Shown here: positions 1-64,000 of the stretch, one piece after another
How positions within the stretch are numbered: the first letter of the stretch is position 1
How the letters are laid out: each line of letters starts with the position of its first letter
DNA from: Enterobacteria phage T6
Sequence record: MH550421
Length of the DNA stretch: 64,000 bases
Strand: one strand, 5' to 3'
Notes under the pieces: model-generated
The model's database searches: none
What the model saw: only the letters and a program-made list of their open reading frames with translations
What the model was told of the DNA's origin: nothing
Program-made: the position numbers and the translations under genes

Positions 1-479
1 TCTTCCACAAGCTTTCTTCGCGAAGGGGTCGACAAACCCATGAAAGGGGTATACCCTGCTGTACCAAGGACAACAATCTGCTTGAAACTGGCATATGACA
101 TTCCGATAAGCTGTTCAAATTCTGCTTGGAAATCTTTACTGCTGGCAGATTCATTAAGACGTGTACCGTTAACGGTGATTTCAAAAACGTTCGGTTTTTG
201 TCCTCTTTTGATATAGTACTTTTTCTCATCATATTCCATCCACAGTTCAACTAAAAGTTCTTTCTTATTTGTGCTGTTTATTAATTGACCTTTCTTTACA
301 TCACGAAATGGCTTACCAAAAAGCCCAAATGTGATGGCTTCTAGCATAGTAGACTTACCACCGCCATTTCGTCCAGTAATAAGAGTTTTTTGAACCTTAT
401 CTAATTGAATGTCAACTCCATTTTGACCAACTGACATTATATTTTTATATTTTACTCTATTAAGTTTAAATGATTTCAT
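1..479 (-). CDS. 46: Recombination endonuclease subunit gp46 (SbcC/Rad50-like ATPase), N-terminal part; gene continues beyond window start
   Basis: Reverse-strand translation from ATG at 479 reads MKSFKLNRVKYKNIMSVGQNG... with Walker A GRNGGGKST; matches T4 gp46 N-terminus from memory. Confidence 0.9.
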   Translation of the reverse strand, partial: MKSFKLNRVKYKNIMSVGQNGVDIQLDKVQKTLITGRNGGGKSTMLEAITFGLFGKPFRDVKKGQLINSTNKKELLVELWMEYDEKKYYIKRGQKPNVFEITVNGTRLNESASSKDFQAEFEQLIGMSYASFKQIVVLGTAGYTPFMGLSTPSRRKLVE

Positions 480-494
480 TTTGTATCCAATTGT

Positions 495-1349
495 TCACAA
501 TGAAGAAAATTCTTTAACTAAAGCCTGTAATGAAGCCTCTATTGGATATCCATTCTTAACTAACATTTTCCTAAACATCACATGTTTAGGACGATTATAT
601 GATATCCACAATTCATACAATTTATCTTTATTATCCCAATGATAGCCTTTTCGTCGAGATGCTATATGAGCTTTTCTAATCTCCGGATTTTTCCAACTAG
701 CAGCTACTGAATTTGATATAGCTATTTTATATTCAGGTTTTGATAAAGCAGCACGAACAGCCTTTTGGTGTTTAATTTTATTTTCTTCGTTATTAAACCA
801 TTCCTTTGAAGCCATTGAAATTTTTTGTTTTGTTTTAAAATTATTTAATCTTTCTTTGTTATCTTTCCTATTTTTTGCTACTGAAAAATATTTTAATGCC
901 CTTTCTCTAGCAGCATTTCTATTTTGCGGATTTGAATAATACTGTTGAAGCCTTTTTGATATTGTGTCGCTTACATCTTGTTTTATAAAACTATATTCAG
1001 CAGCTATTAAATCAACTTCGGCTAAAGATAAATTTTTATATGTTTTTCCTGACATCATTCTATTTAAAGCATTTAGCATTTTTCCATTTTTACCTTTTGC
1101 TAATAAGAAATGTGCTTTAAAATGATTAAAATGACTTAAATTAACTAAATTCCATGTAGATTTTAAATATTCAGGAAATATTGATTTAGGAAGCACGTGG
1201 TGTGCTTCCGTTTTACCTGGAGTTTTAACAGTTGAATTCATAGAAATAAAATTAATGTAAGACTTGGCGTCTTCTTCACTCAACGCTAATTTTTCAACTA
1301 ATTCCTTTATTAAAAATTCATCATTAATGTCAAGTTTAAAATTCTTCAC
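495..1349 (-). CDS. HNH-family homing endonuclease (mob-like), free-standing between genes 47 and 46
   Basis: 284 aa ORF with HNH-type motif EAHHVLPKS...NLVNLSHFNHFKAH; lysine-rich C-terminal half typical of mob/seg DNA-binding tails. Confidence 0.75.
   Translation of the reverse strand: MKNFKLDINDEFLIKELVEKLALSEEDAKSYINFISMNSTVKTPGKTEAHHVLPKSIFPEYLKSTWNLVNLSHFNHFKAHFLLAKGKNGKMLNALNRMMSGKTYKNLSLAEVDLIAAEYSFIKQDVSDTISKRLQQYYSNPQNRNAARERALKYFSVAKNRKDNKERLNNFKTKQKISMASKEWFNNEENKIKHQKAVRAALSKPEYKIAISNSVAASWKNPEIRKAHIASRRKGYHWDNKDKLYELWISYNRPKHVMFRKMLVKNGYPIEASLQALVKEFSSL
1315..1333. repeat. 19-bp direct repeat copy 1 (aattcatcattaatgtcaa), at the start of the HNH gene
   Basis: Exact match with 1518-1536; read directly from sequence. 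Confidence 0.8.
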
Positions 1350-1609
1350 AAAAGATTCCTTTTAATGTATCTTTTAGACCATTCTATCATATCATCATAA
1401 TCTAAAAAGTATTCATCAAATTCAGCCATGCAAACAACGCCTTGTGCTGAATTTGATGTGATATAAATTATTCCAACATATCTAGAATCTTCTTCGGTAT
1501 AATCAATATTTGCTATGAATTCATCATTAATGTCAAATGTCGAAAACTTCACAGTATGCATCCTTAATACAAGATACAGCCATATCTCGCAATGATTTAG
1601 GTGTGTCAT
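1346..1609 (-). CDS. Hypothetical small protein; N-terminus (KFSTFDINDEF) resembles the HNH ORF start
   Basis: 87 aa ORF, stop overlaps HNH start (ATGA); overlaps neighbour ORF 1533-1796 in another frame, so the true start is uncertain. Confidence 0.35.
   Translation of the reverse strand: MTHLNHCEIWLYLVLRMHTVKFSTFDINDEFIANIDYTEEDSRYVGIIYITSNSAQGVVCMAEFDEYFLDYDDMIEWSKRYIKRNLL
1518..1536. repeat. 19-bp direct repeat copy 2
   Basis: Exact match with 1315-1333. Confidence 0.8.
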
Positions 1610-1796
1610 TATCTAAAATGTTGAAGTTAAAAGATACAGCCCAATCAGTGCAGACCGTAACCTTTTTAATACAATTATCTTCAACCTCTAGTGGTTCAAA
1701 CCAGTATTCAATAATTTCTTTATGACCAATATCATCTTTTACTTCGCATTCAAAATGCTGACTCATCATAACATTTTTAAATTCATCAAAAGTCAT
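1533..1796 (-). CDS. Hypothetical acidic small protein
   Basis: 87 aa ORF, start overlaps gene 47 stop (ATGA coupling). Confidence 0.45.
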   Translation of the reverse strand: MTFDEFKNVMMSQHFECEVKDDIGHKEIIEYWFEPLEVEDNCIKKVTVCTDWAVSFNFNILDNDTPKSLRDMAVSCIKDAYCEVFDI

Positions 1797-2812
1797 TGTG
1801 TTGCCTCTACATATAGCTGATTTGCATATTGAATAAGTGCTTCACGGTCAGAATCAGTGATGTCTGGAATTGCATTAATATACTCTTCCATTAATGTCTG
1901 AAGCGATTGAACTTCAACTTCTTCACTATCATCTGACTCGACAGAGTTATCAATCTTTGACACAACTCGTAATGAATGCACAACTTTCTCTAGTTCAGAT
2001 TCGAACTTCGTCAGATTTTTGTCTATTTCAGTTACTATAACACGTACTGATAGATTTGTAAAATCTTTATAGTCAATTTTTCCTTTAAATGGATAATGAA
2101 TTCTACGATGCCAGGTAGTATTGTTTGGAATAAATTCCATTCGTTCTGTTTCTGTATCAAACATCCAGAACCCACGAGGGTCATTCTCGTCACCGGCAGT
2201 TAGTGTCCATGGTGTCCCAATATATCTGACGTTAGCAGCCTCAGAAATAGTATGGAAGTGACCAGACCACACTTCTTTATAAGTCTTAAGGAAATCAGGT
2301 TCAAGACCGTGAGATTTCATTCCTTTATAAAAATAAAATCCATTCAATTCCCAGTGACCAACACAAAAAGAAGCAGATGAAGTTTTGATATGCTCAAGAA
2401 TTTCACCAGTATTTTCTTCGCACATCCAAGGAATTAAATCAATCAAACACCCGTCAAAATCTACTGTAGTAGGCTTATCATATACTTTAACATTAGGATA
2501 TTTAGCCAAAAGCTCAGTAGAGGCATTTGGAGTTAAAGTATTTTTAAAGTGCATATCATGGTTTCCTACAACAGTATGTAGGGTAATACCAGCATCATCA
2601 AGCATTTGAACTATTTCACGAGCAAACTCCATAGTTTTATGCGTGATTGCTTTTCGCACATCAAAAATATCGCCGTATTGAATCCAGGTAGTAATTCCAT
2701 TTTTCTTAGAATATTCTATCGCTTGCTTAATTCCATCCAGCTGAATGGATTGAACCCACTCATCATCGGCTTTAACGCCTAAATGCCAATCACCTAAATT
2801 TAAAATTTTCAT
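1793..2812 (-). CDS. 47: Recombination nuclease subunit gp47 (SbcD/Mre11-like)
   Basis: 339 aa; calcineurin-like phosphoesterase motifs LGDWHLG and VVGNHDMHF; length and sequence match T4 gp47 from memory. Confidence 0.92.
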   Translation of the reverse strand: MKILNLGDWHLGVKADDEWVQSIQLDGIKQAIEYSKKNGITTWIQYGDIFDVRKAITHKTMEFAREIVQMLDDAGITLHTVVGNHDMHFKNTLTPNASTELLAKYPNVKVYDKPTTVDFDGCLIDLIPWMCEENTGEILEHIKTSSASFCVGHWELNGFYFYKGMKSHGLEPDFLKTYKEVWSGHFHTISEAANVRYIGTPWTLTAGDENDPRGFWMFDTETERMEFIPNNTTWHRRIHYPFKGKIDYKDFTNLSVRVIVTEIDKNLTKFESELEKVVHSLRVVSKIDNSVESDDSEEVEVQSLQTLMEEYINAIPDITDSDREALIQYANQLYVEATQ

Positions 2813-2972
2813 ATATCAAGAACCGTCATTGAAATGCAAAATAAAATTATTGAAATAAATCCATCTAGAGTACTAAAGAACCCAATCCAACATGCTCTAG
2901 TGAATAGATAAAATGCAAGAAAAAGTATCACATATCCAAGAAATATCATTATATCAAACTCCGTATAAAGCT

Positions 2973-2990
2973 AAAGGGCCGAAGCCCTTT
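2973..2990 (-). terminator. GC hairpin with tetraloop (GGGC-UUCG-GCCC on the transcript) at the a-gt 3' end
   Basis: Inverted repeat aaagggccgaagcccttt overlapping the a-gt stop codon; only a weak U tract follows. Confidence 0.4.
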
Positions 2991-4191
2991 ATTTTGTAAT
3001 AATGTCAAACTGTTCTTTAAAGCAGAAGCTTGAATCTTGATGTTGATACAAAAATTCATATGCTTTTTCTCGCTCACGGTCATAAAGAGCTCGGTCAGAT
3101 GACAGTTCTTTAATACGTTCAAATGTTGATTCCATGTCATTTTCATCAAACCAAATGATACCGCTATCATGCGAGGTCAAAGGAGTATTATCAACACGGA
3201 ATTTTAAATTTTCGCCAGTAGATTTCCAAAATGCCGGAATTGTTCCACATGCACCAAGCTCGAGATGAGTATATTCGAGTGAGCGTTGTAAGTATTTCTG
3301 GTTAAGTTTACTCAACTGATATCCAAAGCCAGATTTACTCATTCGTTCAAGCATTTCACTATTAATATAACAATCTAGGATTTGTGCCGGTTGATTTGGC
3401 GCGAGATTCATTTTATCAATCTCACGATTACCGTAATATTCATACGGAATACCTTTTTCCTTAATTGCAATAAAAGCAGGGGAACGTTCAAGACCTTCCA
3501 TTACAGTGGATTTACCAGCAGGTTTTAAGAATTTTTCATGAAAATCAAACATCTGATAAAAACCTTTCCATGTAGTCGTACGACCAATCCAACGGTTGAT
3601 ATTCATGTTAATTTCAGAAACATCTTTCCAGTAGGTTGATCGAACCTTCGCAATATCCATAGGAGGCTGAAAGTTATATACTGTCGGTGCTTCTTCAATA
3701 TCATCAAACAGAGAAACAGTTTCTGGATACCATTCTTTCATCAGAACTTTATTAAAATCACCATTATCAGAATGGCTAAAAATAACATCAGCTCGACGAA
3801 CAGTTTCTTCTAATCCCAAATTTCGACGCAAAGAAAGAACAGAATGATCATGCTGATAAACTACAACACGAATAGAAGGTTTAATATTATCTAAAAGTTT
3901 TTTATAGTTATTAATCGTGGCTTCTTGAACGGAAGTAGCAGGAACAGAATTAATAATTAGAATATCACAATCATTAATCAGTTTAAGTGCTTTATCGTAT
4001 TCTTTAGCTAAAATAACTGGAATTGAAAATGATTTGTGGTCATGAGAACTTGTACGAGTAAATGATTTATCTTTAGCATAAACCAAAGTTACTTCATGAC
4101 CATTTTTAATAAACCAATCACGTTGCTCAAGAGAAAATTTAGTTACACCACAGCCTTCAAGACCTCGAGCCATAAAAATACATACTTTCAT
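2989..4191 (-). CDS. agt: DNA alpha-glucosyltransferase
   Basis: 400 aa; translation MKVCIFMARGLEGCGVTKFSLEQRDWFIKNGHEV... is near-identical to T4 alpha-glucosyltransferase as remembered. Confidence 0.95.
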   Translation of the reverse strand: MKVCIFMARGLEGCGVTKFSLEQRDWFIKNGHEVTLVYAKDKSFTRTSSHDHKSFSIPVILAKEYDKALKLINDCDILIINSVPATSVQEATINNYKKLLDNIKPSIRVVVYQHDHSVLSLRRNLGLEETVRRADVIFSHSDNGDFNKVLMKEWYPETVSLFDDIEEAPTVYNFQPPMDIAKVRSTYWKDVSEINMNINRWIGRTTTWKGFYQMFDFHEKFLKPAGKSTVMEGLERSPAFIAIKEKGIPYEYYGNREIDKMNLAPNQPAQILDCYINSEMLERMSKSGFGYQLSKLNQKYLQRSLEYTHLELGACGTIPAFWKSTGENLKFRVDNTPLTSHDSGIIWFDENDMESTFERIKELSSDRALYDREREKAYEFLYQHQDSSFCFKEQFDIITK

Positions 4192-4242
4192 TTAATATCC
4201 TCTTTGTTTTGGTTTATTTTACCAAAAATTTATAAAGCAATA

Positions 4243-4260
4243 TAGGAGCCGAAGCTCCTA
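4243..4260 (-). promoter_or_regulatory. RNA stem-loop (taggagc-cgaa-gctccta) upstream of a-gt
   Basis: Perfect 7-bp stem with tetraloop; partly U-rich downstream on the minus transcript. Confidence 0.35.
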
Positions 4261-4347
4261 TCCGCATAATACACCATATAGAGGCTCATTAGAGCTTCTA
4301 AATTTTATGCGCTTATATGTTATAGTTCCTTCTGCTTTAGCTTTATC

Positions 4348-4371
4348 ATGAGACTCTTTAAAGAGTCTCAT
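4348..4371. repeat. Perfect 24-bp palindrome atgagactcttt/aaagagtctcat
   Basis: Read directly; followed by a second inverted repeat ttcctc..gaggaa at 4374-4389. Confidence 0.7.
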
Positions 4372-4434
4372 CATTTCCTCTTTAGAGGAACGAATTTTAT
4401 TATAATCTATTTCAGAAGTCTGGATGTTCATCTT

Positions 4435-4638
4435 TCACAGTTGCCACCATTTTTTAACTTGATAAGAATCAACCCACACTTTCATATTAGGGTCTGCTCT
4501 TACAATAGGAGGATTAACTTCTTTAATTGAACTATCATGGTATTCTTTTTCAGAAATTTTCACACAAAGATGACCATTCAAAGATTCAGTAAATCCTGCA
4601 TTAATTTTAAGACGCTTGAATTTTACGTGTGTAAGCAT
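4435..4638 (-). CDS. Hypothetical small protein
   Basis: 67-68 aa ORF between a-gt and downstream ORFs; 32-nt overlap with the upstream ORF end. Confidence 0.35.
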   Translation of the reverse strand: MLTHVKFKRLKINAGFTESLNGHLCVKISEKEYHDSSIKEVNPPIVRADPNMKVWVDSYQVKKWWQL

Positions 4639-4924
4639 CAATCATATCCTCAATCTGCGATCTAGTAGTCTTCCAAAGAATACTGATGAGTTCATCGTTA
4701 TATGGCTGTTTTAGAATATCCCGACTTTTCTTGATAGCATATTCGTATTGAGCAAAATTATTATTTTCAGCTGCGATCTGAGCGTGCTTATAAAGACGAT
4801 TCAGTTCGCGTTTGTTTTTAGACAATAACTTATTTGCTTTTCTTTCTGCTTCAAGACGGTTCTTTTCTTCAATAGAAGAAATAAGCTTTTCCACTTCATC
4901 ATTAATTTCGGGTTTATCAGTCAT
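4607..4924 (-). CDS. Hypothetical protein, predicted coiled-coil
   Basis: 105 aa ORF, lysine/glutamate-rich helical sequence. Confidence 0.55.
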   Translation of the reverse strand: MTDKPEINDEVEKLISSIEEKNRLEAERKANKLLSKNKRELNRLYKHAQIAAENNNFAQYEYAIKKSRDILKQPYNDELISILWKTTRSQIEDMIDAYTRKIQAS

Positions 4925-4925
4925 A

Positions 4926-5144
4926 TTATTTCTCTAATATAAAATAAAAATCATCATCTGTTAAATGATACCGATAGTTTAATTCTACACCATTAGATTT
5001 AAAAGCGGTATCATACGGATTTTCTGGATCAATATCAATGTCAAGAGCTAAAACTTCCCTGAGATACATTTTAAGTAAATAGGGAATAGCTTCAACTTCA
5101 GGTATTTCTTCCAAGAATCCGGAGAGGTTAATCGTTAGCCTCAT
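4926..5144 (-). CDS. Hypothetical acidic small protein
   Basis: 72 aa ORF, tightly packed between neighbours. Confidence 0.5.
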
Positions 5145-5685
5145 ATAAAAAATCCAAACTAGGAGAATCGTCTACAACACTTTTCTTTTCAGCCCCCGGT
5201 GTTCTATAGGTTGATTCTTCGTAATGCGTCATTTTATCATAGATGTCTTGAATAAAAGTTTCATCTACTAACGCAACCATATCGTCGTCACGACTGTCAT
5301 AGACATTGTGAACGAAGTAACTATATTTCTTTGCAACTTCCTTACGTTCTTTTTTAATACGTTGGACGAATGCATTAAAACAAGCTTGAGTTATATACGC
5401 ATGTGGGTTTTTATATTTCGTTTCATCAAAATTATGAAGCCCCTTAATAGAAGCTTCTATACCATCTGCAATCATTTCTTGTTTCCAAGACTGGGTATAT
5501 CCTGAAAAGTTGAAACGTTTAGATAAGCCTTCTGCAATAAGCATAATGGCTAATCCGATAGTATCATTTTGACGAACTACTTTATTTGGGTCTTTATTAT
5601 TTGCTAATTCTGTTTTCCAATCAATAATAGCTTGTAAAAGCTCTTTATTGTTTACGTAATTATATTTAGGCTTAGTTTCTGACAT
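5128..5685 (-). CDS. 55: Late-transcription sigma factor gp55
   Basis: Translation [24 protein letters not shown]... (185 aa from the internal Met) matches T4 gp55 from memory; the ORF track start at 5691 adds two residues. Confidence 0.9.
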
Positions 5686-5767
5686 TTTCACCTCTTAGCT
5701 CAATTCATAGATCTATTATATCATAATATTTGAAGACCTATCTTAAAGCATAGAGGATGAATCAATT

Positions 5768-5983
5768 TCAAGCATTCATCAGCTTAGCTGCTCCAAGAGC
5801 TGCATCTAGTGAATCAAATTGGTCAACATATTCAATCAATTCGCCGTAATTAGCATATAACCACCATTGGCTAAATTCATACTCAAGGATGAATCCGTTT
5901 CCTTCAATTTGAGTTAAACCAATGCCATTTGTATTTACTTCATATCCAGCAAGACGTAAATCGTTAATAAGAGCTTCGTTCAT
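5768..5983 (-). CDS. Hypothetical protein
   Basis: 71 aa ORF. Confidence 0.5.
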   Translation of the reverse strand: MNEALINDLRLAGYEVNTNGIGLTQIEGNGFILEYEFSQWWLYANYGELIEYVDQFDSLDAALGAAKLMNA

Positions 5984-5985
5984 AA

Positions 5986-6312
5986 TTATACCTTAGTAAT
6001 TTTCAGGTCTGCAAATTTTTTCTTACGTTGATTTTTCATGCGACGAATAGTTTTATCGGAAATTTCATGCTTTTGATAAGCTTTAGATTCTACACCAAAA
6101 GCTTTAACATCAAATTCTGACAAGATATATTGAACCAGCAATTCACGGATAGTATTGCGTCCAATCTTCTGATCATTCTGTTTCATCGTCTGATGAAGCT
6201 CTTTTTCCCATTTATCCAAAATTTGAGGAGTTACAATATCGCCTTTTTCTAACAAAGAAACTACTTTATCATATGCGTAAGAATTGATGGCGTTTTTAAT
6301 TTGAATAGTCAT
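5986..6312 (-). CDS. Hypothetical protein
   Basis: 108 aa ORF with basic C-terminus. Confidence 0.55.
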   Translation of the reverse strand: MTIQIKNAINSYAYDKVVSLLEKGDIVTPQILDKWEKELHQTMKQNDQKIGRNTIRELLVQYILSEFDVKAFGVESKAYQKHEISDKTIRRMKNQRKKKFADLKITKV

Positions 6313-6340
6313 ACATTATCCTCAATTACGTTAAAATTTT

Positions 6341-6364
6341 ATTATCCAAAAAGGGCCGAAGCCC
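6341..6364 (-). terminator. Intrinsic terminator (GGGC-UUCG-GCCC hairpin followed by UUUUU)
   Basis: Plus strand aaaaagggccgaagccc; on the minus transcript the hairpin is followed by a U run, immediately after the stop of ORF 6365-6565. Confidence 0.65.
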
Positions 6365-6565
6365 TTAGCTAAACTTTTTGGCACCCTTCCAGCCTTCATA
6401 CATCATTGCGACTGACAATAACAAAGCTCCTTCGCATGCTGCATACTTATTATTCCAGAACCAATTTAGAAAAACTTCATCCTCAATACCATTGTGTTTC
6501 ATGTTCTGGAAAAATTTGGCGCGTTCTTCAGCAATTCGCTGCGATAATTTAGATTCAGGATTCAT
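6365..6565 (-). CDS. Hypothetical protein
   Basis: 66 aa ORF. Confidence 0.5.
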   Translation of the reverse strand: MNPESKLSQRIAEERAKFFQNMKHNGIEDEVFLNWFWNNKYAACEGALLLSVAMMYEGWKGAKKFS

Positions 6566-6781
6566 TTAAATTTCCCAATTGCCATTTTCATCAATAAATT
6601 TAATCCAGTCATTTACTGACCACTTAGTTGTATCGCCTTTTGGAGCAACATTTAAAGTATATAGCCCTTGCTTAAAAAGCATTCGTTTGATATTCATATT
6701 TTCCTCAGCTGTAACGATAACACTCGTTTGATTTACGTTTAGCAACTCGTTGAGAAGTATTATAATCAAAATCATCATCAA
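6566..6781 (-). CDS. Hypothetical small protein (true start possibly the internal Met at 6700)
   Basis: 71 aa ORF whose 5' part overlaps the upstream ORF; an internal ATG would give a coupled 44 aa product. Confidence 0.35.
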   Translation of the reverse strand: MMMILIIILLNELLNVNQTSVIVTAEENMNIKRMLFKQGLYTLNVAPKGDTTKWSVNDWIKFIDENGNWEI

Positions 6782-7043
6782 TGTAAACTGATTTTTTCAA
6801 CTTTCTTACTTCACCACGTAATTGACGATTTAGCTCATCTTTAACTTCTGAATCAACACCTTTCATTCTACGCCATTTATCTGAGCGAAAAATGTTTTCA
6901 ACCATATCTTTATGACTTACACCGTCTGGAGCTTTACGCTTTCCGAAATAGTCATAATCACGCACTTTTAAGTCTTTACGACGATACGTTTTACCCATGG
7001 AGTTTAATTTCCTTAGCAACTGAACTAAATACAGCACGATCAC
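6705..7043 (-). CDS. Hypothetical basic protein
   Basis: 112 aa ORF, Arg/Lys-rich. Confidence 0.5.
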   Translation of the reverse strand: MIVLYLVQLLRKLNSMGKTYRRKDLKVRDYDYFGKRKAPDGVSHKDMVENIFRSDKWRRMKGVDSEVKDELNRQLRGEVRKLKKSVYIDDDFDYNTSQRVAKRKSNECYRYS

Positions 7044-7173
7044 AAATCATACGTTTATGTAACTTGAGTATAAGATAGTAAACATCAAAACCATTTACAT
7101 AAGTAACACGAACGACATTACCATTCACGAGATAATACTGTCCCTTTTTAATTTCTTTATCAATCATAACCAT
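6991..7173 (-). CDS. Hypothetical small protein
   Basis: 60 aa ORF directly downstream of the early promoter at 7204-7233. Confidence 0.4.
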   Translation of the reverse strand: MVMIDKEIKKGQYYLVNGNVVRVTYVNGFDVYYLILKLHKRMICDRAVFSSVAKEIKLHG

Positions 7174-7203
7174 ATCAATTCCTCAAAGGCAATTCATATG
7201 TTA

Positions 7204-7233
7204 ATAATACCATAGTTTGAACTTGTTGTAAAC
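7204..7233 (-). promoter_or_regulatory. T4-type early (sigma70) promoter
   Basis: Minus strand reads GTTTACA - 17 nt - TATTAT, preceded by the A/T-rich UP-like element aaaatatttttcacaaagttg. Confidence 0.6.
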
Positions 7234-7300
7234 AACTTTGTGAAAAATATTTTAGGGAATGATAAGAAAGGAACGATAGCTTAGAATGGTAATATACAGA

Positions 7301-7328
7301 ATGTGAGAAAGAAGGGCCCAGAGGGCCC
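7301..7328 (-). terminator. Intrinsic terminator (GGGCCC-UCUG-GGCCC hairpin plus U-rich tract)
   Basis: Inverted repeat gggcccagagggccc just downstream of the nrdH stop; the minus transcript follows with UUCUUUCUC. Confidence 0.6.
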
Positions 7329-7331
7329 GTC

Positions 7332-7640
7332 TTAATCTTCTATGATATCTCTATCATATCCAAGTGAAATGAGAGTTTCTTTGAAGTGTTTAATGTTCTT
7401 TTGTCTAGAATCATTAATGAAAATGACTGGATAACGAATGTTAAGAGATGTGAATCCAGCGCGTTTAGCAAGAGATACAATCAGCGGACGATCATACTCA
7501 ATCTTACCATTATTTGTAAGAACTTTATAGAAAGTAAAAGGAGCATTAAGCTCCTTTAGAAGTTTTGTAACTGATTGACATCCAGGACAACGACCTACTT
7601 CATCTGGAATTCCATAGACTTCAATCTTATTTTGTTTCAC
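7332..7640 (-). CDS. nrdH: Glutaredoxin-like protein NrdH
   Basis: 102 aa with CPGC redox motif; position upstream of nrdG as in T4. Confidence 0.8.
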   Translation of the reverse strand: MKQNKIEVYGIPDEVGRCPGCQSVTKLLKELNAPFTFYKVLTNNGKIEYDRPLIVSLAKRAGFTSLNIRYPVIFINDSRQKNIKHFKETLISLGYDRDIIED

Positions 7641-7642
7641 AA

Positions 7643-7855
7643 CTATTCCTTACTAAGAGCAGCATTCAGCTTGTTAGTAATTTTATCCAGACGCTCATTG
7701 AACTCACTAGAAGATAAGCCCTTTTCTGGAGAAATTAAACTAATCACGAAAAATATAGCAATAAATGGAATAAGGAAAATAGCTCCAACTGCCATAAATA
7801 GAAAGAATGTTACAGTTGTAAGAAAATCAGCTAAACCTTTACGAAATTTATACAT
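7643..7855 (-). CDS. Hypothetical small membrane protein
   Basis: 70 aa ORF with one long hydrophobic segment (FLTTVTFFLFMAVGAIFLIPFIAIFFVISLI). Confidence 0.5.
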   Translation of the reverse strand: MYKFRKGLADFLTTVTFFLFMAVGAIFLIPFIAIFFVISLISPEKGLSSSEFNERLDKITNKLNAALSKE

Positions 7856-7970
7856 ATTTTACCCTTAATTGATTAACCAAGCATTGATAATCACTAAACT
7901 ATACTGCGAATAAAATTCTGGACCAAAATGAAAAATCATATCATTTATAGTATCCATAATATAATTCAAT

Positions 7971-8441
7971 TTAATCATGTTTCCACACCCCATCGGTATT
8001 TGACCAAAGTCGCTGATTATCTGATCCTCGCCACAGCTTTTTAGTCGGAAGATTTTTCTCATACTTCCCATCAATAATAACATCAACATATTTAAGCATT
8101 TCTAGTTGTTTAATATCTTCAAACTTATATCCTGTCCACAACCAAATGCTTTTATTGGGATAAAGATTTTTTACTGTTTGAACAATGCAATGAATAACAT
8201 CTCGGTTATCAGGATAGAGAGGGTCTCCTCCAGTTATAGTTAATCCTTCTATATAATCATTATTCAAACATTCAATTAATTGTTCTAGTGTTTCACCAGT
8301 AAATGGAATACCATTTCTAGCATTCCATGTTGATTTATTATAACACCCTTCACATTTATGCAAACAACCTGTAACGAAAAGAACGGTCCTGCATCCAGGA
8401 CCATTAACAAAGCAGCACGGGTATATTCTGTCATAATTCAT
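7971..8441 (-). CDS. nrdG: Anaerobic ribonucleotide reductase activating protein NrdG (radical SAM)
   Basis: From the internal Met: MNYDRIYPCCFVNGPGCR..., radical-SAM Cys cluster CLHKCEGC; 156 aa as in T4. Confidence 0.88.
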   Translation of the reverse strand: MNYDRIYPCCFVNGPGCRTVLFVTGCLHKCEGCYNKSTWNARNGIPFTGETLEQLIECLNNDYIEGLTITGGDPLYPDNRDVIHCIVQTVKNLYPNKSIWLWTGYKFEDIKQLEMLKYVDVIIDGKYEKNLPTKKLWRGSDNQRLWSNTDGVWKHD

Positions 8442-9268
8442 AATAATATCCAATTTTTCCAAGCTTCATCAGTAGAATTACAGCGTTTTAGTATAAGATG
8501 TCTAGAAACTTTTATGGCATTTGAGCACTTTTTAATTGAATCATATTTAATACCGTCAACTGAAACGGTTTTGCTAGTTGGAGAAATTTTTCCATACATT
8601 GGATTTTTTGAACCAACTTGAAGTCCTTTTAAAGCTTTTGAAAGCTTTTGTCTAGATTCCAATGACATGGGAGAATTCTTTTTACCTTCAATAATTCGCT
8701 TGCGATGAAGTTCGCGTTCTTCTTCGCTCAAAGAATTGTAATATTTTTTAACACCGTTTGATATAGATAATTTATCTTTCTCAGACCGCTCTCCAACTAA
8801 TTTACTTCTAACATCTTTTCGCTTCATAGCTATGCTTACAGCTTTATTTAAATTTGCTTGATGCTCTGGCGTACGTTTATATTTCTTTAAAGCACGTGAA
8901 ATAGCTATTTTAGTTTTTTCTGTTTTCTTTTTACCTTTATTTGCTAAACTATTTTTGTGGCGATGTTCAAGTGTCTGTTCATAAGCAGTTCCACCTTTTC
9001 CACCAGGTTTAATATTATATGTATTTTCTTTTAGACAATACTCTTCGGTTACAAGTTCAGCTTCTTTATCATACATTTGTTTTTCATTATCAAAAACATG
9101 TAAAATTTCTTTATTAAAATTTTTTCTACCATATTTTAATAAAGAGGCACGAATCAATGTTCCTGACCCCATATAACCGTCATTTATGTTATCGGTGCTA
9201 TGCGCACCGATATATTCCTTTGAATTAATTATATTTGTTATTTTATAAATTATATAATACCTATGCAT
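8438..9268 (-). CDS. GIY-YIG homing endonuclease (seg-like), between nrdG and nrdD
   Basis: 276 aa; N-terminal YIIYKITNIINSKEYIGAHS (GIY-YIG module) and Lys-rich DNA-binding tail. Confidence 0.8.
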   Translation of the reverse strand: MHRYYIIYKITNIINSKEYIGAHSTDNINDGYMGSGTLIRASLLKYGRKNFNKEILHVFDNEKQMYDKEAELVTEEYCLKENTYNIKPGGKGGTAYEQTLEHRHKNSLANKGKKKTEKTKIAISRALKKYKRTPEHQANLNKAVSIAMKRKDVRSKLVGERSEKDKLSISNGVKKYYNSLSEEERELHRKRIIEGKKNSPMSLESRQKLSKALKGLQVGSKNPMYGKISPTSKTVSVDGIKYDSIKKCSNAIKVSRHLILKRCNSTDEAWKNWILL

Positions 9269-11078
9269 GTTTTACTCGTTTTACCATTTCTTTCATTTTA
9301 CCTAAATTCCATGGAACAACGCTAGGAGTTCCAAGATAGCCACATGTTCTTCTTATGGTATTCATCTTTTTAGGATCAGTTTCTCCACAAATAGAACAAA
9401 CAAATCCGTTTTCAGTAGGAGTCATTTCATGGGTACTTCCACATGTAAAACATTTATCTACTGGCATATTAACACCAAAATAATCTAAATGTTGTGCAGC
9501 ATAATCCCATACGGCCTCAAGACCTTTTAAGTTATTTTTCATATCAGGAAGTTCAACATAAGAAATGTGACCACCTGTCGCAATGAAATGATATGGCGCT
9601 TCACGAGAAATCTTTTCAAACGGAGTAATATTTTCTTCTACTGAAACGTGGAAACTGTTAGTGTACCAGCCTTTATCGGTAACATCCTTTACACTTCCAT
9701 ATTTTTCTGTATCGAGTTTACAGAAGCGATAGCAAAGGTTTTCAGCAGGAGTAGAATATAAACTAAAAGCAAATCCGGTTCTTTCAGTCCACTGTTTAAG
9801 ATGAGCATTCATTTTAGTTAAAATTTCTCGTCCAATATCACGACCGACAAGAATATTCAATTCGTGAATACCAATGTATCCTAAAGATACTGAACTTCTG
9901 CCGTTTTTAAATAACTCAATTATGTCGTCATCAGGTTTAAGACGAACCCCGAATGCACCTTCTTGGTAAAGAATAGGGGCAACAGTAGCTTTAACTCCTT
10001 TTAAAGAACTAATTCTACACATCAAAGCTTCAAAACACAAATCCATTCGTTCATTGAATAATTCAACAAATTTCTGTTCATTGAATTGTGTTCCAATATA
10101 AGAATCTAACGCGATGCGAGGAAGATTCAGTGTTACAACACCAAGATTATTACGTCCATCAAGAATTTCATTACCAGTCGAATCTTTCCATACGCTCAAG
10201 AAACTACGGCAACCCATTGGAGAAACAGGAACAGATGAACCAGTGATAGCTTTATTATTCTTAGCTGAAATAATATCAGGATACATCCTTTTGCTTGCAC
10301 ACTCTAGAGCAAGCTGCTTAATATCATAGTTCGGGTCGTCTTTATAAAGATTAACACCTTCTTCAACGAACATAACAAGCTTAGGGAAAATAGGAGTTAT
10401 CCCATCACGACCAAGACCTTTAATACGATTTTTCAGAATTGCTTTCTGAATCATTCGTTCAGTCCAGTCAGTTCCCGTACCAAATGTAATTGTTACAAAA
10501 GGCGTTTGTCCGTTTGAACTAAAGAGAGTATTTACTTCATATTCATAAGCTTGAAATGCATCGTATACGTCTTTTTCTGTTTTAGATTGGGCATAATTCA
10601 ACGCATCAGCGATTTGCCATTTTTCTGCATCCTCAATATGTTTTGCATAGGTACGTTTAACATAAGGAGAAAGTACTTTATCTACATTCGCAAAAGTCGT
10701 TCCGCCGTATTGGTGAGAAGCAACCTGTGCAGTAATTTGTGCCATAATCGCAGTAGCAACGCCAATTGATTTAGGAGTTTCAATCTGTGCATTACCTAGC
10801 TTAAATCCGTTCTCAAGCATTCCTTTTAAATCTACTAAACAGCAATTAGTAAATGGAAGAGCAGGGGAATAATCAATATCATGGAAATGAATAATTCCGC
10901 TTTCATGCGCTTTCATAATAAAAGACGGGACCATATTTTTGGCAATGTGTTTAGACACAATACCAGCCATAAGGTCCCGTTGAGTTGGAAAAACACGAGA
11001 ATCTTTATTAGCATTCTCGTTTAAAAGGTCTTTATTAGTTTTATGAATCAATCCTTCAATTTCTTTTTCAATTGTCAT
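9261..11078 (-). CDS. nrdD: Anaerobic ribonucleoside-triphosphate reductase NrdD (continuous, intron-less)
   Basis: 605 aa continuous ORF; C-terminal glycyl-radical motif RTCGYLG and Zn ribbon CFTCGS...CSICG. Confidence 0.95.
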   Translation of the reverse strand: MTIEKEIEGLIHKTNKDLLNENANKDSRVFPTQRDLMAGIVSKHIAKNMVPSFIMKAHESGIIHFHDIDYSPALPFTNCCLVDLKGMLENGFKLGNAQIETPKSIGVATAIMAQITAQVASHQYGGTTFANVDKVLSPYVKRTYAKHIEDAEKWQIADALNYAQSKTEKDVYDAFQAYEYEVNTLFSSNGQTPFVTITFGTGTDWTERMIQKAILKNRIKGLGRDGITPIFPKLVMFVEEGVNLYKDDPNYDIKQLALECASKRMYPDIISAKNNKAITGSSVPVSPMGCRSFLSVWKDSTGNEILDGRNNLGVVTLNLPRIALDSYIGTQFNEQKFVELFNERMDLCFEALMCRISSLKGVKATVAPILYQEGAFGVRLKPDDDIIELFKNGRSSVSLGYIGIHELNILVGRDIGREILTKMNAHLKQWTERTGFAFSLYSTPAENLCYRFCKLDTEKYGSVKDVTDKGWYTNSFHVSVEENITPFEKISREAPYHFIATGGHISYVELPDMKNNLKGLEAVWDYAAQHLDYFGVNMPVDKCFTCGSTHEMTPTENGFVCSICGETDPKKMNTIRRTCGYLGTPSVVPWNLGKMKEMVKRVKHA

Positions 11079-11548
11079 TTTAAACTCTTTCTAAGCTGCT
11101 TCTTAAATGAAGCTATTAACTGTGTTTTGGTGTCAGATTCATTATATTCAAATCCTCTTTGAAGCATCTCGGCCATCATTTCCTCTTTTCCTAAACGAGA
11201 AAATTCCTTTGATTTATCTCCAACAAAGTTAGGGTGAATATTATTTTGGGTGTAATCGGATTTTAAGTAAGTAAGTAAATTTTCTAACCATTCAAGATAA
11301 TCAACACCTTGTCCCTTTAAGCCAGAACGATTAAATTTGTGCTTCATTTGACCTTCTGCAGCATTACAGAGATTACAAAGCAATCCACGTACCTTTCCTG
11401 CTTTTGGTCCATTTAATTCATGGTCATGATCAAGATGATTAGCTTGAACATCAGGATTTAGTTCTCGTTGGCAAATTAAGCATTTACCGTTTTGTGCATT
11501 ATAAAATTTTTGTTTTTCTTCTTTGTATAATTTGCCAGTCAATAACAT
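11075..11548 (-). CDS. 49: Endonuclease VII (Holliday junction resolvase) gp49
   Basis: 157 aa; MLLTGKLYKEEKQKFYNAQNGKCLICQRELNPDVQANHLDHDHELNGPKAG... matches T4 endo VII from memory. Confidence 0.95.
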   Translation of the reverse strand: MLLTGKLYKEEKQKFYNAQNGKCLICQRELNPDVQANHLDHDHELNGPKAGKVRGLLCNLCNAAEGQMKHKFNRSGLKGQGVDYLEWLENLLTYLKSDYTQNNIHPNFVGDKSKEFSRLGKEEMMAEMLQRGFEYNESDTKTQLIASFKKQLRKSLK

Positions 11549-11589
11549 AATAAACCCTTACCTTAAATAGATAAGGGTATTTATTATTT

Positions 11590-12075
11590 TCAAGTATTGT
11601 AAAACATTTGATGCAATCGCTTATATTGCCGAATCTTTTGGTCAGAAAAAGAAATTTGAGTTTCAAGCCATTCAATGTACTCTGCAGCAGCTTGCATTAA
11701 ATTTCCTTCATAGCCATCGTTATTTTCTTGTGCAGCTAATTTAGCTAATGCGTATGAAATACGTTCACCTTGAAAATCGGCTTTAGGCTTCTGAACAACT
11801 TGATTAGTTCGCTCTACAACTTCTTCAATTTCGCCATTTTCGACTGATTCAGTATTCCACAAACACCAATACGTAATTGGCTTATCGTAGATGTTAATAA
11901 TCTTTCCATCAGAAAGTTCAATTTCAATAATTCCAGTATCAGGTTCTATATCATCTTCACATTCTTTTGCAAGTTCACGAACCTTAAAGACAGTACCTGC
12001 ACTAAGTTCCGGCCAGTAATTACACAGCCCTGTATCAGCACGATTAATTCTAAACCACTTATCTACTGTAATCAT
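11590..12075 (-). CDS. pin: Probable Pin (protease inhibitor) homolog
   Basis: 161 aa from the internal Met; positional equivalent of T4 pin downstream of gene 49; sequence identity not verified. Confidence 0.6.
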   Translation of the reverse strand: MITVDKWFRINRADTGLCNYWPELSAGTVFKVRELAKECEDDIEPDTGIIEIELSDGKIINIYDKPITYWCLWNTESVENGEIEEVVERTNQVVQKPKADFQGERISYALAKLAAQENNDGYEGNLMQAAAEYIEWLETQISFSDQKIRQYKRLHQMFYNT

Positions 12076-12197
12076 GTCCCATCTCCATATCAATTATGTC
12101 ATTTATTGTAGGTTCATTATATACTGTTTCTTCATCAGTGTAAACCGGTTCTTCCAGCTCTGGCTCTACAGTTTCCCATCTAGCCGCCCACCAAGGT

Positions 12198-12368
12198 TTA
12201 ACCCCGAAGCTTATTAAGTTCTTCATAATCAATCCAGGATTCTAATCCTGATGGCAAATCAGATTCAATTTCCCAAAGAAGCTCTTCAATTTTCTGAAGA
12301 CGATCTAGTTCTTCAGCTGGAATAGTAACCATTGATGGAGTTCTTGATACACTAATATCGTAAATCAT
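12198..12368 (-). CDS. Hypothetical small acidic protein
   Basis: Short ORF (56 aa from the internal Met; track ORF 12198-12392). Confidence 0.4.
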   Translation of the reverse strand: MIYDISVSRTPSMVTIPAEELDRLQKIEELLWEIESDLPSGLESWIDYEELNKLRG

Positions 12369-12370
12369 AT

Positions 12371-12586
12371 TTACCCCAGTTTGACCATGCAATCACCGTA
12401 TTTCCACTTAGAAATAGACTTTTCACCATTAGAATAATAAACTTCGAGTTTAGCACGATTATTTTTAATTTGAATAACCTTGGCTGTCATCAAAGTTCCA
12501 TACCCATAATAAACTGCAACTTCATCACCTACATATACCGCGCTTCCGCGGTAATCATGGATATAATCAGTTCCTTCGAGCATCAT
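12371..12586 (-). CDS. Hypothetical protein
   Basis: 71 aa ORF, stop overlaps nrdC start. Confidence 0.5.
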   Translation of the reverse strand: MMLEGTDYIHDYRGSAVYVGDEVAVYYGYGTLMTAKVIQIKNNRAKLEVYYSNGEKSISKWKYGDCMVKLG

Positions 12587-12846
12587 TTAAAGTATTCCCG
12601 CAATTGGTCAAATCCACCAATATGACTTCCATCAGGAGCAAATACCTGAGGCATCGTCAAACCAATTTGAGTATCACGACCTAGTTTCGTCAGAAGCTCA
12701 GCAATTTTCTCATCATCAAAAACACCTTTTTCCGGCATAATGTTGATAAATTCAAACGGCTGTTTCTTCACGGTCAAAAGACGTTTTGCATTATCACAAT
12801 ACACACATTTATGAATGTTGCTATCATAACCATATACTTTAAACAT
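12583..12846 (-). CDS. nrdC: Thioredoxin/glutaredoxin NrdC
   Basis: 87 aa; CVYC active site; matches T4 NrdC from memory. Confidence 0.9.
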   Translation of the reverse strand: MFKVYGYDSNIHKCVYCDNAKRLLTVKKQPFEFINIMPEKGVFDDEKIAELLTKLGRDTQIGLTMPQVFAPDGSHIGGFDQLREYFK

Positions 12847-12847
12847 A

Positions 12848-13090
12848 TTATTCCTTAATTCCTAGTACTTGTTTAAAAGTCTCGTCGTAATCAAGACTTT
12901 GGCCAGTTTGTTCTTTATGTTTGTATATAATATCACTTACTTCTGATAGCATATTTTTATATGAACGAGTTAAAGCTGATTTAAGCACGCTGTATCTATC
13001 AGGAAATTTACCATGTTCATTATAATAAGCTATTGCTAATTCACGGACTGCCTTTTCAGCAGTCTCCATATATTCTTTACGCTTGGTCAT
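12848..13090 (-). CDS. Hypothetical protein
   Basis: 80 aa ORF. Confidence 0.55.
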
Positions 13091-13092
13091 TC

Positions 13093-13461
13093 TTAATCCA
13101 AAATATTATTAGGCATTGGTTGAACACTCGCAAGTTCTTTAAAGAACTCAGTAGAGTCAGGTAATTTAATCATTTCCGGAGCATGCTTACTAAATTTATG
13201 TTTACAATGACGACATTTATATTCAAGCTCTGGTTTACGCCAATTAATCAATTGGACCTGTTCAGTACCGCACTCAGGACAATTAGGAACGTTTTTAGAA
13301 GCCCTTTCACGACGTTCAACCATAACCATAATAGCGTCCCATGCTGGAGGTTTAAAATCTAAATCGTCAGTAACTAACAGTCCTTTATCAAACCCAGCGC
13401 ATGGAGTCCATTCAGGAAAATCTGAAGCTTCTGCAATATCTTCTAATAGACGCTTTTTCAT
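13093..13461 (-). CDS. Hypothetical protein with Cys4 zinc-ribbon
   Basis: 122 aa; CPECGTEQ...CRHCKHKF. Confidence 0.55.
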
Positions 13462-14384
13462 TTCAATACCTCAATAGCATTACGTAAACCATTTGCTTTG
13501 GCGGTTAAAGCCTTAAGAACTTTAGTATGCTCTTCAATTTGTTTTTCAACTTCAATCAAACGAGCATTGAGATATTCGCGTTCTTCTTTCATAGTATCAT
13601 TCCCATGATTGAATTTTGGCGTAGGTTTAAATTCACTAGGGTCCTTTAATTTAATAACAAATTTAGTTTCAAACAGTGAAAGACCATAATTCGTATTATC
13701 ATCAAAGGATTCAACTACGTCCATTTTAGACAATAACGTACGAAGATTATAAGTCAAAGAACGAATCGTTTTATTATGTTTATTAGCTTCACATGGTTTC
13801 ATATATGGAAGATTTTTATATATTTCATGCGGAGCACAAACAATAATTGACAATTCAAATGGTCCATTCTGTGATGATGGAATGAATTTAGCCGTAACCC
13901 AATCTTTTACATTTACATTAATAGTACGATCATCGCCATGACAAAACAGTCTACGAGAATGCTTAAAAAGCATATTCACATTATTATTAAATTCGTGTGA
14001 AAACTCACTGGCAAATTTTTCTTTACTATTTTTAGAAAACCATTCTTCTAAATAAGTTCTTTTCACGTCATTAATAATATTAAATGTAACAACATTATCA
14101 TTTGATACATTAGTCTCAATGTAGCTTGGATACATAAATTTTTTAACATTATTAACAGCTATCACAGAAGATAGTAATCGGGAACGTTTGAACCACTCGA
14201 GCAAAGAACCAAGAGAATGTGAATATGCATTTTGTGTATCTTTACAAATATGGTTTTCCCATCCAATATAGTCTAAAAAATCACGAAGAATATTATTGAT
14301 TACTGCTCTGTGTCCTATCTGATAATTACGATGTTTAGTAATAAGACTGTCAAAATAATCAATATAATGTTTACGAGTTTTCAT
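13458..14384 (-). CDS. Hypothetical protein, tandem family member A (C-terminal coiled coil)
   Basis: 308 aa ORF; heptad-rich C-terminal tail; weak shared mid-protein motif with the next three ORFs. Confidence 0.6.
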   Translation of the reverse strand: MKTRKHYIDYFDSLITKHRNYQIGHRAVINNILRDFLDYIGWENHICKDTQNAYSHSLGSLLEWFKRSRLLSSVIAVNNVKKFMYPSYIETNVSNDNVVTFNIINDVKRTYLEEWFSKNSKEKFASEFSHEFNNNVNMLFKHSRRLFCHGDDRTINVNVKDWVTAKFIPSSQNGPFELSIIVCAPHEIYKNLPYMKPCEANKHNKTIRSLTYNLRTLLSKMDVVESFDDNTNYGLSLFETKFVIKLKDPSEFKPTPKFNHGNDTMKEEREYLNARLIEVEKQIEEHTKVLKALTAKANGLRNAIEVLK

Positions 14385-14436
14385 GTTCTTCTCACTTGGT
14401 TAATGGTTTATACTCCGAGCCATCCTTGGCTTTAAA

Positions 14437-15438
14437 TTACTTAATTAACTGTAAAGCTTGTTCAAGACGATCCAGGCGATTAACAGATTCTTCCCAAATC
14501 CTTTTAGCCTGCTCATATTCTTTCTGTGCTTTATTAGAAATTTCTAGAACTTCTTTATAAGCTTTTTCTAGTGCAATAACTTCTGGACGAATTTCTACCG
14601 GTTCAGGTGAATCGTCAAGACATTCCATTAGTTCCTCAAGGGTAGTTTCTTCTTTAGGAGTATTCACAATTTCATCACATTTTTGTTGGTAAATTTCTTT
14701 ATCAGTAGGTGAATAAGCACATTTCACTTCACGAAGACTAATTACAATTTTATATCCTTCCCAGCCGCATATATTCTTAAAAGGATATGTATGAATATTT
14801 TCTACTGTTTCCATACAAAGTAATGCGGTCTCTAATTGACGAGTTATAGTGCTAGCAATTGAGAAAAATTTATTAATATTCTTTTGGTTAGTTTCTGGTG
14901 TAAAAAATCCATAATTCACAAAAATAGCTACTTTATTTTTATCAAGTTCATATTCTTTTATGATAATCATATCAGAAGCCAAAGGATGAATTTGACGATA
15001 ATCGCCATAACATAATTTAGAAGCTGATTTTAGAAGTTGCTTCTTGAAAAGTCTGAAATTACTAACCCAACGACGAGTAAAAATATTCTCAGGGTCTTCT
15101 TTATTATTAAGATGATAAGAATTAACATCACCGAACCAATTGTATCCTACTACATCTTTAGTTCGTTTAATTTCTTTCCCAAATTTACTAAGAATATCTT
15201 GATTAACTAAATATGAAAGAAGACGAGACCCTTTAAAGGTTTCCTTAATATCATCTTTATCTGCACGACTAGAAATTTTATGAACTTCATGAATAAATTT
15301 GCTGGAAGAAACAATACTTGCATCAGTATTATTGAGCCATTGATTGATAATGGAAATAACGCTATTCTGACTAGACATAGGTTTAACTTTATCATCAATA
15401 ACGCTGTTGAATGATTTGATATATTCGTTACGAGTCAT
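14437..15438 (-). CDS. Hypothetical protein, tandem family member B (C-terminal coiled coil)
   Basis: Start placed at MTRNEY preceded by gaggag SD; the longer track ORF (to 15489) would run across the promoter at 15467-15496. Confidence 0.6.
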   Translation of the reverse strand: MTRNEYIKSFNSVIDDKVKPMSSQNSVISIINQWLNNTDASIVSSSKFIHEVHKISSRADKDDIKETFKGSRLLSYLVNQDILSKFGKEIKRTKDVVGYNWFGDVNSYHLNNKEDPENIFTRRWVSNFRLFKKQLLKSASKLCYGDYRQIHPLASDMIIIKEYELDKNKVAIFVNYGFFTPETNQKNINKFFSIASTITRQLETALLCMETVENIHTYPFKNICGWEGYKIVISLREVKCAYSPTDKEIYQQKCDEIVNTPKEETTLEELMECLDDSPEPVEIRPEVIALEKAYKEVLEISNKAQKEYEQAKRIWEESVNRLDRLEQALQLIK

Positions 15439-15466
15439 ATTAATCTCCTCAGTAGAAAGTAAGAAC

Positions 15467-15496
15467 ATTATACCACATCCTTGTGGCAAAGTAAAC
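15467..15496 (-). promoter_or_regulatory. T4-type early promoter
   Basis: Minus strand GTTTACT - 17 nt - TATAAT. Confidence 0.6.
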
Positions 15497-16518
15497 TAGT
15501 TTAGTGCATTTAGTGCATTTTTCAGTTTAGAACGTTGCTTCGTGAGATTTTTGACTTTTTCTTGAGCTTTTTCTAGCATCTTTTCAGCTTCTAACACTTC
15601 ATTAGTTGCTTTAACGAGTTCATCATCTACTGCCTTGATAGACTTCTCAATCGCATCCGCGTGCCATTTTTCAACAGGTTTAAGACTCGGATTTTCAATA
15701 GGAAGAAAATTCACTTTATTAAGTTTACATGCATCTATATTGCTTGAGCTATACATCCAAAATTTAGGATCGTTTGAGGAGTAATTAGATGAATTTAAGG
15801 TATCTTGCACTTCTTGCTTTTTCTCTTGCGGGACTTCGTCCTTTCTCAAAAAATCGTATTTAAATGAAACGACCATATCAAGTTCATATGTTGTTGTATG
15901 TTCCCAATTTCGCTCAAAACGAGGTAAAATCTTAGAATGAACAGTGGCAACAACATCCATATACTTAAATGCTTCTGTCAACTGTGATTTAAGGCATTCA
16001 CAAATTGAAAGAGAATTTTTTGTATTAGGTTTAAAGCTAATTCGTGCAGTTCTATTATTTTCTTTTAACGGTCTTACTTCCATCTGAAGAGTATAACCGT
16101 CAAATTTCAGATTCTTTAAGTTAATATCAGAACCTTTTAATCGACTAGCAGTAGACAAAATTTGCTTTAATTGTTTACGGAATAGAGCAATAAATCTCCA
16201 TTCAAGACGATAATGATTTGGATTAAAAAATCCAGTTGATAGATCGGTCTTACTTTGACCAACGCCTCGAACAAATAGAGGATTTTTATAATCAATAGTT
16301 TTACAGAAATCAACGAGCTGCTCGCGAGCAGTCATTTGTGTAATATACCCTGATTCATTAAAATTACGCACCCATTCACTGCTGTTCAGATGTTTAAAGG
16401 CGTGAATGGAACAATTAACTTTATTAAGGTCTAAATTATTTTCACACAAAAATGTCATAACATCACGAGTATAGCTGGCATTACGAACCATATCTTCAAT
16501 TTGAGAACGAGTTTTCAT
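15496..16518 (-). CDS. Hypothetical protein, tandem family member C (C-terminal coiled coil)
   Basis: 340 aa ORF; motif FIALFRKQLKQILSTASRL similar to B and D. Confidence 0.6.
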   Translation of the reverse strand: MKTRSQIEDMVRNASYTRDVMTFLCENNLDLNKVNCSIHAFKHLNSSEWVRNFNESGYITQMTAREQLVDFCKTIDYKNPLFVRGVGQSKTDLSTGFFNPNHYRLEWRFIALFRKQLKQILSTASRLKGSDINLKNLKFDGYTLQMEVRPLKENNRTARISFKPNTKNSLSICECLKSQLTEAFKYMDVVATVHSKILPRFERNWEHTTTYELDMVVSFKYDFLRKDEVPQEKKQEVQDTLNSSNYSSNDPKFWMYSSSNIDACKLNKVNFLPIENPSLKPVEKWHADAIEKSIKAVDDELVKATNEVLEAEKMLEKAQEKVKNLTKQRSKLKNALNALN

Positions 16519-16526
16519 GGTGTTCC

Positions 16527-17438
16527 TTAAGATTTAAGTAAATCAACAATTTTAATTAACTTTTCACGCTCAGATTTAGCTTTACTACTCAATCCAGATA
16601 GTCTGAAAATTTCATCATCATATTGTTGAATAGAAATATTTAGCTCTTCAATTTGCTTATTAAAATACTCAATTTGTTCAGAATGTTTTTCGTTACTACG
16701 AACTGGTACAGGTTTTGTAGGCAATTTAGTTAAACTGGATTCATCCGGGCGATAAATTAAAATGCAATTTGAACCAATCGGGCATTTAGCACCAGACACA
16801 TATTCTAATGTTCCGGCTTCTTTTAAAACTTCAAAAGCTAAACAGAGATGATGCCCCATATTAACATAATCTGTAGAGCGAGCTCTGACGTAATAATCAT
16901 CGCCGCGAATACTAAATTTAAAGCATTTAAGGTCTTCTGTATTATTGGTCTTAAAAATCATTTGTTTATCTAGACCTTTAGCTAATCGAGCGCCTAATGC
17001 TAATAATCGTCGTTGATTTTCCAACAAATCCGCAATCATTTGATCGAATGATAATTTCGGCATTAGTCGACCATAAAGGTCATATCCTTTATTATAATTA
17101 CGAAGGATTTCACTCGCGTTAATACGAGACAACGCTCCAATTTTATTAAGGGCTTTCATAATGCGATTAGATAAACTCATTCCAGACCCGTTTGTTCGCT
17201 GTAAATGTTTTTCTAATCCAAATCCAATATCAACTTTAAATTTATCTAAAATTTTGGCATGAACATCTCTGTCAATAACATTCAAATCCAAAGTTGGGTT
17301 AAATCTATGAAAAAATTTATCTGGCTCTCCACGACGAAATACAGTCCATTCATTTAATTTTTTATTAACTAAAGATTTAATTACTGCATTGACATTATTA
17401 ATTACTACTGACATATTTTCCTCACTCAATTTTACCAA
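16527..17438 (-). CDS. Hypothetical protein, tandem family member D (C-terminal coiled coil)
   Basis: 303 aa ORF. Confidence 0.6.
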   Translation of the reverse strand: MVKLSEENMSVVINNVNAVIKSLVNKKLNEWTVFRRGEPDKFFHRFNPTLDLNVIDRDVHAKILDKFKVDIGFGLEKHLQRTNGSGMSLSNRIMKALNKIGALSRINASEILRNYNKGYDLYGRLMPKLSFDQMIADLLENQRRLLALGARLAKGLDKQMIFKTNNTEDLKCFKFSIRGDDYYVRARSTDYVNMGHHLCLAFEVLKEAGTLEYVSGAKCPIGSNCILIYRPDESSLTKLPTKPVPVRSNEKHSEQIEYFNKQIEELNISIQQYDDEIFRLSGLSSKAKSEREKLIKIVDLLKS

Positions 17439-17823
17439 TTACGCGGAATAAGATTGAACAGACTATATAAGTACCACATATAGATTGAACTAATGCCATT
17501 CCAAAGAACCAAACAATATTATCAAACCACGTCTGTTTTACGTCGAAAGGACGTAAACTTACAGTAATATTATCGCCTTTTTCTATTGATGAATACATCT
17601 CTGGTGAAATATATTCGCTAAATCTATAACCGTCTTTGAGTTCATATACGGCAATAAACGATAAACTAGACCCCTTTCCTTGAGTTCCTGTAAGGGTATT
17701 AACTACAGTAACATCATAATCTTTATAATGCATATAATCATTAATTGCGTAATAACCATATGCAACTACTACACATAAACAGCATATCAATAAATTCAAT
17801 CTTTTAATTATCAACTGTTTCAT
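17422..17823 (-). CDS. Hypothetical membrane protein
   Basis: 133 aa; hydrophobic N- and C-terminal segments. Confidence 0.55.
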   Translation of the reverse strand: MKQLIIKRLNLLICCLCVVVAYGYYAINDYMHYKDYDVTVVNTLTGTQGKGSSLSFIAVYELKDGYRFSEYISPEMYSSIEKGDNITVSLRPFDVKQTWFDNIVWFFGMALVQSICGTYIVCSILFRVIGKIE

Positions 17824-17878
17824 AATAATCTCAATTAAAAGGGCTTAGAACCATTATACCATCCTTGGTATAAAGCGG

Positions 17879-18406
17879 TTATGCGAGTACCGTCTTTAAC
17901 CGTTCTTCAAACTTCCGAAGAGTATTTTGGCGTTCAGCTCTTTGCTTTTTGTAAGTTTCAATACGCTCTGAAATGAGAGTGTATCGTTCATTTACTGATT
18001 CTTTCATAAAATCAGGAATTTCACGAGAAGCTTTAATCTCGTCAAATTTATCAATAACAGCTTGCTCTTCAGCAATTAAGTTATCATACATCAAAATATC
18101 TTTCTTGATGAACTCAATATCTTCTTGAGTTACACGAGATAATTTAGATGCTTTATCCTTTTTGTACTGTTCGTTAGTATCACGAGACCAGTGTAATGTA
18201 CGATTTTTATTCGTGTTCTTGTAAATTTCTACAATACCAATCTCATCAATAATAACGATCCAATTCCAACGGGATTTGTAAATTTGTCCTCCATCAACTG
18301 TGATTTCACCTCCGATTGAGATGTCATTAAAGAACTTGCTTTGTGCTTCAGATTTAAATTTACCATCGTTGTAATTTACCAGGTTGAAAATATCTTTAGC
18401 GTTCAT
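17879..18406 (-). CDS. Hypothetical protein
   Basis: 175 aa from Met MNAKDIF; the longer track ORF start reads through the promoter at 18435-18464. Confidence 0.55.
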   Translation of the reverse strand: MNAKDIFNLVNYNDGKFKSEAQSKFFNDISIGGEITVDGGQIYKSRWNWIVIIDEIGIVEIYKNTNKNRTLHWSRDTNEQYKKDKASKLSRVTQEDIEFIKKDILMYDNLIAEEQAVIDKFDEIKASREIPDFMKESVNERYTLISERIETYKKQRAERQNTLRKFEERLKTVLA

Positions 18407-18434
18407 TTTCTGTTCCTCCGTAGTTGATAGTTGT

Positions 18435-18464
18435 ATAGTACCACAGAGGAACGGTCTTGTAAAC
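18435..18464 (-). promoter_or_regulatory. T4-type early promoter
   Basis: Minus strand GTTTACA - 17 nt - TACTAT with upstream A/T-rich element. Confidence 0.6.
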
Positions 18465-18466
18465 AA

Positions 18467-18781
18467 CTAAAAGAAACTTCTTTCACAATTTTTTCCACTG
18501 AACCACGCGCTCACTGCTTTCTTAGTCTCAGGAGCAGTGTTATCCATAAACCATTCAAAGGCAGCCTTTTTATGATTCTGGAGGGCTTCTCGGGCTTTAA
18601 TCTGCTCGCGGTCTATTAACACTAACATATGAGCCTTTCTTGTCACCAGGGGCTTCTTATGATTTTTTGAATACTCCCAATCATTTGTCCATCGCATCGT
18701 TGTTGCGAATTGAAATACAGCTTCTTTAATCTTAGTTTCGTAAATTTCACGAGCCTTTGAGTATAACATCATTACCTCCAT
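18467..18781 (-). CDS. Hypothetical protein
   Basis: 104 aa ORF. Confidence 0.5.
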   Translation of the reverse strand: MEVMMLYSKAREIYETKIKEAVFQFATTMRWTNDWEYSKNHKKPLVTRKAHMLVLIDREQIKAREALQNHKKAAFEWFMDNTAPETKKAVSAWFSGKNCERSFF

Positions 18782-18851
18782 TTACCAGTTTAATTCTAGT
18801 CATCTTTTTGATGGCAGTCCATATAATCTATTTCTGAACTGCCTTTTTGTC

Positions 18852-19571
18852 TTAGGATTCTTCTAAATGTCTTTTCTGAAAAGTTGATACCATACTACGA
18901 TACGGTTCATTTGGATATCCGTGTTTTATAGCTTCCTTTGTAAATTTTCTCCATCCATATTTAGTTTCTTTCCAAAGCTCGAATAATTCATCTTCATACT
19001 GCCATATAGTTAAATGAGAACGCTTTGCAGCTTTAATTCCATTAATATGCTTTTCTTTTACTGTAGGATTGCTTAGTTTCTTTTTAATAATATTACTAAC
19101 TTTTCTAACAAAAACTGGGTCCTTATATCGTTGCGAAGTTTTTATTGAAGTGTTTAATTTAGCTTCCGGCGTGGATGTGACCTCTTTCATCTTTTTCTTC
19201 ATATGTTGTATATGATTAGGATTTTTCCATAAATTTATAGAATGCTTTTTGCATTTTATCCTAGTTTCATCTGCAACCTTTCCTCCTTCACCCCCGTATG
19301 ACAGGTTAACACAGTTTTTTCCATATTTCAATTTACCTGCCATGATATATAATATTTCAGCTTGTACCATTTTATCATAATTATCAAAAACTTCTAAAAC
19401 CGTTTTTGATAATATGTGGTCATTTGACACTTTTATACGTTCTATATAATTTCCACTACCAACATACGAATCATTGATGTTATTAGTTATATGTCGACCA
19501 TAATAGTATTTCTTAATACCTGTCTTTAAATTTAATATTTCAGTTTTATAGATAGTAAAATATTTTTTCAT
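18852..19571 (-). CDS. GIY-YIG homing endonuclease (seg-like)
   Basis: 239 aa; N-terminal YFTIYKTEILNLKTGIKKYYYGRH and Lys-rich C-terminal half. Confidence 0.72.
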   Translation of the reverse strand: MKKYFTIYKTEILNLKTGIKKYYYGRHITNNINDSYVGSGNYIERIKVSNDHILSKTVLEVFDNYDKMVQAEILYIMAGKLKYGKNCVNLSYGGEGGKVADETRIKCKKHSINLWKNPNHIQHMKKKMKEVTSTPEAKLNTSIKTSQRYKDPVFVRKVSNIIKKKLSNPTVKEKHINGIKAAKRSHLTIWQYEDELFELWKETKYGWRKFTKEAIKHGYPNEPYRSMVSTFQKRHLEES

Positions 19572-20536
19572 TTTAATAATACCGTTTCAGCGATTTCTTC
19601 CCAACCGTTTTTGTCGGTCATAATAAAGTCAGCAAGATAAAGTGCAGTACGCAGTGAAACATTGCGTAAACGGTTAACATTGACTTTCATCCATGATAAT
19701 GCTTTATAAGTTTCTTCATCAGAAAGACCGCGTTTTTGCATCATGTCGGTTGAAAGAATAACATCTTCAACCCTGACCATAATTTCTTCATTAGTGTGAA
19801 CACCCAAATCCAAATAAACTGAGCGGGACACTAATGCTTGTAAATGTGGAGCAAGTTTAGTACCACGGTCTAATTCGCGGTCAATGTCAACGTTTGTGAT
19901 AAAAACAATCGTTCCTTTAAATTCAAACTCACGCTCAATGCCTTTTTCTTCTAAGTAAGAAGATGCAGTGCTCCAGCAGACTTTACGGGTCTCTCCAGTG
20001 TCCAGAGCAGCTTTCAGAAGATTAAGAATGTCCATATCAGAGAAAACATCCACATCATCAATCAAAAGGACAGAATTTTCTTCACGATTATTCCAGAGCT
20101 GTTCATAAAGACCGATACCAGAGATTTTACCATTAATGCTTTTATATTCAATGTATCCAATATCATTTGCTTTATTTAAAGCTTTATCTAAAGAATACGT
20201 TTTACCAATACCTGCCGCACCAGAGATAATTAATGAACGAATGTTTCCGTTAATAATACCGTTCGTCATCATTCCCATAACATTAAATCTTTTATTAATG
20301 CGGGTTTTCATATCTTCATATGATTCTTTAACTTCTTCAACTTTTACACCATCATATGAAATGTCTGATTTGTAAACCCAAACACCGCGACGCTTACCGT
20401 CAATTTCAACAAAAACTTTACCATCTCCTTGTGCATCTACCGGAGCATTGTCTGGGAACCATTCGCCTAAGAGCTCAAAAGTTCCAGAGATTTCTTTACC
20501 GAAGTAGATACCCTTATTGATAGTTACAGTTTTCAT
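19568..20536 (-). CDS. P-loop NTPase (AAA-like)
   Basis: 322 aa from MKTVTINKG; Walker A SGAAGIGKT, Walker B VLLIDDVD. Confidence 0.7.
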   Translation of the reverse strand: MKTVTINKGIYFGKEISGTFELLGEWFPDNAPVDAQGDGKVFVEIDGKRRGVWVYKSDISYDGVKVEEVKESYEDMKTRINKRFNVMGMMTNGIINGNIRSLIISGAAGIGKTYSLDKALNKANDIGYIEYKSINGKISGIGLYEQLWNNREENSVLLIDDVDVFSDMDILNLLKAALDTGETRKVCWSTASSYLEEKGIEREFEFKGTIVFITNVDIDRELDRGTKLAPHLQALVSRSVYLDLGVHTNEEIMVRVEDVILSTDMMQKRGLSDEETYKALSWMKVNVNRLRNVSLRTALYLADFIMTDKNGWEEIAETVLLK

Positions 20537-20570
20537 TTTATTCTCCAAATCCGTATCAGTTGATAGTTGT

Positions 20571-20600
20571 ATAGTACCATAAAGCTTTATGCTTGTAAAC
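20571..20600 (-). promoter_or_regulatory. T4-type early promoter
   Basis: Minus strand aaaatttttcacaaaGTTGTTTACA - 17 nt - TACTAT. Confidence 0.65.
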
Positions 20601-20619
20601 AACTTTGTGAAAAATTTTT

Positions 20620-20649
20620 GAAATAAAAAAAGGGAGCCCGAAGGCTCCC
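20620..20649 (-). terminator. Intrinsic terminator (GGGAGCC-UUCG-GGCUCCC plus U7)
   Basis: Plus strand aaaaaaagggagcccgaaggctccc; on the minus transcript the hairpin is followed by UUUUUUU; sits at the 3' end of the nucleotidyltransferase ORF. Confidence 0.7.
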
Positions 20650-20651
20650 TA

Positions 20652-21665
20652 TCATTTATAATAACTTCGGTGGTTTTCAAGATAGACCTTCTCAAGGAAG
20701 TCATCCCAGAAACCCATGTCTACTTTTTGCTGCATACCGTTCTTAGAAGCTTCAGTAGATGCTGCTTCTACTTGATCGACCACATCTTCCAAAAACTCTT
20801 GAACTGTTTTAAACGGATATTTACCCAACTTCACGTCGAGAATAAATGGAGCATCTTTGAGTGGATAGACTAAGTCACCAGTTTTGTAAATTTCCAATAG
20901 TTGGAGTCCACCACGACAAGCATGACTCAAAGCTTTCCAGTCAATGCCTTCGTTGGCTTCGGCCTTACGAGCGCGTTCACCATATTCAGCATCTAATTTG
21001 TTCAGTGACTGCTTAAGCTCAATAAGAGAAAGCGTTGTCTGATATTTACGACCCAACACAGTGTAGAACGTTTGTGGGCCTGTTTTCTCATGATTATGGA
21101 ACACCCATTCACAGAATTCGTTTTCTGGAAGACGATGCTTAATATCTTCAACTTTAGTGCGACGCTGCTTAATAGAACCATCTTCTTGGTAATCAACCCA
21201 TTGCTCAGGGATTTGATTAACTACTTTCAATACATCACGTAATGCAGCCAAACGAGAACCCTTAACACCGTATTTAGAAGCTTGCTTGCGGACATATCCT
21301 AAATAGGATTTCATGTTAGTCGTATAAAAACGAGAACGGTTGTCTTGAATAAACTTCCACACATCAGGCAAATCAGATTTAACCACTAGTTCAGGTGGAG
21401 TGTGAAGCATATCCAACGCTACAGTTTCACCATCTGCTGCTAATTTAAAGAAATACTTAAGACTGTATAGTTCATGGTCAATATCATCTTTAGTGTTTTT
21501 AGATGATGTGTTGTTAGTGTTTTTGCTCATGTGCTCTTTGACGTTTCCGATAAGAATATCGCGAGCAGGAGGAACAAAGATTTCTTTAAAATCTACATCA
21601 GATTCTGGGGTAGAAGTTCCATAAAGATGACTACCAAAATAGCTTTTCATTACTGTTTTCATCAT
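20652..21665 (-). CDS. Pol-beta-superfamily nucleotidyltransferase (minimal NTase fold, AbiEii/MntA-like motif)
   Basis: 337 aa; N-terminal GS-x10-DVD (FGSHLYGTSTPESDVDF) and a downstream acidic residue in ALDMLH. Confidence 0.6.
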   Translation of the reverse strand: MMKTVMKSYFGSHLYGTSTPESDVDFKEIFVPPARDILIGNVKEHMSKNTNNTSSKNTKDDIDHELYSLKYFFKLAADGETVALDMLHTPPELVVKSDLPDVWKFIQDNRSRFYTTNMKSYLGYVRKQASKYGVKGSRLAALRDVLKVVNQIPEQWVDYQEDGSIKQRRTKVEDIKHRLPENEFCEWVFHNHEKTGPQTFYTVLGRKYQTTLSLIELKQSLNKLDAEYGERARKAEANEGIDWKALSHACRGGLQLLEIYKTGDLVYPLKDAPFILDVKLGKYPFKTVQEFLEDVVDQVEAASTEASKNGMQQKVDMGFWDDFLEKVYLENHRSYYK

Positions 21666-22123
21666 TCAGCCTTATATTCAATAACAGGACATACTTTAGC
21701 TTTACGAGCTTTTAAAAATTCAACGATAATCGATTTCTTGGGTTGAATAGGAGGTAAACCTTTATACGCTCTATCAATATTTTCTACGTGTAAAGCATAA
21801 TCCTTTTTCCATTTATAATCTTTATATTTTTCACGCAAATGTGCAGGAATAACAAATGAACCGATAATAAGTAAAACAACCAAAAGCGCAAGTATAAATG
21901 CCGATGGAAGAAGAGTCCATAAACTACCGAAAATAAGCCAACGTTGTAGGCTTTCTGCACAAATAATTGTTAGACCTACGAGTATAGCACACCCAAAAAT
22001 AGAAACGAAAAATGTAGGAATGGCAATAGACCAAAAATATGCGCATAGTGTCTTAGGTCGTTGCCATTCATCGTTAAACAATTTGAATAATTTATAGTGC
22101 CAAGAGTTTTCATTAATAATCAT
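21662..22123 (-). CDS. Hypothetical integral membrane protein
   Basis: 153 aa, 3 predicted TM segments; stop overlaps the NTase start (ATGA). Confidence 0.55.
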   Translation of the reverse strand: MIINENSWHYKLFKLFNDEWQRPKTLCAYFWSIAIPTFFVSIFGCAILVGLTIICAESLQRWLIFGSLWTLLPSAFILALLVVLLIIGSFVIPAHLREKYKDYKWKKDYALHVENIDRAYKGLPPIQPKKSIIVEFLKARKAKVCPVIEYKAE

Positions 22124-22125
22124 AA

Positions 22126-22647
22126 TTATCCTTTCATTGAAGGCGTAACGATTGTTAAATACTTAATCATAGCTTCAGCTTCTGATTTTGATAATGAAAT
22201 TTCTCCATTGTTTTGACGAATAGAAATAAAATCCGGATGACGGTCACCACCAGCTTTTAAAACACACATATAAGTATCAACTTCGCCTTCAATATTTGAA
22301 ATGATTGAAGCAGTTCCACATGAATGTGGTTTTTGATAAATCAATACAGCTTTTCTTCCGCCATTTGACTGCTCATAGGCTTTTAATACATCAAACAAAT
22401 CGCTTCTTTTATCAATAGCTAAAATGTTATTTTCATCTTCAATGTTAAATCCTTCAGATACTTCATAAAGCGTTACCCATAAATCACCAATATCAATAAC
22501 AGCATTTACTTTTCCACGGCTTTCAAGAGTATGACAAATTTTCTTGATTTCGTCATAACTCATTTTAATAATATCATCTCCTTGACTAAGGAAGATGTCA
22601 TTTTTAAATTCAACACGAATTAAACCGCTTCCACTTGAAATAAACAT
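22126..22647 (-). CDS. Hypothetical protein, paralog 1 of a tandem pair
   Basis: 173 aa; shares EGFNIE... and C-terminal ...EA.A...YL..V.PSM with the next ORF. Confidence 0.55.
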   Translation of the reverse strand: MFISSGSGLIRVEFKNDIFLSQGDDIIKMSYDEIKKICHTLESRGKVNAVIDIGDLWVTLYEVSEGFNIEDENNILAIDKRSDLFDVLKAYEQSNGGRKAVLIYQKPHSCGTASIISNIEGEVDTYMCVLKAGGDRHPDFISIRQNNGEISLSKSEAEAMIKYLTIVTPSMKG

Positions 22648-22653
22648 ATTTCC

Positions 22654-23217
22654 TCACTTTGAAATCATAGTTGGAATAACAGAATCAAGATAAGTCTTTA
22701 GTGCAATAGCTTCGTCTTTGGTAAATGTGACAATATGTGCTCGAGAATCATCAATTTGGCGAATAGTTAAGACATCTCCTTCTTCATAACATTTTGATAC
22801 ATTTAAAACAGTTTCATCATTCTGATCGCACTGATCGCAAGCGTTAGTAATAATAGCATTGCAATTTTTAAGCCATTTTAAACTATGTTTTCTTTCATTA
22901 GAATAATAAAAATATTTAATGTAAGTTATAAAATTATCCCAATTATTAATTGATAAGCATATTGACTCGCTTTCAATGTTAAATCCTGGGCATAAAGAAT
23001 AGAAATGAATTTTATGCTCATCATTAATGCTTACAATTTTATCAGTGTAAGGTTTTTCAATTTGGGTTAAATGAATAATTTCGCTAGGCGTAAAATATAG
23101 CATATCGTCTTCTTGCGTCAAACGATACATATTATTTACTTTTTCTATAGCCAATTCACCAAAAAGTGAACTAACTTCTAATACTAATCGTTTCATATTA
23201 ATCCTTTTTATTGGCAT
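22654..23217 (-). CDS. Hypothetical protein, paralog 2 of a tandem pair
   Basis: 187 aa; PGFNIESES and ...TKDEAIALKTYLDSVIPTM. Confidence 0.55.
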   Translation of the reverse strand: MPIKRINMKRLVLEVSSLFGELAIEKVNNMYRLTQEDDMLYFTPSEIIHLTQIEKPYTDKIVSINDEHKIHFYSLCPGFNIESESICLSINNWDNFITYIKYFYYSNERKHSLKWLKNCNAIITNACDQCDQNDETVLNVSKCYEEGDVLTIRQIDDSRAHIVTFTKDEAIALKTYLDSVIPTMISK

Positions 23218-23476
23218 GAATTTGTTCTAAAATTTTAGAATATTCCTTTGTATCAGATTTACGTACAATTGATACACTATAAGGCATACTATCGGTGTCT
23301 TTTATAAAGCGTTCCAAATGACACTCTAACAAAATTTCTGGATTATAAATCGTGTACATCAAATTACCTGTTGCTCCACGATATTGGCAGATTTCTACTG
23401 ATTGAACATCATTCCATAATTTTGTTAAGACTAAATCACCTACTTCTAATTTAGGAAAGCCCATGTTATTCACCAA
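23198..23476 (-). CDS. Hypothetical protein
   Basis: 92 aa ORF. Confidence 0.5.
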   Translation of the reverse strand: MVNNMGFPKLEVGDLVLTKLWNDVQSVEICQYRGATGNLMYTIYNPEILLECHLERFIKDTDSMPYSVSIVRKSDTKEYSKILEQIHANKKD

Positions 23477-23651
23477 TTAAAGTTTCAATATAAGAATCAA
23501 GATTTACTTTAGCTTCTTCCATAAGAGTTTTGTATTTAATCTTGTTAGCATGTCCGGAGAAAGCTGATTCATCAATAATTGTTGATGTATGAACAGCTTT
23601 ACTATACGTCTCAATTAATTCTCTTAATTTAAAAGCCTGCTCACTTGTCAT
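23466..23651 (-). CDS. Hypothetical small protein
   Basis: 61 aa ORF downstream of the promoter at 23784-23813. Confidence 0.45.
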   Translation of the reverse strand: MTSEQAFKLRELIETYSKAVHTSTIIDESAFSGHANKIKYKTLMEEAKVNLDSYIETLIGE

Positions 23652-23783
23652 TACATACTCCTTTGAATAATATCAATAATGTTGTTCACCAGATTATAAG
23701 TAAACATTGGGTAATTATATTGAATCATCACATACACAACAAACAAAACTTTCATTCTCTTCTCCTTGGCAGTTGACAAGATT

Positions 23784-23813
23784 ACTATACCATAACCTTG
23801 CCAACTTGTAAAC
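23784..23813 (-). promoter_or_regulatory. T4-type early promoter
   Basis: Minus strand GTTTACA - 17 nt - TATAGT. Confidence 0.55.
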
Positions 23814-23815
23814 CA

Positions 23816-23989
23816 TTAAATGACGTTTTCGATAAAATTCTGAAGCTTTGTATGAGCATCAACCATGATTTTCATTTCTTCTTTGGCGAAAGCTGTACCT
23901 CTTTCCCGAGAAGAACACTCATAGTCAGAAACTGCATTAGCATATTCTTCAATTAACTTCATTAAAAACATCTGCTTTTCAGTTTTCAT
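23816..23989 (-). CDS. Hypothetical small protein (57 aa, below the ORF-track cutoff)
   Basis: Hand-translated MKTEKQMFLMKLIEEYANAVSDYECSSRERGTAFAKEEMKIMVDAHTKLQNFIENVI; fills an otherwise empty gap. Confidence 0.3.
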   Translation of the reverse strand: MKTEKQMFLMKLIEEYANAVSDYECSSRERGTAFAKEEMKIMVDAHTKLQNFIENVI

Positions 23990-24173
23990 TATTCCACCTA
24001 ATCATTTCAAGATATTGAACTAACTTAGCTTTGGATTTATCCAAATCCTTTTTAGCTGCTTCTATACCGTCGTATGAATATCCTTCACAATGCTCAACTG
24101 CTAATTGATATGAATCTATTTCAATATCACGTGCTAATTTAATGATTTTTTCAAACTGTTCGCGTGTTAGCAT
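23979..24173 (-). CDS. Hypothetical small protein
   Basis: 64 aa ORF. Confidence 0.45.
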   Translation of the reverse strand: MLTREQFEKIIKLARDIEIDSYQLAVEHCEGYSYDGIEAAKKDLDKSKAKLVQYLEMIRWNNEN

Positions 24174-24175
24174 AA

Positions 24176-24415
24176 TTAAACTCTCGTATTATGATCGATA
24201 ATTTCATCAAGAAACATATCTAACGCTTCTACAGCATTATTAACTTTAGCTTCAAATTCTTCAATACTTTTATTTGCAATGCCTGACGAAAACCAAGCAA
24301 AGTCACTAAGTTCCTCATCTGCTTTACGAATTAAAGCTACTAATTCCTTAATTTTATCCGCTTGTTCGATACTAATCATTATTCCACCACATATGAAAGA
24401 GAGAATATTGCACAC
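24176..24415 (-). CDS. Hypothetical small protein
   Basis: 79 aa ORF. Confidence 0.45.
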
Positions 24416-24567
24416 GCCATATGAGTTGCAGCTTCATCACACATATTATAACGTTTCTTAAGAAGTTCTACAAGCTCTTCACTGGTAACTTCATCCATGT
24501 CGACGAAAAAATCACCATTAATGATGACGTAGATATTTCCTTCTTGATTAAGTGCTTCAATTTTCAT
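24379..24567 (-). CDS. Hypothetical small protein
   Basis: 62 aa from Met MKIEALNQ; the longer track ORF start crosses the promoter. Confidence 0.45.
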
Positions 24568-24595
24568 GATGTTCTCCTCTTTATCTGATAGTTGT

Positions 24596-24625
24596 ATAGT
24601 ACCACAGCTCAAACGGAAAGTAAAC
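24596..24625 (-). promoter_or_regulatory. T4-type early promoter
   Basis: Minus strand GTTTACT - 17 nt - TACTAT. Confidence 0.55.
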
Positions 24626-24630
24626 CGGTA

Positions 24631-24658
24631 AAATGAAAAAAGTCTCCCGAAGGAGACT
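24631..24658 (-). terminator. Intrinsic terminator (AGUCUCC-UUCG-GGAGACU plus U5)
   Basis: Plus strand aaaaaagtctcccgaaggagact, directly after the stop of ORF 24663-25049. Confidence 0.65.
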
Positions 24659-24662
24659 AATG

Positions 24663-25049
24663 TTATTCGAGGGAAAGAAGATATTTACTTTGGTAAAACA
24701 TTCCAGTAATATCATCTATCGTGCTTTGGATGGCTGGAGGCATTTCTTTATAAATGCTGTTAGATTGGTCTAGTATGCGATCAATCATTTTAATTGTGTC
24801 GGTAGGAAGTTTACTGGCATCTGGAATTGAAGGTGTGTATTTTCTACCAGAATACCCCAAATATTGCTCACCAAATTTATCAATCAAATCTGGCAACTCG
24901 GAGAAAATAAAATCGTATGCTTTGTGTCTAGCATAACTTTTAGTTTCAAAATGTGCAGAATGAAAATAAGCTTGTGCAGCCATTAATAAACCTAAGTATT
25001 CATCTGCCTTTGAAGGTTTTCCACTTTGTGAAAAGTCGCTGAATTTCAT
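24663..25049 (-). CDS. Hypothetical protein
   Basis: 128 aa ORF. Confidence 0.55.
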
Positions 25050-25339
25050 TCAGTCTCCAATTTAATGTTCATAATTCTAGCGTATGATTGTGCCATCTCC
25101 GCGCCTCGCTCTATACATTCAAAATCAGAAGAGCACGGGTCATTTTTATAGGTCGTTCTCATAAAACTATAGAATTGTTCAGACGATTCTACGCTTTTAT
25201 TTTCAAAAAGCATATAAACGTGCCTAATACCAGATTCCATAAATTTATCAAAATGAGGATCGACATTCGCTTCAATCGGTGGAGATAAAACAAATGACAA
25301 TCCTAGCATGGCAAATAGTGCCGTTGCTTTTAAGGCCAT
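25046..25339 (-). CDS. rI: Lysis-inhibition regulator rI (secreted)
   Basis: 97 aa with N-terminal signal peptide MALKATALFAMLGLSFVLSPPIEA; matches T4 RI from memory. Confidence 0.85.
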   Translation of the reverse strand: MALKATALFAMLGLSFVLSPPIEANVDPHFDKFMESGIRHVYMLFENKSVESSEQFYSFMRTTYKNDPCSSDFECIERGAEMAQSYARIMNIKLETE

Positions 25340-25351
25340 AAAGGCCTCCTA

Positions 25352-25564
25352 TCATTTTTGTCCTGTATTTACTTTATGCCGATGCACGGCCTTAACTTTA
25401 TCAAGGTATTTTTCAAAATTTCGCAATCTAGTATAGTCTGCCGGAGATTGGTTGAGTGATACTTCTCGACGCAAAGCTGAAATGATATTTCCAACTTCCC
25501 TACGAATTTCATCTAATTGAAGCACAGTAAGATTGCGAAGTTGCTTTTCAGTTAATTGTAGCAT
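25352..25564 (-). CDS. Hypothetical protein
   Basis: 70 aa ORF; AAAGGGG Shine-Dalgarno and late promoter upstream. Confidence 0.5.
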
Positions 25565-25587
25565 ATACCCCTTTAGTTAGATAAACC

Positions 25588-25595
25588 TATTTATA
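25588..25595 (-). promoter_or_regulatory. T4 late promoter box TATAAATA
   Basis: Exact TATAAATA on the minus strand, 24 nt upstream of the ATG at 25564. Confidence 0.55.
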
Positions 25596-25604
25596 ACTTT
25601 TGCA

Positions 25605-26186
25605 CTAACCGAGCTTTTTAGTTAATTCATTCCAATGTTTTCTACACAAAGAAACATAAATTTCATCACCAATACAGATTTGATTACCTTCTTTAACTGG
25701 TGTTCCATCTTCCATTAATCGAGCTGTCATAATCGCTTTTTTGCCGCAATGACAAACTGCCTTTAGTTCAATAAGTTTATCTGCAATCGCTAAAAGTTCT
25801 TTAGAACCTTCAAACAATTTTCCAGCGAAATCAGTCCTTAATCCATAAGCCATAACAGGAACATTATATGTATCAACAATTCGACTTAATTGATGCACCT
25901 GTTCAGTTTTTAAAAACTGAGCTTCATCTACAAATACGCAATGAATATCTTTTTGTGCTTCAGCCCATTTATAGAACTCGAAAATATCCATATCATCTGT
26001 AATAATATTCGCTTCCTGCTTAATTCCAATGCGAGAAACAACTTCACAGACAGAATCGCGAGTATCAATAGCAGGCTTAAGAACTAATACACTCATTCCA
26101 CGTTCTTTATAATTATGTGCAGCAGTTAAAAGAGAAGCAGATTTTCCAGCATTCATTGCTGCATAAGTAAAAATTAAACTCGCCAT
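25605..26186 (-). CDS. tk: Thymidine kinase
   Basis: 193 aa; P-loop AAMNAGKSASLL and C-terminal Zn-binding CHCGKKA...C; matches T4 Tk from memory. Confidence 0.92.
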   Translation of the reverse strand: MASLIFTYAAMNAGKSASLLTAAHNYKERGMSVLVLKPAIDTRDSVCEVVSRIGIKQEANIITDDMDIFEFYKWAEAQKDIHCVFVDEAQFLKTEQVHQLSRIVDTYNVPVMAYGLRTDFAGKLFEGSKELLAIADKLIELKAVCHCGKKAIMTARLMEDGTPVKEGNQICIGDEIYVSLCRKHWNELTKKLG

Positions 26187-26187
26187 C

Positions 26188-26376
26188 TTAGTCCTTAGTT
26201 AAATTTTCTAAATATGTTTCTAAATCATTTTCAGCTTTATCGATAGATTTTACTAATTCGTAATATGTTTCGGCATCTCCATATTCAGAAGATATTTCAA
26301 AAGACAAATCCTTTTCTAAACTAATAATTTCACCAACTAAAAATAATATTTCGTTCTTTTGCTCGCGAGTAATCAT
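26188..26376 (-). CDS. Hypothetical small acidic protein
   Basis: 62 aa ORF. Confidence 0.5.
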   Translation of the reverse strand: MITREQKNEILFLVGEIISLEKDLSFEISSEYGDAETYYELVKSIDKAENDLETYLENLTKD

Positions 26377-26558
26377 AAGGAATTTATATAATCAATGAGT
26401 TCTTGTTCTTTATTATCGAATTCTTTAGAAAGTTCTTCGTACTCGTTTGCACTAAAAGGACCGCATTCATTACAAACTTTTTCCAATTCACTATTTTTAT
26501 CCATAACTTCGTGGATAAGAGAAAAGAGTTTGTCTTTTTGTTCTTTGCTTAGGCTCAT
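26373..26558 (-). CDS. Hypothetical small acidic protein
   Basis: 61 aa ORF; similar in composition to the preceding one. Confidence 0.5.
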   Translation of the reverse strand: MSLSKEQKDKLFSLIHEVMDKNSELEKVCNECGPFSANEYEELSKEFDNKEQELIDYINSL

Positions 26559-26728
26559 ATATTAATTTCCAAAAGTTTTAAAATAATTCGCTTTTGCTTA
26601 AATATTTCCACAGTTAAATGATCAGTATCTTTTTGACCAATTCCAATGGCAAAACCTTTATTAACAGCGAGTTCAATTAAATTATCAAGTTCACGTAACA
26701 CTTCATATTGTAACTCAGAACTATTCAT
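26555..26728 (-). CDS. Hypothetical small protein (57 aa, below the ORF-track cutoff)
   Basis: Hand-translated MNSSELQYEVLRELDNLIELAVNKGFAIGIGQKDTDHLTVEIFKQKRIILKLLEINI; ATGA overlaps on both sides. Confidence 0.35.
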   Translation of the reverse strand: MNSSELQYEVLRELDNLIELAVNKGFAIGIGQKDTDHLTVEIFKQKRIILKLLEINI

Positions 26729-26952
26729 TTCGGTTTACCTTCTTTAACGAAATCTGGATAAGGATAAAATCCCGAATAAAATCCTTCACCTTTATGATTG
26801 ATACATCCTTTATTAGAACAATAGCACCAATAATCGAAATCACAAGCCATTTCATCGTTGCATAAAGCAAAAACAACCGGCCATTTACACTTTTCACAAT
26901 GGGCATTTTTAAGAATACTAGTTTGGCTCATAACCATGTAACCTTTAAGCAA
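26725..26952 (-). CDS. Hypothetical Cys-rich small protein
   Basis: 75 aa; 9 Cys including CEKC...C...C.C..C. Confidence 0.5.
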   Translation of the reverse strand: MLKGYMVMSQTSILKNAHCEKCKWPVVFALCNDEMACDFDYWCYCSNKGCINHKGEGFYSGFYPYPDFVKEGKPK

Positions 26953-27155
26953 TATTCTTCTACATGCTGTTTACGACCTTTCTTATCAATAAAGGTATAT
27001 TCAACGAATGTTCCAATGTAGTCTTTATCTACATCATGTGGACTATTAATTGGACATTTAGTACGGCAAATGCGTTCCCATTGACGAATAATTACTGCCT
27101 TATTCTTTGGGTCATATGGATGTGGATAATGTATATTCATAATAATGGTTCCCAA
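26928..27155 (-). CDS. Hypothetical protein
   Basis: 75 aa ORF. Confidence 0.5.
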   Translation of the reverse strand: MGTIIMNIHYPHPYDPKNKAVIIRQWERICRTKCPINSPHDVDKDYIGTFVEYTFIDKKGRKQHVEEYCLKVTWL

Positions 27156-27604
27156 TCAACAATCACAATTTCTAATTTAGAGGAATATGTATCTAAAATC
27201 CCCTCAATAATATCCCAGTTCCCTTTACCTATGCCTGCACCAATCCTAGGCATATAGATTGTAGGTTTAATCAGTTTATTTTCACCAAACTCATTTAATT
27301 CTAACATACAATTCATTAAAGCGGAATACTCAAAATTTGGCCCTGGTTGAAATTGAGTATAAAGATTAAAGCAGTAAGCTTTATGAGTCCTAAAGTATTT
27401 TTCATAGACTGAATAAGAACCAAGTTTAGTTACATCACCCCATTCAGTCTGTAATTTATCAGCTTCCAAAATTTTAGGGAAAGCTTTGGTTAATTGACCT
27501 GCGACTCCAGCTTTCATCGTGTGAAAACAATTACATCCATGCGCAATATTTTTACCTTCAGCGAAAAGGGCGACAATATCGCCCTTGATATATTTTACAA
27601 TCAT
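27137..27604 (-). CDS. Macro-domain protein (ADP-ribose binding/processing fold)
   Basis: 155 aa; GDIVALFAEGKNIAHGCNCFHTMKAGVAGQL resembles the macro-domain N-x6-G-G-V signature. Confidence 0.55.
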   Translation of the reverse strand: MIVKYIKGDIVALFAEGKNIAHGCNCFHTMKAGVAGQLTKAFPKILEADKLQTEWGDVTKLGSYSVYEKYFRTHKAYCFNLYTQFQPGPNFEYSALMNCMLELNEFGENKLIKPTIYMPRIGAGIGKGNWDIIEGILDTYSSKLEIVIVDWEPLL

Positions 27605-27948
27605 CTAGTACTCAATCCTCGATTATAAGAATCTACCAAACGGTCAACCATTGAATGACAAGCGGCTTTATCTTTCTCCTCCGCAACTGAGCATTCTAAG
27701 GTATTCCACTTTTTAGCATATCGTTTTAACAATGTATCGTTTTTGTATCTGCTTGATTTATCTCTTTCTCCGTCTTTATATGCATATATTAATTTCTGTG
27801 CAAATTCAGCTTGGCATGCTTTATTTTTCCCACAATAATCTGCCGCAGTGCGGTTTACATATTCTCTAATTTCAGTATATGATGTATCTGCTGACGCAGA
27901 AGCAGAAAATGAAATTAATCCTATACATAAAACCAAAATTTTAGTCAT
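27601..27948 (-). CDS. Hypothetical secreted protein
   Basis: 115 aa with signal peptide MTKILVLCIGLISFSASASA; 4 Cys. Confidence 0.55.
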   Translation of the reverse strand: MTKILVLCIGLISFSASASADTSYTEIREYVNRTAADYCGKNKACQAEFAQKLIYAYKDGERDKSSRYKNDTLLKRYAKKWNTLECSVAEEKDKAACHSMVDRLVDSYNRGLSTR

Positions 27949-28486
27949 TTACTATTTCCAAAAGTTTATTATTTTTAAGGTAATTAGCCTTTTCTAGGAC
28001 TTCAGAAGCATATTTAGAACCAGCTTTAACATTCCATCCCGAATTATAAGAGGATATTGCTTTTCTTATATCGCCCTTATGTATATTTAACCAATAAGAA
28101 AGTTCAATGTACGCCCAGGAAGCTGAATTGGATCGTTTATTCAACATTCTTTTTATTTCAGCATCGGTCATATTATAACCAAGTTCCTTAACTCTCGCTC
28201 GCATAGTAGGCAAATAATTTTGGAACATTCCGTAGGCGTGATGCTTTGGTTTAGATTTTAAATTAACTCCGCCAGAGCTTTCTTGCCATATAATGGCTGC
28301 CATTATATGGCCTAATCCGCTCTTGTGGATGTTTTTGTGTGTTTTATATTTTCCATCCTTAGAAAATTGTTCCCCGAATTGATACGCGTAACGCATGTTA
28401 TCGAGTTGGACATTACTGAAAGTATGCTCGGAGCTATGTGCCATCATTGAAATGGCCAATAGACCAGCGAGTAGTGCTTTTCTCAT
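27941..28486 (-). CDS. Secreted lytic-transglycosylase-like (SLT domain) protein
   Basis: 181 aa; signal peptide MRKALLAGLLAISMMAHS; SLT-like motifs IIWQESSGG, YGMFQ, SYNSG. Confidence 0.6.
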   Translation of the reverse strand: MRKALLAGLLAISMMAHSSEHTFSNVQLDNMRYAYQFGEQFSKDGKYKTHKNIHKSGLGHIMAAIIWQESSGGVNLKSKPKHHAYGMFQNYLPTMRARVKELGYNMTDAEIKRMLNKRSNSASWAYIELSYWLNIHKGDIRKAISSYNSGWNVKAGSKYASEVLEKANYLKNNKLLEIVND

Positions 28487-28493
28487 GCTTACC

Positions 28494-28955
28494 TCATTGA
28501 GTTTTAATTACTGCTTTAGAAGCCTTTCCTGGTAAACGACGACTGTTGATAATTGCCATCCTACATTGAAGTGACGGGTCTTTGAACTTCTCATTAGGTT
28601 TACAAACTGTAAATCCAAGCCAAAGATTTCCATCTGTGATTTCTAAACGTCCAGGACGATATTCAACCCCATCAATAAAATCCTCGTCAATGTCAGGACG
28701 CGGTGGCATACTCAGGAATTCATTAACTTCTAAAACATGGTCTTTTATTTTATGGAATAATTCAAAAACGTATGTCTCATCAATCTCCCGTTGAATTGCA
28801 CGATCAAGAAGATGCTGAGAATATTTTAGATGAAACGATGAGACTCCTGCTGCTTTTGATGCCTCACGAATCTCATTGTTAATTTGACGAAACTCCGACT
28901 CAAAGTGGCGACGAAGCTTATTTCGACGGATAAAAACTTCTGTATTGATAGTCAT
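28494..28955 (-). CDS. regB: Endoribonuclease RegB
   Basis: 153 aa; MTINTEVFIRRNKLRRHFESEF... matches T4 RegB from memory. Confidence 0.8.
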   Translation of the reverse strand: MTINTEVFIRRNKLRRHFESEFRQINNEIREASKAAGVSSFHLKYSQHLLDRAIQREIDETYVFELFHKIKDHVLEVNEFLSMPPRPDIDEDFIDGVEYRPGRLEITDGNLWLGFTVCKPNEKFKDPSLQCRMAIINSRRLPGKASKAVIKTQ

Positions 28956-28982
28956 GTTGTTCTCCTCTTAACTGATAGAAAA

Positions 28983-29012
28983 ATTATACCACAGTCAAGA
29001 GGAAAAGTAAAC
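28983..29012 (-). promoter_or_regulatory. T4-type early promoter (upstream of regB)
   Basis: Minus strand GTTTACT - 17 nt - TATAAT in the e/regB intergenic region. Confidence 0.65.
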
Positions 29013-29016
29013 AACT

Positions 29017-29985
<969 letters not shown>

Positions 29986-30004
<19 letters not shown>

Positions 30005-30474
30005 TCAGTGATAAAGTTATTTAAATTTTGAGCATATTTCTTTTCATCAAAAATCTTTTGCTGTCTGCGTAACCGCCATGGCATTTCAATGAACATGCGC
30101 CATATTTCTGATAATACTGCTGCTGTAAAAATATTAACAAGTATGGTTAAAAGAACCCAATCTCCTATTCTGTCCATTGGATTTTTAATAAAAAAGTAAA
30201 ATACGAACGATGATATAGGAAGACTAATGATATACCACAGAATAAGCTTCTTATCTGTGAACCAATCAGCATTCGTTAACTTAGCGCGACCATTTTGAAT
30301 ACACACGAATTTATCATCTGTTACAGTAAATGGCTTAGCTGCTTGATATCCCATTCTAAACTCCCTAATTAATCGTTTCTTTGTATCTTCGGAACAACCA
30401 TTCCAGTCAACTCTATCAACTGAAATGCCATCATCCCCATCATCTAAATCATACCAACGAGTTTTTAAAATCAT
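29986..30474 (-). CDS. Hypothetical membrane protein (tandem family, C-terminal F-I-x-E-C-R-K motif)
   Basis: 162 aa; 2 TM segments; ends ...NNFITECRKLK. Confidence 0.5.
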
Positions 30475-30833
30475 TTAATTTTCCTACAATCGCTCACAAA
30501 CTCTTTCATTGATTCATTTTCAATATAAGACATGTAGCTATTATATTCTTTTAATTGTATTTTGTAATCCTTTTTTCTTTGCCAATTTATTTTAAAATTA
30601 TCATAATGAAAATATAACATAGTACCAAAGAATGAAAACAATGAAATAATTTTAGTATAACGAAGTTCACTCCAAACCTCTGTTATATCTACTGTACCAC
30701 TGATTTTTAAAATAAAACAGTCAATTAATAGTCCAATAAGACTACCTATAAGAGCTGCAGCCAACGCCACGGACACAATTAAAAATGACTCAGAAAACGA
30801 ATATTTGACTTTATTTAGTTTTGGCTTTTGCAT
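30471..30833 (-). CDS. Hypothetical membrane protein (tandem family)
   Basis: 120 aa; ends ...KEFVSDCRKIK. Confidence 0.5.
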   Translation of the reverse strand: MQKPKLNKVKYSFSESFLIVSVALAAALIGSLIGLLIDCFILKISGTVDITEVWSELRYTKIISLFSFFGTMLYFHYDNFKINWQRKKDYKIQLKEYNSYMSYIENESMKEFVSDCRKIK

Positions 30834-31228
30834 CGTGATTCCTTAACAAATTTCATAATTTCATTAAATTCATACATATCTAGTTTAAGCTGGTATTCCT
30901 TTTTAATCTTTTTGCACTGGGCTTTCCAATCACGTACGCGTTTACGATAATGTCTTCCTTGATACCAGTATCCTACCCAATTTACAGGTACTAATAAAAG
31001 CGGAACTACCAATGGAAGAATTAGTGTTGCTCCAAATATTACACCAGATTCAATATCAGTCATAACGTCTATAACCATTCCAGCAATCAGCAGAATCACA
31101 AATGATACAGCTACCACAGGACCTATTAACACATCAGTAGAAATTATCTGACGCTTTAATTCATACTTCAACGGTTTACTTGGAAGGTATAGTGATGGTT
31201 TTGACATATTCTCTACATTCCTTAACAA
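30815..31228 (-). CDS. Hypothetical membrane protein (tandem family)
   Basis: 137 aa; ends ...MKFVKESRCKSQN. Confidence 0.5.
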   Translation of the reverse strand: MLRNVENMSKPSLYLPSKPLKYELKRQIISTDVLIGPVVAVSFVILLIAGMVIDVMTDIESGVIFGATLILPLVVPLLLVPVNWVGYWYQGRHYRKRVRDWKAQCKKIKKEYQLKLDMYEFNEIMKFVKESRCKSQN

Positions 31229-31784
31229 ATTTTTCTAATAATAAATCGCTTTCAAAATTGGGATTTTCTACGAATTTATCAAAAAGATCATCAACAATAG
31301 TTAAGATATTCTTTTTACTAAGAATACGTTTATTTTCATGCTTCGTTTCAGAATCAACTATAAGAGTAAAGAAATATTTCTTGCCCTGAAATTTTACCGT
31401 AGTATCAATATAAAATAAATTTGACTTTTGTAAATTACGTTTAAACCATGCGTCACTTAAACTATAAACGCCGAGATAATCATAATCGTCGTTTAAATAA
31501 CAAACTGTCCATTCAGGAGAAATGAAATCAGTAAATTCAACATCAAAATCGCATGTCAATGAATGAATTGATTCAATACTGTTAATAAGTATTCCAGGAC
31601 GTATTAAAGACTTTTTACCTCTAGAAAATCTTCCAGAAAGACTTTCATCAGTTTCATATGAAGAACCCCAATAATAATTACGTCCTTCTGCCATACGTTT
31701 AAGAGCATTTAATAATTGGTCTGGAACATCAACTTGTCTTTGGAATTCTTCAAACATTGAATTAAAATCACTTTGCATTTTCAT
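31176..31784 (-). CDS. Hypothetical protein (tandem family, soluble)
   Basis: 202 aa; ends ...EKFVKECREYVK... Confidence 0.5.
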   Translation of the reverse strand: MKMQSDFNSMFEEFQRQVDVPDQLLNALKRMAEGRNYYWGSSYETDESLSGRFSRGKKSLIRPGILINSIESIHSLTCDFDVEFTDFISPEWTVCYLNDDYDYLGVYSLSDAWFKRNLQKSNLFYIDTTVKFQGKKYFFTLIVDSETKHENKRILSKKNILTIVDDLFDKFVENPNFESDLLLEKFVKECREYVKTITIPSK

Positions 31785-31804
31785 TCCTATTTACTCCAAG
31801 TAAT

Positions 31805-31820
31805 AGGGGCCGAAGCCCCT
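31805..31820 (-). promoter_or_regulatory. Intercistronic RNA stem-loop (AGGGGC-UUCG-GCCCCU), no U tract
   Basis: Perfect 6-bp GC stem with tetraloop between two ORFs; likely transcript-stabilising hairpin or weak terminator. Confidence 0.45.
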
Positions 31821-31825
31821 TATCA

Positions 31826-32419
31826 TTATTTCAGAGAATTAATGTATTCCTGAACATCAGCAGAAGTAGTTTCAACCCCAGAAATATTACCATTAAAGGT
31901 TTCAACTCGAGCAAGAGTATCTTCAATATCAACCTTAGTCAGTGCTGCAATTTCAACTACATCATCAGCAGTACTAATTCCAAGGGCATTTGCTGCACGA
32001 GTTTCACGGATATATTCCAATTTAACTGCAAGTTCTTGGCGAGCATCATCTAACTCAACTACTTTCTTGGCGATTTCAATTCGCATTTCAGCATAACCAT
32101 CAGCTTTAGTAGTCAGCTGTTCAGCTGTTCGACGATATAGCAAACCTAGTTTAGCATGCATTGTTACATCTTGACCTTCGGAAAGAAGCTTGCGAATTTC
32201 ACGCTCTTTTGATTCGGCCTGCTTATTCTTTTCGACAATAAGTTCACGAATACGCTTTTCTTCATTAATAGATTTAACAGAAGCAGTTTTTAGATCTTTA
32301 ATCTTATCAAGTAGTTTTGCTGCCGCAGCAGTATACTGTTCTTCAACAGATAGATTTTTAGCCATAGCAGAACCAAGTTTAGTGCGAATAAACTCAACAA
32401 TTTTCTTCAGTGTGTTCAT
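31826..32419 (-). CDS. Hypothetical coiled-coil protein (PspA/IM30-like architecture, speculative)
   Basis: 197 aa, almost entirely heptad-rich helical sequence. Confidence 0.5.
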
Positions 32420-32475
32420 AGTATTTCCTTAGGTTGGTATAATTAGATAATATCACGTTTTAATAGATTGTAAAC

Positions 32476-32811
32476 TTATTCTTCGTCTAGCTCATCGATA
32501 AAGACGTCAATGGCCTCGATAACGGCATCATTGATAGCCAATAAAATAAAATCATCGTCAGTGCCTTTAGAAGATTCTAAAGCATTGATATATGCTTGGT
32601 TAGCAAGTTCCCAAGCCTTTTTAAAATAAGGAGCTTCATCATCAGGGCCAACGAAACGTACACCTTCAAAGATACGGTTAGCATAATCCAATACCCATTG
32701 TACAGGCATGTTTTGAGAACGTTCGTTAAACTCTTTAAATTCCTTAGATTCAAAAAGCTCTTCAGGATAATAATTTCGATTACAAAAAGCTTTACTAAAG
32801 TTACGTTTCAT
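32476..32811 (-). CDS. Hypothetical acidic protein
   Basis: 111 aa ORF. Confidence 0.5.
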   Translation of the reverse strand: MKRNFSKAFCNRNYYPEELFESKEFKEFNERSQNMPVQWVLDYANRIFEGVRFVGPDDEAPYFKKAWELANQAYINALESSKGTDDDFILLAINDAVIEAIDVFIDELDEE

Positions 32812-32866
32812 AATGTTCTCCTCAAATTATGGGCTCATAATATCTCAATCATGAGCCTATGTAAAC

Positions 32867-33142
32867 TTATTTCATATTATTGAAATATTCTTCTGCGATT
32901 TCGTCGTTATCATGGTAAACTTTAGAAGACAGTTTAACATAACTTTCAGCAGTGAACATGTTAATCACAACCTTTACAGTATACCACTGACCGTCTTCAT
33001 TGCCCATTACTGCATAAGTTTCAAACATCGGATGGTCAGGACCGATAACTTTAATATCATTCACGGTACGACCAAAATCTTCTGAAACACATTTCATAAA
33101 GAAGTTGAACAGTTCACCATAATTATCCATTTTATTCTCCAA
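32867..33142 (-). CDS. Hypothetical protein
   Basis: 91 aa ORF directly downstream of the promoter at 33173-33202. Confidence 0.5.
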   Translation of the reverse strand: MENKMDNYGELFNFFMKCVSEDFGRTVNDIKVIGPDHPMFETYAVMGNEDGQWYTVKVVINMFTAESYVKLSSKVYHDNDEIAEEYFNNMK

Positions 33143-33172
33143 GTTGTTTTCTGTATCAGTAGTTGATAGTTG

Positions 33173-33202
33173 TATAGTACCATGGAAGAACAGGGATGTA
33201 AA
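33173..33202 (-). promoter_or_regulatory. T4-type early promoter
   Basis: Minus strand aaaaaattttttcacaaaactGTTTACA - 17 nt - TACTAT. Confidence 0.6.
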
Positions 33203-33330
33203 CAGTTTTGTGAAAAAATTTTTAAAAAGTTTTGGGGAATTCTAGGGCGGGGAGGAGCAATTAAAAGATAGGATAATATATTATAAAGGGTATAAACTAA
33301 ATGATGCCTAGAGAGGTTTGGAAAGGCCTA

Positions 33331-33363
33331 GATACCAAAAAGCCCCAACCTTTCGGTCGGGGC
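33331..33363 (-). terminator. Strong intrinsic terminator ending the tRNA/stable-RNA transcription unit
   Basis: Minus transcript GCCCCGACC-GAAA-GGUUGGGGC (9-bp stem, GNRA loop) followed by UUUUUGG. Confidence 0.7.
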
Positions 33364-33680
33364 TAAGCCTTGCGGCAACCTTGTCGGGGTTCCACCTGCT
33401 AAGGCAAGTGTTTGTACGAAACGCCGGGACTTGAACCCGGTTATTAAGTAGTTGACGCTACTCAATATTTTTAAAAGGCCATATCTCGACCATATCCGAA
33501 CGTTCCGTCAAAAACGCTACTCGGCTTATGGCAAAGATATTTCCTCGAATCGATAATTCGGCGCGCCGTTTCTGCTGTGATGTAAGGGGATATTAACAAA
33601 ACATAAAGATTTATTAATGCCAGTCCTTACTCAGGGAACATCAGTCCGACGACTTACCGGTAGCGACCCGGTTTCTCATT
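33364..33680 (-). ncRNA. Structured non-coding region downstream of tRNA-Arg; candidate small stable RNAs (T4 species 1/2, RNA C/D-like)
   Basis: About 320 nt, GC-richer than flanks, no ORF, contains tRNA-like T-arm CCGGGTTCAAGTCCCGG; equivalent position to the T4 stable RNAs by memory. Confidence 0.45.
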
Positions 33681-33755
33681 TGGTATCCCGCCCTGGGATC
33701 GAACCAGGACCGCAAACTTAGAAGGATCGTATGCTATCCATTACACCAGCGGGAC
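33681..33755 (-). tRNA. tRNA-Arg (anticodon UCU)
   Basis: 75 nt incl. CCA; GTCCCGCTGGTGTAATGGATAGCATACGATCCTTCTAAGTTTGCGGTCCTGGTTCGATCCCAGGGCGGGATACCA folds as a cloverleaf. Confidence 0.85.
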
Positions 33756-33760
33756 ATAAT

Positions 33761-34426
33761 TTAAAATTTCATTTTTCGACCTTTAAACCATCCTTCTGGA
33801 ATTGGATCAGTTTTCTTAATACGTTTAGAAACTTTTTCATCTAATGAATGAATCCACATCATACCAAATTGGGAATTCTTTTCACCTTTCTGGTGATTAT
33901 TTTTAGCGTGAATTTCTTTCATTTTATTAATAGTTTCAAGAGTATGATGCTTATTTAAAAATCTGCTATTATTTAAAAATTTTTCCTTGTATTCAGGAGT
34001 TGACCATAAACGTTTAAATACATTTGAACCATTTTGACGATATTTTTCTTGAAGTAAAATATCATTTTTAAAACGTGACTTAAACGATTTAGCTCCTTTT
34101 AAACTAGCGTCTTTCTTCTGATTTAGCATCTCAGGAATATTTATATGATCCCATCCACCTTCACCGCCAAGTTTTAAATTATACACATCTGGTCTATTTA
34201 AAAACTCTTCTGTGACAATATTTTTCTCGGCTTCAAGCATAGATTCTTTATCATCAAAATATTCTAATATTTCTTTAGAAAAATTTTCTATACCATACCT
34301 GTCTTGGGCTCTTTTTAATAATTTACCAGAACCCATATATCCATCATCTAAATTTTCGGTAGAATGCACACCAATATAAATTTTATTATTAATTTTATTT
34401 GTTATTTTATAAAGATAAAAATGCAT
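33761..34426 (-). CDS. segB: GIY-YIG homing endonuclease SegB (inside the tRNA cluster)
   Basis: 222 aa from Met MHFYLYKITNKINNKIYIGVHS; the longer track ORF start overlaps the adjacent tRNA; location matches T4 segB. Confidence 0.75.
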   Translation of the reverse strand: MHFYLYKITNKINNKIYIGVHSTENLDDGYMGSGKLLKRAQDRYGIENFSKEILEYFDDKESMLEAEKNIVTEEFLNRPDVYNLKLGGEGGWDHINIPEMLNQKKDASLKGAKSFKSRFKNDILLQEKYRQNGSNVFKRLWSTPEYKEKFLNNSRFLNKHHTLETINKMKEIHAKNNHQKGEKNSQFGMMWIHSLDEKVSKRIKKTDPIPEGWFKGRKMKF

Positions 34427-34472
34427 ATCAGTCCTTAATAAAGAACTGAGCGTCTCACGACGAGTCATAAAT

Positions 34473-34559
34473 TGGTGGGGAGTGGTGGAGTCGAACCACC
34501 CGAGTCGCAATGACAATGAATTTACAGTCCACACCGCTACCTCTACGGGATAACTCCCC
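34473..34559 (-). tRNA. Type II tRNA with anticodon GUA (tRNA-Tyr-like)
   Basis: 87 nt incl. CCA; acceptor GGGGAGT/ACTCCCC, anticodon loop CTGTAAA, long variable arm, T-arm GGTGG-TTCGACT-CCACC; hand fold. Confidence 0.55.
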
Positions 34560-34568
34560 TAATTAATT

Positions 34569-34645
34569 TGGTGACCCAGACCAGATTTGAACTGGTAACC
34601 TTTCCCTTATGAGGGGACTGCTGCTAACCATTGAGCTACAGGGCC
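34569..34645 (-). tRNA. tRNA with anticodon CAU (Ile via lysidine, or Met)
   Basis: 77 nt incl. CCA; anticodon loop CTCATAA; one T-T mismatch in the acceptor stem. Confidence 0.6.
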
Positions 34646-34646
34646 T

Positions 34647-34722
34647 TGGTGCTGATTGACGGAATCGAACCGCCGACATCCTCATTACAAGTGAGGTGCT
34701 CTACCTACTGAGCTACACGGAG
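34647..34722 (-). tRNA. tRNA-Thr(UGU)-like element with non-complementary acceptor stem (possible pseudogene)
   Basis: 76 nt; D-arm, anticodon arm (CTTGTAA), T-arm and 3' AATCAGC-A-CCA are canonical, but 5' positions 1-7 (CTCCGTG) cannot pair with the 3' strand. Confidence 0.4.
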
Positions 34723-34732
34723 TAGATTAAAT

Positions 34733-34806
<74 letters not shown>

Positions 34807-34811
34807 AAATT

Positions 34812-34898
34812 TGGTGCGAGAAGTGGGACTCGAACCCACAAGGAAATCATTCCGCAGCATTTTAAGTGCTGTGCCTTTACCAATTTGACCATTCTCGC
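34812..34898 (-). tRNA. tRNA-Leu (anticodon UAA), type II
   Basis: 87 nt; GCGAGAATGGTCAAATTGGTAAAGGCACAGCACTTAAAATGCTGCGGAATGATTTCCTTGTGGGTTCGAGTCCCACTTCTCGCACCA. Confidence 0.85.
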
Positions 34899-34899
34899 G

Positions 34900-34972
34900 C
34901 TGGGAATAAAGGACTCGAACCTTTGCATCTAGCAGTCAAAGTGCTATGCCTTACCAACTTGGCTAATTCCCA
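34900..34972 (-). tRNA. tRNA-Gln (anticodon UUG), CCA not encoded
   Basis: 73 nt; acceptor TGGGAAT/ATTCCCA (U1-A72), anticodon loop CTTTGAC; abuts tRNA-Leu with a 1-nt spacer. Confidence 0.8.
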
Positions 34973-35069
34973 ATTATTAACAAAGGCTCTCTAACAAGAA
35001 CCCTTGATGATAGAGGGTATTAATCAGTGCGGTATGAGTTAATAATAACAAATAATTCTTAAAGCATAT

Positions 35070-35357
35070 TTACCATTTATGATGATATGTATTTACGATA
35101 CATTCAAGACCCAAAGGATTCTTGAAAATATCATATTCAAGAGGACCTTTTTCTGTTTCAATAAAGAAATCAAAATTTACTGTATTAAATTTACGGTCTT
35201 CCTTCACTAATTTAACCTGAGAAGATGAACGGTCAATGTAAACCTTTTCAACTTCAAAACATGTTAAAATGCCATAATCATCAATCAAGGCTTTAGCTGC
35301 TTCTTGATCATATTTATATCCATTTTCAATGGATGATACTTTTGCATAAAGAATCAT
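35070..35357 (-). CDS. Hypothetical protein
   Basis: 95 aa ORF. Confidence 0.5.
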   Translation of the reverse strand: MILYAKVSSIENGYKYDQEAAKALIDDYGILTCFEVEKVYIDRSSSQVKLVKEDRKFNTVNFDFFIETEKGPLEYDIFKNPLGLECIVNTYHHKW

Positions 35358-35359
35358 TA

Positions 35360-35770
35360 TCAGCCTCTATCAACGATAGTATGAGTATGGGCATTTACGA
35401 TTTGCCACCAGTCAAAGCGATTGGAACCATAATCTGGTTTATTTTCATTTTCTTTAATGATATCACGCAGTTTATCTTCTGTTTCAGCATACGCAATTAA
35501 ATCATCATATCCACCACAAGGGTAATAATTATCACCTGCGAATAAAAGAAAATTTACCTTAGATGGATTTACGTAATAATGGTCTTTAGGATATTTAGTT
35601 CCTCTCCAATCAGTTACTTCAACATAACGGTAAGAAAATCCATTTTTACTTTCAATCCAACTCCACGCTTCAAAAGGAGTATTAAAAACTTTATCAGGTA
35701 TTAAATTACCTTCAAAATGAGAAGGATTTGCATAATCCCCAGCATAAACATAGTATTCGTTAATACTCAT
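35360..35770 (-). CDS. Hypothetical protein
   Basis: 136 aa from Met MSINEYYVYAGDY; Tyr/Trp-rich. Confidence 0.5.
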   Translation of the reverse strand: MSINEYYVYAGDYANPSHFEGNLIPDKVFNTPFEAWSWIESKNGFSYRYVEVTDWRGTKYPKDHYYVNPSKVNFLLFAGDNYYPCGGYDDLIAYAETEDKLRDIIKENENKPDYGSNRFDWWQIVNAHTHTIVDRG

Positions 35771-35771
35771 T

Positions 35772-35957
35772 CTATTCACCTTTAGAAATTTTATCCATAA
35801 CAATAGCGATTAAACCAATTAAAAATGCTACTACAAGTGAAAACACATTTTCTGCTGTAGTCAATAATCCGCATATAAATCCAACAAACATTGAAAAACT
35901 AAAAGCGGAAGCAGAAATTGCAATAGCAACATTTCGAATTAATTCACAACGTTTCAT
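35772..35957 (-). CDS. Hypothetical small membrane protein
   Basis: 61 aa, two hydrophobic segments; promoter immediately upstream. Confidence 0.5.
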   Translation of the reverse strand: MKRCELIRNVAIAISASAFSFSMFVGFICGLLTTAENVFSLVVAFLIGLIAIVMDKISKGE

Positions 35958-35985
35958 TTTATTCTCCTCAGTAGTTGATAGGGTA

Positions 35986-36015
35986 ATAATATCACTACCC
36001 TATCTAAAAGTAAAC
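35986..36015 (-). promoter_or_regulatory. T4-type early promoter overlapping a 9-bp inverted repeat
   Basis: Minus strand GTTTACT - 17 nt - TATTAT; inverted repeat gatagggta / taccctatc (35977-35985 and 35996-36004) spans the -10. Confidence 0.6.
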
Positions 36016-36249
36016 TTATTTTTTACGAAAAATTGATTTATTTTCTGCTGCCCATTTTTCAATAATTGCAGCAGGACCAGTAACAACAATTTTATCACCG
36101 TAATCTTCTGCGGCGAGTTGACCGAAATTATCTAATGCATCACGAAGAACTCCATGAGGCATTTCACCCATTTTATCTTTCTTGCCAGTGTAAATAAACT
36201 CAACTTTTACATCAGCAGTTTCAGCAATAAATTCTTGGTAAGTTTTCAT
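36016..36249 (-). CDS. Internal-protein-like capsid-targeted protein (ip locus)
   Basis: 77 aa from Met; N-terminus MKTYQEFIAE matches the T4 capsid-targeting sequence of internal proteins. Confidence 0.65.
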   Translation of the reverse strand: MKTYQEFIAETADVKVEFIYTGKKDKMGEMPHGVLRDALDNFGQLAAEDYGDKIVVTGPAAIIEKWAAENKSIFRKK

Positions 36250-36283
36250 TTTGATTTCCATTTGGTTTTGTTTTGATAGGGTA

Positions 36284-36313
36284 ATAGTATCACAACTAAA
36301 ACCCTATGTAAAC
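36284..36313 (-). promoter_or_regulatory. T4-type early promoter overlapping an inverted repeat
   Basis: Minus strand GTTTACA - 17 nt - TACTAT; inverted repeat atagggt / accctat flanks the -10. Confidence 0.6.
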
Positions 36314-36325
36314 AACTTTGTGAAA

Positions 36326-36583
36326 TTATTTTAAATCTTCTAATCGTTTCTTCATCTTAGAACCATTTTTAGCAATTTCTCCTGCATCGGAGCATAATGC
36401 TAAAAGTGCTTTAACTTTAGTTTGGTCTCCTTTAAAAGATGAAGGATCGACCGCAGCAGCAAGTTCTTTAATACGAGAGAAAAGACGCTCAGCTTCAGCT
36501 AAAGCCATTCCAAGCTTTACTTCCATACCGTGGGAAGATTCAGTGATAGTAGTTTTTGTAGCAAACTCTTTGAAAGTTTTCAT
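36326..36583 (-). CDS. Internal-protein-like capsid-targeted protein, second ip-locus gene
   Basis: 85 aa; N-terminus MKTFKEFATKTTITE resembles a capsid-targeting sequence with an I-x-E processing site. Confidence 0.55.
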   Translation of the reverse strand: MKTFKEFATKTTITESSHGMEVKLGMALAEAERLFSRIKELAAAVDPSSFKGDQTKVKALLALCSDAGEIAKNGSKMKKRLEDLK

Positions 36584-36613
36584 TTTATTTTCCTAATTAA
36601 TTTTGATGAGATA

Positions 36614-36643
36614 ATAGTATCACTACCTCATCAGCATGTAAAC
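36614..36643 (-). promoter_or_regulatory. T4-type early promoter overlapping an inverted repeat
   Basis: Minus strand GTTTACA - 17 nt - TACTAT; inverted repeat tgatgag / ctcatca flanks the -10. Confidence 0.6.
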
Positions 36644-36655
36644 AACTTTGTGAAA

Positions 36656-37352
<697 letters not shown>

Positions 37353-37353
<1 letters not shown>

Positions 37354-38078
37354 TATAGTACCTTTAGTGTATTTTTAATTTTAGAAAAAAGTTCTTCAAG
37401 AGAACCATCGTTTGTAATTACTAAATCGCCATCACGAATTGGCAATCCAGCTTCTGTAATATGTGTATCATTGGATTTTTGACCAGGACGAACTACATGA
37501 ATTACTGTAGCACCCATCGCCCTAGCCGCATCCATTTCATGATCTTGACGGGTATCAGGAACGATATAATAATCATAACCTGAGTTAAATTTATCAAGAT
37601 AATCTAAAGCAAATAATTTTACCCAGTACATGCGGTCGAAGTTATTAACAATCAAATCCGTACCTAGGGCTTGCATCAGACGACGGACTGACCATTGATC
37701 TTCAATATTATTTATAACGTCAATAATCTTGTTAAATGCTACGGAATTAACTGATTCTTGTCCTTCGTCATCAAAAACAAACACACCCTTAATTGGGCTT
37801 TTACCATTAAGATAGCAAAATGCTTGTTCCATAATCGTGATTACTTCTGATTTAGTCAGATTTAAATTAGTCTCACGATCATAGTCAATTCCTTCAAACT
37901 CTTTACGAGTTAAGCAAGGATAGTCAGTGTTTGCTGCAAATACGCCCCATGCATAAGCCAATGCATCTTTAATAGGACCAGCAAGTTGATATTTAACTGC
38001 AGAATAATTTTCCATGATAAAATCTGCAGTAGTATCTTTTCCACTACGCTTTACACCACTTAAAAAGATTAGTTTCAT
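37353..38078 (-). CDS. 1: Deoxynucleoside monophosphate kinase gp1
   Basis: 241 aa; P-loop GVKRSGKDT; matches T4 gp1 from memory. Confidence 0.93.
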
Positions 38079-38127
38079 ATGTTTCTCCTCAAATTTAGTT
38101 AAGATTATAACACATGAAACTGAAGCA

Positions 38128-38658
38128 TTAAACTTCTGCTATAATTTTGCCATCTTTTTCTACTTGAAAATACGTATAAGGAATCGTTGCTGTGCATACT
38201 AAAGCTGGGTCTGAATCTTCTGTGTAGCTAAATTCTACTTCAGACAGGTCAGAAACCCAGGGCTTATAAAAATTTATTGACATCACGATTTCAGTTTTAC
38301 TATTATCTAAAATGTAAAGCGTAATGTATTCAGGACCTGTTTTTTGGGCAGTATTTTCGCCTGTAAGATAGTTACTAGTTCCTAGCATCCATTCATACAT
38401 TCCTATCCACGACTTAAGCTCTTCATCAACTATAAATCTCACGATGAGTGGATCGTACTCAAATGTAACTCCTGGACGTTGTGCTCGGCCTAGTCCAAAC
38501 GGCCCAGTCACGGTATCGGTAACAGGTATTCTAATTCCCGGAATAGGAACTGACTGAGCATTTAAAGTAAAAGCGGATGTAGTATTACTATGTGGTATTG
38601 ATACTACAAAGTTAGTTGTATTTGCTTGGTTAAAAATTTGTTGCAGTGCTTGCGACAT
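38128..38658 (-). CDS. 3: Tail completion / sheath stabiliser gp3
   Basis: 176 aa; order and length as T4 gp3. Confidence 0.85.
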   Translation of the reverse strand: MSQALQQIFNQANTTNFVVSIPHSNTTSAFTLNAQSVPIPGIRIPVTDTVTGPFGLGRAQRPGVTFEYDPLIVRFIVDEELKSWIGMYEWMLGTSNYLTGENTAQKTGPEYITLYILDNSKTEIVMSINFYKPWVSDLSEVEFSYTEDSDPALVCTATIPYTYFQVEKDGKIIAEV

Positions 38659-38763
38659 ATATTCCTCATAATGCTTATAAATGTTGGTGGTATAATGGGT
38701 CTAAGTCCCTTCCATTCAATTCCAATTAGAACAAACAATAGAAAAGAATGGAAGATAATAGAA

Positions 38764-39588
38764 TTAGATATTTGACCAGACTTTGTTTGCAGAGAAACGT
38801 TTTCCTTTTGAAACGAACTGCTGAAGTGGCATTAACACAACGTTCGCCCAGTCTTTCGGGGCGATTTCAACAAGGCTACCCATAATATTACCGGGTATAT
38901 ATGCCTTAATCATTTGGTCTGCACCCCTAAATCCTTTCACTTGACTCCAATCAATTTTTAATTTCGTTTTATTAGTAATAGTAGGTGTATTTGAATATTG
39001 CTTTAAAAGCTCTTCTAGAAATTGCTGACGAGCTTTAGGTGGAATATAGTGCAAGTTCAATCCGTACATTAAATTATGTTTACCTAAACCAAGGTAAATT
39101 ATCAAAGGAAATTTATCCCAATAAGGAAGAGTTTCCTTGTGTTTAGCATCATAAGCAAAAGCATATATTCGTCCCGGCTGCGGGCGAACAACTTTATGTC
39201 CTTTTACTTGCTTAATAGTTTCAGCAAACCACTTTCTGGTTTTATTATTAATTGCTGCACCTTCATTACGAATTTTATCACGCAATGTTTGCCTGAATGA
39301 ATTTATCATAAGCAGTTGTCTTTCTTGCTTATTGAGTTTATTCATTGGTTTTGATTCAAGCTTTTGAATCTTTTCAGCCGTTTTAATTCCTGAAGCATAT
39401 TTTGACATTGCTGAAGTAAACGTAGAGTATTTGATTCCTCTTTCTTCGGCAAATTGCTTTCCTGTCATTCCTTTTGCTTTGGCCTTTTTGTATTCAAGAC
39501 CTATCTGAATCCATTTCTTTTCGTTTAATGATTGCTTAACCTTTGGAACTTGGGGAGTGCTTTCATTAATTATTTGAAAAATAGCCAT
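38764..39588 (-). CDS. 2: DNA end-protector protein gp2
   Basis: 274 aa; order and length as T4 gp2. Confidence 0.85.
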
Positions 39589-40040
39589 TATGCCCCCTTA
39601 AAGCCAAGAGCTCGTAATCCATCTTCTGTTAGAATTCTAAATTTTATTCCACGCTTTTCAGCTAAAGCTTGCGCTGCTTTCCATTTGTCAGTATTAACAG
39701 AATATGTATAAATTTCATTCATAAATCTTTTCTTCGCTGCAGTTGTTAGATGTGCTGGTTTAACTGGTGGTTGTGTTTCTTTTTTAGGTTTTATTTCAAT
39801 AAAAAATTCTTGTCCAGAAGAATCTTTCATCCAAATATCCATGAAGTATCTACGTTTTTTCCCTTCTGCATTACAAAAATAAGGAATTACTGCTGTTTCA
39901 CTACCCCATGCAATAATTTCTGGATTTTTATCTAACCATTCAAAAAAGAATTTTTCCCAATTTGATCTATACGTAATTTTTTTAGGGTCACCTCTATATT
40001 TTGATATATTTTTAGGAACCCATTTTCCAGAATATGCCAT
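39588..40040 (-). CDS. 4: Head completion protein gp4
   Basis: 150 aa; order and length as T4 gp4. Confidence 0.85.
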
Positions 40041-40051
40041 TGGATTCTCCT

Positions 40052-40059
40052 TATAAATA
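40052..40059 (+). promoter_or_regulatory. T4 late promoter box TATAAATA (gene 53)
   Basis: Exact TATAAATA on the plus strand 29 nt upstream of the gp53 ATG. Confidence 0.6.
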
Positions 40060-40066
40060 GATAATA

Positions 40067-40074
40067 TATTTATA
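40067..40074 (-). promoter_or_regulatory. T4 late promoter box TATAAATA (genes 4-2-3), divergent from the gene 53 promoter
   Basis: Exact TATAAATA on the minus strand 27 nt upstream of the gp4 start. Confidence 0.55.
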
Positions 40075-40087
40075 AACAGGAGGGCCC

Positions 40088-40678
40088 ATGCTCTTTACAT
40101 TTTTTGATCCGATTGAATATGCGGCCAAAACGGTGAATAAAAACGCGCCGACTATTCCTATGACAGATATTTTTAGAAACTATAAAGACTATTTCAAACG
40201 TGCTCTTGCGGGATACCGCTTACGTACTTATTATATTAAAGGTTCACCACGCCCGGAAGAATTAGCAAATGCTATATATGGAAATCCGCAGTTGTATTGG
40301 GTTTTATTGATGTGTAATGATAATTATGATCCGTATTATGGATGGATTACTTCGCAAGAAGCTGCTTATCAAGCATCTATACAAAAATACAAAAACGTAG
40401 GTGGAGACCAAATAGTATATCATGTGAACGAGAACGGTGAAAAATTTTATAATTTAATATCATATGATGATAACCCATATGTTTGGTATGACAAAGGTGA
40501 TAAAGCTAGAAAATATCCTCAATATGAAGGAGCACTTGCTGCGGTCGATACGTATGAAGCTGCTGTTCTTGAAAATGAAAAACTTCGTCAAATAAAAATA
40601 ATAGCAAAATCAGACATTAATTCATTTATGAACGACCTTATACGTATAATGGAGAAATCTTATGGAAATGATAAGTAA
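40088..40678 (+). CDS. 53: Baseplate wedge protein gp53
   Basis: 196 aa; order and length as T4 gp53. Confidence 0.88.
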   Translation: MLFTFFDPIEYAAKTVNKNAPTIPMTDIFRNYKDYFKRALAGYRLRTYYIKGSPRPEELANAIYGNPQLYWVLLMCNDNYDPYYGWITSQEAAYQASIQKYKNVGGDQIVYHVNENGEKFYNLISYDDNPYVWYDKGDKARKYPQYEGALAAVDTYEAAVLENEKLRQIKIIAKSDINSFMNDLIRIMEKSYGNDK

Positions 40679-42392
40679 TAACCTCAATTGGTTTGTTGGT
40701 GTTGTTGAAGATAGAATGGACCCATTAAAATTAGGTCGTGTTCGTGTTCGTGTGGTTGGTCTGCATCCACCTCAAAGAGCACAAGGCGACGTAATGGGTA
40801 TTCCAACTGATAAATTACCATGGATGTCAGTTATTCAACCTATAACTTCTGCAGCAATGTCTGGAATTGGAGGCTCCGTTACTGGTCCGGTAGAAGGAAC
40901 TAGAGTTTATGGTCATTTTTTAGACAAATGGAAAACTAACGGAATTGTCCTTGGCACGTATGGTGGAATAGTTCGCGAAAAGCCTAATAGACTTGAAGGA
41001 TTTTCTGACCCGACTGGACAGTATCCTAGACGTCTAGGAAATGATACTAACGTATTAAACCAAGGCGGAGAAGTAGGATATGATTCGTCTTCTAATATTA
41101 TCCAAGACAGTAATCTAGATACTGCAATAAATCCTGATGATAGACCGTTATCAGAAATTCCAACTGATGATAATCCAAATATGTCAATGGCTGAAATGCT
41201 TCGCCGTGATGAAGGATTAAGACTAAAAGTTTATTGGGATACTGAAGGATATCCGACAATTGGTATTGGTCATCTTATCATGAAGCAACCAGTTCGTGAT
41301 ATGACCCAAATTAATAAAGTTTTATCAAAACAAGTTGGTCGTGAAATTACTGGAAACCCAGGTTCTATTACAATGGAAGAAGCGGTAGCTTTATTTGAAC
41401 GTGATTTGGCTGATATGCAACGGGACATTAAATCACATTCTAAAGTAGGACCAGTCTGGCAAGCTGTCAACCGTTCTCGTCAAATGGCGTTAGAAAATAT
41501 GGCATTTCAAATGGGTGTTGGCGGTGTAGCTAAATTTAACACAATGTTAACTGCTATGTTAGCAGGAGATTGGGAAAAAGCATATAAAGCTGGTCGTGAT
41601 TCATTGTGGTATCAACAAACAAAAGGCCGTGCATCCCGTGTTACCATGATTATTCTTACGGGAAATTTGGAATCATATGGTGTTGAAGTGAAAACCCCAG
41701 CTAGGTCTCTATCAGCAATGGCTGCTACTGTAGCTAAATCTTCTGACCCTGCTGATCCTCCTATTCCAAATGACTCGAGAATTTTATTCAAAGAACCAGT
41801 TTCTTCATATAAAGGTGAATATCCTTATGTGCATACAATGGAAACTGAAAGCGGACATATTCAGGAATTTGATGATACCCCTGGGCAAGAACGATATAGA
41901 CTAGTTCATCCGACTGGAACATATGAGGAAGTATCACCGTCAGGAAGAAGAACAAGAAAAACAGTCGATAATTTGTATGATATAACCAACGCTGATGGTA
42001 ATTTTTTGGTAGCTGGCGATAAAAAGACTAACGTCGGTGGATCAGAAATTTATTACAACATGGATAATCGTCTCCACCAAATAGATGGAAGCAATACAAT
42101 ATTTGTGCGTGGCGATGAAACTAAGACGGTTGAAGGTAATGGAACTATCCTAGTAAAAGGTAATGTTACTATTGTAGTTGAAGGTAATGCTGACATTACA
42201 GTTAAAGGAGATGCTACCACTTTAGTTGAAGGAAATCAGACTAATACAGTAAATGGAAATCTTTCTTGGAAAGTTGCCGGGACAGTTGATTGGGACGTTG
42301 GTGGTGATTGGACAGAAAAAATGGCATCTATGAGTTCTATTTCATCTGGTCAATACACAATTGATGGTAGCCGTATAGACGTAGGTTTATAA
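40662..42392 (+). CDS. 5: Baseplate hub + tail lysozyme gp5 (cell-puncturing device)
   Basis: 576 aa; N-terminal OB domain, internal T4-lysozyme-like domain (MLRRDEGLRLKVYWDTEGYPTIGIGHL), C-terminal VxGxxT beta-helix repeats. Confidence 0.95.
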   Translation: MEMISNNLNWFVGVVEDRMDPLKLGRVRVRVVGLHPPQRAQGDVMGIPTDKLPWMSVIQPITSAAMSGIGGSVTGPVEGTRVYGHFLDKWKTNGIVLGTYGGIVREKPNRLEGFSDPTGQYPRRLGNDTNVLNQGGEVGYDSSSNIIQDSNLDTAINPDDRPLSEIPTDDNPNMSMAEMLRRDEGLRLKVYWDTEGYPTIGIGHLIMKQPVRDMTQINKVLSKQVGREITGNPGSITMEEAVALFERDLADMQRDIKSHSKVGPVWQAVNRSRQMALENMAFQMGVGGVAKFNTMLTAMLAGDWEKAYKAGRDSLWYQQTKGRASRVTMIILTGNLESYGVEVKTPARSLSAMAATVAKSSDPADPPIPNDSRILFKEPVSSYKGEYPYVHTMETESGHIQEFDDTPGQERYRLVHPTGTYEEVSPSGRRTRKTVDNLYDITNADGNFLVAGDKKTNVGGSEIYYNMDNRLHQIDGSNTIFVRGDETKTVEGNGTILVKGNVTIVVEGNADITVKGDATTLVEGNQTNTVNGNLSWKVAGTVDWDVGGDWTEKMASMSSISSGQYTIDGSRIDVGL

Positions 42393-42395
42393 ATA
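42388..42395 (+). promoter_or_regulatory. T4 late promoter box TATAAATA overlapping the gene 5 stop
   Basis: Exact TATAAATA 17 nt upstream of the GIY-YIG ORF start. Confidence 0.5.
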
Positions 42396-42411
42396 ATTCC
42401 AGAGGTGAATT

Positions 42412-43278
42412 ATGAAAAAATCTAACACAGTTCAATTTAGATACATATATAAAACAACCGTTACTAATCCGAAAGGATTAGTACGGGTTTATATTGGTAA
42501 ACATGAATCTAGATATTTTGATTTAGAAAATGATAAGTATAGAGGTTCCGGTGATTATATTAAAAAGATACGTAATAAACCTGGTTATAAAATAGATTTT
42601 GAAATAATTGAATTTGTTTCTACTTATGAAATTCTCAATTCAAGAGAAAGATATTGGATTTCGAAATATAAATCATCTGATATTCTATGTACCAATATAA
42701 AATCCGGCGGTGATGGTTTTTCATCTGAAGATTTGAAGAGAATGTGGTCTAATCCTGAATATAGGAAAGCTCAATTGAAGGCATTAGCTAAATCAACGTC
42801 AACTAAAGAATTTTCAGAGAAAATATCTAAAATAAACAAAGAAAGATGCGCATCGCCAGAATATCGAAAGAAAATGAGTAATGCGATGAAAACTGCTTTT
42901 GAAAATGATCCAACATTAAAAATTCGTATTTCTAATACCGTTAAATCTTTATGGAAATCCGATGAATATAGAAACAAATTAATCAATCATCCAGGAAAAA
43001 TAGAAGGAACGAAACAATCATGGAATGATCCTTTGATAAGAAAATCGAGATTAGATGCTAGAAATAAAAAACTAAGATCAGTTGAACCTTGGATTAGTAT
43101 AGAAAAAGTCAAAAAACTTTGGGAGGATTTGGGAAAACCACATCCACAGAAATACAAATGGTTTAGAGAAAAAGCAATTGAACACGACCTCCCGGATGTA
43201 AGTTATAACGCAATTTTAAAAGCGTTGAAAAAATGTGATTATAAATTTACATCATTAGAGAATTCAACAATTGGCTAA
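42412..43278 (+). CDS. GIY-YIG homing endonuclease (seg-like), between genes 5 and 5.4
   Basis: 288 aa; N-terminal FRYIYKTTVTNPKGLVRVYIGKHES and Lys-rich C-terminal half with WS/WN repeats. Confidence 0.75.
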   Translation: MKKSNTVQFRYIYKTTVTNPKGLVRVYIGKHESRYFDLENDKYRGSGDYIKKIRNKPGYKIDFEIIEFVSTYEILNSRERYWISKYKSSDILCTNIKSGGDGFSSEDLKRMWSNPEYRKAQLKALAKSTSTKEFSEKISKINKERCASPEYRKKMSNAMKTAFENDPTLKIRISNTVKSLWKSDEYRNKLINHPGKIEGTKQSWNDPLIRKSRLDARNKKLRSVEPWISIEKVKKLWEDLGKPHPQKYKWFREKAIEHDLPDVSYNAILKALKKCDYKFTSLENSTIG

Positions 43279-43807
43279 TATACTTCCAATGAGCGCTGAT
43301 TTAGGAGAATCCATGGAAGGTTCTTCTATCGACGTCACCTTTACCGCTCAATTAGAAACAGGTGAAACGTTAGTATCTATAAATATAACTAGTTACGAAG
43401 AAACTCCTGGGGTTTTAGTAGAAGAAAATCGCTTATATGGAACATATGAATCTGTGTTTGGATTTGGAAATGACGCGTTGAAATATCGTTTAGGCGATGA
43501 ATTTAAAACTGCTGCTTCATGGGAAGAACTTCCCACTGATTCTGACACTCAGTTGTATTTGTGGAAAGCTCCTCAGAATCTCCAGAAGACATTCACTTAC
43601 GAAGTAACATTAATATATGACTACCAAGAACAAAGTGAATCTGGGGGTTCTGGCAGTAATTCTAGGTCATCTTCTGATACTACTGAACCAACGGATCCTC
43701 CTGCTCCAGTAAGAAAAACTCTCGTTAAAAATTATACTAAAACTATAGTTGGAAATTGGAGCCGTTGGGCTAATAAATTGAGAAGCTATGTGTATGAGAG
43801 GCCATAA
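43271..43807 (+). CDS. Hypothetical protein (baseplate-region ORF)
   Basis: 178 aa ORF between the endonuclease gene and gene 5.4. Confidence 0.55.
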
Positions 43808-44101
43808 ATGTCAGGATTAAGTTATGATAAGTGTGTTACTGCTGGACATGAAGCGTGGCCTCCAACAGTTGTGAATGCTACGCAAAGTAAAGTATTCACT
43901 GGAGGAATTGCTGTTCTAGTAGCAGGCGATCCAATTACAGAACATACAGAAATTAAAAAGCCATATGAAACACATGGCGGAGTGACACAACCTAGAACTT
44001 CTAAGGTATATGTCACTGGAAAGAAAGCTGTTCAAATGGCTGATCCAATATCATGCGGTGATACTGTGGCTCAGGCATCATCTAAAGTATTCATTAAATA
44101 G
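43808..44101 (+). CDS. 5.4: Spike-tip protein gp5.4 (PAAR-like)
   Basis: 97 aa; [46 protein letters not shown]... Confidence 0.85.
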
Positions 44102-44109
44102 GATTTAAA

Positions 44110-46092
44110 ATGGCAAATACCCCTGTAAATTATCAATTAACAAGAACAGCAAATGCTATTCCCGAGATATTCGTCGGGGGTACGTTTGCTGAAATAAAAC
44201 AAAACCTCATTGAATGGCTTAATGGCCAAAATGAATTTTTGGATTATGATTTTGAAGGCTCAAGATTAAACGTTCTGTGTGACCTTTTAGCTTATAATAC
44301 ATTGTACATTCAACAGTTTGGTAATGCTGCTGTGTATGAAAGCTTTATGCGTACTGCTAACTTACGAAGTTCAGTTGTTCAAGCTGCACAAGATAACGGA
44401 TATTTACCTACTTCAAAATCCGCTGCGCAGACCGAAATTATGTTAACATGCACTGACGCATTGAATAGGAATTACATTACAATTCCTCGCGGAACTCGCT
44501 TTTTAGCATATGCAAAAGATACTTCTGTTAATCCATATAACTTCGTTTCTACCGAAGACGTTATTGCTATTCGTGATAAAAATAACCAATATTTTCCGCG
44601 TTTAAAATTGGCCCAGGGACGTATAGTAAGAACTGAAATCATTTATGATAAATTAACACCTATTATCATTTATGATAAAAATATTGATAGAAACCAGGTT
44701 AAATTATATGTTGATGGAGCGGAATGGATTAACTGGACGAGAAAGTCAATGGTTCATGCTGGTTCAACATCAACGATTTATTATATGCGTGAAACTATTG
44801 ATGGAAACACTGAATTCTATTTTGGCGAAGGTGAAATTTCTGTTAATGCTTCTGAAGGAGCTTTGACCGCTAATTATATCGGAGGTCTTAAACCTACTCA
44901 GAACTCTACGATTGTTATTGAGTACATTAGTACTAATGGTGCTGACGCGAACGGAGCAGTCGGATTTTCATACGCAGATACATTAACAAATATAACTGTC
45001 ATCAATATTAATGAAAATCCAAACGGTGACCCAGATTTTGTTGGGGCAGATGGTGGCGGTGATCCAGAAGATATTGAGCGTATTCGCGAATTGGGTACTA
45101 TTAAACGCGAAACCCAACAACGATGCGTAACTGCGACTGACTATGATACATTCGTTTCAGAGAGATTCGGTTCTATTATTCAAGCTGTTCAGACTTTCAC
45201 TGATTCTACTAAACCTGGGTATGCATTTATTGCTGCTAAACCTAAATCAGGATTGTATTTAACTACTGTACAACGTGAAGATATTAAAAATTATCTCAAA
45301 GACTATAATTTAGCTCCTATTACGCCATCAATTATTTCTCCTAATTATCTTTTTATTAAGACTAATTTAAAAGTCACATATGCTTTAAATAAACTGCAAG
45401 AATCCGAGCAGTGGCTTGAAGGTCAAATAATTGATAAAATTGATCGCTATTATACCGAAGATGTAGAAATTTTTAACTCATCTTTCGCTAAATCTAAGAT
45501 GTTGACATACGTAGATGATGCAGATCATTCTGTCATTGGTTCATCAGCGACTATTCAAATGGTTCGTGAAGTACAAAACTTCTATAAAACGCCTGAAGCG
45601 GGTATTAAATACAATAATCAAATAAAAGATCGTTCTATGGAATCTAATACGTTTTCATTTAATTCTGGACGAAAGGTTGTAAATCCTGATACTGGTTTAG
45701 AAGAAGATGTATTATATGACGTTCGTATAGTATCAACAGACCGAGATTCTAAAGGAATTGGTAAAGTTATTATTGGTCCATTTGCTTCTGGCGATGTTAC
45801 AGAAAATGAAAACATTCAGCCGTATACAGGCAACGATTTTAACAAATTAGCAAATTCTGATGGACGCGACAAATACTATGTTATCGGTGAAATAAATTAT
45901 CCGGCTGACATGATTTATTGGAATATCGCTAAAATTAATTTAACATCTGAAAAATTTGAAGTTCAGACCATTGAATTATATTCTGACCCAACCGATGATG
46001 TTATCTTTACTCGCGACGGTTCACTGATTGTATTTGAAAATGATTTACGTCCGCAATACTTAACTATCGATTTGGAGCCTATATCACAATGA
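44110..46092 (+). CDS. 6: Baseplate wedge protein gp6
   Basis: 660 aa; order and length as T4 gp6. Confidence 0.92.
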   Translation: MANTPVNYQLTRTANAIPEIFVGGTFAEIKQNLIEWLNGQNEFLDYDFEGSRLNVLCDLLAYNTLYIQQFGNAAVYESFMRTANLRSSVVQAAQDNGYLPTSKSAAQTEIMLTCTDALNRNYITIPRGTRFLAYAKDTSVNPYNFVSTEDVIAIRDKNNQYFPRLKLAQGRIVRTEIIYDKLTPIIIYDKNIDRNQVKLYVDGAEWINWTRKSMVHAGSTSTIYYMRETIDGNTEFYFGEGEISVNASEGALTANYIGGLKPTQNSTIVIEYISTNGADANGAVGFSYADTLTNITVININENPNGDPDFVGADGGGDPEDIERIRELGTIKRETQQRCVTATDYDTFVSERFGSIIQAVQTFTDSTKPGYAFIAAKPKSGLYLTTVQREDIKNYLKDYNLAPITPSIISPNYLFIKTNLKVTYALNKLQESEQWLEGQIIDKIDRYYTEDVEIFNSSFAKSKMLTYVDDADHSVIGSSATIQMVREVQNFYKTPEAGIKYNNQIKDRSMESNTFSFNSGRKVVNPDTGLEEDVLYDVRIVSTDRDSKGIGKVIIGPFASGDVTENENIQPYTGNDFNKLANSDGRDKYYVIGEINYPADMIYWNIAKINLTSEKFEVQTIELYSDPTDDVIFTRDGSLIVFENDLRPQYLTIDLEPISQ

Positions 46093-49000
46093 CAGTAAAA
46101 GCACCTTCAGTCACTAGTCTCAGAATTTCCAAGTTATCCGCAAATCAGGTGCAAGTACGCTGGGATGACGTTGGTGCTAATTTCTACTATTTTGTAGAAA
46201 TCGCTGAGACAAAAACAAACTCGGGGGAAAAACTCCCGAGTAATCAATATAAATGGATTAATTTAGGATATACAGCAAATAATAGTTTCTTTTTTGATGA
46301 TGCTGATCCATTAACAACATACATTATTAGAGTAGCCACAGCTGCGCAAGATTTTGAGCAGTCTGATTGGATTTATACTGAAGAGTTTGAAACTTTTGCT
46401 ACAAATGCTTATACATTTCAAAACATGATTGAAATGCAATTAGCCAATAAATTCATTCAGGAAAAATTTACTCTTAATAATTCTGATTATGTTAATTTTA
46501 ACAATGACACTATAATGGCTGCATTGATGAATGAATCATTTCAATTCAGCCCATCATATGTTGACGTTTCATCAATAAGTAATTTTATTATTGGTGAAAA
46601 TGAGTATCATGAAATACAGGGTTCTATTCAGCAAGTATGTAAGGATATTAACCGAGTTTATTTGATGGAATCAGAAGGGATTCTATACCTTTTCGAGCGT
46701 TATCAACCTGTAGTTAAAGTATCTAATGATAAAGGACAAACCTGGAAAGCTGTAAAGCTCTTCAATGACCGCGTAGGATATCCTTTATCTAAGACAGTAT
46801 ATTACCAATCTGCAAACACAACATACGTTCTAGGATACGACAAGATCTTCTATGGCCGTAAATCAACTGATGTTAGATGGTCAGCTGATGATGTCAGATT
46901 TAGTTCGCAGGATATAACATTTGCTAAACTTGGCGACCAATTACATCTAGGATTTGATGTAGAAATTTTTGCCACTTATGCGACTTTACCAGCGAATGTA
47001 TACCGCATTGCAGAAGCTATTACTTGCACCGATGATTACATTTACGTTGTCGCCAGAGACAAAGTTAGATACATAAAAACGAGTAATGCACCTATAGATT
47101 CGGATCCATTATCTCCAACATATTCGGAAAGACTTTTTGAACCTGATACTATGACTATAACCGGAAATCCTAAAGCAGTATGCTATAAAATGGATTCTAT
47201 CGGTGATAAAGTTTTTGCTCTTATTATTGGTGAAGTTGAAACATTAAATGCCAATCCGAGAACTTCAAAAATAATTGATTCTGCTGATAAAGGAATATAT
47301 GTTTTAAATCATGACGAAAAAACATGGAAAAGAGTTTTTGGCAACACTGAAGAAGAAAGAAGACGTATTCAACCCGGATATGCGAATATGTCAACTGACG
47401 GTAAATTAGTTTCTCTATCATCGAGTAATTTTAAATTTTTAAGTGATAACGTTGTTAATGACCCTGAAACTGCAGCAAAATATCAGTTAATCGGTGCTGT
47501 TAAATATGAATTTCCTCGTGAATGGTTAGCTGATAAGCATTATCATATGATGGCATTTATAGCGGATGAAAAATCTGATTGGGAGACTTTTACTCCTCAA
47601 CCAATGAAATACTACGCAGAACCGTTTTTTAACTGGTCTAAAAAATCTAACACACGCTGTTGGATAAACAACTCTAATAGAGCTGTAGTAGTTTATGCTG
47701 ATTTAAAATACACTAAAGTTATAGAAAATATTCCGGAAACATCACCAGATAGATTAGTTCATGAATACTGGGATGATGGTGATTGCACTATAGTAATGCC
47801 AAATGTTAAATTCACTGGATTTAAAAAATATGCATCAGGAATGCTTTTCTATAAAGCCTCTGGTGAAATAATTTCTTACTATGATTTTAACTATCGTGTG
47901 AGAGATACAGTAGAAATTATTTGGAAGCCGACTGGAGTATTTTTAAAAGCATTTTTACAAAACCAAGAGCATGAGACTCCTTGGTCACCAGAAGAAGAGC
48001 ATGGATTAGCTGATCCTGATTTAAGACCATTAATTGGCACAATGATGCCTGATTCTTATTTGTTGCAGGATTCGAATTTTGAGGCATTTTGCGAAGCATA
48101 TATTCAGTATCTTTCTGATGGATATGGAACTCAGTATAACAATTTACGAAATTTAATTCGTAACAAATATCCACGAGAAGAGCATGCATGGGAATATTTG
48201 TGGTCAGAGATATATAAAAGAAACATTTATTTAAATGCTGACAAACGCGATGCTGTTGCAAGATTTTTCGAATCACGTAGCTATGATTTTTATTCTACTA
48301 AAGGAATTGAAGCATCATACAAATTTCTTTTTAAAGTTCTTTATAATGAAGAGGTTGAAATTGAAATTGAATCTGGGGCTGGTACTGAATATGATATAAT
48401 CGTTCAATCTGATTCTTTGACCGAAGACTTAGTAGGACAAACGATTTATACAGCCACAGGAAGATGTAATGTTACTTATATAGAAAGAAGCTATTCTAAT
48501 GGTAAATTGCAATGGACCGTAACTATTCATAATCTTTTGGGAAGATTGATTGCCGGTCAAGAAGTTAAAGCAGAAAGACTTCCTAGTTTTGAAGGCGAAA
48601 TTATTCGTGGGGTTAAAGGAAAGGATTTGCTTCAAAATAATATAGACTATATTAATAGAAGTCGATCATATTATGTAATGAAAATTAAATCCAATTTACC
48701 TTCTTCCCGCTGGAAATCTGACGTTATTCGTTTTGTTCATCCAGTAGGATTTGGATTTATAGCAATTACCCTTTTAACGATGTTTATTAATGTTGGTTTA
48801 ACTCTTAAACATACAGAGACCATAATTAATAAATACAAAAACTATAAATGGGATTCTGGATTGCCTACTGAATATGCTGATAGAGTAGCTAAATTAACTC
48901 CAACCGGTGAAATTGAGCATGATTCAGTAACAGGCGAAGCAATTTATGAGCCTGGCCCAATGGCTGGCGTAGAATATCCTCTTCCTGATGACTATAATGC

Positions 49001-49187
49001 TGAAAATAACAATTCAATATTTCAAGGTCAATTGCCGTCTGAACGACGCAAATTAATGAGTCCTTTATTTGATGCATCTGGAACAACATTTGCACAATTT
49101 AGGGATTTAGTTAATAAACGTCTAAAAGATAATATAGGAAATCCAAGAGACCCTGAAAATCCAACACAGGTTAAAATAGATGAATGA
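46089..49187 (+). CDS. 7: Baseplate wedge protein gp7
   Basis: 1032 aa; order and length as T4 gp7. Confidence 0.92.
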   Translation: MTVKAPSVTSLRISKLSANQVQVRWDDVGANFYYFVEIAETKTNSGEKLPSNQYKWINLGYTANNSFFFDDADPLTTYIIRVATAAQDFEQSDWIYTEEFETFATNAYTFQNMIEMQLANKFIQEKFTLNNSDYVNFNNDTIMAALMNESFQFSPSYVDVSSISNFIIGENEYHEIQGSIQQVCKDINRVYLMESEGILYLFERYQPVVKVSNDKGQTWKAVKLFNDRVGYPLSKTVYYQSANTTYVLGYDKIFYGRKSTDVRWSADDVRFSSQDITFAKLGDQLHLGFDVEIFATYATLPANVYRIAEAITCTDDYIYVVARDKVRYIKTSNAPIDSDPLSPTYSERLFEPDTMTITGNPKAVCYKMDSIGDKVFALIIGEVETLNANPRTSKIIDSADKGIYVLNHDEKTWKRVFGNTEEERRRIQPGYANMSTDGKLVSLSSSNFKFLSDNVVNDPETAAKYQLIGAVKYEFPREWLADKHYHMMAFIADEKSDWETFTPQPMKYYAEPFFNWSKKSNTRCWINNSNRAVVVYADLKYTKVIENIPETSPDRLVHEYWDDGDCTIVMPNVKFTGFKKYASGMLFYKASGEIISYYDFNYRVRDTVEIIWKPTGVFLKAFLQNQEHETPWSPEEEHGLADPDLRPLIGTMMPDSYLLQDSNFEAFCEAYIQYLSDGYGTQYNNLRNLIRNKYPREEHAWEYLWSEIYKRNIYLNADKRDAVARFFESRSYDFYSTKGIEASYKFLFKVLYNEEVEIEIESGAGTEYDIIVQSDSLTEDLVGQTIYTATGRCNVTYIERSYSNGKLQWTVTIHNLLGRLIAGQEVKAERLPSFEGEIIRGVKGKDLLQNNIDYINRSRSYYVMKIKSNLPSSRWKSDVIRFVHPVGFGFIAITLLTMFINVGLTLKHTETIINKYKNYKWDSGLPTEYADRVAKLTPTGEIEHDSVTGEAIYEPGPMAGVEYPLPDDYNAENNNSIFQGQLPSERRKLMSPLFDASGTTFAQFRDLVNKRLKDNIGNPRDPENPTQVKIDE

Positions 49188-50184
49188 TTCAAGTGTTATC
49201 TATCGTGCGATAGTTACTTCAAAATTTAGAACAGAAAAAATGTTGAATTTTTATAATTCAATTGGAAGTGGTCCGGATAAAAACACTATCTTTATCACAT
49301 TTGGAAGATCAGAACCGTGGTCATCAAATGAAAATGAGGTGGGCTTTGCTCCACCTTATCCTACCGATTCCGTATTAGGTGTAACTGACATGTGGACTCA
49401 TATGATGGGAACCGTGAAGGTTCTTCCATCTATGCTTGATGCAGTTATTCCTCGTAGAGATTGGGGAGATACTAGATATCCGGATCCATACACATTTAGA
49501 ATTAACGATATTGTAGTGTGTAACTCAGCTCCTTACAACGCTACTGAATCAGGCGCAGGCTGGTTAGTATATCGTTGTTTAGATGTTCCTGATACCGGAA
49601 TGTGCTCAATAGCATCTTTAACTGATAAGGATGAATGCCTTAAATTAGGCGGAAAATGGACACCTTCTGTTAGGTCAATGACTCCTCCTGAAGGTCGAGG
49701 AGATGCTGAAGGAACAATTGAACCTGGGGACGGGTATGTATGGGAATATCTTTTTGAGATTCCGCCTGATGTATCTATAAATAGATGCACGAATGAATAT
49801 ATCGTGGTTCCTTGGCCTGAGGAATTAAAAGAAGACCCGACTAGATGGGGATATGAAGATAATCTCACTTGGCAACAAGATGATTTTGGATTAATTTACC
49901 GTGTTAAGGCAAATACTATCCGTTTTAAAGCATATTTAGATTCAGTTTATTTTCCTGAGGCTGCATTGCCGGGAAATAAAGGATTTAGACAAATATCAAT
50001 AATCACGAATCCTCTTGAAGCTAAAGCTCATCCAAATGACCCAAACGTTAAAGCCGAAAAGGATTATTATGATCCGGAAGATTTAATGAGGCATTCGGGC
50101 GAAATGATTTATATGGAAAATAGGCCACCTATTATCATGGCAATGGATCAAACAGAAGAAATCAATATTCTGTTTACATTTTAA
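49180..50184 (+). CDS. 8: Baseplate wedge protein gp8
   Basis: 334 aa; order and length as T4 gp8. Confidence 0.92.
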   Translation: MNDSSVIYRAIVTSKFRTEKMLNFYNSIGSGPDKNTIFITFGRSEPWSSNENEVGFAPPYPTDSVLGVTDMWTHMMGTVKVLPSMLDAVIPRRDWGDTRYPDPYTFRINDIVVCNSAPYNATESGAGWLVYRCLDVPDTGMCSIASLTDKDECLKLGGKWTPSVRSMTPPEGRGDAEGTIEPGDGYVWEYLFEIPPDVSINRCTNEYIVVPWPEELKEDPTRWGYEDNLTWQQDDFGLIYRVKANTIRFKAYLDSVYFPEAALPGNKGFRQISIITNPLEAKAHPNDPNVKAEKDYYDPEDLMRHSGEMIYMENRPPIIMAMDQTEEINILFTF

Positions 50185-50189
50185 CTTAA

Positions 50190-50215
50190 GGGAGCCCATG
50201 GGCTCCCTTTTTCTT
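50190..50215 (+). terminator. Intrinsic terminator (GGGAGCCC-AUGGGCUCCC hairpin plus U5) after gene 8
   Basis: Plus strand gggagcccatgggctccc followed by tttttcttt. Confidence 0.65.
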
Positions 50216-50223
50216 TATAAATA
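50216..50223 (+). promoter_or_regulatory. T4 late promoter box TATAAATA (gene 9)
   Basis: TATAAATACTAT 25 nt upstream of the gp9 ATG. Confidence 0.65.
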
Positions 50224-50247
50224 CTATAAACTCATAAGGAAACCGCT

Positions 50248-51114
50248 ATGTTCATTCAAGAACCAAAGAAATTGATTGATACCGGCGAAATTGGTAACGC
50301 TTCTACTGGTGATATCTTATTCGACGGTGGTAATAAAATTAATAGTGATTTTAACGCAATTTATAATGCGTTTGGCGATCAACGTAAAATGGCAGTAGCA
50401 AATGGAACTGGAGCAGATGGCCAAATTATCCATGCTACTGGATATTATCAAAAACACTCTATTGCTGAGTATGCAACTCCAGTAAAAGTTGGCACTAGAC
50501 ATGATATTGATACCTCTACTGTAGGTGTTAAAGTTATCATTGAAAGAGGAGAACTTGGCGATTGTGTTGAATTCATTAACTCTAATGGATCAATATCAGT
50601 TACTAATCCTTTAACGATTCAGGCTATTGATTCAATTAAAGGTGTTTCAGGTAATTTGGTAGTAACTACTCCATATAGTAAAGTTACTTTACGCTGTATT
50701 TCATCTGATAATTCTACGTCGGTTTGGAATTATTCTATTGAAAGTATGTTTGGTCAAAAGGAATCACCGGTTGAAGGTACGTGGAATATTTCTACATCTG
50801 GATCAGTTGACATTCCATTGTTTCATCGCACTGAATATAACATGGCTAAATTGTTAGTTACGTGCCAATCGGTAGATGGAAGAAAAATTAAAACGGCAGA
50901 AATAAATATTCTTGTAGATACTGTTAATTCAGAGGTCATTTCTTCTGAATATGCTGTCATGCGAGTTGGGAATGAAACCGAAGAAGACGAAATCGCTAAT
51001 ATTGCATTTAGTATTAAAGAAAATTATGTAACGGCGACTATAAGTTCTTCAACTGTCGGTATGAGAGCAGCAGTTAAAGTTATCGCTACGCAGAAAATCG
51101 GGGTGGCTCAATAA
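50248..51114 (+). CDS. 9: Baseplate wedge / long-tail-fibre socket protein gp9
   Basis: 288 aa; order and length as T4 gp9. Confidence 0.92.
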   Translation: MFIQEPKKLIDTGEIGNASTGDILFDGGNKINSDFNAIYNAFGDQRKMAVANGTGADGQIIHATGYYQKHSIAEYATPVKVGTRHDIDTSTVGVKVIIERGELGDCVEFINSNGSISVTNPLTIQAIDSIKGVSGNLVVTTPYSKVTLRCISSDNSTSVWNYSIESMFGQKESPVEGTWNISTSGSVDIPLFHRTEYNMAKLLVTCQSVDGRKIKTAEINILVDTVNSEVISSEYAVMRVGNETEEDEIANIAFSIKENYVTATISSSTVGMRAAVKVIATQKIGVAQ

Positions 51115-52922
51115 TGAAACAAAATATTAATATCGGTAATGTTGTTGATGATGGTACCGGTGACTACCTGCGTAAAGGTGGTATAAAAATAAATGAAAAC
51201 TTTGATGAGCTTTATTATGAGCTTGGTGATGGAGATGTTCCATATTCAGCCGGTGCCTGGAAAACTTATGATGCTTCAACTGGCCAAACATTAAAAGCTG
51301 AGTGGGGGAAATCATACGCTATTAATACCTCTTCTGGAAGAGTAACTATAAATCTTCCAAAAGGAACTGTCAATGATTACAACAAGGTAATTAGAGCTAG
51401 AGACGTATTTGCTACATGGAACGTCAACCCAGTTACATTAGTAGCTGCTTCCGGCGATACGATTAAAGGGTCTGCAGTACCAGTTGAAATTAATGTTCAA
51501 TTTAGCGATTTAGAGTTAGTTTATTGTGCTCCAGGACGTTGGGAATATGTCAAAAATAAGCAAATTGACAAAATTACCAGTTCAGACATTAGTAATGTAG
51601 CTCGTAAAGAATTTTTAGTCGAAGTCCAAGGACAAACAGACTTTTTAGATGTTTTCCGTGGAACTAGTTATAATGTAAATAACATCAGAGTAAAACATCG
51701 TGGTAACGAATTGTATTACGGCGATGTATTTAGCGAAAACAGCGATTTTGGCTCTCCGGGCGAAAATGAAGGAGAATTAGTTCCTCTTGATGGATTTAAT
51801 ATTCGATTAAGACAGCCTTGTAATATTGGTGATACTGTTCAAATTGAAACATTTATGGATGGCGTATCACAGTGGAGAAGTTCATATACAAGACGTCAAA
51901 TTAGATTGTTAGATTCAAAATTAACGTCAAAGACTTCTTTAGAAGGAAGCATTTACGTTACTGATTTATCAACAATGAAATCAATTCCGTTTTCAGCTTT
52001 TGGATTAATTCCAGGTGAACCTATTAATCCTAATTCTCTTGAGGTACGTTTTAATGGAATTTTACAAGAATTGGCTGGAACAGTTGGAATGCCATTATTT
52101 CATTGCGTTGGTGCCGATTCAGACGATGAAGTAGAATGCTCTGTTTTAGGTGGAACTTGGGAACAGTCTCATACAGACTATTCAGTTGAAACTGATGAAA
52201 ATGGCATACCGGAAACATTGCACTTCGATAGAGTATTTGAGCATGGCGATATTATCAATATCACCTGGTTTAATAATGATTTAGGTACATTATTAACAAA
52301 AGATGAGATTATTGATGAAACTGATAATCTCTATGTATCGCAAGGACCAGGAGTAGATATTTCCGGTGATGTAAATTTAACAGACTTCGATAAAATTGGT
52401 TGGCCAAATGTAGAAGCAGTTCAATCTTATCAACGTGAATTTAATGCTGTTTCAAATATCTTTGATACGATTTATCCTATTGGAACTATATATGAAAACG
52501 CTGTTAATCCAAATAACCCTGTTACATATATGGGATTCGGCTCATGGAAATTATTTGGGCAAGGAAAAGTTTTAGTTGGATGGAATGAAGATATTTCGGA
52601 CCCTAACTTTGCTCTAAATAACAACGATTTAGATTCGGGTGGAAATCCTTCGCACACTGCGGGCGGAACAGGTGGTTCTACTTCTGTTACATTGGAAAAT
52701 GCTAATCTTCCTGCAACTGAGACAGATGAAGAAGTTCTAATAGTTGATGAAAATGGATCAGTCATTGTTGGTGGATGTCAATACGATCCAGATGAATCTG
52801 GTCCAGTTTACACGAAATACCGTGAAGCTAAAGCATCTACTAACTCTACTCACACTCCGCCAACATCAATAACTAACATTCAACCGTATATTACAGTTTA
52901 TCGTTGGATAAGGATTGCATAA
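51114..52922 (+). CDS. 10: Baseplate wedge protein gp10
   Basis: 602 aa; order and length as T4 gp10. Confidence 0.92.
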
Positions 52923-53581
52923 TGAGTTTACTTAATAATAAAGCGGGAGTCATTTCCCGCTTAGCCGATTTTCTTGGTTTTAGACCTAAAACTGGCGACA
53001 TCGATGTAATGAATCGTCAATCAGTTGGGTCAGTGACAATTTCTCAATTAGCTAAAGGATTTTATGAACCAAACGTAGAATCAGCTATTAATGATGTTCA
53101 TAATTTTTCTATAAAAGACGTTGGTACAATTATTACTAATAAAACTGGTGTTTCTCCTGAGGGCGTTTCTCAAACTGATTATTGGGCATTTTCAGGAACT
53201 GTGACAGATGATTCTCTTCCTCCTGGTTCTCCTGTTACTGTATTAGTATTTGGTCTTCCAGTTTCAGCAACAACCGGAATGACGGCAATTGAGTTTGTTG
53301 CAAAAGTTCGTGTTGCCCTTCAAGAAGCTATTGCGTCATTTACTGCTATCAACTCATATAAAGACCATCCAACAGATGGTAGTAAATTAGAAGTTACTTA
53401 TTTAGATAATCAAAAACATGTATTAAGCACATATTCTACATATGGAATAACTATTTCGCAGGAAATTATTTCTGAGTCTAAACCTGGCTATGGTACATGG
53501 AATTTATTAGGCGCACAAACTGTAACTTTAGATAATCAGCAGACTCCTACAGTATTTTATCATTTTGAGAGAACAGCATGA
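52922..53581 (+). CDS. 11: Baseplate wedge protein gp11
   Basis: 219 aa from Met [13 protein letters not shown]; the track ORF start at 52904 adds 6 residues. Confidence 0.9.
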
Positions 53582-55161
53582 GTAATAATACATATCAACA
53601 CGTTTCTAATGAATCTCGCTATGTAAAATTTGATCCAACTGGTACAAATTTTCCGGCAGAGATTACTGATGTTCAGGCTGCTATAGCAGCCATTTCTCCT
53701 GCTGGTGTAAATGGAGTTCCTGACGCATCATCAACAACAAAGGGAATTTTATTTCTTGCCACTGAACAGGAAGTTATCGACGGAACTGATAATACCAAAG
53801 CAGTTACACCAGCAACGTTGGCAACAAGATTATCTTATCCAAACGCAACTGAAACTGTTTACGGATTAACAAGATATTCAACCAATGATGAAGCAATTGC
53901 CGGAGTTAATAATGAGTCTTCTATAACTCCTGCTAAATTTACTGTTGCCCTTAATAATGCCTTTGAAACTCGTGTTTCAACTGAATCATCAAATGGAGTT
54001 ATTAAAATTTCATCTCTACCGCAAGCATTAGCTGGCGCAGATGATACTACTGCGATGACTCCGTTAAAAACGCAGCAGTTAGCTATTAAATTAATTGCGC
54101 AAATCGCTCCTTCTGAAACCACAGCTACCGAATCGGACCAAGGCGTTGTTCAATTAGCGACAGTAGCTCAAGTTCGTCAAGGAACCTTAAGAGAAGGCTA
54201 TGCAATTTCTCCTTATACGTTAATGAATTCTACTGCTACTGAAGAATATAAAGGCGTAATTAAATTAGGAACACAATCAGAAGTTAACTCGAATAATGCT
54301 TCTGTTGCGGTTACTGGCGCAACTCTTAATGGTCGTGGTTCTACAACGTCAATGAGAGGCGTAGTTAAATTAACTACAACCGCCGGCTCACAGAGTGGAG
54401 GTGATGCTTCATCAGCACTAGCTTGGAATGCTGACGTTATCCACCAAAGAGGTGGTCAAACGATTAATGGAACACTTCGCATTAATAATACGCTCACAAT
54501 AGCTTCAGGCGGAGCAAATATTACCGGAACAGTTAACATGACTGGTGGTTATATTCAAGGTAAGCGTGTTGTAACGCAGAATGAAATAGATAGAACTATT
54601 CCTGTCGGAGCTATTATGATGTGGGCGGCTGATAGCCTTCCTAGTGATGCTTGGCGCTTCTGTCATGGCGGAACTGTTTCAGCATCAGATTGTCCATTAT
54701 ATGCTTCTAGAATTGGAACAAGATACGGCGGAAGTTCATCAAATCCTGGATTACCTGATATGCGTGGCCTTTTTGTTCGCGGCTCTGGTCGTGGCTCTCA
54801 CTTAACAAATCCAAATGTTAATGGTAATGACCAATTTGGTAAGCCTAGATTAGGTGTAGGTTGTACCGGTGGATATGTTGGCGAAGTGCAAAAACAGCAG
54901 ATGTCTTATCATAAACATGCTGGCGGATTTGGTGAGCATGATGATTCTGGAGCATTCGGTAATACCCGTAGATCAAATTTTGTTGGTACACGTAAAGGAC
55001 TTGACTGGGATAACCGTTCATACTTCACCAATGACGGATATGAAATTGACCCAGCATCACAACGAAATTCCAAATATACATTAAATCGTCCTGAATTAAT
55101 TGGAAATGAAACACGTCCATGGAACATTTCTTTAAACTACATAATTAAGGTAAAAGAATGA
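53578..55161 (+). CDS. 12: Short tail fibre protein gp12
   Basis: 527 aa; order and length as T4 gp12. Confidence 0.92.
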
Positions 55162-56621
55162 CAGATATTGTACTGAATGACTTACCATTCGTTGACGGCC
55201 CTCCTGCAGAGGGCCAGAGCCGCATTTCCTGGATTAAAAACGGCGAAGAAATATTAGGAGCTGACACACAGTATGGAAGTGAAGGTTCAATGAATAGACC
55301 TACAGTTTCTGTACTAAGAAATGTTGAAGTTCTTGATAAAAACATTGGAATACTCAAAACATCTTTAGAATCCGCGAATAGTGATATTAAAACAATTCAG
55401 GGCATCTTAGATGTATCTGGTGATATTGAAGCTTTGGCCCAAATAAGTATCAATAAAAAGGATATTTCTGACCTTAAAACGCTAACCAGTGAACATACAG
55501 AAATATTAAATGGAACTAATAGTACAGTTGACAGCATTCTTGCTGATATTGGTCCATTTAACTCCGAGGCCAACTCTGTATACAGAACGATCAGAAATGA
55601 TTTACTGTGGATAAAGCGTGAACTTGGACAATATACAGGCCAAGATATTAATGGTCTTCCTGTTGTAGGAAATCCTAGCACAGGAATGAAGCATCGCATT
55701 ATTAATAATACTGATGTCATCACTTCACAGGGAATACGTTTAAGCGAATTAGAAACAAAATTTATTGAATCTGATGTAGGTTCTTTAACTATTGAAGTTG
55801 GTAATCTTCGCGAAGAGCTTGGACCTAAACCACCGTCATTTTCACAAAACATCTACAGTCGTTTAAATGAAATTGACACTAAACAGACAACAGTTGAGTC
55901 TGACATTAGTGCTATTAAGACCTCAATAGGATATCCAGGAAATAATTCGATTATTACGAGTGTTAATACAAACACTGATAATATTGCATCTATTAATTTA
56001 GAGCTAAATCAAAGTGGAGGTATTAAACAGCGTTTAACCGTTATTGAAACTTCTATTGGTTCAGATGATATTCCTTCGAGTATTAAAGGCCAAATCAAAG
56101 ATAATACAACTTCAATCGAAGCTCTAAATGGAATCGTCGGTGAAAACACTTCATCTGGTTTAAGAGCGAATGTTTCGTGGTTAAACCAAATTGTTGGAAC
56201 TGATTCTAGCGGTGGACAACCTTCTCCTCCTGGGTCTCTTTTAAACCGAGTTTCTACAATTGAAACTTCTGTTTCAGGTTTGAATAACGATGTTCAAAAC
56301 CTACAAGTAGAGATTGGTAATAACAGCACAGGAATTAAAGGGCAAGTTGTAGCGTTAAATACTTTAGTAAATGGAACTAATCCAAATGGTTCAACTGTTG
56401 AAGAACGTGGATTAACCAATTCAATAAAAGCTAACGAAACCAACATTGCATCAGTTACGCAAGAAGTGAATACAGCTAAAGGCAATATATCTTCTTTACA
56501 AGGCGATGTTCAAGCTCTCCAAGAAGCCGGTTATATTCCTGAAGCTCCAAGAGATGGGCAAGCTTACGTTCGTAAAGACGGCGAATGGGTATTGCTTTCT
56601 ACCTTTTTATCACCAGCATAA
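55158..56621 (+). CDS. wac: Fibritin (whisker antigen control)
   Basis: 487 aa; long coiled-coil and C-terminal foldon [27 protein letters not shown]. Confidence 0.95.
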
Positions 56622-56624
56622 CAT

Positions 56625-56640
56625 GGGGCCGCAAGGCCCC
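56625..56640 (+). promoter_or_regulatory. RNA stem-loop GGGGCC-GCAA-GGCCCC after wac (weak terminator or stabiliser)
   Basis: Perfect 6-bp GC stem with tetraloop; no clear U tract. Confidence 0.45.
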
Positions 56641-56652
56641 AAAGGATTTTAA

Positions 56653-59163
<2,511 letters not shown>

Positions 59164-59204
59164 TAAATATTATAAACTAATTAAAGCCCAGATTAGGAGA
59201 AATC

Positions 59205-62342
<3,138 letters not shown>

Positions 62343-62373
62343 ATATATTAAAGCATATTAAAGAGGATTAAAA

Positions 62374-64000
62374 ATGACTTTATTATCTCCGGGCATTGAG
62401 CTCAAAGAAACTACGGTTCAAAGCACCGTGGTTAATAACTCTACTGGTACAGCAGCTTTGGCCGGTAAATTCCAGTGGGGTCCTGCTTTTCAGATTAAAC
62501 AGGTTACAAATGAAGTAGATTTAGTTAATACTTTTGGTCAACCAACCGCTGAAACTGCTGACTATTTTATGTCTGCGATGAATTTCTTGCAGTACGGAAA
62601 TGACTTACGAGTAGTTCGTGCTGTTGATAGAGATACCGCTAAAAACTCATCGCCAATTGCTGGTAATATTGAATACACAATTTCTACCCCAGGTAGTAAC
62701 TATGCGGTTGGAGATAAAATCACGGTCAAATATGTTTCAGATGATATTGAAACTGAAGGTAAAATTACCGAAGTAGATGCTGATGGAAAAATTAAGAAAA
62801 TTAATATTCCTACCGCAAAAATTATCGCTAAAGCGAAAGAAGTCGGTGAATATCCAGCACTAGGTTCTAACTGGACTGCGGAAATTTCTTCGTCTTCCTC
62901 TGGTTTAGCTGCAGTAATAACTCTTGGAAAAATTATTACTGATTCTGGTATTTTATTAGCTGAAATTGAAAATGCTGAAACTGCTATGACAGCGGTTGAC
63001 TTTCAAGCAAATCTCGAAAAATACGGAATTCCAGGAGTAGTAGCTCTTTATCCAGGCGAATTAGGCGATAAAATTGAAATTGAAATCGTATCTAAAGCTG
63101 ACTATGCAAAAGGAGCTTCTGCATTACTCCCAATTTATCCAGGCGGTGGTACTCGTGCATCTACTGCTAAAGCAGTGTTTGGATATGGACCACAAACTGA
63201 TTCACAGTACGCTATTATAGTTCGTCGTAATGATGCTATTGTTCAAAGCGTTGTTCTTTCAACTAAGCGTGGTGAAAAAGATATTTACGATAGTAACATC
63301 TATATCGATGACTTTTTCGCAAAAGGCGGCTCAGAATATATTTTTGCAACTGCACAAAACTGGCCAGAAGGCTTCTCTGGAATTTTAACTCTGTCTGGTG
63401 GATTATCATCAAATGCTGAAGTAACAGCAGGAGATTTGATGGAAGCTTGGGACTTCTTTGCTGACCGTGAATCTGTTGATGTTCAGTTGTTTATTGCGGG
63501 TTCTTGTGCCGGTGAATCTTTAGAAACAGCATCTACTGTCCAAAAACACGTCGTTTCAATTGGGGATGCTCGCCAAGATTGCTTAGTATTGTGCTCACCA
63601 CCGCGTGAAACTGTAGTTGGAATTCCTGTAACTCGTGCAGTAGATAATTTAGTTAACTGGAGAACTGCGGCAGGTTCATACACTGATAATAACTTTAATA
63701 TCAGTTCAACCTATGCAGCAATCGATGGTAACTACAAATATCAGTATGACAAATATAATGATGTGAATCGTTGGGTTCCATTAGCAGCTGATATTGCTGG
63801 TTTATGCGCAAGAACTGATAACGTATCTCAGACTTGGATGTCTCCAGCTGGTTATAATCGTGGTCAGATTCTTAACGTTATTAAACTGGCTATTGAAACT
63901 CGCCAGGCTCAGCGCGACCGTTTATACCAAGAAGCTATCAACCCAGTAACTGGTACAGGTGGTGATGGTTACGTATTGTATGGTGATAAAACAGCTACTT
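62374..64000 (+). CDS. 18: Tail sheath protein gp18, N-terminal part; gene continues beyond window end
   Basis: Hand-translated from ATG at 62374: MTLLSPGIELKETTVQSTVVNNSTGTAALAGKFQWGPAFQ...; open to the window end. Confidence 0.9.
   Translation, partial: MTLLSPGIELKETTVQSTVVNNSTGTAALAGKFQWGPAFQIKQVTNEVDLVNTFGQPTAETADYFMSAMNFLQYGNDLRVVRAVDRDTAKNSSPIAGNIEYTISTPGSNYAVGDKITVKYVSDDIETEGKITEVDADGKIKKINIPTAKIIAKAKEVGEYPALGSNWTAEISSSSSGLAAVITLGKIITDSGILLAEIENAETAMTAVDFQANLEKYGIPGVVALYPGELGDKIEIEIVSKADYAKGASALLPIYPGGGTRASTAKAVFGYGPQTDSQYAIIVRRNDAIVQSVVLSTKRGEKDIYDSNIYIDDFFAKGGSEYIFATAQNWPEGFSGILTLSGGLSSNAEVTAGDLMEAWDFFADRESVDVQLFIAGSCAGESLETASTVQKHVVSIGDARQDCLVLCSPPRETVVGIPVTRAVDNLVNWRTAAGSYTDNNFNISSTYAAIDGNYKYQYDKYNDVNRWVPLAADIAGLCARTDNVSQTWMSPAGYNRGQILNVIKLAIETRQAQRDRLYQEAINPVTGTGGDGYVLYGDKTAT

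Follow-up and report, generated by a model that had tools for sequence, protein, structure and literature searches.

A predicted Mob-like HNH homing-endonuclease gene in phage T6 lies within the 5' coding end of gene 46 and takes over its start region

Comparison of a 64,000-nucleotide stretch of Enterobacteria phage T6 (sequence record MH550421; hereafter the window) with T4 and related phages reveals that an HNH open reading frame (ORF) of T6 has taken over the ribosome-binding site, the GTG start codon and the first six codons (MKNFKL) of the recombination gene 46. The ORF, which the first-pass annotation had recognised as an HNH gene, lies on the minus strand at 495..1349, encodes 284 amino acids from a GTG start and is intact in T6. 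Judged by its sequence, it is a free-standing HNH homing-endonuclease gene (HEG). Our preferred reading, which we consider likely, is that a Mob-like HEG sits within the coding sequence of gene 46 at its 5' end, has captured the start of that gene and is linked to a particular version of its codons 6-21. The comparisons below draw on 13 aligned genomes and on summary counts from BLAST searches.

The assignment of the T6 ORF to the Mob-like HNH family combines the catalytic motif with PHROG and BLAST matches. The motif HH...N...H...H spans residues 50-80 (1110..1202, minus strand), and in an alignment of eight proteins with 25-43% identity to T6 the residues H50, H51, N67, H76 and H80 are invariant. 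The protein matches PHROG 655 'homing endonuclease' with E = 3.2e-45 and also PHROG 12434 'HNH endonuclease' with E = 1.1e-15, and its RefSeq product name is 'homing endonuclease'. In tblastn searches the annotated genes recovered were a MobD-like gene (44%), mobC (36%), mobD (30%) and mobE (28-31%). The nearest named relatives are T4 MobD, MobC and MobB, which share the HNH motif with the T6 protein (MobD matches at 30% over 83% of the query) but occupy other loci, namely nrdC.11/mobD.1, nrdG/nrdD and a-gt/a-gt.2. The mobility of these three is listed as not determined in a review by Edgell (PMC2988022), and the literature that we searched describes no start-codon capture for them. Among curated HNH domain models no Pfam HNH family matched at E <= 0.1 and no NCBIfam model matched, a PDB sequence search returned no solved relative, and a scan of IMG/VR gave 0 confirmed relatives. 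A word-indexed protein search found 6 matches, too few for a deep alignment. AlphaFold2 models of the protein were of low confidence (pLDDT of 41 with the sequence by itself and 50 with an alignment of 6 sequences); the strands at 52-54 and 68-70 and the helix at 73-85 in the low-confidence model fit the topology of a beta-beta-alpha metal finger.

Relative to T4-type empty sites, T6 carries an insert of 870 bp (462-1331) that follows codon 6, or the first 18 bases, of gene 46. The T6 and T4 sequences are the same up to GTGAAGAATTTTAAACTT and the same again from TTTAAACTTAATAGA, and the insert junctions are identical across the 6 HEG-plus and 7 HEG-less genomes of the 13-genome alignment. The original gene 46 start, GTGAAGAATTTTAAACTT (1332..1349, minus strand), is identical to that of T4 and now forms HNH codons 1-6. 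It overlaps the stop codon of gene 46.1 (GTGA), runs on from the 3' end of 46.1 in T4 and in all empty sites of our alignments, and is annotated in a T4 GenBank entry as 'g46 (gtg start codon)'. The Shine-Dalgarno sequence AGGA at 1357..1360 (minus strand) belongs to gene 46 in T4; T4 and T6 are the same up to the junction, and in T6 this AGGA presumably acts as the ribosome-binding site for the HNH ORF.

Gene 46, which encodes a Rad50/SbcC-like recombination nuclease subunit, is represented in the window by its 5' part (1..479, minus strand), which runs off the window edge and matches at 100% the T6 records with a gp46/SbcC-like annotation. In T6 it begins at a new ATG within a cassette-borne replacement start, ATGAAATCATTTAAACTT (462..479, minus strand), identified in the T6/T4 and 13-genome alignments. 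Between the HNH stop codon and this ATG lies a 15-nt spacer, ACAATTGGATACAAA (480..494, minus strand), that is not found in T4 and that contains, 6 nt upstream of the new ATG, a weak Shine-Dalgarno-like GGA triplet, a candidate ribosome-binding site for gene 46. The two copies of the start, at 1332-1349 and 462-479, match at 13 of 18 positions with the last 9 bases identical, and TTTAAACTT is the stretch common to both. The portion ATGAAATCATTTAAA of the replacement start recurs without change at the start of gene 46 in Mosigvirus AV110. The six replacement codons are near-synonymous, altering the N-terminus of gp46 from MKNFKL to MKSFKL. Gene 46 stays whole because the HNH stop codon and the spacer are followed, at the end of the cassette, by a fresh ATG and six codons.

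The peptide matches listed in the first-pass annotation are all present: the HNH protein starts MKNFKLDINDEF, the adjoining ORF contains KFSTFDINDEF, and gp46 starts MKSFKL at 479. Its proposal that the start region of the invaded gene was duplicated and re-used is borne out by the T6/T4 and 13-genome alignments. The target that it had pictured was an intergenic junction, and the insert lies instead inside the 5' coding end of gene 46. A transposon-like target-site duplication can also be discarded, since the exact 19-bp repeat described below does not flank the insert; the imperfect 18-nt duplicate that does is coding sequence and encodes a working replacement start. The first-pass annotation had genes 47 and 46 abutting in T4, where the order is in fact 47, 46.2, 46.1, 46. 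An HNH gene and two short ORFs do separate 47 from 46 in T6, as first described, but the short ORFs are the native genes 46.1 and 46.2 and were not inserted. Gene 46.1 (1346..1552, minus strand; DUF5487, Pfam E = 1.8e-48) and gene 46.2 (1533..1796, minus strand; T4_Y03C family, Pfam E = 2.6e-43) are both conserved T4 genes, as annotated in T4, and both lie outside the insertion. Gene 46.1 occurs in 712 phage records. The upstream neighbour, gene 47, encodes an Mre11/SbcD-like subunit (1793..2812, minus strand).

The T6-type HEG was found in 70 of about 517 Tequatrovirus records, in one arrangement in all of them, and T4 is without it; the arrangement is therefore not an ancestral state conserved across these records. 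Contiguous empty sites number 433, and the flanks of the locus are 97-100% identical between carriers and empty-site genomes, in agreement with the original suggestion of a free-standing homing endonuclease that is variably inserted.

Carriers also share a distinctive version of gene 46 codons 6-21 (416..462, minus strand), which we call allele A and regard as a candidate target and immunity segment. Of its 47 bases, 14 are unlike those of the most common empty-site allele (allele B, YQNIMSVGGNP). When 6 HEG-plus genomes were compared with 4 empty genomes carrying allele B over the aligned window positions 1-2900, no fixed differences other than these 14 substitutions were seen. Allele A is present in 70 of 70 carriers at an identity of at least 98.6%, and allele B, the majority form, is present in about 372 empty-site records. 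Some 74 HEG-less genomes, T4 among them, carry the 'immune' allele A, so that the change could have run either way, with a T4-type site gaining the insert or a T6-type site losing it.

The same locus is occupied in two related genera. Paralogues with 42-44% identity lie between genes 47 and 46 in pEK20 (Mosigvirus) and in Melville and CF-SP2 (Gelderlandvirus). Like the T6 HEG, the 'MobD-like homing endonuclease' of pEK20 and the HEG of Melville/CF-SP2 are patchily distributed (5 of 16 Gelderlandvirus genomes have the HEG at this locus) and have a recoded gene 46 5' end downstream. The codon at which this divergent block of gene 46 starts varies by genus; as in T6, the block ends at codon 21 in both Mosigvirus and Gelderlandvirus. 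Over codons 4-21 the HEG-carrying Melville is 54% identical to the HEG-less S16 and 83% identical to HEG-carrying T6; over codons 22-156 it is 96% identical to S16 and 71% identical to T6. The incongruence is weak in Mosigvirus, where codons 4-21 are 80% identical within the genus versus 76% to T6. The HEG-linked recoding and the presence of same-locus paralogues with similarly recoded gene 46 starts suggest that codons 6-21 are likely to be both the target and the immunity region of the HEG.

A classical insertion-site arrangement would assign the target differently. The enzyme would recognize the uninterrupted T4-type junction (GTGAAGAATTTTAAACTT joined to AATAGAGTA...), the insert would split this site and render T6 immune, and allele B would be an escape variant that has spread. 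The near identity of T4-type and T6 sequences on the two flanks (no differences in 60 positions and 2 in 70) is compatible with such a site, as is the predominance of allele B, which would be expected were resistance favoured. However, the new gene 46 start of T6 retains intact all sequence beginning 9 nt before the junction, so that self-immunity of T6 would hang on a few upstream bases. Moreover, the B-type sequence diverges together with the rest of gene 46 in three genera, whereas the A-type sequence is incongruent and moves with the HEG, which makes allele B look ancestral rather than derived. We therefore regard the insertion-site reading as rather doubtful.

We also weighed the opposite history, in which the HNH gene is ancestral at the locus and the empty sites, including that of T4, are deletions. 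Recombination between the two copies of TTTAAACTT would restore the exact T4 sequence, HEG-less allele-A genomes do exist, including an intermediate GGGGTT form, and the HEG is decaying in several lineages, with independent frameshifts in T2 (-2 nt), in RB51/RB68/Ac3 (-1 nt) and in MLP2 (-1 nt); the CF-SP2 gene is also frameshifted. This history is nonetheless improbable, because the allele-B empty sites are impossible to reach by deletion from the T6 arrangement. Carriers are in addition a minority of the records, their HNH sequences hardly differ (6-9 substitutions in 855 nt), which suggests recent spread, and presence is patchy in Gelderlandvirus as well. We consider it more improbable still that the T6 protein has been domesticated and is no longer selfish, serving for example in phage competition or in interactions with the host or its defences. 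Most of the 70 carriers have the gene in intact form with 98-100% conservation, and a recent paper (PMC13096335) reports that the T6 homing endonuclease SegB aids immune evasion, but the repeated frameshifts speak against strong selection, and patchy distribution with a tightly linked recoded site is the usual mark of a HEG.

The HEGs of the three genera differ in how they use upstream sequence. Each of the paralogues borrows its start context, that of pEK20 comprising the first 7 codons of 46.1 and that of Melville an ATGA in which the HEG overlaps the stop codon of gene 47. In pEK20 and Melville/CF-SP2 the HEG runs at its 3' end into the start of gene 46, and 46.1 has been replaced or is missing; T6, by contrast, keeps 46.1 intact, the leader of its HEG is a mosaic of 46 and 46.1 codons, and the spacer precedes the new start. 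Two further likenesses, between the T6 spacer and the 3' end of Mosigvirus 46.1 (GGATACA versus GAATACA) and between the C-termini of the pEK20 HEG and of T4 46.1, were judged too weak to serve as evidence.

The 46.1 component of the T6 leader is seen in a 19-bp exact direct repeat, TTGACATTAATGATGAATT. Copy 1 (1315..1333, minus strand) covers the end of HNH codon 6 and codons 7-12 (DINDEF), and copy 2 (1518..1536, minus strand) covers codons 7-12 of gene 46.1, where it is native. At 78% identity the repeat can be followed over 45 nt. No longer exact direct repeat occurs in window positions 1-3000, and its length is beyond chance, as 0 of 1000 first-order Markov simulations reached 19 (the maximum was 18). 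The 19 bases of copy 2 are identical in T4 and in the HEG-less phages HY01 and fPS-2, and other empty-site phages vary from them at one third-codon base only (AAT to AAC or AAG). The first-pass annotation had correctly described the repeat as exact, at 1315-1333 and 1518-1536, but the two copies, spaced by 203 bp, bracket gene 46.1 and neither the 5' end of the HNH gene nor the insert. The position of the repeat excludes a target-site duplication: it is sequence from the 5' end of 46.1, native in T4 and in HEG-less phages.

The repeat is probably left over from a stage at which the HEG was joined to the first codons of 46.1. The HEG of pEK20, which opens with the first 7 codons of Mosigvirus 46.1, the rest of 46.1 being replaced, provides a direct precedent for such a fusion in a same-locus paralogue, and the N-terminus of the T6 HNH protein is about 12 residues longer than in the same-locus paralogues, which counts against explanations that dispense with a fusion. 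Short-patch gene conversion from 46.1 after insertion, or a shared translation-initiation context that keeps the sequences similar, could also account for the repeat. The copies are near each other and in the same codon register, and the start regions of 46.1 and 46 are already alike (TGTGAAG...). The postulated ancestor, with 46.1 codons 1-12 joined directly to the HEG, is absent from the Tequatrovirus-like records, all 70 carriers giving a two-piece match. Against this, no significant RNA structure or other known signal was found over the repeat, and with the Mosigvirus precedent we find a history without fusion possible but the less convincing of the two.

Under our preferred reading, the HEG would at an earlier stage have been fused to the first 12 codons of 46.1, the remainder of that gene being replaced, an arrangement that the Mosigvirus paralogue shows today. 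Later recombination between the start regions of 46.1 and 46 (TGTGAAG..., with a TT microhomology joint) would have placed the HEG behind an intact 46.1. The enzyme would now be made from upstream transcripts by translation coupled to 46.1. During mixed infection it would nick or cut the gene 46 5' region of allele-B phages, by analogy with the action of MobE on the downstream nrdB, and recombinational repair would then copy both the HEG and codons 6-21, whose recoded form is presumably resistant to cutting. T4-type genomes, which have the immune-like allele and no HEG, may have arisen by deletion or repair through the duplicated TTTAAACTT.

A search of the insert for promoters found neither a TATAAATA late promoter nor a middle promoter with a strict MotA box. 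One candidate inside the HNH ORF, TGCTTTA...TATAAA, was rejected as it breaks the TAnnnT rule for the -10 element. Predicted RNA hairpins masking either start were not significant (z-scores of 0.08 and -0.47). The literature that we searched contains no description of the T6 47-46 junction and no published cleavage or inheritance results for the HNH gene; Petrov et al. (2010) give only counts of HNH genes in T2 and T6.

The closest functional parallel is T4 MobE, which lies between nrdA and nrdB, has no promoter of its own and depends on transcription from upstream, and in HEG-less phage introduces a nick into the 5' part of the gene that follows it (PMC2790892). Both MobE and the T6 protein are free-standing Mob-family HNH proteins encoded directly upstream of an important phage gene; mobE gives partial tblastn matches to the T6 sequence, neither of the two promoter motifs searched for was found in the T6 insert, and the linked recoded segment falls near the 5' end of gene 46, which follows the insert. 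The mobE gene sits between two genes, whereas the T6 element sits 18 nt inside a coding sequence, borrowing a start and supplying a replacement. The activity of MobE has been shown experimentally, whereas that of the T6 protein is predicted from its sequence. In fungal mitochondria, endonuclease ORFs in Allomyces atp6 and in Glomus atp6, atp9, cox2 and nad3 are inserted in phase and bring a foreign, diverged gene terminus, which yields a hybrid gene with a terminal duplication (PMC3630166). These are likewise free-standing endonucleases inserted in a coding gene with a replacement for the gene end, although they belong to the LAGLIDADG or GIY-YIG families and not to HNH. The fungal cases are a mirror image of T6: there the C-terminus is replaced and the native one lies unused downstream, and in T6 the six N-terminal codons are replaced and the native ones re-used. 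A HEG likewise lies within the coding region of an important phage gene at T4 39/60 (mobA) and in Aeh1 nrdA (mobE), and there the insertion splits the gene into two separately translated pieces. Gene 46 of T6, unlike these, is kept in one piece by the duplication of its first six codons. The position of mobA at T4 39/60 is given in PMC2988022.

A wider process may be at work, although we put it forward tentatively and think it unlikely: the 47-46 interval may grow by serial 'start capture', in which each cassette would take the start and first codons of the gene that it hits and bring a replacement start, leaving nested N-terminal echoes. The 64-kb window contains just three copies of TGATGAATT (D-E-F), each lying among the first 13 codons of one of three consecutive genes, 46.2 (MTFDEF), 46.1 (VKFSTFDINDEF) and HNH (VKNFKLDINDEF). 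Comparison of S16 with STML-198 shows that 46.1 of Gelderlandvirus is a 203-nt insertion in the start of gene 46, with GTGAAA on one side and ATGAAA on the other. If serial capture is true, the small conserved genes 46.1 and 46.2 would have arrived in the same way as the HEG, and duplicated start regions would be a general substrate for recombination in the gain and loss of cassettes, including the origin of 'immune but HEG-less' genomes such as T4.

The T6 case itself appears to be a tidy and fairly ordinary instance of a HEG settling in T4-like phages. It suggests how a selfish gene may sit inside an important recombination gene without harm, by borrowing the start signals and supplying replacements, and the duplicated start would provide a built-in path to precise loss that may explain the empty, immune-looking site of T4. 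It also yields a testable target prediction for an uncharacterized Mob-family enzyme, namely codons 6-21, with allele B cut and allele A uncut. The movement of a short 5' piece of gene 46 between phage genera along with the HEG would be a case of fine-scale mosaicism and a trap for phylogenies of gp46.

Over its first 3 kb the window is identical (100%) to phage T6 (AP018814/NC_054907) and carries, all on the minus strand, gene 47 (1793-2812), gene 46.2 (1533-1796; Pfam T4_Y03C, E = 2.6e-43), gene 46.1 (1346-1552, with a GTG start; Pfam DUF5487, E = 1.8e-48), an HNH ORF of 284 codons that also starts with GTG (495-1349) and gene 46 (from 479 downward). The first-pass annotation had correctly recognized a homing-endonuclease insertion here but misdescribed its anatomy, assuming that genes 47 and 46 abut in T4 and describing them as separated here by an HNH gene and two short ORFs. 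The order in T4 is 47, 46.2, 46.1, 46; therefore the premise of abutting genes is wrong, and by this order and their Pfam assignments both short ORFs are resident genes that belong to no insertion. The name "XhlA hemolysin" that gene 46.2 bears in T6 records, for which Pfam gave no XhlA match, is probably a mistaken transfer of annotation.

Searches of Pfam, NCBIfam and PDB sequences returned no HNH match for the ORF. Its product matches PHROG 655 "homing endonuclease" (E = 3.2e-45) and PHROG 12434 "HNH endonuclease", and its tblastn relatives are annotated as MobD-like (44%), mobC (36%), mobD (30%) and mobE (28-31%). An alignment of eight proteins revealed invariant His-50, His-51, Asn-67, His-76 and His-80, the HNH signature; AlphaFold2 models (pLDDT 41 and 50) were too poor for use. 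The RefSeq product name is already "homing endonuclease". Together with the junction alignments, these data bear out the insertion of a homing-endonuclease gene (HEG) that re-uses a start peptide. Nearby, T4 carries the HNH gene mobB directly downstream of a-gt (4886-5680 of its extract, L003), and the T6 annotation shows no endonuclease gene at the matching site (5692-5760 of L001); thus Mob-type genes occupy different sites a few kb apart. In phage AndreasVesalius, too, an endonuclease gene abuts the start of a gene for a recombination nuclease: a different "putative homing endonuclease" ORF (L019, 1-263) shares about 20 nt with the gene 47 5' end.

To map the junctions, T6 was aligned to T4 and then to 11 further genomes. 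T6 and the empty sites, which lack the insert, are identical through the 3' end of 46.1 and GTGAAGAATTTTAAACTT. Gene 46 of T4 and of every empty site opens with this 18-mer, its GTG start and codons 1-6 (MKNFKL), whereas T6 has it as codons 1-6 of the HNH ORF, followed by HNH-specific sequence. Beyond the HNH stop, a spacer of 15 nt, ACAATTGGATACAAA, leads to a new start for gene 46, ATGAAATCATTTAAACTT (MKSFKL), past which T6 rejoins T4 at AATAGAGTA. These break points therefore place an 870-bp insert (462-1331) within gene 46, following codon 6. It is flanked by an imperfect duplication of 18 nt that matches at 13 of 18 positions, the last 9 nt (TTTAAACTT) being identical. From gene 46 the HEG takes over the AGGA Shine-Dalgarno sequence, the GTG and the overlap (GTGA) with the 46.1 stop codon, and gene 46 receives an ATG with a weak GGA. 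No late-promoter or strict middle-promoter motif was found in the insert, nor significant RNA structure at the HNH start or the new gene 46 start. MobE is promoterless and is expressed from upstream transcripts (PMC2790892), and the T6 insert fits a promoterless cassette that would likewise be expressed in this way. The T6 spacer (480-494) plus start, GGATACAAAATGAAATCA, resemble the Mosigvirus 46.1-end/46-start junction GAATACATATGAAATCA, and the C terminus of the pEK20 HEG (MRKNLSENI; L004, 2270-2304) resembles that of T4 46.1 (KRNLL); these likenesses, too short for reliance, may be traces of intergenus exchange.

The exact 19-bp direct repeat reported in the first pass is beyond chance (a length of 19 was reached in 0 of 1000 simulations), but its copies bracket 46.1, neither the insert nor, as claimed, the HNH 5' end. 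Both the HNH ORF and 46.1 open with GTG AAG, and in each the repeat makes up codons 7-12 (DINDEF), in identical register. The 46.1 copy is native, being present in T4 and every HEG-less Tequatrovirus examined, identical or one third-codon base off, and the motif is kept in distant 46.1 proteins (MKTFEFNLDDEF in UPEC07, VKLHEFNLGNGW in S16). Compared with its same-locus paralogues, the T6 endonuclease is about 12 residues longer at the N terminus; its leader is thus a mosaic of six gene 46 codons and six 46.1 codons that meet at a TT microhomology. In Mosigvirus the paralogue opens with the first seven codons of the 46.1 of that genus (MTKTDYE) and takes the place of the remainder of 46.1. Given both, we favor the repeat as a relic of an earlier Tequatrovirus-type state in which the HEG would have been joined to 46.1 behind its codon 12. 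The start regions of 46.1 and 46 are similar, and a later recombination between them would have moved the HEG downstream of a complete 46.1. A chimeric probe found no genome with the ancestral fusion in the collection, all 70 carriers having exactly the T6 arrangement, and local gene conversion is a live alternative origin of the repeat. Separately, the 64-kb window contains TGATGAATT (D-E-F) at just three places (1780-1788, 1518-1526 and 1315-1323, minus strand), which fall within codons 1-13 of three consecutive genes, 46.2, 46.1 and HNH. The 46.1 start reads as a gene 46-like GTGAAG followed by 46.2-like ACATTTGA..TGAATT with 9 extra bases, a hint of earlier cycles of start-region duplication.

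At 42-44% identity, the closest paralogues lie at the same locus in Mosigvirus (pEK20: 47, 46.2, HEG, 46) and Gelderlandvirus (Melville and CF-SP2: 47, HEG, 46), with a patchy presence (5 of 16 Gelderlandvirus records). In all three genera gene 46 encodes YQNIMSVGG(N/S)P in HEG-less members and Y(K/S)NIMSVGQ... in carriers, and in each this divergence ends at codon 21. Over codons 4-21 Melville, a carrier, is 54% identical to its HEG-less congener S16 and 83% to T6, whereas over codons 22-156 the values are 96% and 71%. By contrast, B-type sequences (allele B is the commonest empty-site version of codons 6-21) diverge between genera at the pace of the remainder of gene 46. Hence the HEG appears to carry along the first ~21 codons of gene 46, and allele B looks vertically inherited. 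The Mosigvirus signal is weaker, with differences only in codons 12-21. Elsewhere in Gelderlandvirus, genes 47 and 46 of STML-198 abut with a GTGA overlap (L023, 640-800), and S16 (L022, 640-1000) has a 203-nt 46.1 insertion within the start of gene 46, with GTGAAA and ATGAAA on its flanks, so that 46.1 uses the old GTG and gene 46 a new ATG, the architecture of the T6 HNH insertion; the S16 record annotates only a truncated 46.1.

A 160-nt probe of the T4 empty site matched 517 records. The site was contiguous in 433 (about 372 at 90-95% identity, allele B; the rest at least 95%, T4 type) and split into two places in 70, the carriers. The HNH ORF is independently frameshifted in T2 (-2 nt at 740-741), RB51/RB68/Ac3 (-1 nt at 826) and MLP2 (-1 nt at 623). 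A sporadic occurrence, copies that are nearly identical and recurrent decay are typical of the life cycle of a homing-endonuclease gene.

When six carriers were compared with four allele-B empty genomes over aligned window 1-2900, the only fixed differences were 14 substitutions, all in a 47-nt stretch (416-462) immediately downstream of the insert; they turn LNRVRYQNIMSVGGNPI into LNRVKYKNIMSVGQNGV. The carrier version is present at ≥98.6% identity in 70/70 carriers. About 74 HEG-less records, T4 included, have nearly this version, with GGGATT instead of GGAGTT; the HEG-less 235Ecol030PP (L025, 392-470) reads GGGGTT at codons 20-21, between the two. Recombination between the two TTTAAACTT copies would convert the T6 arrangement to the exact T4 sequence, as would break repair via the downstream copy, and T4-type genomes may therefore have arisen through the HEG, as its immune descendants or by-products; just as well, the HEG may have inserted into a T4-type site. 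Two sharp mosaic patches, one in gene 47 (2501-2600), where the 13 aligned genomes form two haplotype groups 15-20% apart, and one in gene 46 (1-100), where 22 of 100 positions separate ime09 and HY01 from T6 over a background of 0-3%, do not correlate with HEG presence. MobE nicks the 5' region of its downstream gene (PMC2790892). By analogy, we infer as the most economical reading that the HEG lineage would target the gene 46 5' region in allele-B genomes, the linked version being immune.

The T6 element would work like the free-standing Mob HEGs of T4, of which MobE is the best studied. HEGs split genes 39/60 of T4 and nrdA of Aeh1, whereas gene 46 of T6 is whole. Fungal mitochondrial endonuclease ORFs insert in phase and supply a replacement C terminus for atp6, atp9, cox2 or nad3 (PMC3630166); the T6 architecture is the mirror image, with the N terminus replaced and the native start re-used by the endonuclease. 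We found no description of the T6 46.1-HNH-46 junction in the searchable literature, and Petrov et al. (2010) only counted the HNH genes of T2 and T6. The junction is unusually neat, and the recoding of gene 46 gives a clear, testable target prediction for an uncharacterized HEG.

What the first reader, a model, noticed from the sequence alone, without database searches (positions are those of the whole stretch)
8438..11078. GIY-YIG endonuclease at the nrdG/nrdD junction next to an intron-less nrdD
T4 carries the HNH gene mobC at this junction and a group I intron with I-TevIII inside nrdD, as I recall. Here a GIY-YIG gene occupies the junction and nrdD is one continuous 605-aa ORF. That is a different solution at a known mobile-element hotspot.
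Basis: partly seen in the sequence, partly recalled or inferred. Interest (0 to 1): 0.45.

Follow-up and report, generated by a model that had tools for sequence, protein, structure and literature searches.

The report
Known SegH homing endonuclease of T6
The window is phage T6, and the gene wedged between nrdD and nrdG is segH, a selfish free-standing homing endonuclease named and tested in T6 itself in 2005, so the finding is correct but already known.

Summary
On the minus strand, a 276-aa GIY-YIG ORF (8438-9268) lies between an uninterrupted 605-aa nrdD (9261-11078) and nrdG (7971-8441). It overlaps nrdD by 8 nt and nrdG by ATGA.

The window is phage T6 (100% identity). GenBank AY262137.2 (phage T6) already annotates this 831-nt gene as segH, with one amino-acid difference. 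[quoted passage not shown]

T6 nrdD has no intron. No Rfam match reached E<=1, whereas the T4 control scored 105 bits. The protein is colinear with spliced T4 NrdD. One recall error: the T4 nrdD intron encodes I-TevII, not I-TevIII.

New detail here:
- The mobile unit is a cassette: the last ~75 nt of nrdD, segH, and the first ~30-100 nt of nrdG.
- It has crossed genera. In Moonvirus KM16 the cassette is 87-96% identical to T6, against 68-69% for the flanking genes.
- It decays: PD112 carries an 80-aa deletion remnant.
- It shares the junction with two HNH genes and a majority of empty sites.

Novelty: already known. Interest is low.

The parts
8438..9268 (-). segH, a free-standing GIY-YIG homing endonuclease gene: 831 nt, 276 aa, stop codon included
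   Evidence: ORF and sequence. It differs by 1 aa (T231S) from SegH ABI48947.1 of T6 record AY262137.2. The same gene is annotated segH in PP01. PHROG 314 matches at 6e-58.
8990..9268 (-). GIY-YIG catalytic domain, residues about 1-93
   Evidence: The motif is IIY6-8 ... YIG19-21. Glu69 and Glu71 are present, and Asn85 is invariant in the alignment with I-TevI, I-TevII and SegA-G. Identity to SegB is 53% over 90 aa.
8585..8671 (-). NUMOD3 DNA-binding motif in the linker, residues 200-228
   Evidence: Pfam PF07460 scores 26.6 bits against a cut-off of 20.4.
8450..8593 (-). C-terminal DNA-binding domain resembling the I-TevI helix-turn-helix domain, residues 226-273
   Evidence: Pfam PF20987 scores 21.3 bits against a cut-off of 27, E 2.5e-4. 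blastp to the I-TevI C-terminus covers residues 224-276 at E 0.003.
9261..11078 (-). nrdD, the anaerobic ribonucleotide reductase large subunit: uninterrupted, 605 aa
   Evidence: Pfam NRDD matches at 1.3e-171. No group I intron is found. The protein is colinear with spliced T4 NrdD.
10540..10541 (-). Empty homolog of the T4 nrdD intron insertion site, after nrdD nt 538. This is the intron-less allele.
   Evidence: The T4 exon junction was mapped onto T6. The 60 nt downstream are identical to intron-less SV76. T4 has 7 changes at +8 to +37, none altering the protein.
9261..9335 (-). segH-linked variant 3' end of nrdD. The last ~75 nt differ, changing 11 of the last 22 residues.
   Evidence: The last 60 nt are 56% identical to empty-site SV76 and 50% to T4. 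They are 100% identical in the segH+ phages PP01 and FL23. The last 70 nt are 95.7% identical in KM16, where the nrdD body is 69%.
7971..8441 (-). nrdG, the radical-SAM activase, 156 aa. Its ATG overlaps the segH stop as ATGA.
   Evidence: AY262137.2 gives the same start.
8384..8430 (-). segH-linked variant 5' block of nrdG, nt 12-58. It includes the NrdG substitutions D10C and V19T. The invariably linked core is nt 12-30.
   Evidence: There are 13 differences from the empty-site alleles within nt 12-56, and about 100% identity after that. The block at nt 12-30 is shared by T6, PP01, FL23 and UFV-AREG1. nrdG nt 1-60 is 86.7% identical in KM16, against 67.6% for the rest of nrdG.

Best explanation
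This is segH of bacteriophage T6, a free-standing GIY-YIG homing endonuclease gene inserted exactly between nrdD and nrdG.

Shown here:
- The gene is intact and co-oriented with the operon.
- It has no late-promoter consensus of its own.
- Its ATG lies 8 nt inside the end of nrdD, and its stop overlaps the nrdG start.

Inferred: segH is transcribed on the nrdD-nrdG message and translated at a low level by coupling or re-initiation.

The protein resembles I-TevI in layout. It has an N-terminal GIY-YIG nuclease, a NUMOD3-containing linker and a C-terminal helix-turn-helix DNA-binding domain.

Mechanism (from the literature on SegH and other Seg enzymes, plus inference): in a mixed infection, SegH cuts the nrdD/nrdG junction region of a co-infecting T-even genome. 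The break is repaired by recombination-dependent replication using the segH+ genome as template. segH is thereby copied in, together with the flanking DNA.

The comparative data here show what travels together: the last ~75 nt of nrdD (a different NrdD C-terminal tail), segH, and the first ~30-100 nt of nrdG (NrdG D10C). I infer that the target lies within roughly -80 to +60 of the junction.

The neighbouring nrdD simply lacks the independent mobile group I intron (the I-TevII intron) that T4 carries. The two elements assort independently.
For: Identity:
- Window 7300-11600 is 100% identical to T6 genomes AP018814 and NC_054907.
- T6 record AY262137.2 annotates nrdD, segH (831 nt) and nrdG with the same overlaps. 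Its protein differs at 1 residue.
- Sister deposits AY262138 (RB3) and AY262139 (LZ2) also carry segH.

Mobility signatures:
- Distribution is patchy. About 70 of ~700 closely related records carry segH, 32 carry mobC and 32 carry another HNH gene. In a spread sample of records, most of the rest have an empty junction where nrdD and nrdG overlap by ATGA.
- The flanking blocks are linked to segH in segH+ phages.
- Moonvirus KM16 has the cassette at 87-96% identity, embedded in nrdD/nrdG that are 68-69% identical.
- PD112 has a decayed copy.
- A 47%-identical homolog sits right after nrdD in Pseudotevenvirus JC03.

Expression:
- There is no TATAAATA in 7200-11700.
- There is no significant RNA structure at the segH start, z +1.07.

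Independence from the intron:
- RPN226, fPS-2 and EC128 have both segH and the T4-type intron.
- FL23 has segH plus a divergent intron.
Against: - The primary paper (Sandegren et al. 2005) is not in the held library. Its biochemical results are taken from its title, from citing papers and from my recollection of the abstract: cleavage activity, homing in crosses, and cleavage of both segH+ and segH- DNA.
- The exact cleavage site is not known to me. It cannot be derived from sequence.
- The flank divergence could reflect the ancestry of the donor lineage rather than target-site immunity.
- The Pfam and TIGRFAM GIY-YIG profiles score below their curated cut-offs.
- No counterpart of I-TevI Arg27 can be aligned.
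- phmmer against PDB sequences did not retrieve I-TevI.
Confidence: 0.95

Rival explanations
1. The ORF is a domesticated or inactive relic of a homing endonuclease. On this view it no longer cuts DNA and persists only because it is wedged into the nrdD-nrdG operon.
For: The GIY-YIG profile scores are below their cut-offs, and no Arg27 equivalent can be aligned. Decay does occur at this site: PD112 retains only an 80-aa remnant. From my recollection of the 2005 abstract, SegH also cleaves segH+ DNA, which is atypical.
Against: The 276-aa ORF is full length and conserved at 91-100% nt identity in about 70 records. The Tyr, Glu and Asn positions are conserved. The cassette has recently crossed genera. 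The 2005 paper reports endonuclease activity, as shown by its title and by the citing review.
Confidence: 0.04
2. The gene is a displaced copy of segD, as annotated in the RB3, RB5, RB6, RB7, RB9 and RB10 genome records, or of another T4 seg gene, and not a separate family member.
For: The RB3-group records label it 'segD'. SegD is the best full-length T4 match.
Against: Identity to T4 SegD is only 31% over 263 aa. No T4 Seg protein exceeds 53%, even in the catalytic domain. The original RB3 deposit AY262138 calls it segH.
Confidence: 0.01
3. The endonuclease is carried by a cryptic self-splicing element, either an intron or an intein at the end of nrdD, and is not free-standing.
For: The 3' tail of nrdD is replaced and the ORFs overlap, so the endonuclease abuts coding sequence on both sides.
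Against: A sensitive Rfam scan finds no group I intron, or any other family, at E<=1 apart from a 22-bit chance hit. nrdD and nrdG are complete ORFs of normal length, 605 and 156 aa. The segH frame differs from both.
Confidence: 0.005

Closest known systems
SegH of phages T6, RB3 and LZ2 (GenBank AY262137-9; Sandegren, Nord & Sjöberg 2005, NAR 33:6203)
   Same: It is the same gene in the same phage. Length is 831 nt, the overlaps with nrdD and nrdG are the same, and 275 of 276 residues are identical.
   Different: There is one substitution (T231S) relative to the 2005 T6 deposit.
MobC of phage T4 (HNH free-standing endonuclease)
   Same: It occupies the same nrdD/nrdG junction, in the same orientation and within the operon.
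   Different: MobC has an unrelated HNH nuclease domain. It starts with the first 7 codons of nrdG and ends 11 nt inside nrdG. It keeps the common NrdD tail. In T4 it is associated with a highly divergent nrdG segment at nt 100-300.
T4 SegA-SegG (free-standing GIY-YIG endonucleases)
   Same: The catalytic domain is of the same type, with the Seg-specific YMGSG and GGxGG motifs. The N-terminal ~90-135 residues are 43-53% identical to SegA, SegB, SegC and SegE, and SegD is 31% identical over the full length.
   Different: The locus and presumably the target differ. SegH is longer (276 aa against 140-224) and has a NUMOD3-rich linker. Only SegD shares the C-terminal domain.
I-TevI (td intron) and I-TevII (nrdD intron) of T4
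   Same: The modular layout is shared: a GIY-YIG nuclease, a linker and a C-terminal DNA-binding domain resembling the I-TevI helix-turn-helix domain. I-TevII also targets nrdD.
   Different: Those enzymes are intron-encoded, whereas SegH is free-standing. T6 lacks the I-TevII intron altogether. Sequence identity is about 30% and local only.
MobC-like HNH endonuclease of UFV-AREG1 and Yersinia phage PST
   Same: It occupies the same junction, and the nrdG that follows it has the same T6-type 5' allele.
   Different: It has an HNH nuclease, 38% identical to MobC over the HNH region. It is 279 aa and begins with 13 duplicated nrdG codons. It keeps the common NrdD tail.

Membership tests
SegH (named free-standing homing endonuclease of T6, RB3 and LZ2) | Sequence identity to the deposited SegH protein | tested here: met
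   275 of 276 residues are identical to ABI48947.1 from T6 record AY262137.2. The PP01 SegH differs at 5 residues.
SegH (named free-standing homing endonuclease of T6, RB3 and LZ2) | Located between nrdD and nrdG, in the place of T4 mobC | tested here: met
SegH (named free-standing homing endonuclease of T6, RB3 and LZ2) | Site-specific cleavage close to its own locus, and homing in mixed infections | not testable with these tools
   This is reported in Sandegren et al. 2005, known here from the paper's title, from citing papers and from my recollection of the abstract. The paper is not held.
GIY-YIG nuclease superfamily | GIY-X10/11-YIG motif at the N-terminus | tested here: met
   The motif reads I6-I7-Y8, then 10 residues, then Y19-I20-G21. 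Y8, Y19 and G21 are nearly invariant in the alignment with I-TevI, I-TevII and SegA-G.
GIY-YIG nuclease superfamily | Catalytic Glu (I-TevI E75) and Asn (I-TevI N90) | tested here: met
   Asn85 is invariant in all 10 sequences. Glu69 and Glu71 lie in the KEAELV motif 14-16 residues upstream, matching the 15-residue E75-N90 spacing in I-TevI. Which of the two Glu residues is the equivalent remains uncertain by 1-2 columns.
GIY-YIG nuclease superfamily | Conserved catalytic Arg (I-TevI R27) | tested here: inconclusive
   I-TevI R27 falls in a segment that is gapped in all Seg proteins in the MAFFT alignment. SegH R40 is not conserved among the Seg proteins.
GIY-YIG nuclease superfamily | Curated profile match above threshold | tested here: inconclusive
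   TIGR01453 scores 45.2 bits against a cut-off of 56.05. PF19835 scores 18.7 against 25. PHROG 314 matches at 6e-58 but has no curated threshold. phmmer against PDB sequences finds no I-TevI.
Mobile homing-endonuclease gene (population signatures) | Presence/absence polymorphism among near-identical genomes, with precise empty sites | tested here: met
   About 70 of ~700 records carry segH. The empty sites have nrdD and nrdG overlapping by ATGA, with a span 823 nt shorter.
Mobile homing-endonuclease gene (population signatures) | The element and its immediate flanks are more similar between distant genomes than the surrounding genes (horizontal transfer with co-conversion) | tested here: met
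   T6 against KM16: the nrdD tail is 95.7% identical, segH 91.5% and nrdG nt 1-60 86.7%. The nrdD body is 69% and the rest of nrdG 67.6%.
Group I intron in nrdD (T4 sunY/nrdD intron with I-TevII) | Group I catalytic core interrupting nrdD after nt 538 | tested here: not met
   There is no RF00028 hit at E<=1. The controls score 105.3 bits for T4 and 71.4 bits for FL23. The ORF is continuous and colinear with the T4 exons.

The most novel reading that the evidence does not exclude
The segH cassette may be more than a selfish gene. It always carries a rewritten NrdD C-terminal tail, with 11 of the 22 residues just after the glycyl-radical motif changed. It also carries an NrdG N-terminus with Asp10 changed to Cys, next to the VNGPG motif.

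The same nrdG 5' allele follows the unrelated UFV-AREG1/PST-type HNH endonuclease. This allele could therefore be a shared resistance allele against two or more competing endonucleases at this hotspot. Alternatively, the tail and N-terminus could be a co-adapted reductase/activase interface that is exchanged as a unit between phage genera.

Neither idea is, to my knowledge, addressed in the papers I could read.
Probability: 0.2. Interest if true: 0.35.

Novelty: already known. Interest (0 to 1): 0.08.

Why it matters
As a discovery it does not matter. The gene, its position, its replacement of mobC and its endonuclease activity were published for phage T6 itself in 2005.

It has some value as curation:
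- The current T6 RefSeq record starts the endonuclease CDS at Met33, which removes the GIY-YIG motif.
- The same record starts nrdG at codon 27, which removes the first Cys of the radical-SAM CX3CX2C motif.
- Six RB-series genome records mislabel the gene as segD.

It is also a clean example of the homing-endonuclease life cycle at one hotspot:
- empty sites;
- three different endonucleases;
- an independently assorting intron;
- transfer of the cassette between genera;
- a decayed remnant.

Tried and rejected
- I could not read the primary SegH paper. The PMC id, DOI and PubMed id are all absent from the held library. Eight citing papers were checked. Only PMC2988022 and the 2022 bioRxiv preprint say anything about segH in their text. 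The mapped cleavage site therefore could not be recovered.
- phmmer of SegH against PDB sequences gave only a chance hit to a penicillin-binding protein and no I-TevI.
- IMG/VR held no close SegH relative. The best segment identity was 53%, and that match covers only the GIY-YIG domain, so it was not used.
- I looked for a promoter specific to the endonuclease. There is no T4 late consensus TATAAATA in 7200-11700. Sigma-70-like matches number 10, fewer than the 19.9 expected from shuffles.
- I looked for an RNA structure occluding the segH start and found none, z +1.07.
- The Rfam 'gathering' mode missed the genuine FL23 intron. The permissive mode found it. The T6 negative result therefore rests on the permissive scan and on colinearity.
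- I did not run the large protein searches or a structure prediction. Identity was already settled by the T6 GenBank record.
Full report
**What is there**

The genes in window 7300-11600 all lie on the minus strand. In order of transcription they are:
- gene 49, endonuclease VII (11075-11548);
- nrdD (9261-11078, 605 aa);
- a 276-aa ORF (8438-9268);
- nrdG (ATG at 8441, ending at 7971, 156 aa);
- two small ORFs;
- nrdH (7332-7640).

Pfam confirms NrdD (1.3e-171, plus the glycyl-radical domain), NrdG (Fer4_12 and Radical_SAM), endonuclease VII and a glutaredoxin. The sequence shows the 276-aa ORF starting at ATG 9268-9266, 8 nt before the end of nrdD (ATGCATAG). It ends in a TGA that overlaps the nrdG ATG as ATGA.

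**Which genome, and is the gene known**

The stretch is 100% identical to the two complete phage T6 genomes, AP018814 and NC_054907. Searching with the ORF alone finds 72 phage records, 70 of them full length at 91-100% nt identity. Among them are three short records:
- AY262137.2 (phage T6);
- AY262138.2 (RB3);
- AY262139.2 (LZ2).

All three annotate 'segH: SegH'. The T6 record reads 'NrdD partial; SegH (segH) complete; NrdG partial'. Its segH is at 1501-2331, which is 831 nt, with an 8-nt overlap with nrdD and a 4-nt overlap with nrdG. The protein differs from the window's at a single residue, T231S. PP01, F2, SYGD1 and KM16 also use the name SegH.

[quoted passage not shown] It is not in the held library. 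Two held papers summarise it:
- The Edgell, Gibb and Belfort review lists mobC at nrdG/nrdD. [quoted passage not shown] The finding is thus a rediscovery of a named and experimentally characterised gene, in the same phage where it was described.

**The intron claim**

T4 does have mobC (HNH) between nrdD and nrdG, and a group I intron in nrdD. That intron's endonuclease is I-TevII (GIY-YIG). I-TevIII is the defective HNH gene of the nrdB intron.

T6 nrdD is intron-less by two tests:
1. A permissive Rfam scan of 7000-12000 gives no group I match at E<=1. The same scan gives 105.3 bits on T4 and 71.4 bits on the divergent FL23 intron. The default 'gathering' mode missed FL23, so the permissive scan is the relevant one.
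2. T6 nrdD aligns end to end with the T4 exons. The T4 intron is 1033 nt and sits after nrdD nt 538, which corresponds to window 10541/10540. The two proteins are both 605 aa and differ at 12 positions.

Downstream of the empty site, T6 is identical over 60 nt to intron-less SV76, a T2-type phage. T4 carries 7 changes at +8 to +37 that do not alter the protein. T6 therefore has the ordinary intron-less allele.

**What kind of protein**

- The N-terminus carries IIY(6-8)-X10-YIG(19-21).
- In an alignment with I-TevI, I-TevII and SegA-G, Ser35 and Asn85 are invariant. Tyr8, Tyr19, Gly21 and the GGxGG motif are nearly invariant.
- The N-terminal ~90-135 residues are 43-53% identical to SegA, SegB, SegC and SegE.
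- The best full-length T4 relative is SegD, at 31% over 263 aa, which probably explains the 'segD' label in the RB3-group genomes.
- NUMOD3 (residues 200-228) is above the Pfam cut-off. The I-TevI DNA-binding domain (226-273) is just below its cut-off.
- TIGR01453 'group I intron endonuclease' matches at 1.1e-11, below its cut-off. PHROG 314 'homing endonuclease' matches at 6e-58.
- An equivalent of I-TevI Arg27 could not be aligned.

SegH is therefore a distinct member of the Seg group, with a modular layout like that of I-TevI.

**How it most likely works**

Shown here:
- The gene is intact and co-oriented with the operon.
- It has no T4 late-promoter consensus nearby.
- It has no significant RNA structure at its start.
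- It overlaps both neighbours.

Inferred: expression comes from the nrdD-nrdG transcript, by low-level translational coupling. The review describes the same arrangement for several T4 free-standing endonucleases.

Mechanism (from the literature on Seg enzymes): a double-strand break in a co-infecting genome near the junction is repaired from the segH+ genome. This copies in segH and the flanking DNA.

**Comparative evidence gathered here**

1. *Occupancy of the junction.* About 700 records share the nrdD-nrdG region at >=90% identity.
   - About 70 carry segH.
   - 32 carry T4-type mobC.
   - 32 carry a second HNH gene of the UFV-AREG1/PST type.
   - In a spread sample of 60 of the 981 matching records, most of the rest are empty. 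Their nrdD and nrdG overlap by ATGA, and the span is 823 nt shorter.
2. *Linked flanks.* The segH+ phages examined (T6, PP01, FL23) share a variant nrdD 3' end. Its last 60 nt are about 56% identical to empty-site alleles, and 11 of the last 22 residues are changed, starting just after the RRTCGYLG glycyl-radical motif. They also share a variant nrdG 5' block at nt 12-30, extending variably to nt 58 and giving NrdG D10C and V19T. The two groups are near-identical beyond these blocks.
3. *Transfer between genera.* In Salmonella Moonvirus KM16 the cassette is far more similar to T6 than the genes around it.

| Region (T6 vs KM16) | Identity |
|---|---|
| nrdD body | 69% |
| nrdD tail | 95.7% |
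| segH | 91.5% |
| nrdG nt 1-60 | 86.7% |
| rest of nrdG | 67.6% |

4. *Decay.* PD112 keeps the flanks but has an in-frame 588-nt deletion. This leaves an unannotated 80-aa remnant.
5. *A distant relative.* A 47%-identical full-length homolog lies immediately after nrdD in Cronobacter phage JC03, a Pseudotevenvirus.

I infer that the SegH target lies within roughly -80 to +60 of the nrdD/nrdG junction. I cannot say which flank is cut.

**Independence of segH and the intron**

RPN226, fPS-2 and EC128 carry both segH and the T4-type intron. FL23 and FL44 carry segH together with an intron at the same site. In FL23, the one examined, the intron is divergent: 66% nt identity, with an I-TevII homolog at 56% aa identity. 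'Endonuclease at the junction, no intron' is thus one of several combinations already present in databases.

**Verdict**

Novelty is 'already known' and interest is low.

The residual points of interest are evolutionary detail and annotation errors. One such detail is that the nrdG 5' allele is shared by the segH and UFV-AREG1-type cassettes. On annotation, the T6 RefSeq record starts the endonuclease at Met33 and nrdG at codon 27 (compared).

Noticed in passing
window 8438-9268 and 7971-8441 (L001 = NC_054907.1): The T6 RefSeq/AP018814 annotation truncates both genes. The endonuclease CDS starts at Met33 (244 aa), which removes the GIY-YIG motif. nrdG starts at codon 27, a TTG (130 aa), which removes Cys26 of the CX3CX2C radical-SAM motif. 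The 'similar to' notes in that record are also scrambled; for example, nrdG is noted as 'tail sheath monomer'.
   Followed up: yes
KM606994-KM606999 and NC_025419 (phages RB3, RB5, RB6, RB7, RB9, RB10): These genome records label the nrdD/nrdG-junction endonuclease 'segD'. It is segH: 98.9% nt identity to T6 segH, and only 31% aa identity to T4 SegD. The original RB3 deposit AY262138 calls it segH.
   Followed up: yes
L007 (UFV-AREG1, NC_031030.2) 1577-2416; 32 records, including Yersinia phage PST: A third endonuclease occupies the same junction. It is a 279-aa HNH protein, 38% identical to MobC over the HNH region. Its first 13 codons duplicate the empty-site-type nrdG start (MNYDRFYPCDFVN). 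The nrdG that follows it has the T6/segH-type 5' allele (98% identity over nt 1-60), but its nrdD tail is the common type. This suggests either a shared resistant nrdG allele or succession of endonucleases at one site.
   Followed up: partly
L002 (T4) 2447-3539: T4 MobC begins with the first 7 codons of nrdG (MNYDRIY) and ends 11 nt inside nrdG. T4 nrdG nt 100-300 is only 43-72% identical to every other allele examined, while nt 300-471 are 97-100% identical. This is a foreign patch next to mobC.
   Followed up: partly
L030 (vB_vPM_PD112, NC_054928.1) about 1493-1735: This is an unannotated segH remnant. An in-frame 588-nt deletion removes residues ~47-242 and leaves an 80-aa ORF. The segH-type nrdD tail and nrdG 5' block are retained. 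It is an example of homing-endonuclease decay after fixation.
   Followed up: yes
L031 (Salmonella phage KM16, Moonvirus) 720-1730: The segH cassette is 87-96% identical to T6, inside nrdD/nrdG that are only 68-69% identical. This points to recent transfer of the cassette, including its flanks, between genera.
   Followed up: yes
L004 (FL23, PP400787.1) 3659-4783: FL23 nrdD holds a 1049-nt insertion at the T4 intron site. FL44 shows the same split match but was not fetched. The FL23 insertion is only 66% identical to the T4 intron and encodes an I-TevII homolog at 56% aa identity. RF00028 scores 71.4 bits with permissive filters, but Rfam's default 'gathering' filters missed it. This divergent intron co-occurs with segH.
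   Followed up: partly
L012 (Cronobacter phage JC03) 2459-3310: A 283-aa protein, 47% identical to SegH over its full length, lies directly downstream of a 703-aa nrdD. Four small ORFs separate it from nrdG. The SegH lineage appears to be associated with the nrdD 3' flank across T4-like genera.
   Followed up: partly
window 9260-9268, compared with the nrdD 3' ends of empty-site phages (L006, L008): The 9-mer ATGCATAGG forms the segH start in T6 (Met-His-Arg). The same 9-mer encodes NrdD Met599-His600-Arg601 about 18 nt from the stop in empty-site phages and T4. It may be a trace of how the cassette's left junction arose, or it may be chance.
   Followed up: no
window 8382-8405 (minus strand, nrdG nt 37-60): There is a 10-bp hairpin, AAUGGUCCUG-GAUG-CAGGACCGUU, followed by CUUUUCG. 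The T6-specific changes at nrdG nt 42, 55 and 56 make the stem perfect, whereas SV76 has a G-U pair there. FL23 breaks one pair. Folding of a 101-nt context gives z = -1.58, which is not significant.
   Followed up: partly

What the first reader, a model, noticed from the sequence alone, without database searches (positions are those of the whole stretch)
27137..27604. Macro-domain protein in the tk-regB early block
The 155-aa ORF has a macro-domain-like signature (N-x6-G-G-V region). T-even phages encode ADP-ribosyltransferases, and hosts use ADP-ribosylation in defence, so a phage macro domain could be an ADP-ribose hydrolase with regulatory or counter-defence function.
Basis: partly seen in the sequence, partly recalled or inferred. 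Interest (0 to 1): 0.5.

Follow-up and report, generated by a model that had tools for sequence, protein, structure and literature searches.

The report
Phage T6 Tk.4/AdfM macrodomain

Summary
The window is phage T6 (100% match). The 155-aa ORF at 27137-27604 (minus strand) is real. It is the ortholog of T4 Tk.4 (153/155 identical) and lies in the same vs-tk.4-tk.3 arrangement.

The macro fold is firmly supported:
- Pfam Macro scores above its gathering threshold.
- A family profile hits solved macrodomains: BT1257 9e-17, Poa1p 5e-14, TARG1 2e-13, SCO6735 4e-13, DarG 3e-12.

The function is already published. A T4 tk.4 knock-out becomes sensitive to DarTG2, and the gene was named adfM (bioRxiv 2025.11.20.689424).

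Two details are added here. First, the family carries an invariant Gln84 where DarG and TARG1 have their catalytic Lys. That matches SCO6735, a proven thymidine-ADP-ribose DNA hydrolase with an essential Gln85. Second, T6 differs from T4 only by G31K/S32A in the phosphate-binding loop. These changes sit on a 43-nt recombination patch that 58 phage records share.

Biochemistry for Tk.4, and any test of the T6 allele, are still missing.

Verdict: observation confirmed, interpretation supported, already known, low interest.

The parts
27137..27604 (-). tk.4 / adfM coding sequence (155 aa stand-alone macrodomain, stop codon included)
   Evidence: ORF listing. 100% DNA match to phage T6, annotated 'phosphatase'. 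153/155 identical to T4 Tk.4. Pfam Macro above cut-off. AF2 pLDDT 93.9.
27500..27541 (-). Residues 22-35 (HGCNCFHTMKAGVA): phosphate-binding loop (loop 1) with invariant G23, N25, G33, A35. Contains the T6-specific K31 and A32.
   Evidence: Family conservation in 60 phage-side and 80 bacterial relatives. Aligns with the N22 region of DarG and with V25...K34 of SCO6735 (PMC9411070).
27500..27542 (-). Mosaic patch (CDS nt 63-105). It holds 13 of the 16 nucleotide differences from T4 tk.4: 6 synonymous codon changes plus G31K and S32A.
   Evidence: Pairwise DNA alignment. The same patch allele is present in 58 phage records.
27353..27367 (-). Residues 80-84 (NLYTQ). Invariant Gln84 occupies the position of catalytic Lys80 of DarG, Lys84 of TARG1 and essential Gln85 of SCO6735.
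   Evidence: hmmalign to the family profile. Q84 is invariant in 60/60 and 79/80 relatives. SCO6735 Q85A/E are inactive (PMC9411070).
27215..27250 (-). Residues 119-130 (PRIGAGIGKGNW): second diphosphate-binding loop (G-x-G). G126 stands where TARG1 has catalytic Asp125.
   Evidence: Invariant P119, I121, G122, G124, W130. Alignment to TARG1 PRIGCGLDRLQW.
27601..27604 (-). ATGA overlap: the vs stop codon (TGA) overlaps the tk.4 start codon (ATG). This suggests translational coupling.
   Evidence: Read directly from the sequence and ORF coordinates.
27137..27140 (-). ATGA overlap: the tk.4 stop codon overlaps the start codon of the tk.3 homolog (26928..27140).
   Evidence: Sequence. RefSeq CDS coordinates converted from locus L001. 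The tk.3 protein is 100% identical to T4.
28983..29011 (-). Sigma-70-like promoter match (TTTACT-17-TATAAT with TG) upstream of regB. It is the candidate early promoter for the regB-vs.1-vs-tk.4-tk.3 transcript. This is an inference only.
   Evidence: Consensus scan. The total number of promoter-like sites does not exceed shuffles, so this is weak. No minus-strand terminator-like site lies between it and tk.4.

Best explanation
The ORF is phage T6's ortholog of T4 Tk.4, recently named AdfM (anti-DarT factor, macrodomain). It is a stand-alone 155-aa macrodomain of the ALC1-like class, the class that holds TARG1, DarG, SCO6735, BT1257 and Poa1p. It is probably made early in infection from the regB-vs.1-vs-tk.4 transcript and is translationally coupled to its neighbours.

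When the host DarTG2 toxin-antitoxin system releases DarT2, that enzyme ADP-ribosylates thymidines in TNTC motifs of single-stranded phage DNA and blocks replication. Tk.4/AdfM most likely binds the ADP-ribose in the cleft between its two glycine-rich loops and hydrolyses the thymidine-ribose bond, which restores the DNA. It would act as an orphan antitoxin without DarG's toxin-binding domain.

The chemistry is probably the Gln-dependent, water-mediated route proposed for SCO6735, because Gln84 replaces the catalytic Lys of DarG and TARG1.

Shown here: the fold, the orthology to T4 Tk.4 and the active-site signature. Shown by others, in T4: the gene is needed for resistance to DarTG2. Inferred: catalytic de-ADP-ribosylation by Tk.4, activity of the T6 K31/A32 allele, and early expression.
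For: Identity and synteny: the window is T6. The protein is 153/155 identical to T4 Tk.4, and the flanking vs, tk.3 and regB proteins are 100% identical to T4.

Function: tk.4 was the only significant hit of a T4 transposon screen under DarTG2, and a clean knock-out is sensitised (bioRxiv 10.1101/2025.11.20.689424). T2 and T4 lacking adfN, and T4 lacking both adfA and adfN, stay DarTG2-resistant, so another factor was expected (PMC11825919).

Mechanism: Gln84 is invariant in 60/60 and 79/80 relatives. It aligns with Gln85 of SCO6735. SCO6735 removes DarT-made dT-ADP-ribose faster than DarG, rescues DarT toxicity, and is dead as Q85A/E (PMC9411070).
Against: No biochemical assay of Tk.4 from T4 or T6 has been reported in the papers I could read. 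The preprint itself says only that enzymatic removal 'seems likely'.

The catalytic Lys of DarG/TARG1, which is also kept in the biochemically proven PhiKZ AdfM (K78), is absent. The Asp of the TARG1 dyad is absent too.

Tk.4 lacks the 5-residue-longer mobile loop, with Lys89 and Lys93, that SCO6735 uses to hold DNA.

The T6 allele places Lys where 49/60 and 72/80 relatives have Gly, inside the phosphate-binding loop. No T6 mutant has been tested.

Inactive mutants of SCO6735, DarG and TARG1 can also inhibit DarT in vitro, so protection need not be purely catalytic.
Confidence: 0.75

Rival explanations
1. Tk.4/AdfM protects against DarTG2 mainly without catalysis. It would bind DarT2, or its ADP-ribosylated DNA product, stoichiometrically, acting as an inhibitor or sponge like AdfA and AdfB.
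For: The canonical catalytic Lys and Asp are missing. Catalytically dead SCO6735 Q85A, DarG K80A and TARG1 K84A all inhibit DarT in vitro, and SCO6735 does so most strongly (PMC9411070). AdfA and AdfB are described as direct DarT inhibitors (PMC13309987).
Against: Strict conservation of the whole ADP-ribose pocket and of Gln84 in about 140 phage and bacterial relatives, none with a DarT partner, fits an enzyme better than a binder of one toxin. The closest Gln-type relative is a fast hydrolase. Tk.4 has no counterpart of the DarT-binding C-terminal domain of DarG.
Confidence: 0.12
2. It is what RefSeq calls it, a 'phosphatase'. That means a Poa1p-like ADP-ribose-1''-phosphate phosphatase or O-acetyl-ADP-ribose deacetylase that clears small ADP-ribose metabolites, for example by-products of RNA repair. 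The DarTG2 effect would then be secondary.
Against: The 'phosphatase' label comes from the old A1pp domain name, not from an assay. The only phenotype known is specific to DarTG2. Poa1p has Ser, not Gln, at the key position. From my own knowledge: T4 tRNA repair by Pnk/Rnl1 does not produce the 2'-phosphate junction that yields Appr>p.
Confidence: 0.07
3. It reverses ADP-ribosylation or RNAylation made by the phage's own Alt, ModA and ModB enzymes, acting as a regulatory eraser of the phage programme.
For: T-even phages encode three ADP-ribosyltransferases (PMC9503650). An early-expressed eraser would be a natural partner.
Against: No gene linkage to alt or mod in this block. The characterised relatives cleave thymidine-linked or Glu/Asp-linked ADP-ribose. 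From my own knowledge: Alt and Mod modify arginine, a linkage normally removed by ARH/DraG-type enzymes rather than macrodomains. The tk.4 screen hit was reported as specific to the DarTG2 condition.
Confidence: 0.04
4. It destroys ADP-ribose-derived immune signalling molecules, such as Thoeris or other TIR products, rather than DNA adducts.
Against: That structural match is far weaker than those to the DarG/TARG1/BT1257 group. The papers read here give no genetic evidence for it. The known phenotype is DarTG2-specific.
Confidence: 0.02

Closest known systems
T4 Tk.4 = AdfM (anti-DarT factor Macrodomain; HIDEN-SEQ preprint, bioRxiv 10.1101/2025.11.20.689424)
   Same: 153/155 residues identical. 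Same length. Same position between vs and tk.3, with the same overlapping start and stop codons.
   Different: T6 has K31/A32 instead of G31/S32 in the phosphate-binding loop, carried on a 43-nt patch of clustered substitutions. The DarTG2 phenotype was shown for T4, not for T6.
Streptomyces coelicolor SCO6735 (PDB 5E3B) and Bacteroides BT1257 (PDB 2FG1/2AFC): stand-alone Gln-type ALC1-like macrodomains
   Different: Only 20-28% identical. Tk.4 lacks their 5-residue-longer mobile loop with the DNA-contacting lysines. It has HGCNC and YTQ where they have H[VI]CND and IGQ.
DarG antitoxin macrodomain of DarTG2 (T. aquaticus 5M31/5M3E, M. tuberculosis 5M3I)
   Different: No catalytic Lys80 (Gln instead). 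No C-terminal DarT-binding domain: 155 aa against about 338, with only model positions 2-146 matched. Score is 25 bits against the family cut-off of 250. No adjacent darT gene.
PhiKZ gp104 'AdfM' (Cell Rep 2026, PMC13309987)
   Same: A phage-encoded stand-alone macrodomain that counters DarTG2, with the same name given independently. Biochemically shown to remove DarT2 ADP-ribose from DNA.
   Different: It is a Lys-type, DarG-like protein (N23, K78) that is imported into the phage nucleus. Sequence similarity to Tk.4 is marginal (BLAST E 0.018 over 23 residues). The two AdfMs therefore belong to different subfamilies.
Human TARG1/OARD1 (PDB 4J5Q-S)
   Same: Top Foldseek hit (E 1.2e-10). Profile E 2.4e-13. 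Short mobile loop of the same length as in Tk.4. It also cleaves thymidine-linked ADP-ribose.
   Different: The Lys84/Asp125 catalytic dyad is replaced by Gln84/Gly126 in Tk.4.
Yeast Poa1p (PDB 6LFQ-U), ADP-ribose-1''-phosphate phosphatase
   Different: Ser instead of Gln at the key position. A large insertion precedes loop 2. It acts on a small-molecule substrate.

Membership tests
Macro domain superfamily (Pfam PF01661) | Profile score at or above Pfam's gathering threshold | tested here: met
   25.0 bits against a cut-off of 22, covering profile positions 2-113 of 118.
Macro domain superfamily (Pfam PF01661) | Three-layer alpha/beta macro fold | tested here: met
Macro domain superfamily (Pfam PF01661) | Loop 1 Asn followed by a glycine-rich turn (N-x6-G-G-[VLI]), and a loop 2 G-x-G | tested here: met
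   N25-x6-A32-G33-V34, a variant of the G-G-V form, and I121-G122-A123-G124. N25, G33, G122 and G124 are invariant in the family.
ALC1-like macrodomain class (TARG1, DarG, SCO6735/BT1257, Poa1p) | Closest structural and sequence neighbours belong to this class, clearly separated from MacroD-type, viral, PARG and macroH2A types | tested here: met
DarG antitoxin (NCBIfam NF048014, equivalog) | Full-length match above the curated cut-off, including the C-terminal DarT-binding domain | tested here: not met
   25.1 bits against a cut-off of 250. Only model positions 2-146 of 338 are matched, and the protein is 155 aa.
DarG antitoxin (NCBIfam NF048014, equivalog) | Catalytic lysine (Lys80 in T. aquaticus and M. 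tuberculosis DarG) | tested here: not met
   Invariant Gln84 aligns with Lys80.
DarG antitoxin (NCBIfam NF048014, equivalog) | Encoded next to a darT toxin gene | tested here: not met
   The neighbours in T6 are vs and tk.3. No DarT2 homolog lies within 6 kb of 80 bacterial relatives. This rests on tblastn with one DarT2 query, so distant toxins could be missed.
TARG1/OARD1 | Lys84/Asp125 catalytic dyad | tested here: not met
   Gln84 and Gly126 occupy these positions.
SCO6735/BT1257 subclass (Gln-type thymidine-ADP-ribose hydrolases) | Glutamine at the position of the DarG/TARG1 catalytic lysine | tested here: met
   Q84 aligns with Q85 of SCO6735 and with the equivalent Gln of BT1257. It is invariant.
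SCO6735/BT1257 subclass (Gln-type thymidine-ADP-ribose hydrolases) | Mobile loop five residues longer than in DarG/TARG1 (carrying Lys89 and Lys93 in SCO6735) | tested here: not met
   Tk.4 has QFQPGPNFEY, the same length as in TARG1 and DarG. SCO6735 has QHGMKTGSKGAPVRY (loop defined in PMC9411070).
SCO6735/BT1257 subclass (Gln-type thymidine-ADP-ribose hydrolases) | Hydrolysis of DarT-made dT-ADP-ribose on ssDNA | not testable with these tools
   Needs an enzyme assay. Only genetic evidence exists, for the T4 ortholog.
AdfM of T4 (tk.4) | Orthology: near-identical sequence in the conserved vs-tk.4-tk.3 position | tested here: met
   99% identity over 155 aa with identical gene order.
AdfM of T4 (tk.4) | Required for plating on DarTG2-expressing E. 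coli | not testable with these tools
   Shown for T4 only. No deletion data for T6 were found.
AdfM of PhiKZ (gp104) | DarG-like active site (N23, K78) and close sequence similarity | tested here: not met
   BLAST E 0.018 over 23 residues. Tk.4 has Gln at the Lys position.

The most novel reading that the evidence does not exclude
The Lys31/Ala32 phosphate-binding-loop allele might not be neutral. T6 and roughly a fifth of close T4-like phages carry it on a short recombination patch. It could retune AdfM towards different DarT2 variants, different DNA hypermodification backgrounds, or additional ADP-ribosylated substrates such as RNA or protein. That would make this loop an arms-race hotspot in a Gln-type macrodomain family that is also widespread as an orphan gene in bacteria.
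Probability: 0.1. Interest if true: 0.45.

Novelty: already known. Interest (0 to 1): 0.2.

Why it matters
The result confirms that T6, like T4, carries the macrodomain counter-defence against DNA ADP-ribosylation by DarTG2. It also corrects the uninformative 'phosphatase' label in RefSeq.

The useful residue for specialists is mechanistic. The T-even AdfM is not a DarG copy. It is a Gln-type ALC1-like macrodomain, as SCO6735 is, but with a short mobile loop. It therefore differs from the Lys-type PhiKZ protein that bears the same name. Naturally occurring loop-1 alleles (T4 G31/S32 and T6 K31/A32) offer a ready-made structure-function comparison. None of this changes the overall picture, which is already in the literature.

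Tried and rejected
1. Filing the protein as a DarG antitoxin. Rejected: it scores 25 against a cut-off of 250, has no C-terminal domain, no catalytic Lys and no darT neighbour.

2. Equating it with PhiKZ AdfM. Rejected: the similarity is marginal and the active-site type differs.

3. Looking for a conserved toxin or other partner next to bacterial relatives. There were no DarT2 hits within 6 kb of 80 loci. Neighbour clustering found only clade-level housekeeping synteny. The DarT search used a single query, so very divergent toxins could be missed.

4. Assuming the family is phage-only. Rejected: at least 510 relatives are found in bacterial genomes, many on megabase contigs. However, one 'Bacilli MAG' hit is really a T4-like phage contig.

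5. A plain MAFFT alignment of the eight reference macrodomains mis-aligned the catalytic strand. I relied instead on hmmalign to the family profile, which agrees with the HMMER pairwise alignments and with the structure-based alignment described in PMC9411070.

6. Treating K31 as a sequencing error or a T6 lab mutation. Rejected: the same patch occurs in 58 phage records, and Lys or Arg appears at this position in distant relatives.

7. The promoter scan was not informative as a whole: 15 sites against 18.3 expected from shuffles.

It was repeated without that row.

Full report
**What is there.** The window matches phage T6 at 100% identity over the 4.3 kb tested around the ORF (AP018814 / NC_054907). 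It lies in a run of minus-strand genes: e lysozyme, regB, vs.1, vs, this ORF, the tk.3 homolog, several small ORFs, and tk. Its ATG overlaps the TGA of vs (ATGA at 27601-27604). Its own TGA overlaps the ATG of the tk.3 homolog (27137-27140). This is the usual signature of a tightly coupled operon. RefSeq calls the product 'phosphatase'.

**Orthology.** The T4 gene in the same position is tk.4, annotated 'phosphatase; contains A1pp phosphatase motif'. The two proteins are 153/155 identical. The flanking Tk.3, Vs and RegB proteins are 100% identical between T4 and T6.

**Is it a macrodomain?** Yes, by every test.
- Pfam Macro (PF01661) scores 25.0 bits against a gathering threshold of 22.
- PHROG 335 matches at 1.4e-64.
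- The single sequence finds solved macrodomains: BT1257 at 2e-8, Poa1p at 3e-5, TARG1 at 3e-3 and DarG at 1e-2.
- A profile built from 44 homologs gives BT1257 8.6e-17, Poa1p 5.2e-14, TARG1 2.4e-13, SCO6735 4e-13, M. tuberculosis DarG 2.5e-12 and T. aquaticus DarG 6e-10. Coronavirus Mac1 reaches only 0.012.
- An AlphaFold2 model built on a 60-sequence alignment has mean pLDDT 93.9 and pTM 0.90.
- Foldseek against the PDB returns TARG1, Poa1p, BT1257 and DarG, with TM up to 0.81.

**What is already known.** The A1pp/macro match of tk.4 orthologs was reported in 2006 (PMC1524935). Work on AdfN showed that T2 and T4 lacking adfN, and T4 lacking both adfA and adfN, remain resistant to DarTG2. [quoted passage not shown] A November 2025 preprint then screened a T4 transposon library on cells expressing DarTG2. 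It found tk.4 as the single significant hit, confirmed that a clean knock-out is sensitised, noted structural similarity to M. tuberculosis DarG, and named the gene adfM. Enzymatic removal of ADP-ribose was described only as 'likely' (bioRxiv 10.1101/2025.11.20.689424). Independently, a 2026 Cell Reports paper gave the same name to PhiKZ gp104 and showed biochemically that it removes DarT2-made ADP-ribose from DNA (PMC13309987).

**Active site.** I recovered the solved sequences of DarG, TARG1, BT1257, SCO6735 and Poa1p from the PDB searches, and PhiKZ gp104 from the paper. I aligned them to the Tk.4 family profile. The strand motif N80-L-Y-T-Q84 of Tk.4 aligns with N-F-P-T-K80 of DarG and with L-I-T-K84 of TARG1. 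Tk.4 therefore has Gln where those enzymes have their catalytic Lys. It has Gly126 where TARG1 has Asp125. PhiKZ AdfM keeps the Lys (K78) and is barely similar to Tk.4 by BLAST (E 0.018). The two 'AdfM' proteins are different subfamilies.

Gln84 is invariant in 60/60 phage-side homologs and in 79/80 bacterial homologs. The same holds for G23, N25, G33, A35, D49, Y82, P119, G122, G124 and W130. The same Gln is found in SCO6735 (Gln85) and BT1257. SCO6735 is a stand-alone macrodomain that removes DarT-made thymidine ADP-ribose faster than DarG or TARG1. It rescues E. coli from DarT, has no activity on guanosine adducts, and is inactivated by Q85A or Q85E. A water-mediated mechanism, with Gln positioning the substrate, has been proposed for it (PMC9411070). 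This gives a precedent that reconciles the missing Lys in Tk.4 with an anti-DarT2 hydrolase function. Tk.4 differs from SCO6735 and BT1257 in lacking their five-residue-longer mobile loop.

**Distribution and context.** tblastn finds relatives in 2,812 of 50,697 phage records, across Escherichia, Klebsiella, Salmonella, Pseudomonas, Vibrio, Acinetobacter and other phages. At least 510 relatives exist in representative bacterial genomes, many on large chromosomal contigs. In the 80 loci I read, they are stand-alone proteins of about 150 aa with the same signature. No DarT2 homolog lies within 6 kb. No neighbour is conserved across the family. The family is thus an orphan macrodomain in both bacteria and phages rather than a recently detached DarG. 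It fails the DarG equivalog test, scoring 25 bits against a cut-off of 250 with only the macro part matched.

**The T6 allele.** T6 and T4 tk.4 differ at 16 nucleotides, and 13 of these fall in CDS nt 63-105. That patch gives six synonymous codon changes plus G31K and S32A, next to each other in the phosphate-binding loop. This pattern points to a short recombination patch, not to point mutation. Position 31 is Gly in 49/60 and 72/80 relatives, but Lys or Arg recurs in distant members. Position 32 corresponds to Lys34 of SCO6735, which contacts the distal ribose and phosphate in simulations. The T6 patch allele occurs in 58 phage records, including AR1, wV7, RB51, RB68 and slur03. It is therefore a natural allele. 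Whether it changes activity is unknown.

**Expression.** A good sigma-70-like match with an extended -10 lies upstream of regB (28983-29011, minus strand). No terminator-like site on the minus strand separates it from tk.4. The scan as a whole is not enriched over shuffles, so early co-transcription is an inference only.

**Verdict.** The best explanation is an orphan, Gln-type ALC1-like macrodomain that removes DarT2-made ADP-ribose from thymidines in phage DNA (confidence about 0.75). The main rival is non-catalytic inhibition of DarT2. Novelty: already known. Interest: low. The residual open points are biochemical proof for Tk.4, the mechanism without Lys, and the meaning of the T6 loop allele.

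Noticed in passing
window 28955-29017 (regB / e junction); compare T4 NC_000866 62800-66415: In T6, regB is followed directly by the e lysozyme gene. The T4 block vs.3, vs.4, vs.5, vs.6, vs.7, vs.8, denV, ipII and ipIII (about 3.7 kb) has no homolog anywhere in this 64-kb window. From my own knowledge, vs.4 is the anti-CBASS gene acb2, and the absence of denV fits the classical higher UV sensitivity of T2/T6.
   Followed up: partly
window 26555-26952 (-): T6 has two extra small ORFs (57 aa and a Cys-rich 75 aa) between tk.2 and tk.3 that T4 lacks. RefSeq names them 'rI antiholin' and 'tail assembly protein', which look like mis-transferred labels.
   Followed up: no
window 27941-28486 (-): A full 181-aa vs.1 ORF, 99.4% identical to T4 Vs.1, is present. 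The T6 RefSeq record annotates only a 231-nt CDS here.
   Followed up: partly
T4 tk.4 codon 36 (equivalent to window 27497-27499): A published comparison of T4 laboratory sublines lists a Ser36Gly polymorphism in tk.4 (PMC8573959). It lies just after the phosphate-binding loop and is a second natural variant near the ADP-ribose pocket.
   Followed up: no
L003 / L007 (JBOFGC010000414.1, 'MAG: Bacilli bacterium'): The 44-kb contig carrying a Tk.4 homolog encodes T4-type RNA ligase 1, a Dda-like helicase, polynucleotide kinase, dCMP deaminase and a T4 spanin. It is a T4-like phage contig binned into a bacterial MAG. The macrodomain gene sits two genes downstream of RNA ligase 1 there.
   Followed up: partly
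window 41181-41678 (+): A second lysozyme-like stretch, 43% identical to T4 e over 166 aa. From my own knowledge it is probably the lysozyme domain of baseplate protein gp5.
   Followed up: no
window 27566-27586 (+): A terminator-like hairpin (8-bp stem, 5 G-C pairs, T-rich tail) on the plus strand, antisense to the 5' end of tk.4. It may be chance, although terminator-like sites in the region exceed the shuffle mean (5 against 1.9).
   Followed up: no

Follow-up and report, generated by a model that had tools for sequence, protein, structure and literature searches.

What does the vs.1-vs gene pair of phage T6 do, and does the annotation of Vs as a 'valyl-tRNA synthetase modifier' fit the protein that the gene encodes? 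The DNA analysed here, referred to as the window, is a stretch of 64,000 nucleotides from sequence record MH550421 that is 99.9% identical to T6 and about 98% identical to T4. The initial annotation had described two adjacent ORFs for signal-peptide proteins, and both are present on the minus strand exactly at the positions that it gave (Table 1). It left them unnamed; the longer ORF is gene vs.1 and the shorter is gene vs, whose product is classically known as the valyl-tRNA synthetase (ValRS) modifier. T6 Vs is 100% identical to T4 ORF 60.9, T6 Vs.1 is about 98-99% identical to the product of T4 vs.1 (ORF 61.4), and the gene order regB-vs.1-vs-tk.4 is identical in the two phages. Relatives of Vs.1 are found in 2013 phage records and relatives of Vs in 795, plus 385 via a query with a divergent subfamily. 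Because of the T6/T4 identity, the Pfam SLT match of Vs.1 and these numerous phage homologues, both ORFs are real genes and not chance ORFs. That vs.1 resembles SLT enzymes is not a new finding; Nolan et al. 2006 noted it with reference to the 2003 T4 genome review. The literature searched, which excluded that review and Muller and Marchin 1975, contained neither a signal peptide on Vs nor experiments on Vs.1.

Table 1. Features of the vs.1-vs locus, with positions in the window.
Feature	Position	Strand	Details
vs.1 CDS	27941..28486	(-)	181 aa; precursor, predicted secreted SLT-type lytic transglycosylase
Vs.1 signal peptide	28433..28486	(-)	Residues 1-18 (MRKALLAGLLAISMMAHS); predicted cleavage after A-H-S
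SLT motif I, WQESSGG	28268..28288	(-)	Residues 67-73; predicted catalytic Glu69-Ser70; inside the Pfam SLT match
SLT motif II, GMFQ	28220..28231	(-)	Residues 86-89
SLT motif III, SYNSG	28037..28051	(-)	Residues 146-150
vs CDS	27601..27948	(-)	115 aa; annotated 'valyl-tRNA synthetase modifier'; predicted exported four-helix, four-cysteine protein
Vs signal peptide	27889..27948	(-)	Residues 1-20 (MTKILVLCIGLISFSASASA); predicted cleavage after A-S-A
Vs lipobox clusters			LSGC, LLGC, LVGC or LFGC, residues 13-17; clusters P0092, P0103, P0104, P0105, P0107, P0108, P0109
Vs lipobox loci			L043, L044, L046, L047, L063
vs.1 stop/vs start overlap	27941..27948	(-)	8 nt (AAATGACTAA); translational coupling
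vs stop/tk.4 start overlap	27601..27604	(-)	ATGA; sequence read
tk.4 macro-domain gene	27137..27604	(-)	Downstream of vs; Pfam Macro
regB endoribonuclease gene	28494..28955	(-)	Immediately upstream of vs.1; Pfam REGB_T4, E 8e-69
Early-promoter-like site	28983..29011	(-)	TTTACT, 17 nt, TG-TATAAT; between e and regB; consensus scan and sequence read
Endolysin gene e	29017..29511		Pfam Phage_lysozyme

In silico, the data support an SLT/GH23 fold for Vs.1, together with a signal peptide and catalytic motifs that are intact. Pfam SLT (PF01464) matches residues 61-154 with 26.9 bits (gathering cutoff 21.3; E 3.9e-6), and the match is also present in 23 of the 24 Vs.1 homologues. All three motifs to which the initial annotation had drawn attention are present. 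Among the 24 aligned sequences (alignment A1), motif I has invariant W67, E69 and G73 and at least 90% conservation at S70, while G86, F88 and Q89 of motif II, Y147, N148 and G150 of motif III and the downstream Tyr, Y159, are all invariant. The definitions of motifs II (G-L/M-M/F-Q) and III (A/S-Y-N-x-G) and of the downstream Tyr are those of the family classification. In Vs.1 relatives with 30-40% identity, motif I reads WEESS, WQETS, WRESR or LQESE. The AlphaFold model of Vs.1 (pLDDT 88) has the lysozyme-like all-helical fold, and its top matches in Foldseek are all GH23/SLT enzymes, in agreement with the SLT fold postulated earlier. Single-sequence and profile searches against PDB chains gave nothing significant, a weak goose-type lysozyme being the sole PDB profile match. 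With only 13-21% identity to Slt70, MltC, MltD, MltE and MltF (family-1 SLT/GH23), Vs.1 is too divergent for sequence matches to PDB chains, and the SLT assignment thus rests on the Pfam profile and the fold. NCBIfam offered no useful model.

We called signal peptides in both proteins from the n/h/c layout, its conservation in divergent homologues and the low-confidence, unstructured N-termini of the AlphaFold models. The N-terminus of Vs.1 consists of MRK, ALLAGLLAISMMA and AHS, with cleavage predicted before the following Ser, and it has the features of a Sec (type I) signal peptide, i.e. a positive n-region, a hydrophobic h-region of 7-15 residues and small residues at -3 and -1. Residues 1-20 have a pLDDT below 55, and the most hydrophobic 9-residue window begins at residue 4 in Vs.1 as well as in Vs. 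Among the 24 homologues, the N-terminal hydrophobicity of Vs.1 is kept though the sequence varies; the layout persists in relatives down to 30% identity and is also present in those from Aeromonas, Acinetobacter, Ackermannviridae and Felixounavirus phages. A signal peptide on the 181-aa protein had been claimed in the initial annotation, and these comparisons bear it out in silico.

The N-terminus of Vs has a similar design with MTK, ILVLCIGLISF and SASASA, followed by the Asp that would begin a mature protein of 95 aa and 11.0 kDa. In 57 of the 60 clusters of the Vs family, one to three Lys/Arg residues are followed by an uncharged stretch of 10-21 residues, as in a signal peptide, and about seven clusters have the lipobox L-x-G-C of a lipoprotein (type II) signal peptide, which is absent from T6 Vs. 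Exactly four Cys residues are found beyond residue 25, again in 57 of 60 clusters, and these four are among only nine residues that are invariant across both Vs subfamilies. The smaller protein had indeed been described as secreted and Cys-containing, and the sequences of the family agree with this. AlphaFold predicts residues 21-113 to form a four-helix bundle (pLDDT > 90), in which the two cysteines of each pair sit on either side of a helix-helix turn; the likely disulfides would be Cys39-Cys45 and Cys86-Cys97. His-tagged Vs with the tag at the N-terminus has been published as insoluble in the cytoplasm. Vs matches phrog_1256 (PHROG 1256; E 1.7e-39), and every Vs homologue carries a precomputed match to PF26829 (ValRS_modifier). 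In single-sequence and profile searches, PDB chains gave nothing significant for Vs. A Vs profile matched only 8 of 1.84 billion representatives, all in the same phage family, and a broader profile retrieved the 60 clusters, with PF26829 throughout. Because the matches are confined to PF26829, there are no cellular relatives from which a function could be borrowed. To meet ValRS in vivo, Vs would have to be cytoplasmic; in silico, its conserved signal peptide, the lipoboxes of some variants and the four invariant Cys residues speak for another location. Judged by its sequence, Vs does not fit the annotation as a cytoplasmic ValRS modifier.

In a locus survey anchored on Vs.1 in IMG/VR, a Vs ORF follows the Vs.1 gene directly in 51 of 55 independent phage loci, and in each of these 51 the distance from the vs.1 stop codon to the vs start is between -8 and +3 nt. 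The same coupling is found in phage S16, in Klebsiella and Acinetobacter phages and on two metagenomic contigs, and TAATG junctions are found in distant phages. Vs.1-like genes without an adjacent Vs are present in Aeromonas phage Aes508, Ackermannviridae and Felixounavirus. With a mean identity to T6 of 46% for Vs and 69% for Vs.1, Vs diverges faster. The adjacency of two predicted secreted proteins holds as first described, but not their independence: the genes make up one conserved, translationally coupled module. On the flanks of the pair, the ribosome-binding site of regB contains GGAG, and tk.4 has been named adfM, an anti-DarTG2 factor (2025 preprint). The early-promoter-like site upstream of regB is likely the start of a regB-vs.1-vs-tk.4 transcript, whose genes have early RNA in T4 omics data; because sites in our promoter and terminator consensus scan were no more numerous than in shuffled sequence, we use it as a lead only and not as proof.

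Published T4 data bear on when the pair is made and when it matters. In T4 omics data, vs.1 and vs have early RNA and middle protein timing, and both proteins are detected in infected cells. The early expression postulated in the initial annotation therefore holds at the RNA level, but protein timing is middle; overall, its observation is confirmed and its interpretation is partly supported. In the HIDEN-SEQ supplement, the comparison of LB versus M9 gives a log2FC of -2.19 for vs (adjusted p 0), -0.87 for vs.1 (p 0.0055, adjusted 0.155) and -0.07 for tk.4, and vs is the strongest hit in minimal medium in these T4 transposon data. In LB, mean insertion counts are 26.6 for vs and 22.6 for vs.1, compared to 179-767 for regB, tk.3, tk.4, vs.3 and vs.4. 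The depletion of vs and vs.1 relative to their neighbours recurs in other sheets of the dataset. The vs defect exceeds the vs.1 defect in M9 and equals it in LB. The depletion of vs.1 may reflect polarity on vs. Because vs.1 insertions are depleted too, the transposon data do not favour Vs as a detoxifying inhibitor over Vs as a helper.

We suggest that vs.1 and vs probably form an early-transcribed periplasmic module composed of the lytic transglycosylase Vs.1 and its exported partner Vs. In this model, regB-vs.1-vs-tk.4 would be transcribed early as a unit, and vs.1 and vs would be translated as a coupled pair. The Sec signal peptide of Vs.1 would be cleaved, releasing a small soluble SLT/GH23 lytic transglycosylase to the periplasm, where Glu69, acting as the single acid/base, would cut the MurNAc-GlcNAc bond to leave a 1,6-anhydro-MurNAc end. 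Vs would also be exported, being soluble and periplasmic in most phages and a lipoprotein in one subclade, and mature Vs would be a four-helix bundle stapled by two disulfides. In the periplasm, Vs would act on or with Vs.1, restraining or directing its activity; by analogy with periplasmic inhibitors and immunity proteins, which bind other lysozyme-fold enzymes, binding to Vs.1 is the most likely mode. Together, the two proteins would adjust the wall of the infected cell, a task that would be dispensable in rich medium and important in minimal medium.

More tentatively, the 'ValRS modifier' could be a disulfide-bonded periplasmic regulator or inhibitor of Vs.1, with ValRS modification being secondary. 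Mature periplasmic Vs would then meet ValRS after cell breakage, or the vs gene assignment would be wrong, and the function of vs.1-vs would be the control of cell-wall cleavage during infection, which would explain the minimal-medium defect. The classical genetics and biochemistry of vs, carried out by Muller and Marchin and dated to 1975 and 1977, reportedly gave the vs product a cytoplasmic partner, valyl-tRNA synthetase. Under the export model, these data would have to be accounted for by a second activity or by an association after breakage.

Among the alternatives, the classical view survives best, although we consider it rather unlikely. According to this view, Vs is a cytoplasmic peptide, tau, that binds host ValRS; its hydrophobic N-terminus is unused or only partly used for export, and, with the same low probability, its adjacency to vs.1 is mere tight gene packing in T4 early operons. 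The annotation is found in hundreds of records, in PHROG 1256 and in Pfam PF26829, and a role in aminoacylation would be in keeping with the minimal-medium defect seen when vs is knocked out. The vs mutants are said to have been selected on a valS(ts) relA host, and tau was reportedly about 10 kDa, a size that we count for this view because it is close to that of mature Vs. However, a product of 10-11 kDa implies removal of the signal peptide, which occurs only on export. Similarly, the spread of signal peptides over the family and the lipoboxes of one subclade argue for export, and the four Cys residues, which are the best conserved, fit periplasmic disulfides and not the reducing cytoplasm. 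ValRS is expected to be highly conserved among these hosts, and the faster divergence of Vs therefore counts against ValRS as its partner. Moreover, phages of Acinetobacter, Proteus and Pseudomonas also carry the Vs family, always attached to vs.1, and ORF 60.9 carried no gene name in the original sequence record, implying that it was called vs only later.

It is less likely still that Vs.1 is a hydrolytic muramidase resembling goose-type lysozyme, or a non-catalytic peptidoglycan-binding protein. In the fold search, g-type lysozymes, a GH23 chitinase and muramidases score like true lytic transglycosylases, and the only PDB profile match, weak as it is, points in the same direction. By contrast, the SLT-typical Glu-Ser, G-x-x-Q and Y-N-x-G motifs are invariant and Pfam SLT scores above threshold in nearly all members (23/24), and a non-catalytic protein would not be expected to keep the catalytic Glu so strictly.

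The periplasmic location predicted for both proteins and their early transcripts would also suit a pair that protects the infected cell from later phage, by superinfection exclusion or resistance to lysis from without. The initial annotation had proposed envelope remodelling or superinfection exclusion as possible roles. T4 Spackle is a small periplasmic helical lysozyme inhibitor, and in one version of this idea Vs would similarly inhibit incoming tail lysozymes. That T4 already has such a protein, listed as 'sp spackle periplasmic protein' in the HIDEN-SEQ supplement, we count in favour of this idea. Nonetheless, we regard both the protective role and its Spackle-like version as improbable; the fitness defect arises in single-phage competition and is medium-dependent, and because Vs is strictly coupled to an enzyme of its own phage, that enzyme, Vs.1, is the likelier partner.

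Finally, it is highly improbable that Vs.1 helps with lysis late in infection in the manner of a signal-anchor-release (SAR) endolysin. In favour of this reading, some records label the Felixounavirus relatives 'putative lysin', and the gene lies between rIIB and a spanin region in VpaE1 and near rI in Acinetobacter phage DLP2. Against it, vs.1 RNA is early, endolysin e is encoded nearby in the same phage, and vs.1, in which insertions hit 46 of 52 TA sites, is non-essential; the hydrophobic stretch of 13 residues is too short to span a membrane (~18-20) and is followed by an A-H-S/S cleavage motif. Two further candidates were rejected. A virion enzyme does not fit the predicted signal peptide and the early RNA. 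A relationship to endolysin e was discarded as well, since e belongs to Pfam Phage_lysozyme and the sequences are unrelated, in line with the distinction that had been drawn between the two.

In itself, the finding is ordinary, i.e. two named T-even genes, one of which has a published SLT similarity. The point of interest is the mismatch between the ValRS annotation and the hallmarks of export and disulfide formation over some 60 clusters, in a protein that is regularly co-translated with a predicted peptidoglycan-cleaving enzyme. The literature has yet to assign a role to the modification of ValRS by Vs, which has been studied since the 1960s. If Vs is exported, an old annotation that has been copied into over a thousand phage genomes will have to be corrected, and the reported minimal-medium phenotype of vs would find its explanation in the cell envelope. 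If the module that we propose exists, an enzyme with an exported partner would be widespread in T4-like phages of Enterobacteria, Acinetobacter, Proteus and Pseudomonas.

The T4 vs.1 and vs genes are the same genes as the T6 pair; only the interpretation changes here, in that they are regarded as one exported module and the ValRS annotation is questioned. Slt70 and the Mlt enzymes are encoded by Gram-negative bacteria, while Vs.1 is encoded by a virulent phage and, unlike them, is a bare domain of 163 residues without lipid anchor, superhelical domain or LysM domains. Small secreted transglycosylases that are specialised for secretion systems include VirB1, IpgF and P19. EtgA similarly serves a secretion machine (T3SS), whereas no trans-envelope assembly that depends on Vs.1 is known, and Vs, the candidate partner of Vs.1, is unrelated to EscI. 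Among phage proteins, T7 gp16, phiKZ gp144 and phi6 P5 share GH23/SLT-like folds with Vs.1, and PHROG matches of Vs.1 include lytic tail and internal virion proteins (E 3e-6 to 3e-3). However, these three proteins lack a signal peptide and are part of the virion or serve as endolysins, while Vs.1 is stand-alone, predicted to be secreted and made from early transcripts.

For Vs, the closest parallels in design are the inhibitors in the Spackle/gp5, PliG/PliC/MliC/Ivy and T6SS Tse3-Tsi3 systems. These are small exported proteins, as predicted for Vs; some inhibitor and immunity protein families have soluble as well as lipoprotein forms, like the predicted forms of Vs; and in effector-immunity pairs the inhibitor gene directly follows the enzyme gene, as vs follows vs.1. 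In our searches, Vs had no sequence or fold similarity to Spackle, PliG/PliC/MliC/Ivy or Tsi3. On the enzyme side, the fold matches of Vs.1 include g-type lysozyme, which forms a complex with PliG, and Tse3, the partner of Tsi3. Unlike in these inhibitor systems, Vs and Vs.1 would share one compartment of the cell that produces them, where Vs would probably bind an enzyme encoded by its own phage.

The region at 27100-29600 of the window is 99.9% identical to two T6 records and approximately 98% identical to T4. The coordinates and lengths that the initial annotation assigned to two adjacent ORFs of 181 and 115 aa are correct, and both are on the minus strand. In T4 records, the 181-aa ORF is called vs.1 and the 115-aa ORF is called vs, the latter described as a "valyl-tRNA synthetase modifier". 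Vs is 100% identical to ORF 60.9 in the original 1986 T4 sequence record, in which ORF 60.9 and ORF 61.4 (181 aa) carry no gene name.

Gene map of the vs region in the window
Gene	Position	Strand	Description
e	29017-29511	-	T4-type lysozyme; Pfam Phage_lysozyme
regB	28494-28955	-	
vs.1	27941-28486	-	181-aa ORF
vs	27601-27948	-	115-aa ORF
tk.4	27137-27604	-	macro domain
tk	beyond tk.4 in minus-strand gene order	-	

In the T6 records AP018814 and NC_054907, 'NN' replaces the single T at 28299 of the window (approximately position 4200 of the NC_054907 locus). This disrupts vs.1, so that its only annotation there is a 231-nt CDS to which the label 'rI antiholin' was transferred; by contrast, the ORF is intact in the window. 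Several small ORFs of the NC_054907 locus (2456-3041 and 7078-7680) carry implausible similarity-transferred labels, and 'rI antiholin', 'tail assembly protein' and the second 'site-specific RNA endonuclease' are not to be trusted. In the window, regB adjoins e directly (28955-29017), while T4 has vs.3-vs.8 and denV after regB; tblastn searches with T4 DenV, Vs.3, Vs.4, Vs.6 and Vs.8 gave no match anywhere in the 64 kb. The lack of a denV match is in line with the long-standing observation that the T4 v (denV) function is absent from T2 and T6. The regB Shine-Dalgarno region (28957-28968, AAGAGGAGAA) includes GGAG, i.e. the RegB cleavage motif, in keeping with the known autoregulation of regB; the ribosome-binding site of vs.1 is GAGGT, without GGAG. 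Between tk.2 and tk.3, a 75-aa cysteine-rich ORF (26725-26952, minus strand; CEKC...C...C..C.C...C), which does not appear in this part of the T4T map, may encode a small zinc-binding protein. On a metagenomic contig with a lipoprotein-type Vs (L003), the gene at the vs.4 position (2800-3081) has an Acb2/Tad1 hairpin domain (PF24729), an anti-CBASS gene family absent from the T6 window.

Based on profile matches and structural modelling, Vs.1 is a putative SLT-type (GH23) enzyme. It matches Pfam SLT with 26.9 bits (curated threshold 21.3), as do 23 of 24 homologues with identities as low as 44%. The SLT motifs pointed out in the initial annotation are present, and W67, E69 (followed by S70), G86, F88, Q89, Y147, N148, G150 and Y159 are invariant in the alignment of the 24 homologues. 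The same motifs are kept at only 30-40% identity in relatives from Aeromonas, Acinetobacter, Ackermannviridae and Felixounavirus phages. An alignment-based AlphaFold model of Vs.1 is confident (pLDDT 88), and its top Foldseek matches are all GH23/SLT enzymes, in support of the SLT fold. Plain sequence searches against PDB chains found nothing, which makes Vs.1 a divergent superfamily member, and endolysin e, from which it had been proposed to be distinct, shows no meaningful similarity to it. The SLT similarity is not new and both genes were already known: Nolan et al. 2006 reported it for vs.1 of six T4-like phages, crediting the 2003 T4 genome review with the same point, and several GenBank records carry the label "SLT domain-containing protein".

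Both proteins are predicted to be exported. Vs.1 begins with MRK, a 13-residue hydrophobic stretch and A-H-S|S, and Vs with MTK, ILVLCIGLISF and SASASA|D, in agreement with the signal peptide and the secreted, Cys-containing protein of the initial annotation. Within each family, the N-terminal layout is retained despite free variation in sequence, and the N-terminal segments are unstructured and of low confidence in the AlphaFold models. The case for Vs export is strong because this family is open to survey. One to three Lys/Arg followed by an uncharged stretch of 10-21 residues are present in 57 of 60 sequence clusters, the remaining three being truncated or mis-started ORFs; about seven of the 60 have a lipobox instead (LSGC, LLGC, LVGC or LFGC). 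Exactly four cysteines are present in the mature part in 57/60 clusters, and two subfamilies with a mutual identity of only 25-30% share nine invariant residues, four of which are these cysteines. Mature Vs (95 aa, 11.0 kDa, pI 8.9; precursor 13.1 kDa) is modelled as a four-helix bundle (pLDDT >90) in which Cys39/Cys45 flank the helix 1-helix 2 turn and Cys86/Cys97 the helix 3-helix 4 turn, suggesting disulfide pairing in this order. The switch between soluble and lipid-anchored forms and the conserved cysteines are expected of a periplasmic protein and not of one working in the reducing cytoplasm. The insolubility of N-terminally His-tagged Vs expressed in E. coli is a small detail consistent with export.

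By gene order, vs.1 and vs form one module that is conserved across T4-like phages. In the window, vs.1 and vs overlap, with the vs start codon 8 nt within vs.1 (AAATGACTAA). Among 55 IMG/VR loci, each encoding a Vs.1 relative, a Vs-family ORF directly follows in 51, and in all 51 it starts from 8 nt inside to 3 nt after the vs.1 stop; the four loci that lack Vs are those with the least similar Vs.1 matches (31-36% identity). Salmonella phage S16, Klebsiella Jiaodavirus and Acinetobacter phage DLP2 have this arrangement as well, as do two metagenomic contigs encoding the most divergent Vs proteins, and the junction is often TAATG. In phage JS09 (KF582788.2), an unannotated gap between vs.1 and tk.4 contains a complete Vs homologue (L006 2040-2387; 115 aa, signal peptide, four Cys; HMM E 1.9e-57). 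Vs.1-like genes without Vs occur in Aeromonas phage Aes508, Ackermannviridae and Felixounavirus, and Vs is joined to Vs.1 in every locus examined. Mean identity to T6 is 46% for Vs and 69% for Vs.1, i.e. Vs diverges faster.

In a T4 multi-omics study, vs and vs.1 are classed as early RNA and middle protein. Thus, both proteins are made, and the early expression proposed in the initial annotation is supported at the RNA level. In HIDEN-SEQ, a transposon mapping of T4 (2025 preprint), both genes are non-essential, with 30/32 TA sites hit in vs and 46/52 in vs.1. Of all genes, vs is depleted most strongly in M9-glucose compared with LB, as confirmed by knockout; the preprint describes the role of ValRS (valyl-tRNA synthetase) modification as unknown. 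In its supplementary table, the log2FC for LB against M9 is -2.19 for vs (adjusted p 0), -0.87 for vs.1 (p 0.0055, adjusted 0.155) and -0.07 for tk.4, the insertion mutants of which have no medium-dependent defect. Mean insertion counts in the LB competition are 26.6 for vs and 22.6 for vs.1 compared to 179 to 767 for regB, tk.3, tk.4, vs.3 and vs.4; this approximately tenfold difference from neighbouring non-essential genes is a shared cost on which the preprint text is silent, and other HIDEN-SEQ sheets have the same depletion pattern. Thus, vs and vs.1 have a fitness signature in common that is absent from the neighbouring genes and is not due to polarity on tk.4. Possibly, the vs.1 signal reflects polarity of vs.1 insertions on vs. 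In the same preprint, tk.4 is the anti-DarTG2 macrodomain gene adfM (T4 orthologue AdfM); it is translationally coupled to vs via an ATGA overlap of the vs stop and tk.4 start.

Taken together, these features make the "ValRS modifier" resemble an exported protein that partners a secreted transglycosylase; this result was unplanned and merits a bench test. This reading conflicts with the textbook annotation. Muller and Marchin (1975, 1977) reportedly described a phage peptide that binds host ValRS. A size of approximately 10 kDa has been reported for the peptide, and vs mutants are said to have come from selection on a valS(ts) relA host. Vs could be periplasmic and encounter ValRS only once cells are broken, a fraction of it could be retained in the cytoplasm with a second function, or the vs mutations could have been assigned to the wrong ORF. 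The purely classical reading, in which Vs is a cytoplasmic ValRS-binding peptide, we consider unlikely: a product of 10-11 kDa does match Vs, but in its mature form and not as precursor, which implies passage through the membrane.

For the exported-partner reading, we infer the following sequence of events. Early transcription would probably start at a promoter-like site just upstream of regB (TTTACT-17-TG-TATAAT, 29011-28983), and Vs would be translated after Vs.1 in one ribosome run. Both proteins would be exported by Sec and processed, Vs.1 would cut the glycan strands of the sacculus with Glu69 as its sole acid/base, and Vs, stabilised by two disulfides, would act together with it, most likely by binding Vs.1 and limiting or directing cleavage. 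The Vs model resembles none of Spackle, PliG, MliC, Tsi3 and EscI, and the likeness to these proteins is, therefore, a functional analogy and not membership of their families. By this analogy, Vs may be to Vs.1 what other periplasmic partners are to lysozyme-fold enzymes, i.e. Spackle to T4 gp5, PliG and MliC to lysozymes, Tsi3 to Tse3, and EscI to EtgA.

Follow-up and report, generated by a model that had tools for sequence, protein, structure and literature searches.

A tRNA-Tyr gene of phage T6 with a shifted D arm and a likely role in countering tRNA-Tyr-cleaving nucleases

The gene at 34473-34559 (minus strand) of the window, by which we mean the whole 64,000-nucleotide stretch of DNA analysed (sequence record MH550421), is the tRNA-Tyr(GUA) gene of bacteriophage T6: it spans 87 nt including an encoded CCA and is recovered by ARAGORN, by the T6 RefSeq annotation (KMB99_gt002), by a family-specific covariance model and by covariation among its phage homologues. 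We consider it very likely that this is a functional gene which adds to the cellular tRNA-Tyr pool, and that it does so chiefly to counter nucleases that cleave tRNA-Tyr. The gene itself is already known, being both annotated and experimentally characterised, and its biology was worked out in 2026: it is a dosage-dependent counter to the Septu defence system that is amplified through SegB (Chihara et al., 2026; PMC13096335). The 1.85-kb region containing the gene, along with the 25-kb stretch around it, is 100% identical to phage T6 (AP018814.1/NC_054907.1), whose RefSeq annotation places tRNA-Tyr between a CAU tRNA labelled tRNA-Met and a homing endonuclease gene. The first-pass annotation had presented a tRNA-Tyr as a surprise relative to the classical T4 set, and the T4 record does indeed have no such gene. 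However, because the window is T6 and not T4, the gene is no longer unexpected: it is a normal, annotated cluster member in T6, T2, PST and hundreds of Tequatrovirus genomes.

ARAGORN, run on the whole window, predicts six minus-strand tRNA genes, tRNA-Tyr (gta) among them. The RNA-sense sequence of the latter is GGGGAGUUAUCCCGUAGAGGUAGCGGUGUGGACUGUAAAUUCAUUGUCAUUGCGACUCGGGUGGUUCGACUCCACCACUCCCCACCA. It is drawn by ARAGORN with a perfect 7-bp acceptor stem (GGGGAGU/ACUCCCC) and a 5-bp anticodon stem that includes two G:U pairs. The GUA anticodon (34523-34525, minus strand) lies in the 7-nt loop CUGUAAA (34521-34527, minus strand), with U33 and A37 both present. The long variable arm, UGUCAUUGCGACUCG (34501-34515, minus strand), comprises 15 nt and features a 3-bp stem, GUC/GAC, with the loop AUUGC; the T stem has 5 bp and a UUCRANY-type loop, UUCGACU; and the 3' end consists of the discriminator A followed by the encoded CCA. 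An 87-nt class II tRNA with the GUA anticodon, the CUGUAAA loop, a long variable arm and CCA had earlier been folded by hand, and ARAGORN returns it at the same coordinates, in agreement with the family model.

A blastn search with the 87 nt recovers homologues in 1,268 phage records, with identities of 95-97% in Vequintavirus, 91% in Certrevirus, 85% in Felixounavirus, 84% in Phapecoctavirus, 82-84% in Tequintavirus (T5-like) and 77-79% in Jiaodavirus; the Tequatrovirus carriers include T2, RB5 and RB68. From these and from IMG/VR we prepared two alignments: the first comprises 17 phage homologues, and the second 34 IMG/VR sequences, none exceeding 80% identity with the T6 gene. The anticodon loop is invariant in all the sequences of both (17/17 and 34/34). 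In the first alignment 98-100% of cells are paired in the acceptor, anticodon, variable and T helices, with compensatory changes in 6/7, 4/5, 3/3 and 3/5 pairs respectively, such that every pair of the variable arm covaries. Overall, compensatory pairs amount to 17/24 in the first alignment and 18/24 in the second, with 99% of cells paired and homologues drawn from at least seven phage groups; covariation is present in all five helices in both. The 34 sequences are a subset of the 83 unique homologues, with very diverse stems, that a pattern scan of IMG/VR yielded.

The D region (34532-34552, minus strand) is non-canonical, and its register was set by the covariation: the acceptor stem is followed by a connector, UAUC (34549-34552), then by the D stem CCGU/GCGG (34545-34548 with 34534-34537) closing a 7-nt loop, AGAGGUA, with U26 at 34533. 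The standard register of the D stem, as drawn by ARAGORN, pairs 58.8% of cells and places a C:C opposition in 17/17 sequences; it was dropped in favour of one lying 2 nt further in the 3' direction. In this shifted register 100% of cells are paired, with CUGU/GCAG as the covarying form of the stem in the T5-like phages; pairing is perfect in 17/17, 34/34 and 83/83 sequences of the two alignments and the IMG/VR set. The T6 tRNA-Tyr thus departs from the canonical 2-nt spacing between acceptor and D stems (U8, N9): its connector has 4 nt (U-A-N-N), as against two in E. coli tyrT/tyrV, and in the first alignment it is extended to five in CR3 and ASO2A. Of the 83 IMG/VR homologues, 80 have a 4-nt connector and three a 5-nt one; 75 form the D stem as CCGU/GCGG and eight as CUGU/GCAG, with mismatched combinations in none. 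The sampled members of the lineage share a signature to which T6 conforms, namely a connector UA+NN(N), a D stem CYGU/GCRG and a class-I-like D loop, A-R-N(0-2)-GGUA. Counted as a whole, the D region comprises 20 nt in this phage lineage, as many as in E. coli tRNA-Tyr.

The covariance model built on this shifted D-stem structure from the 34 IMG/VR sequences, none of them above 80% identity to the T6 gene, matches the latter over its full length (model positions 1-84) with 89.6 bits (E ~1.7e-24), all modelled pairs being canonical. Its next best matches are E. coli tyrT and tyrV at 53.9 bits, whose alignment requires two nucleotides of the connector to be deleted and leaves the D stem mispaired, followed by the phage tRNA-Leu at 40.8 bits. 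At its gathering score, the Rfam model RF00005 makes no call on tRNA-Tyr, while it matches five tRNAs of the cluster and part of a sixth; with an E-value threshold, too, the gene receives no RF00005 call. The first-pass annotation had named a covariance-model search returning no tRNA as a result that would count against it. Rfam did formally return none, and this is outweighed by the family-specific model, the covariation and the published experiments: RF00005 stays below threshold because the acceptor-D connector is non-canonical throughout the lineage, and not because a tRNA is absent. RF00005 misses, in this case, a genuine and experimentally validated tRNA, and for phage genes the lack of a covariance-model hit should not be equated with the lack of a tRNA.

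A decayed pseudo-tRNA, or a cloverleaf arising by chance, is accordingly a very improbable reading of the locus, and we regard it as effectively refuted. Such a reading could draw on the RF00005 result, on the C:C opposition in the standard D stem, on the label of pseudo-tRNA attached to some homologues, and on the thermodynamics of the single sequence, whose minimum-free-energy structure is not a cloverleaf and which folds no better than its shuffled versions (z = -1.1). Single-sequence folding is, however, uninformative for tRNAs, and the score against an independent family model, the near-complete pairing with compensatory changes in five helices and the perfect shifted D stem all speak for a genuine tRNA, the expression and function of which have moreover been published (PMC13096335). 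As for the labels, most homologues are annotated as tRNA-Tyr and a few as tRNA-Pseudo-GTA or tRNA-OTHER; these scattered labels are probably explained by the non-canonical connector.

The assignment to tyrosine is supported by the identity elements. The E. coli TyrRS recognises the discriminator A73, the G1:C72 pair and the anticodon bases G34 and U35. All of these are found in the T6 tRNA-Tyr; A73 is seen in 83/83 unique IMG/VR homologues, and G1:C72 in 16/17 aligned homologues. A long variable arm and a discriminator A73 occur in tRNA-Leu too, so that these two features would fit that isotype as well, and the best Rfam match on the gene, found with permissive thresholds, is tRNA-Sec (RF01852) with 30.9 bits. 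Nevertheless, we consider the probability that the isotype is Sec, or one of the other class II isotypes Ser and Leu, to be negligible: the tRNA-Sec match does not reach its cut-off of 47 bits and entails nine mispaired positions, the anticodon is GUA and not UCA, and the acceptor and T stems have 7 and 5 bp and not 8 and 5. The ranking of tyrT/tyrV above phage tRNA-Leu by the family model points the same way, as does the finding that rescue from a tRNA-Tyr-specific nuclease is achieved by over-expression of tRNA-Tyr only (PMC13096335).

The shifted D arm with its 4-5-nt connector is thus a solid and well-supported observation from comparison of sequences, with an uncertain significance. No earlier description of the connector anomaly was found in the literature on phage tRNA-Tyr that was covered, coverage which includes PMC11555353 and PMC12673091 and is incomplete. 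The extra 2-3 nt and the displaced arm, by which this very widespread lineage differs from host tRNA-Tyr, might represent a selected adaptation and not neutral drift, one which alters recognition by a nuclease such as PtuAB, a modification enzyme or a processing enzyme while that by TyrRS is kept; we view this as a speculative and rather improbable proposal. The same architecture is also encountered on contigs assigned to bacteria or to metagenome-assembled genomes (MAGs). Among the matches listed in a scan of contigs with the pattern GGTAGCRG-N6-CTGTAAA, 116 of 120 are chance occurrences and four are tRNA-like: three of the latter lie beside other tRNA genes on MAG contigs, which are 5.7-11 kb long where a length is recorded, and the fourth is alone on a 19-kb Tahibacter contig. 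The contigs with a shifted-D-arm tRNA-Tyr are L023 (an Elusimicrobiales MAG contig of 5.7 kb with nine tRNAs), L118, L063 and L049 (Tahibacter caeni). This setting suggests that the tRNA-rich contigs among them are binned phage contigs or prophages.

Upstream of segB, the T6 cluster has the order Gln-Leu-Gly-[Pro/Thr remnant]-Ile(CAU)-Tyr. The immediate upstream neighbour of tRNA-Tyr, a tRNA with the anticodon CAU (34569-34645, minus strand), is called Met by both ARAGORN and the T6 record. We read it as tRNA-Ile because its sequence is identical, except for the 3' CCA, to the tRNA-Ile of the T4 record. It is, judging from this identity, most likely an AUA-reading tRNA-Ile with a lysidine-modified CAU, which has been mislabelled as Met in the T6, PST and T2-type records. 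The CAU tRNA in the same position in T2 differs clearly in sequence from that of T6. The other edge of the segB cassette is formed by tRNA-Arg(UCU), which lies downstream of segB (33681-33755, minus strand) and is identified by ARAGORN, Rfam and the T6 record.

Several further features of this region emerged. The annotated T6 tRNA-Thr (34647-34721, minus strand) is a chimera that combines CUCCGUG, the 5' strand of the tRNA-Pro acceptor stem, with the body of tRNA-Thr. It goes back to a 165-bp deletion between copies of UAGCUCAGU, a sequence common to Pro and Thr, through which Ser disappeared entirely, Pro for the most part, and Thr lost its 5' strand. The acceptor stem of the chimera cannot pair, ARAGORN makes no call on it, and its Rfam match is limited to model positions 8-63; the gene is probably no longer functional. 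A query across the Pro/Thr junction is matched without a break only by the two T6 records and phage CJY920. Two stable RNAs of T4, rnaC (species 1, 97% identity) and rnaD (species 2, 88% identity), have homologues downstream of tRNA-Arg, at 33415-33553 and 33560-33679 (minus strand) respectively, which are absent from the T6 RefSeq annotation and match no Rfam family. They are followed by a strong terminator-like hairpin at 33341-33364 (minus strand).

The segB gene (33761-34426, minus strand) codes for a GIY-YIG homing endonuclease of 221 aa and begins at an internal ATG, 46 nt downstream of tRNA-Tyr. A mechanically called ORF (33761-34534) extends to a GTG start inside tRNA-Tyr, and the first-pass annotation had argued from this overlap for a start at the internal Met. 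The T6 and PST records both begin at 34426, from where the 221-aa T4 SegB aligns end to end with 95% identity over its full length, and the extended GTG-start ORF is not credible. The DNA directly upstream of the ATG is unrelated in T4 and T6. In T6 it contains a Shine-Dalgarno sequence, AAGGA, 6 nt before the ATG, held within a 9-bp hairpin, UCAGUUCUU-UAUU-AAGGACUGA (34428-34449, minus strand), that was picked up in the tRNA-Tyr/segB spacer by a scan for terminator-like structures; RNAfold gives -14.4 kcal/mol for the spacer. Its placement suggests that it masks segB translation in transcripts that read through from the tRNA cluster. AP018814.1 labels the product a 'serine recombinase' by similarity to an entry from phage HY03; it is a GIY-YIG protein instead. 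SegB prefers a site in the tRNA-Asn gene of T2L and cleaves inside the remaining tRNA genes as well (Brok-Volchanskaya et al., 2008; PMC2330249). Its motif, RAWTSGAAC, is not enriched in the window (10 sites versus 6.3 expected); two of its sites are in the T arms of Gly and Pro/Thr, and the T arm of Tyr, GAGTCGAAC, is a variant with one mismatch.

Published evidence for the role of the gene comes from experiments on the same T6 genome and Septu, a system whose PtuAB nuclease cuts the variable arm of tRNA-Tyr when T6 infects the cell (PMC13096335; Chihara et al., 2026). [quoted passage not shown] Escape mutants of T6 carried tandem 718-bp repeats comprising tRNA-Tyr and segB minus its 28 C-terminal codons, which arise at a microhomology and need the nuclease activity of SegB (PMC13096335). 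The underlying sequence can be located in the window: CTAAT occurs within segB (33841-33845), 28 codons before the stop, at one junction of the 718-bp unit, and again at 34559-34563, where it is made up of the first base of tRNA-Tyr and 4 nt of the upstream spacer, with the two copies exactly 718 bp apart. No relevant microhomology of 7 nt or more was seen in the window at a spacing of about 718 bp; the one that fits is the 5-nt CTAAT. A comparable function has been reported for the tRNA-Tyr of T5, SP15 and KpP_HS106, which neutralise retron-Eco7 in an anticodon- and stem-dependent manner (Azam et al., 2024; PMC11555353; Wang et al., 2025; PMC12673091).

A role confined to codon or amino-acid supply, by which the gene would simply serve an AT-rich phage rich in Tyr (TAT) codons, just as the other cluster tRNAs decode triplets that E. 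coli uses rarely, and have no selected anti-defence role, appears to us unlikely. A contribution to supply is nevertheless plausible: Tyr codons constitute 4.61% of the 16,814 codons in the ORFs of the window (TAT 36.3 per 1000) versus 2.33% in a 50-kb E. coli sample, which is rich in ribosomal protein genes and hence a rough baseline, and AGA, ATA, TTA, GGA and, less markedly, CAA, all of them decoded by neighbouring tRNAs, are ~1.4-4x commoner in T6 than in the same sample. However, E. coli reads both Tyr codons with a single anticodon (GUA), which leaves no rare-codon logic; T4 is of similar composition and lacks the gene; and the published gene-dosage phenotypes appear under Septu pressure (PMC13096335). 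T4 grows well without tRNA-Tyr, and the gene is therefore dispensable when the defence is absent. Supply and anti-defence roles are, at the same time, compatible with each other.

A second alternative sees in the molecule primarily a decoy, or a competing substrate that occupies PtuAB, and not a tRNA used in translation; Chihara et al. (2026) themselves speak of a 'decoy or supplement' (PMC13096335). The T6 tRNA-Tyr is relatively unstable and is itself cut by Septu at C48, like the host tRNA, and the over-expressed phage tRNA-Tyr partly shields host tRNA-Tyr from degradation (PMC13096335). By counting, C48 (linear numbering) maps to window position 34512, within the conserved GUC-AU of the variable arm. 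Nonetheless, the homologous SP15 tRNA-Tyr no longer rescues when either its anticodon or its stems are mutated, and over-expressed E. coli tRNA-Tyr rescues too (PMC11555353); further, neither the identity elements nor the anticodon loop vary within the family, a constancy that a pure decoy would not need. A predominantly decoy function is hence improbable in our view, even though decoy and supply roles become inseparable for a tRNA that is both unstable and cleaved by Septu.

We therefore favour a functional tRNA-Tyr which replenishes the cellular pool. In such a scheme, it would be transcribed with the tRNA cluster, directly upstream of segB, and the transcript would be processed to the 87-nt class II tRNA with its encoded CCA. 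It would presumably be charged by the host TyrRS and used in translation, thereby enlarging the cellular tRNA-Tyr pool. The Tyr codon demand of the AT-rich T6 proteome, approximately twice that of the host, may contribute to its retention; the more important need would arise when host tRNA-Tyr is destroyed by Septu PtuAB or retron-Eco7. In this scheme the effect depends on dosage: a single tRNA-Tyr copy confers partial resistance, and SegB-induced breaks with recombination at CTAAT generate the 718-bp tandem repeats of tRNA-Tyr and truncated segB that permit escape.

Comparison with known systems places the gene firmly. It is the same gene, in sequence, position and neighbours, as the T6 tRNA-Tyr of the RefSeq record (KMB99_gt002, NC_054907.1 66468-66554) characterised by Chihara et al. 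(2026; PMC13096335). Yersinia phage PST has a T6-like arrangement, with tRNA-Tyr followed by a gene named segB. The tRNA-Tyr gene of T2L was reported as early as 2008, and that of T2/T2L is cut internally by SegB in vitro (Brok-Volchanskaya et al., 2008; PMC2330249). The T2 version (AP018813.1) shares 86/87 nt with T6, along with the upstream spacer and the tRNA cluster. T2, however, lacks segB; the gene order there is Met(CAU)-Tyr-Asn-Arg, with tRNA-Asn placed 4 nt after Tyr. T6 and T2 are close to identical across the spacer that precedes Tyr and across the gene itself, in which there is one mismatch; in T6 and PST this homology ends 3 nt past the CCA, where the segB leader stands opposite the tRNA-Asn of T2. 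Judging from these alignments, T6 and PST appear to carry a T2-type cluster in which Asn has given way to the segB cassette, with T4 as a further variant that is without Tyr and without the CCA of tRNA-Ile.

The T4 cluster with its eight tRNAs, Gln-Leu-Gly-Pro-Ser-Thr-Ile-segB-Arg-rnaD-rnaC, matches the tRNA region of the window with 91% coverage and ~96.7% identity, the Tyr gene being missing. T4 shares with T6 the order of the cluster, identical Gln, Leu and Gly genes, the body of Ile(CAU) and most of the body of Thr, but it retains Pro, Ser and an intact Thr, all three of which are lost in T6. The T4 tRNA-Ile has GGGUCA-U at its end, where T6 encodes the CCA, and it continues directly into another segB leader. 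E. coli tRNA-Tyr (tyrT/tyrV, NC_000913.3) resembles the T6 molecule in being class II and in having the CUGUAAA loop, G1:C72, A73, the GUC/GAC stem and a homologous C48 site. It differs in its 2-nt connector UU, 3-bp D stem CCC/GGG and 11-nt loop, and in a variable-arm loop that is 2 nt shorter.

The closest functional parallels are found in the T5 group and SP15, whose tRNA-Tyr belongs to the T6 lineage with 82-84% identity, a 4-nt connector, the shifted D stem CUGU/GCAG and a discriminator A; in BF23, a member of the T5 group, the variable arm UGUCAUUGCGACUCG is identical to that of T6. The anti-defence logic against PtuAB nucleases is the same in these phages as in T6 (PMC11555353; PMC12673091). 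They differ in how it is achieved: the tRNA-Tyr of SP15 and T5 reportedly resists cleavage by retron-Eco7 and has a strong promoter, whereas that of T6 is cleaved by Septu and gains dosage via amplification.
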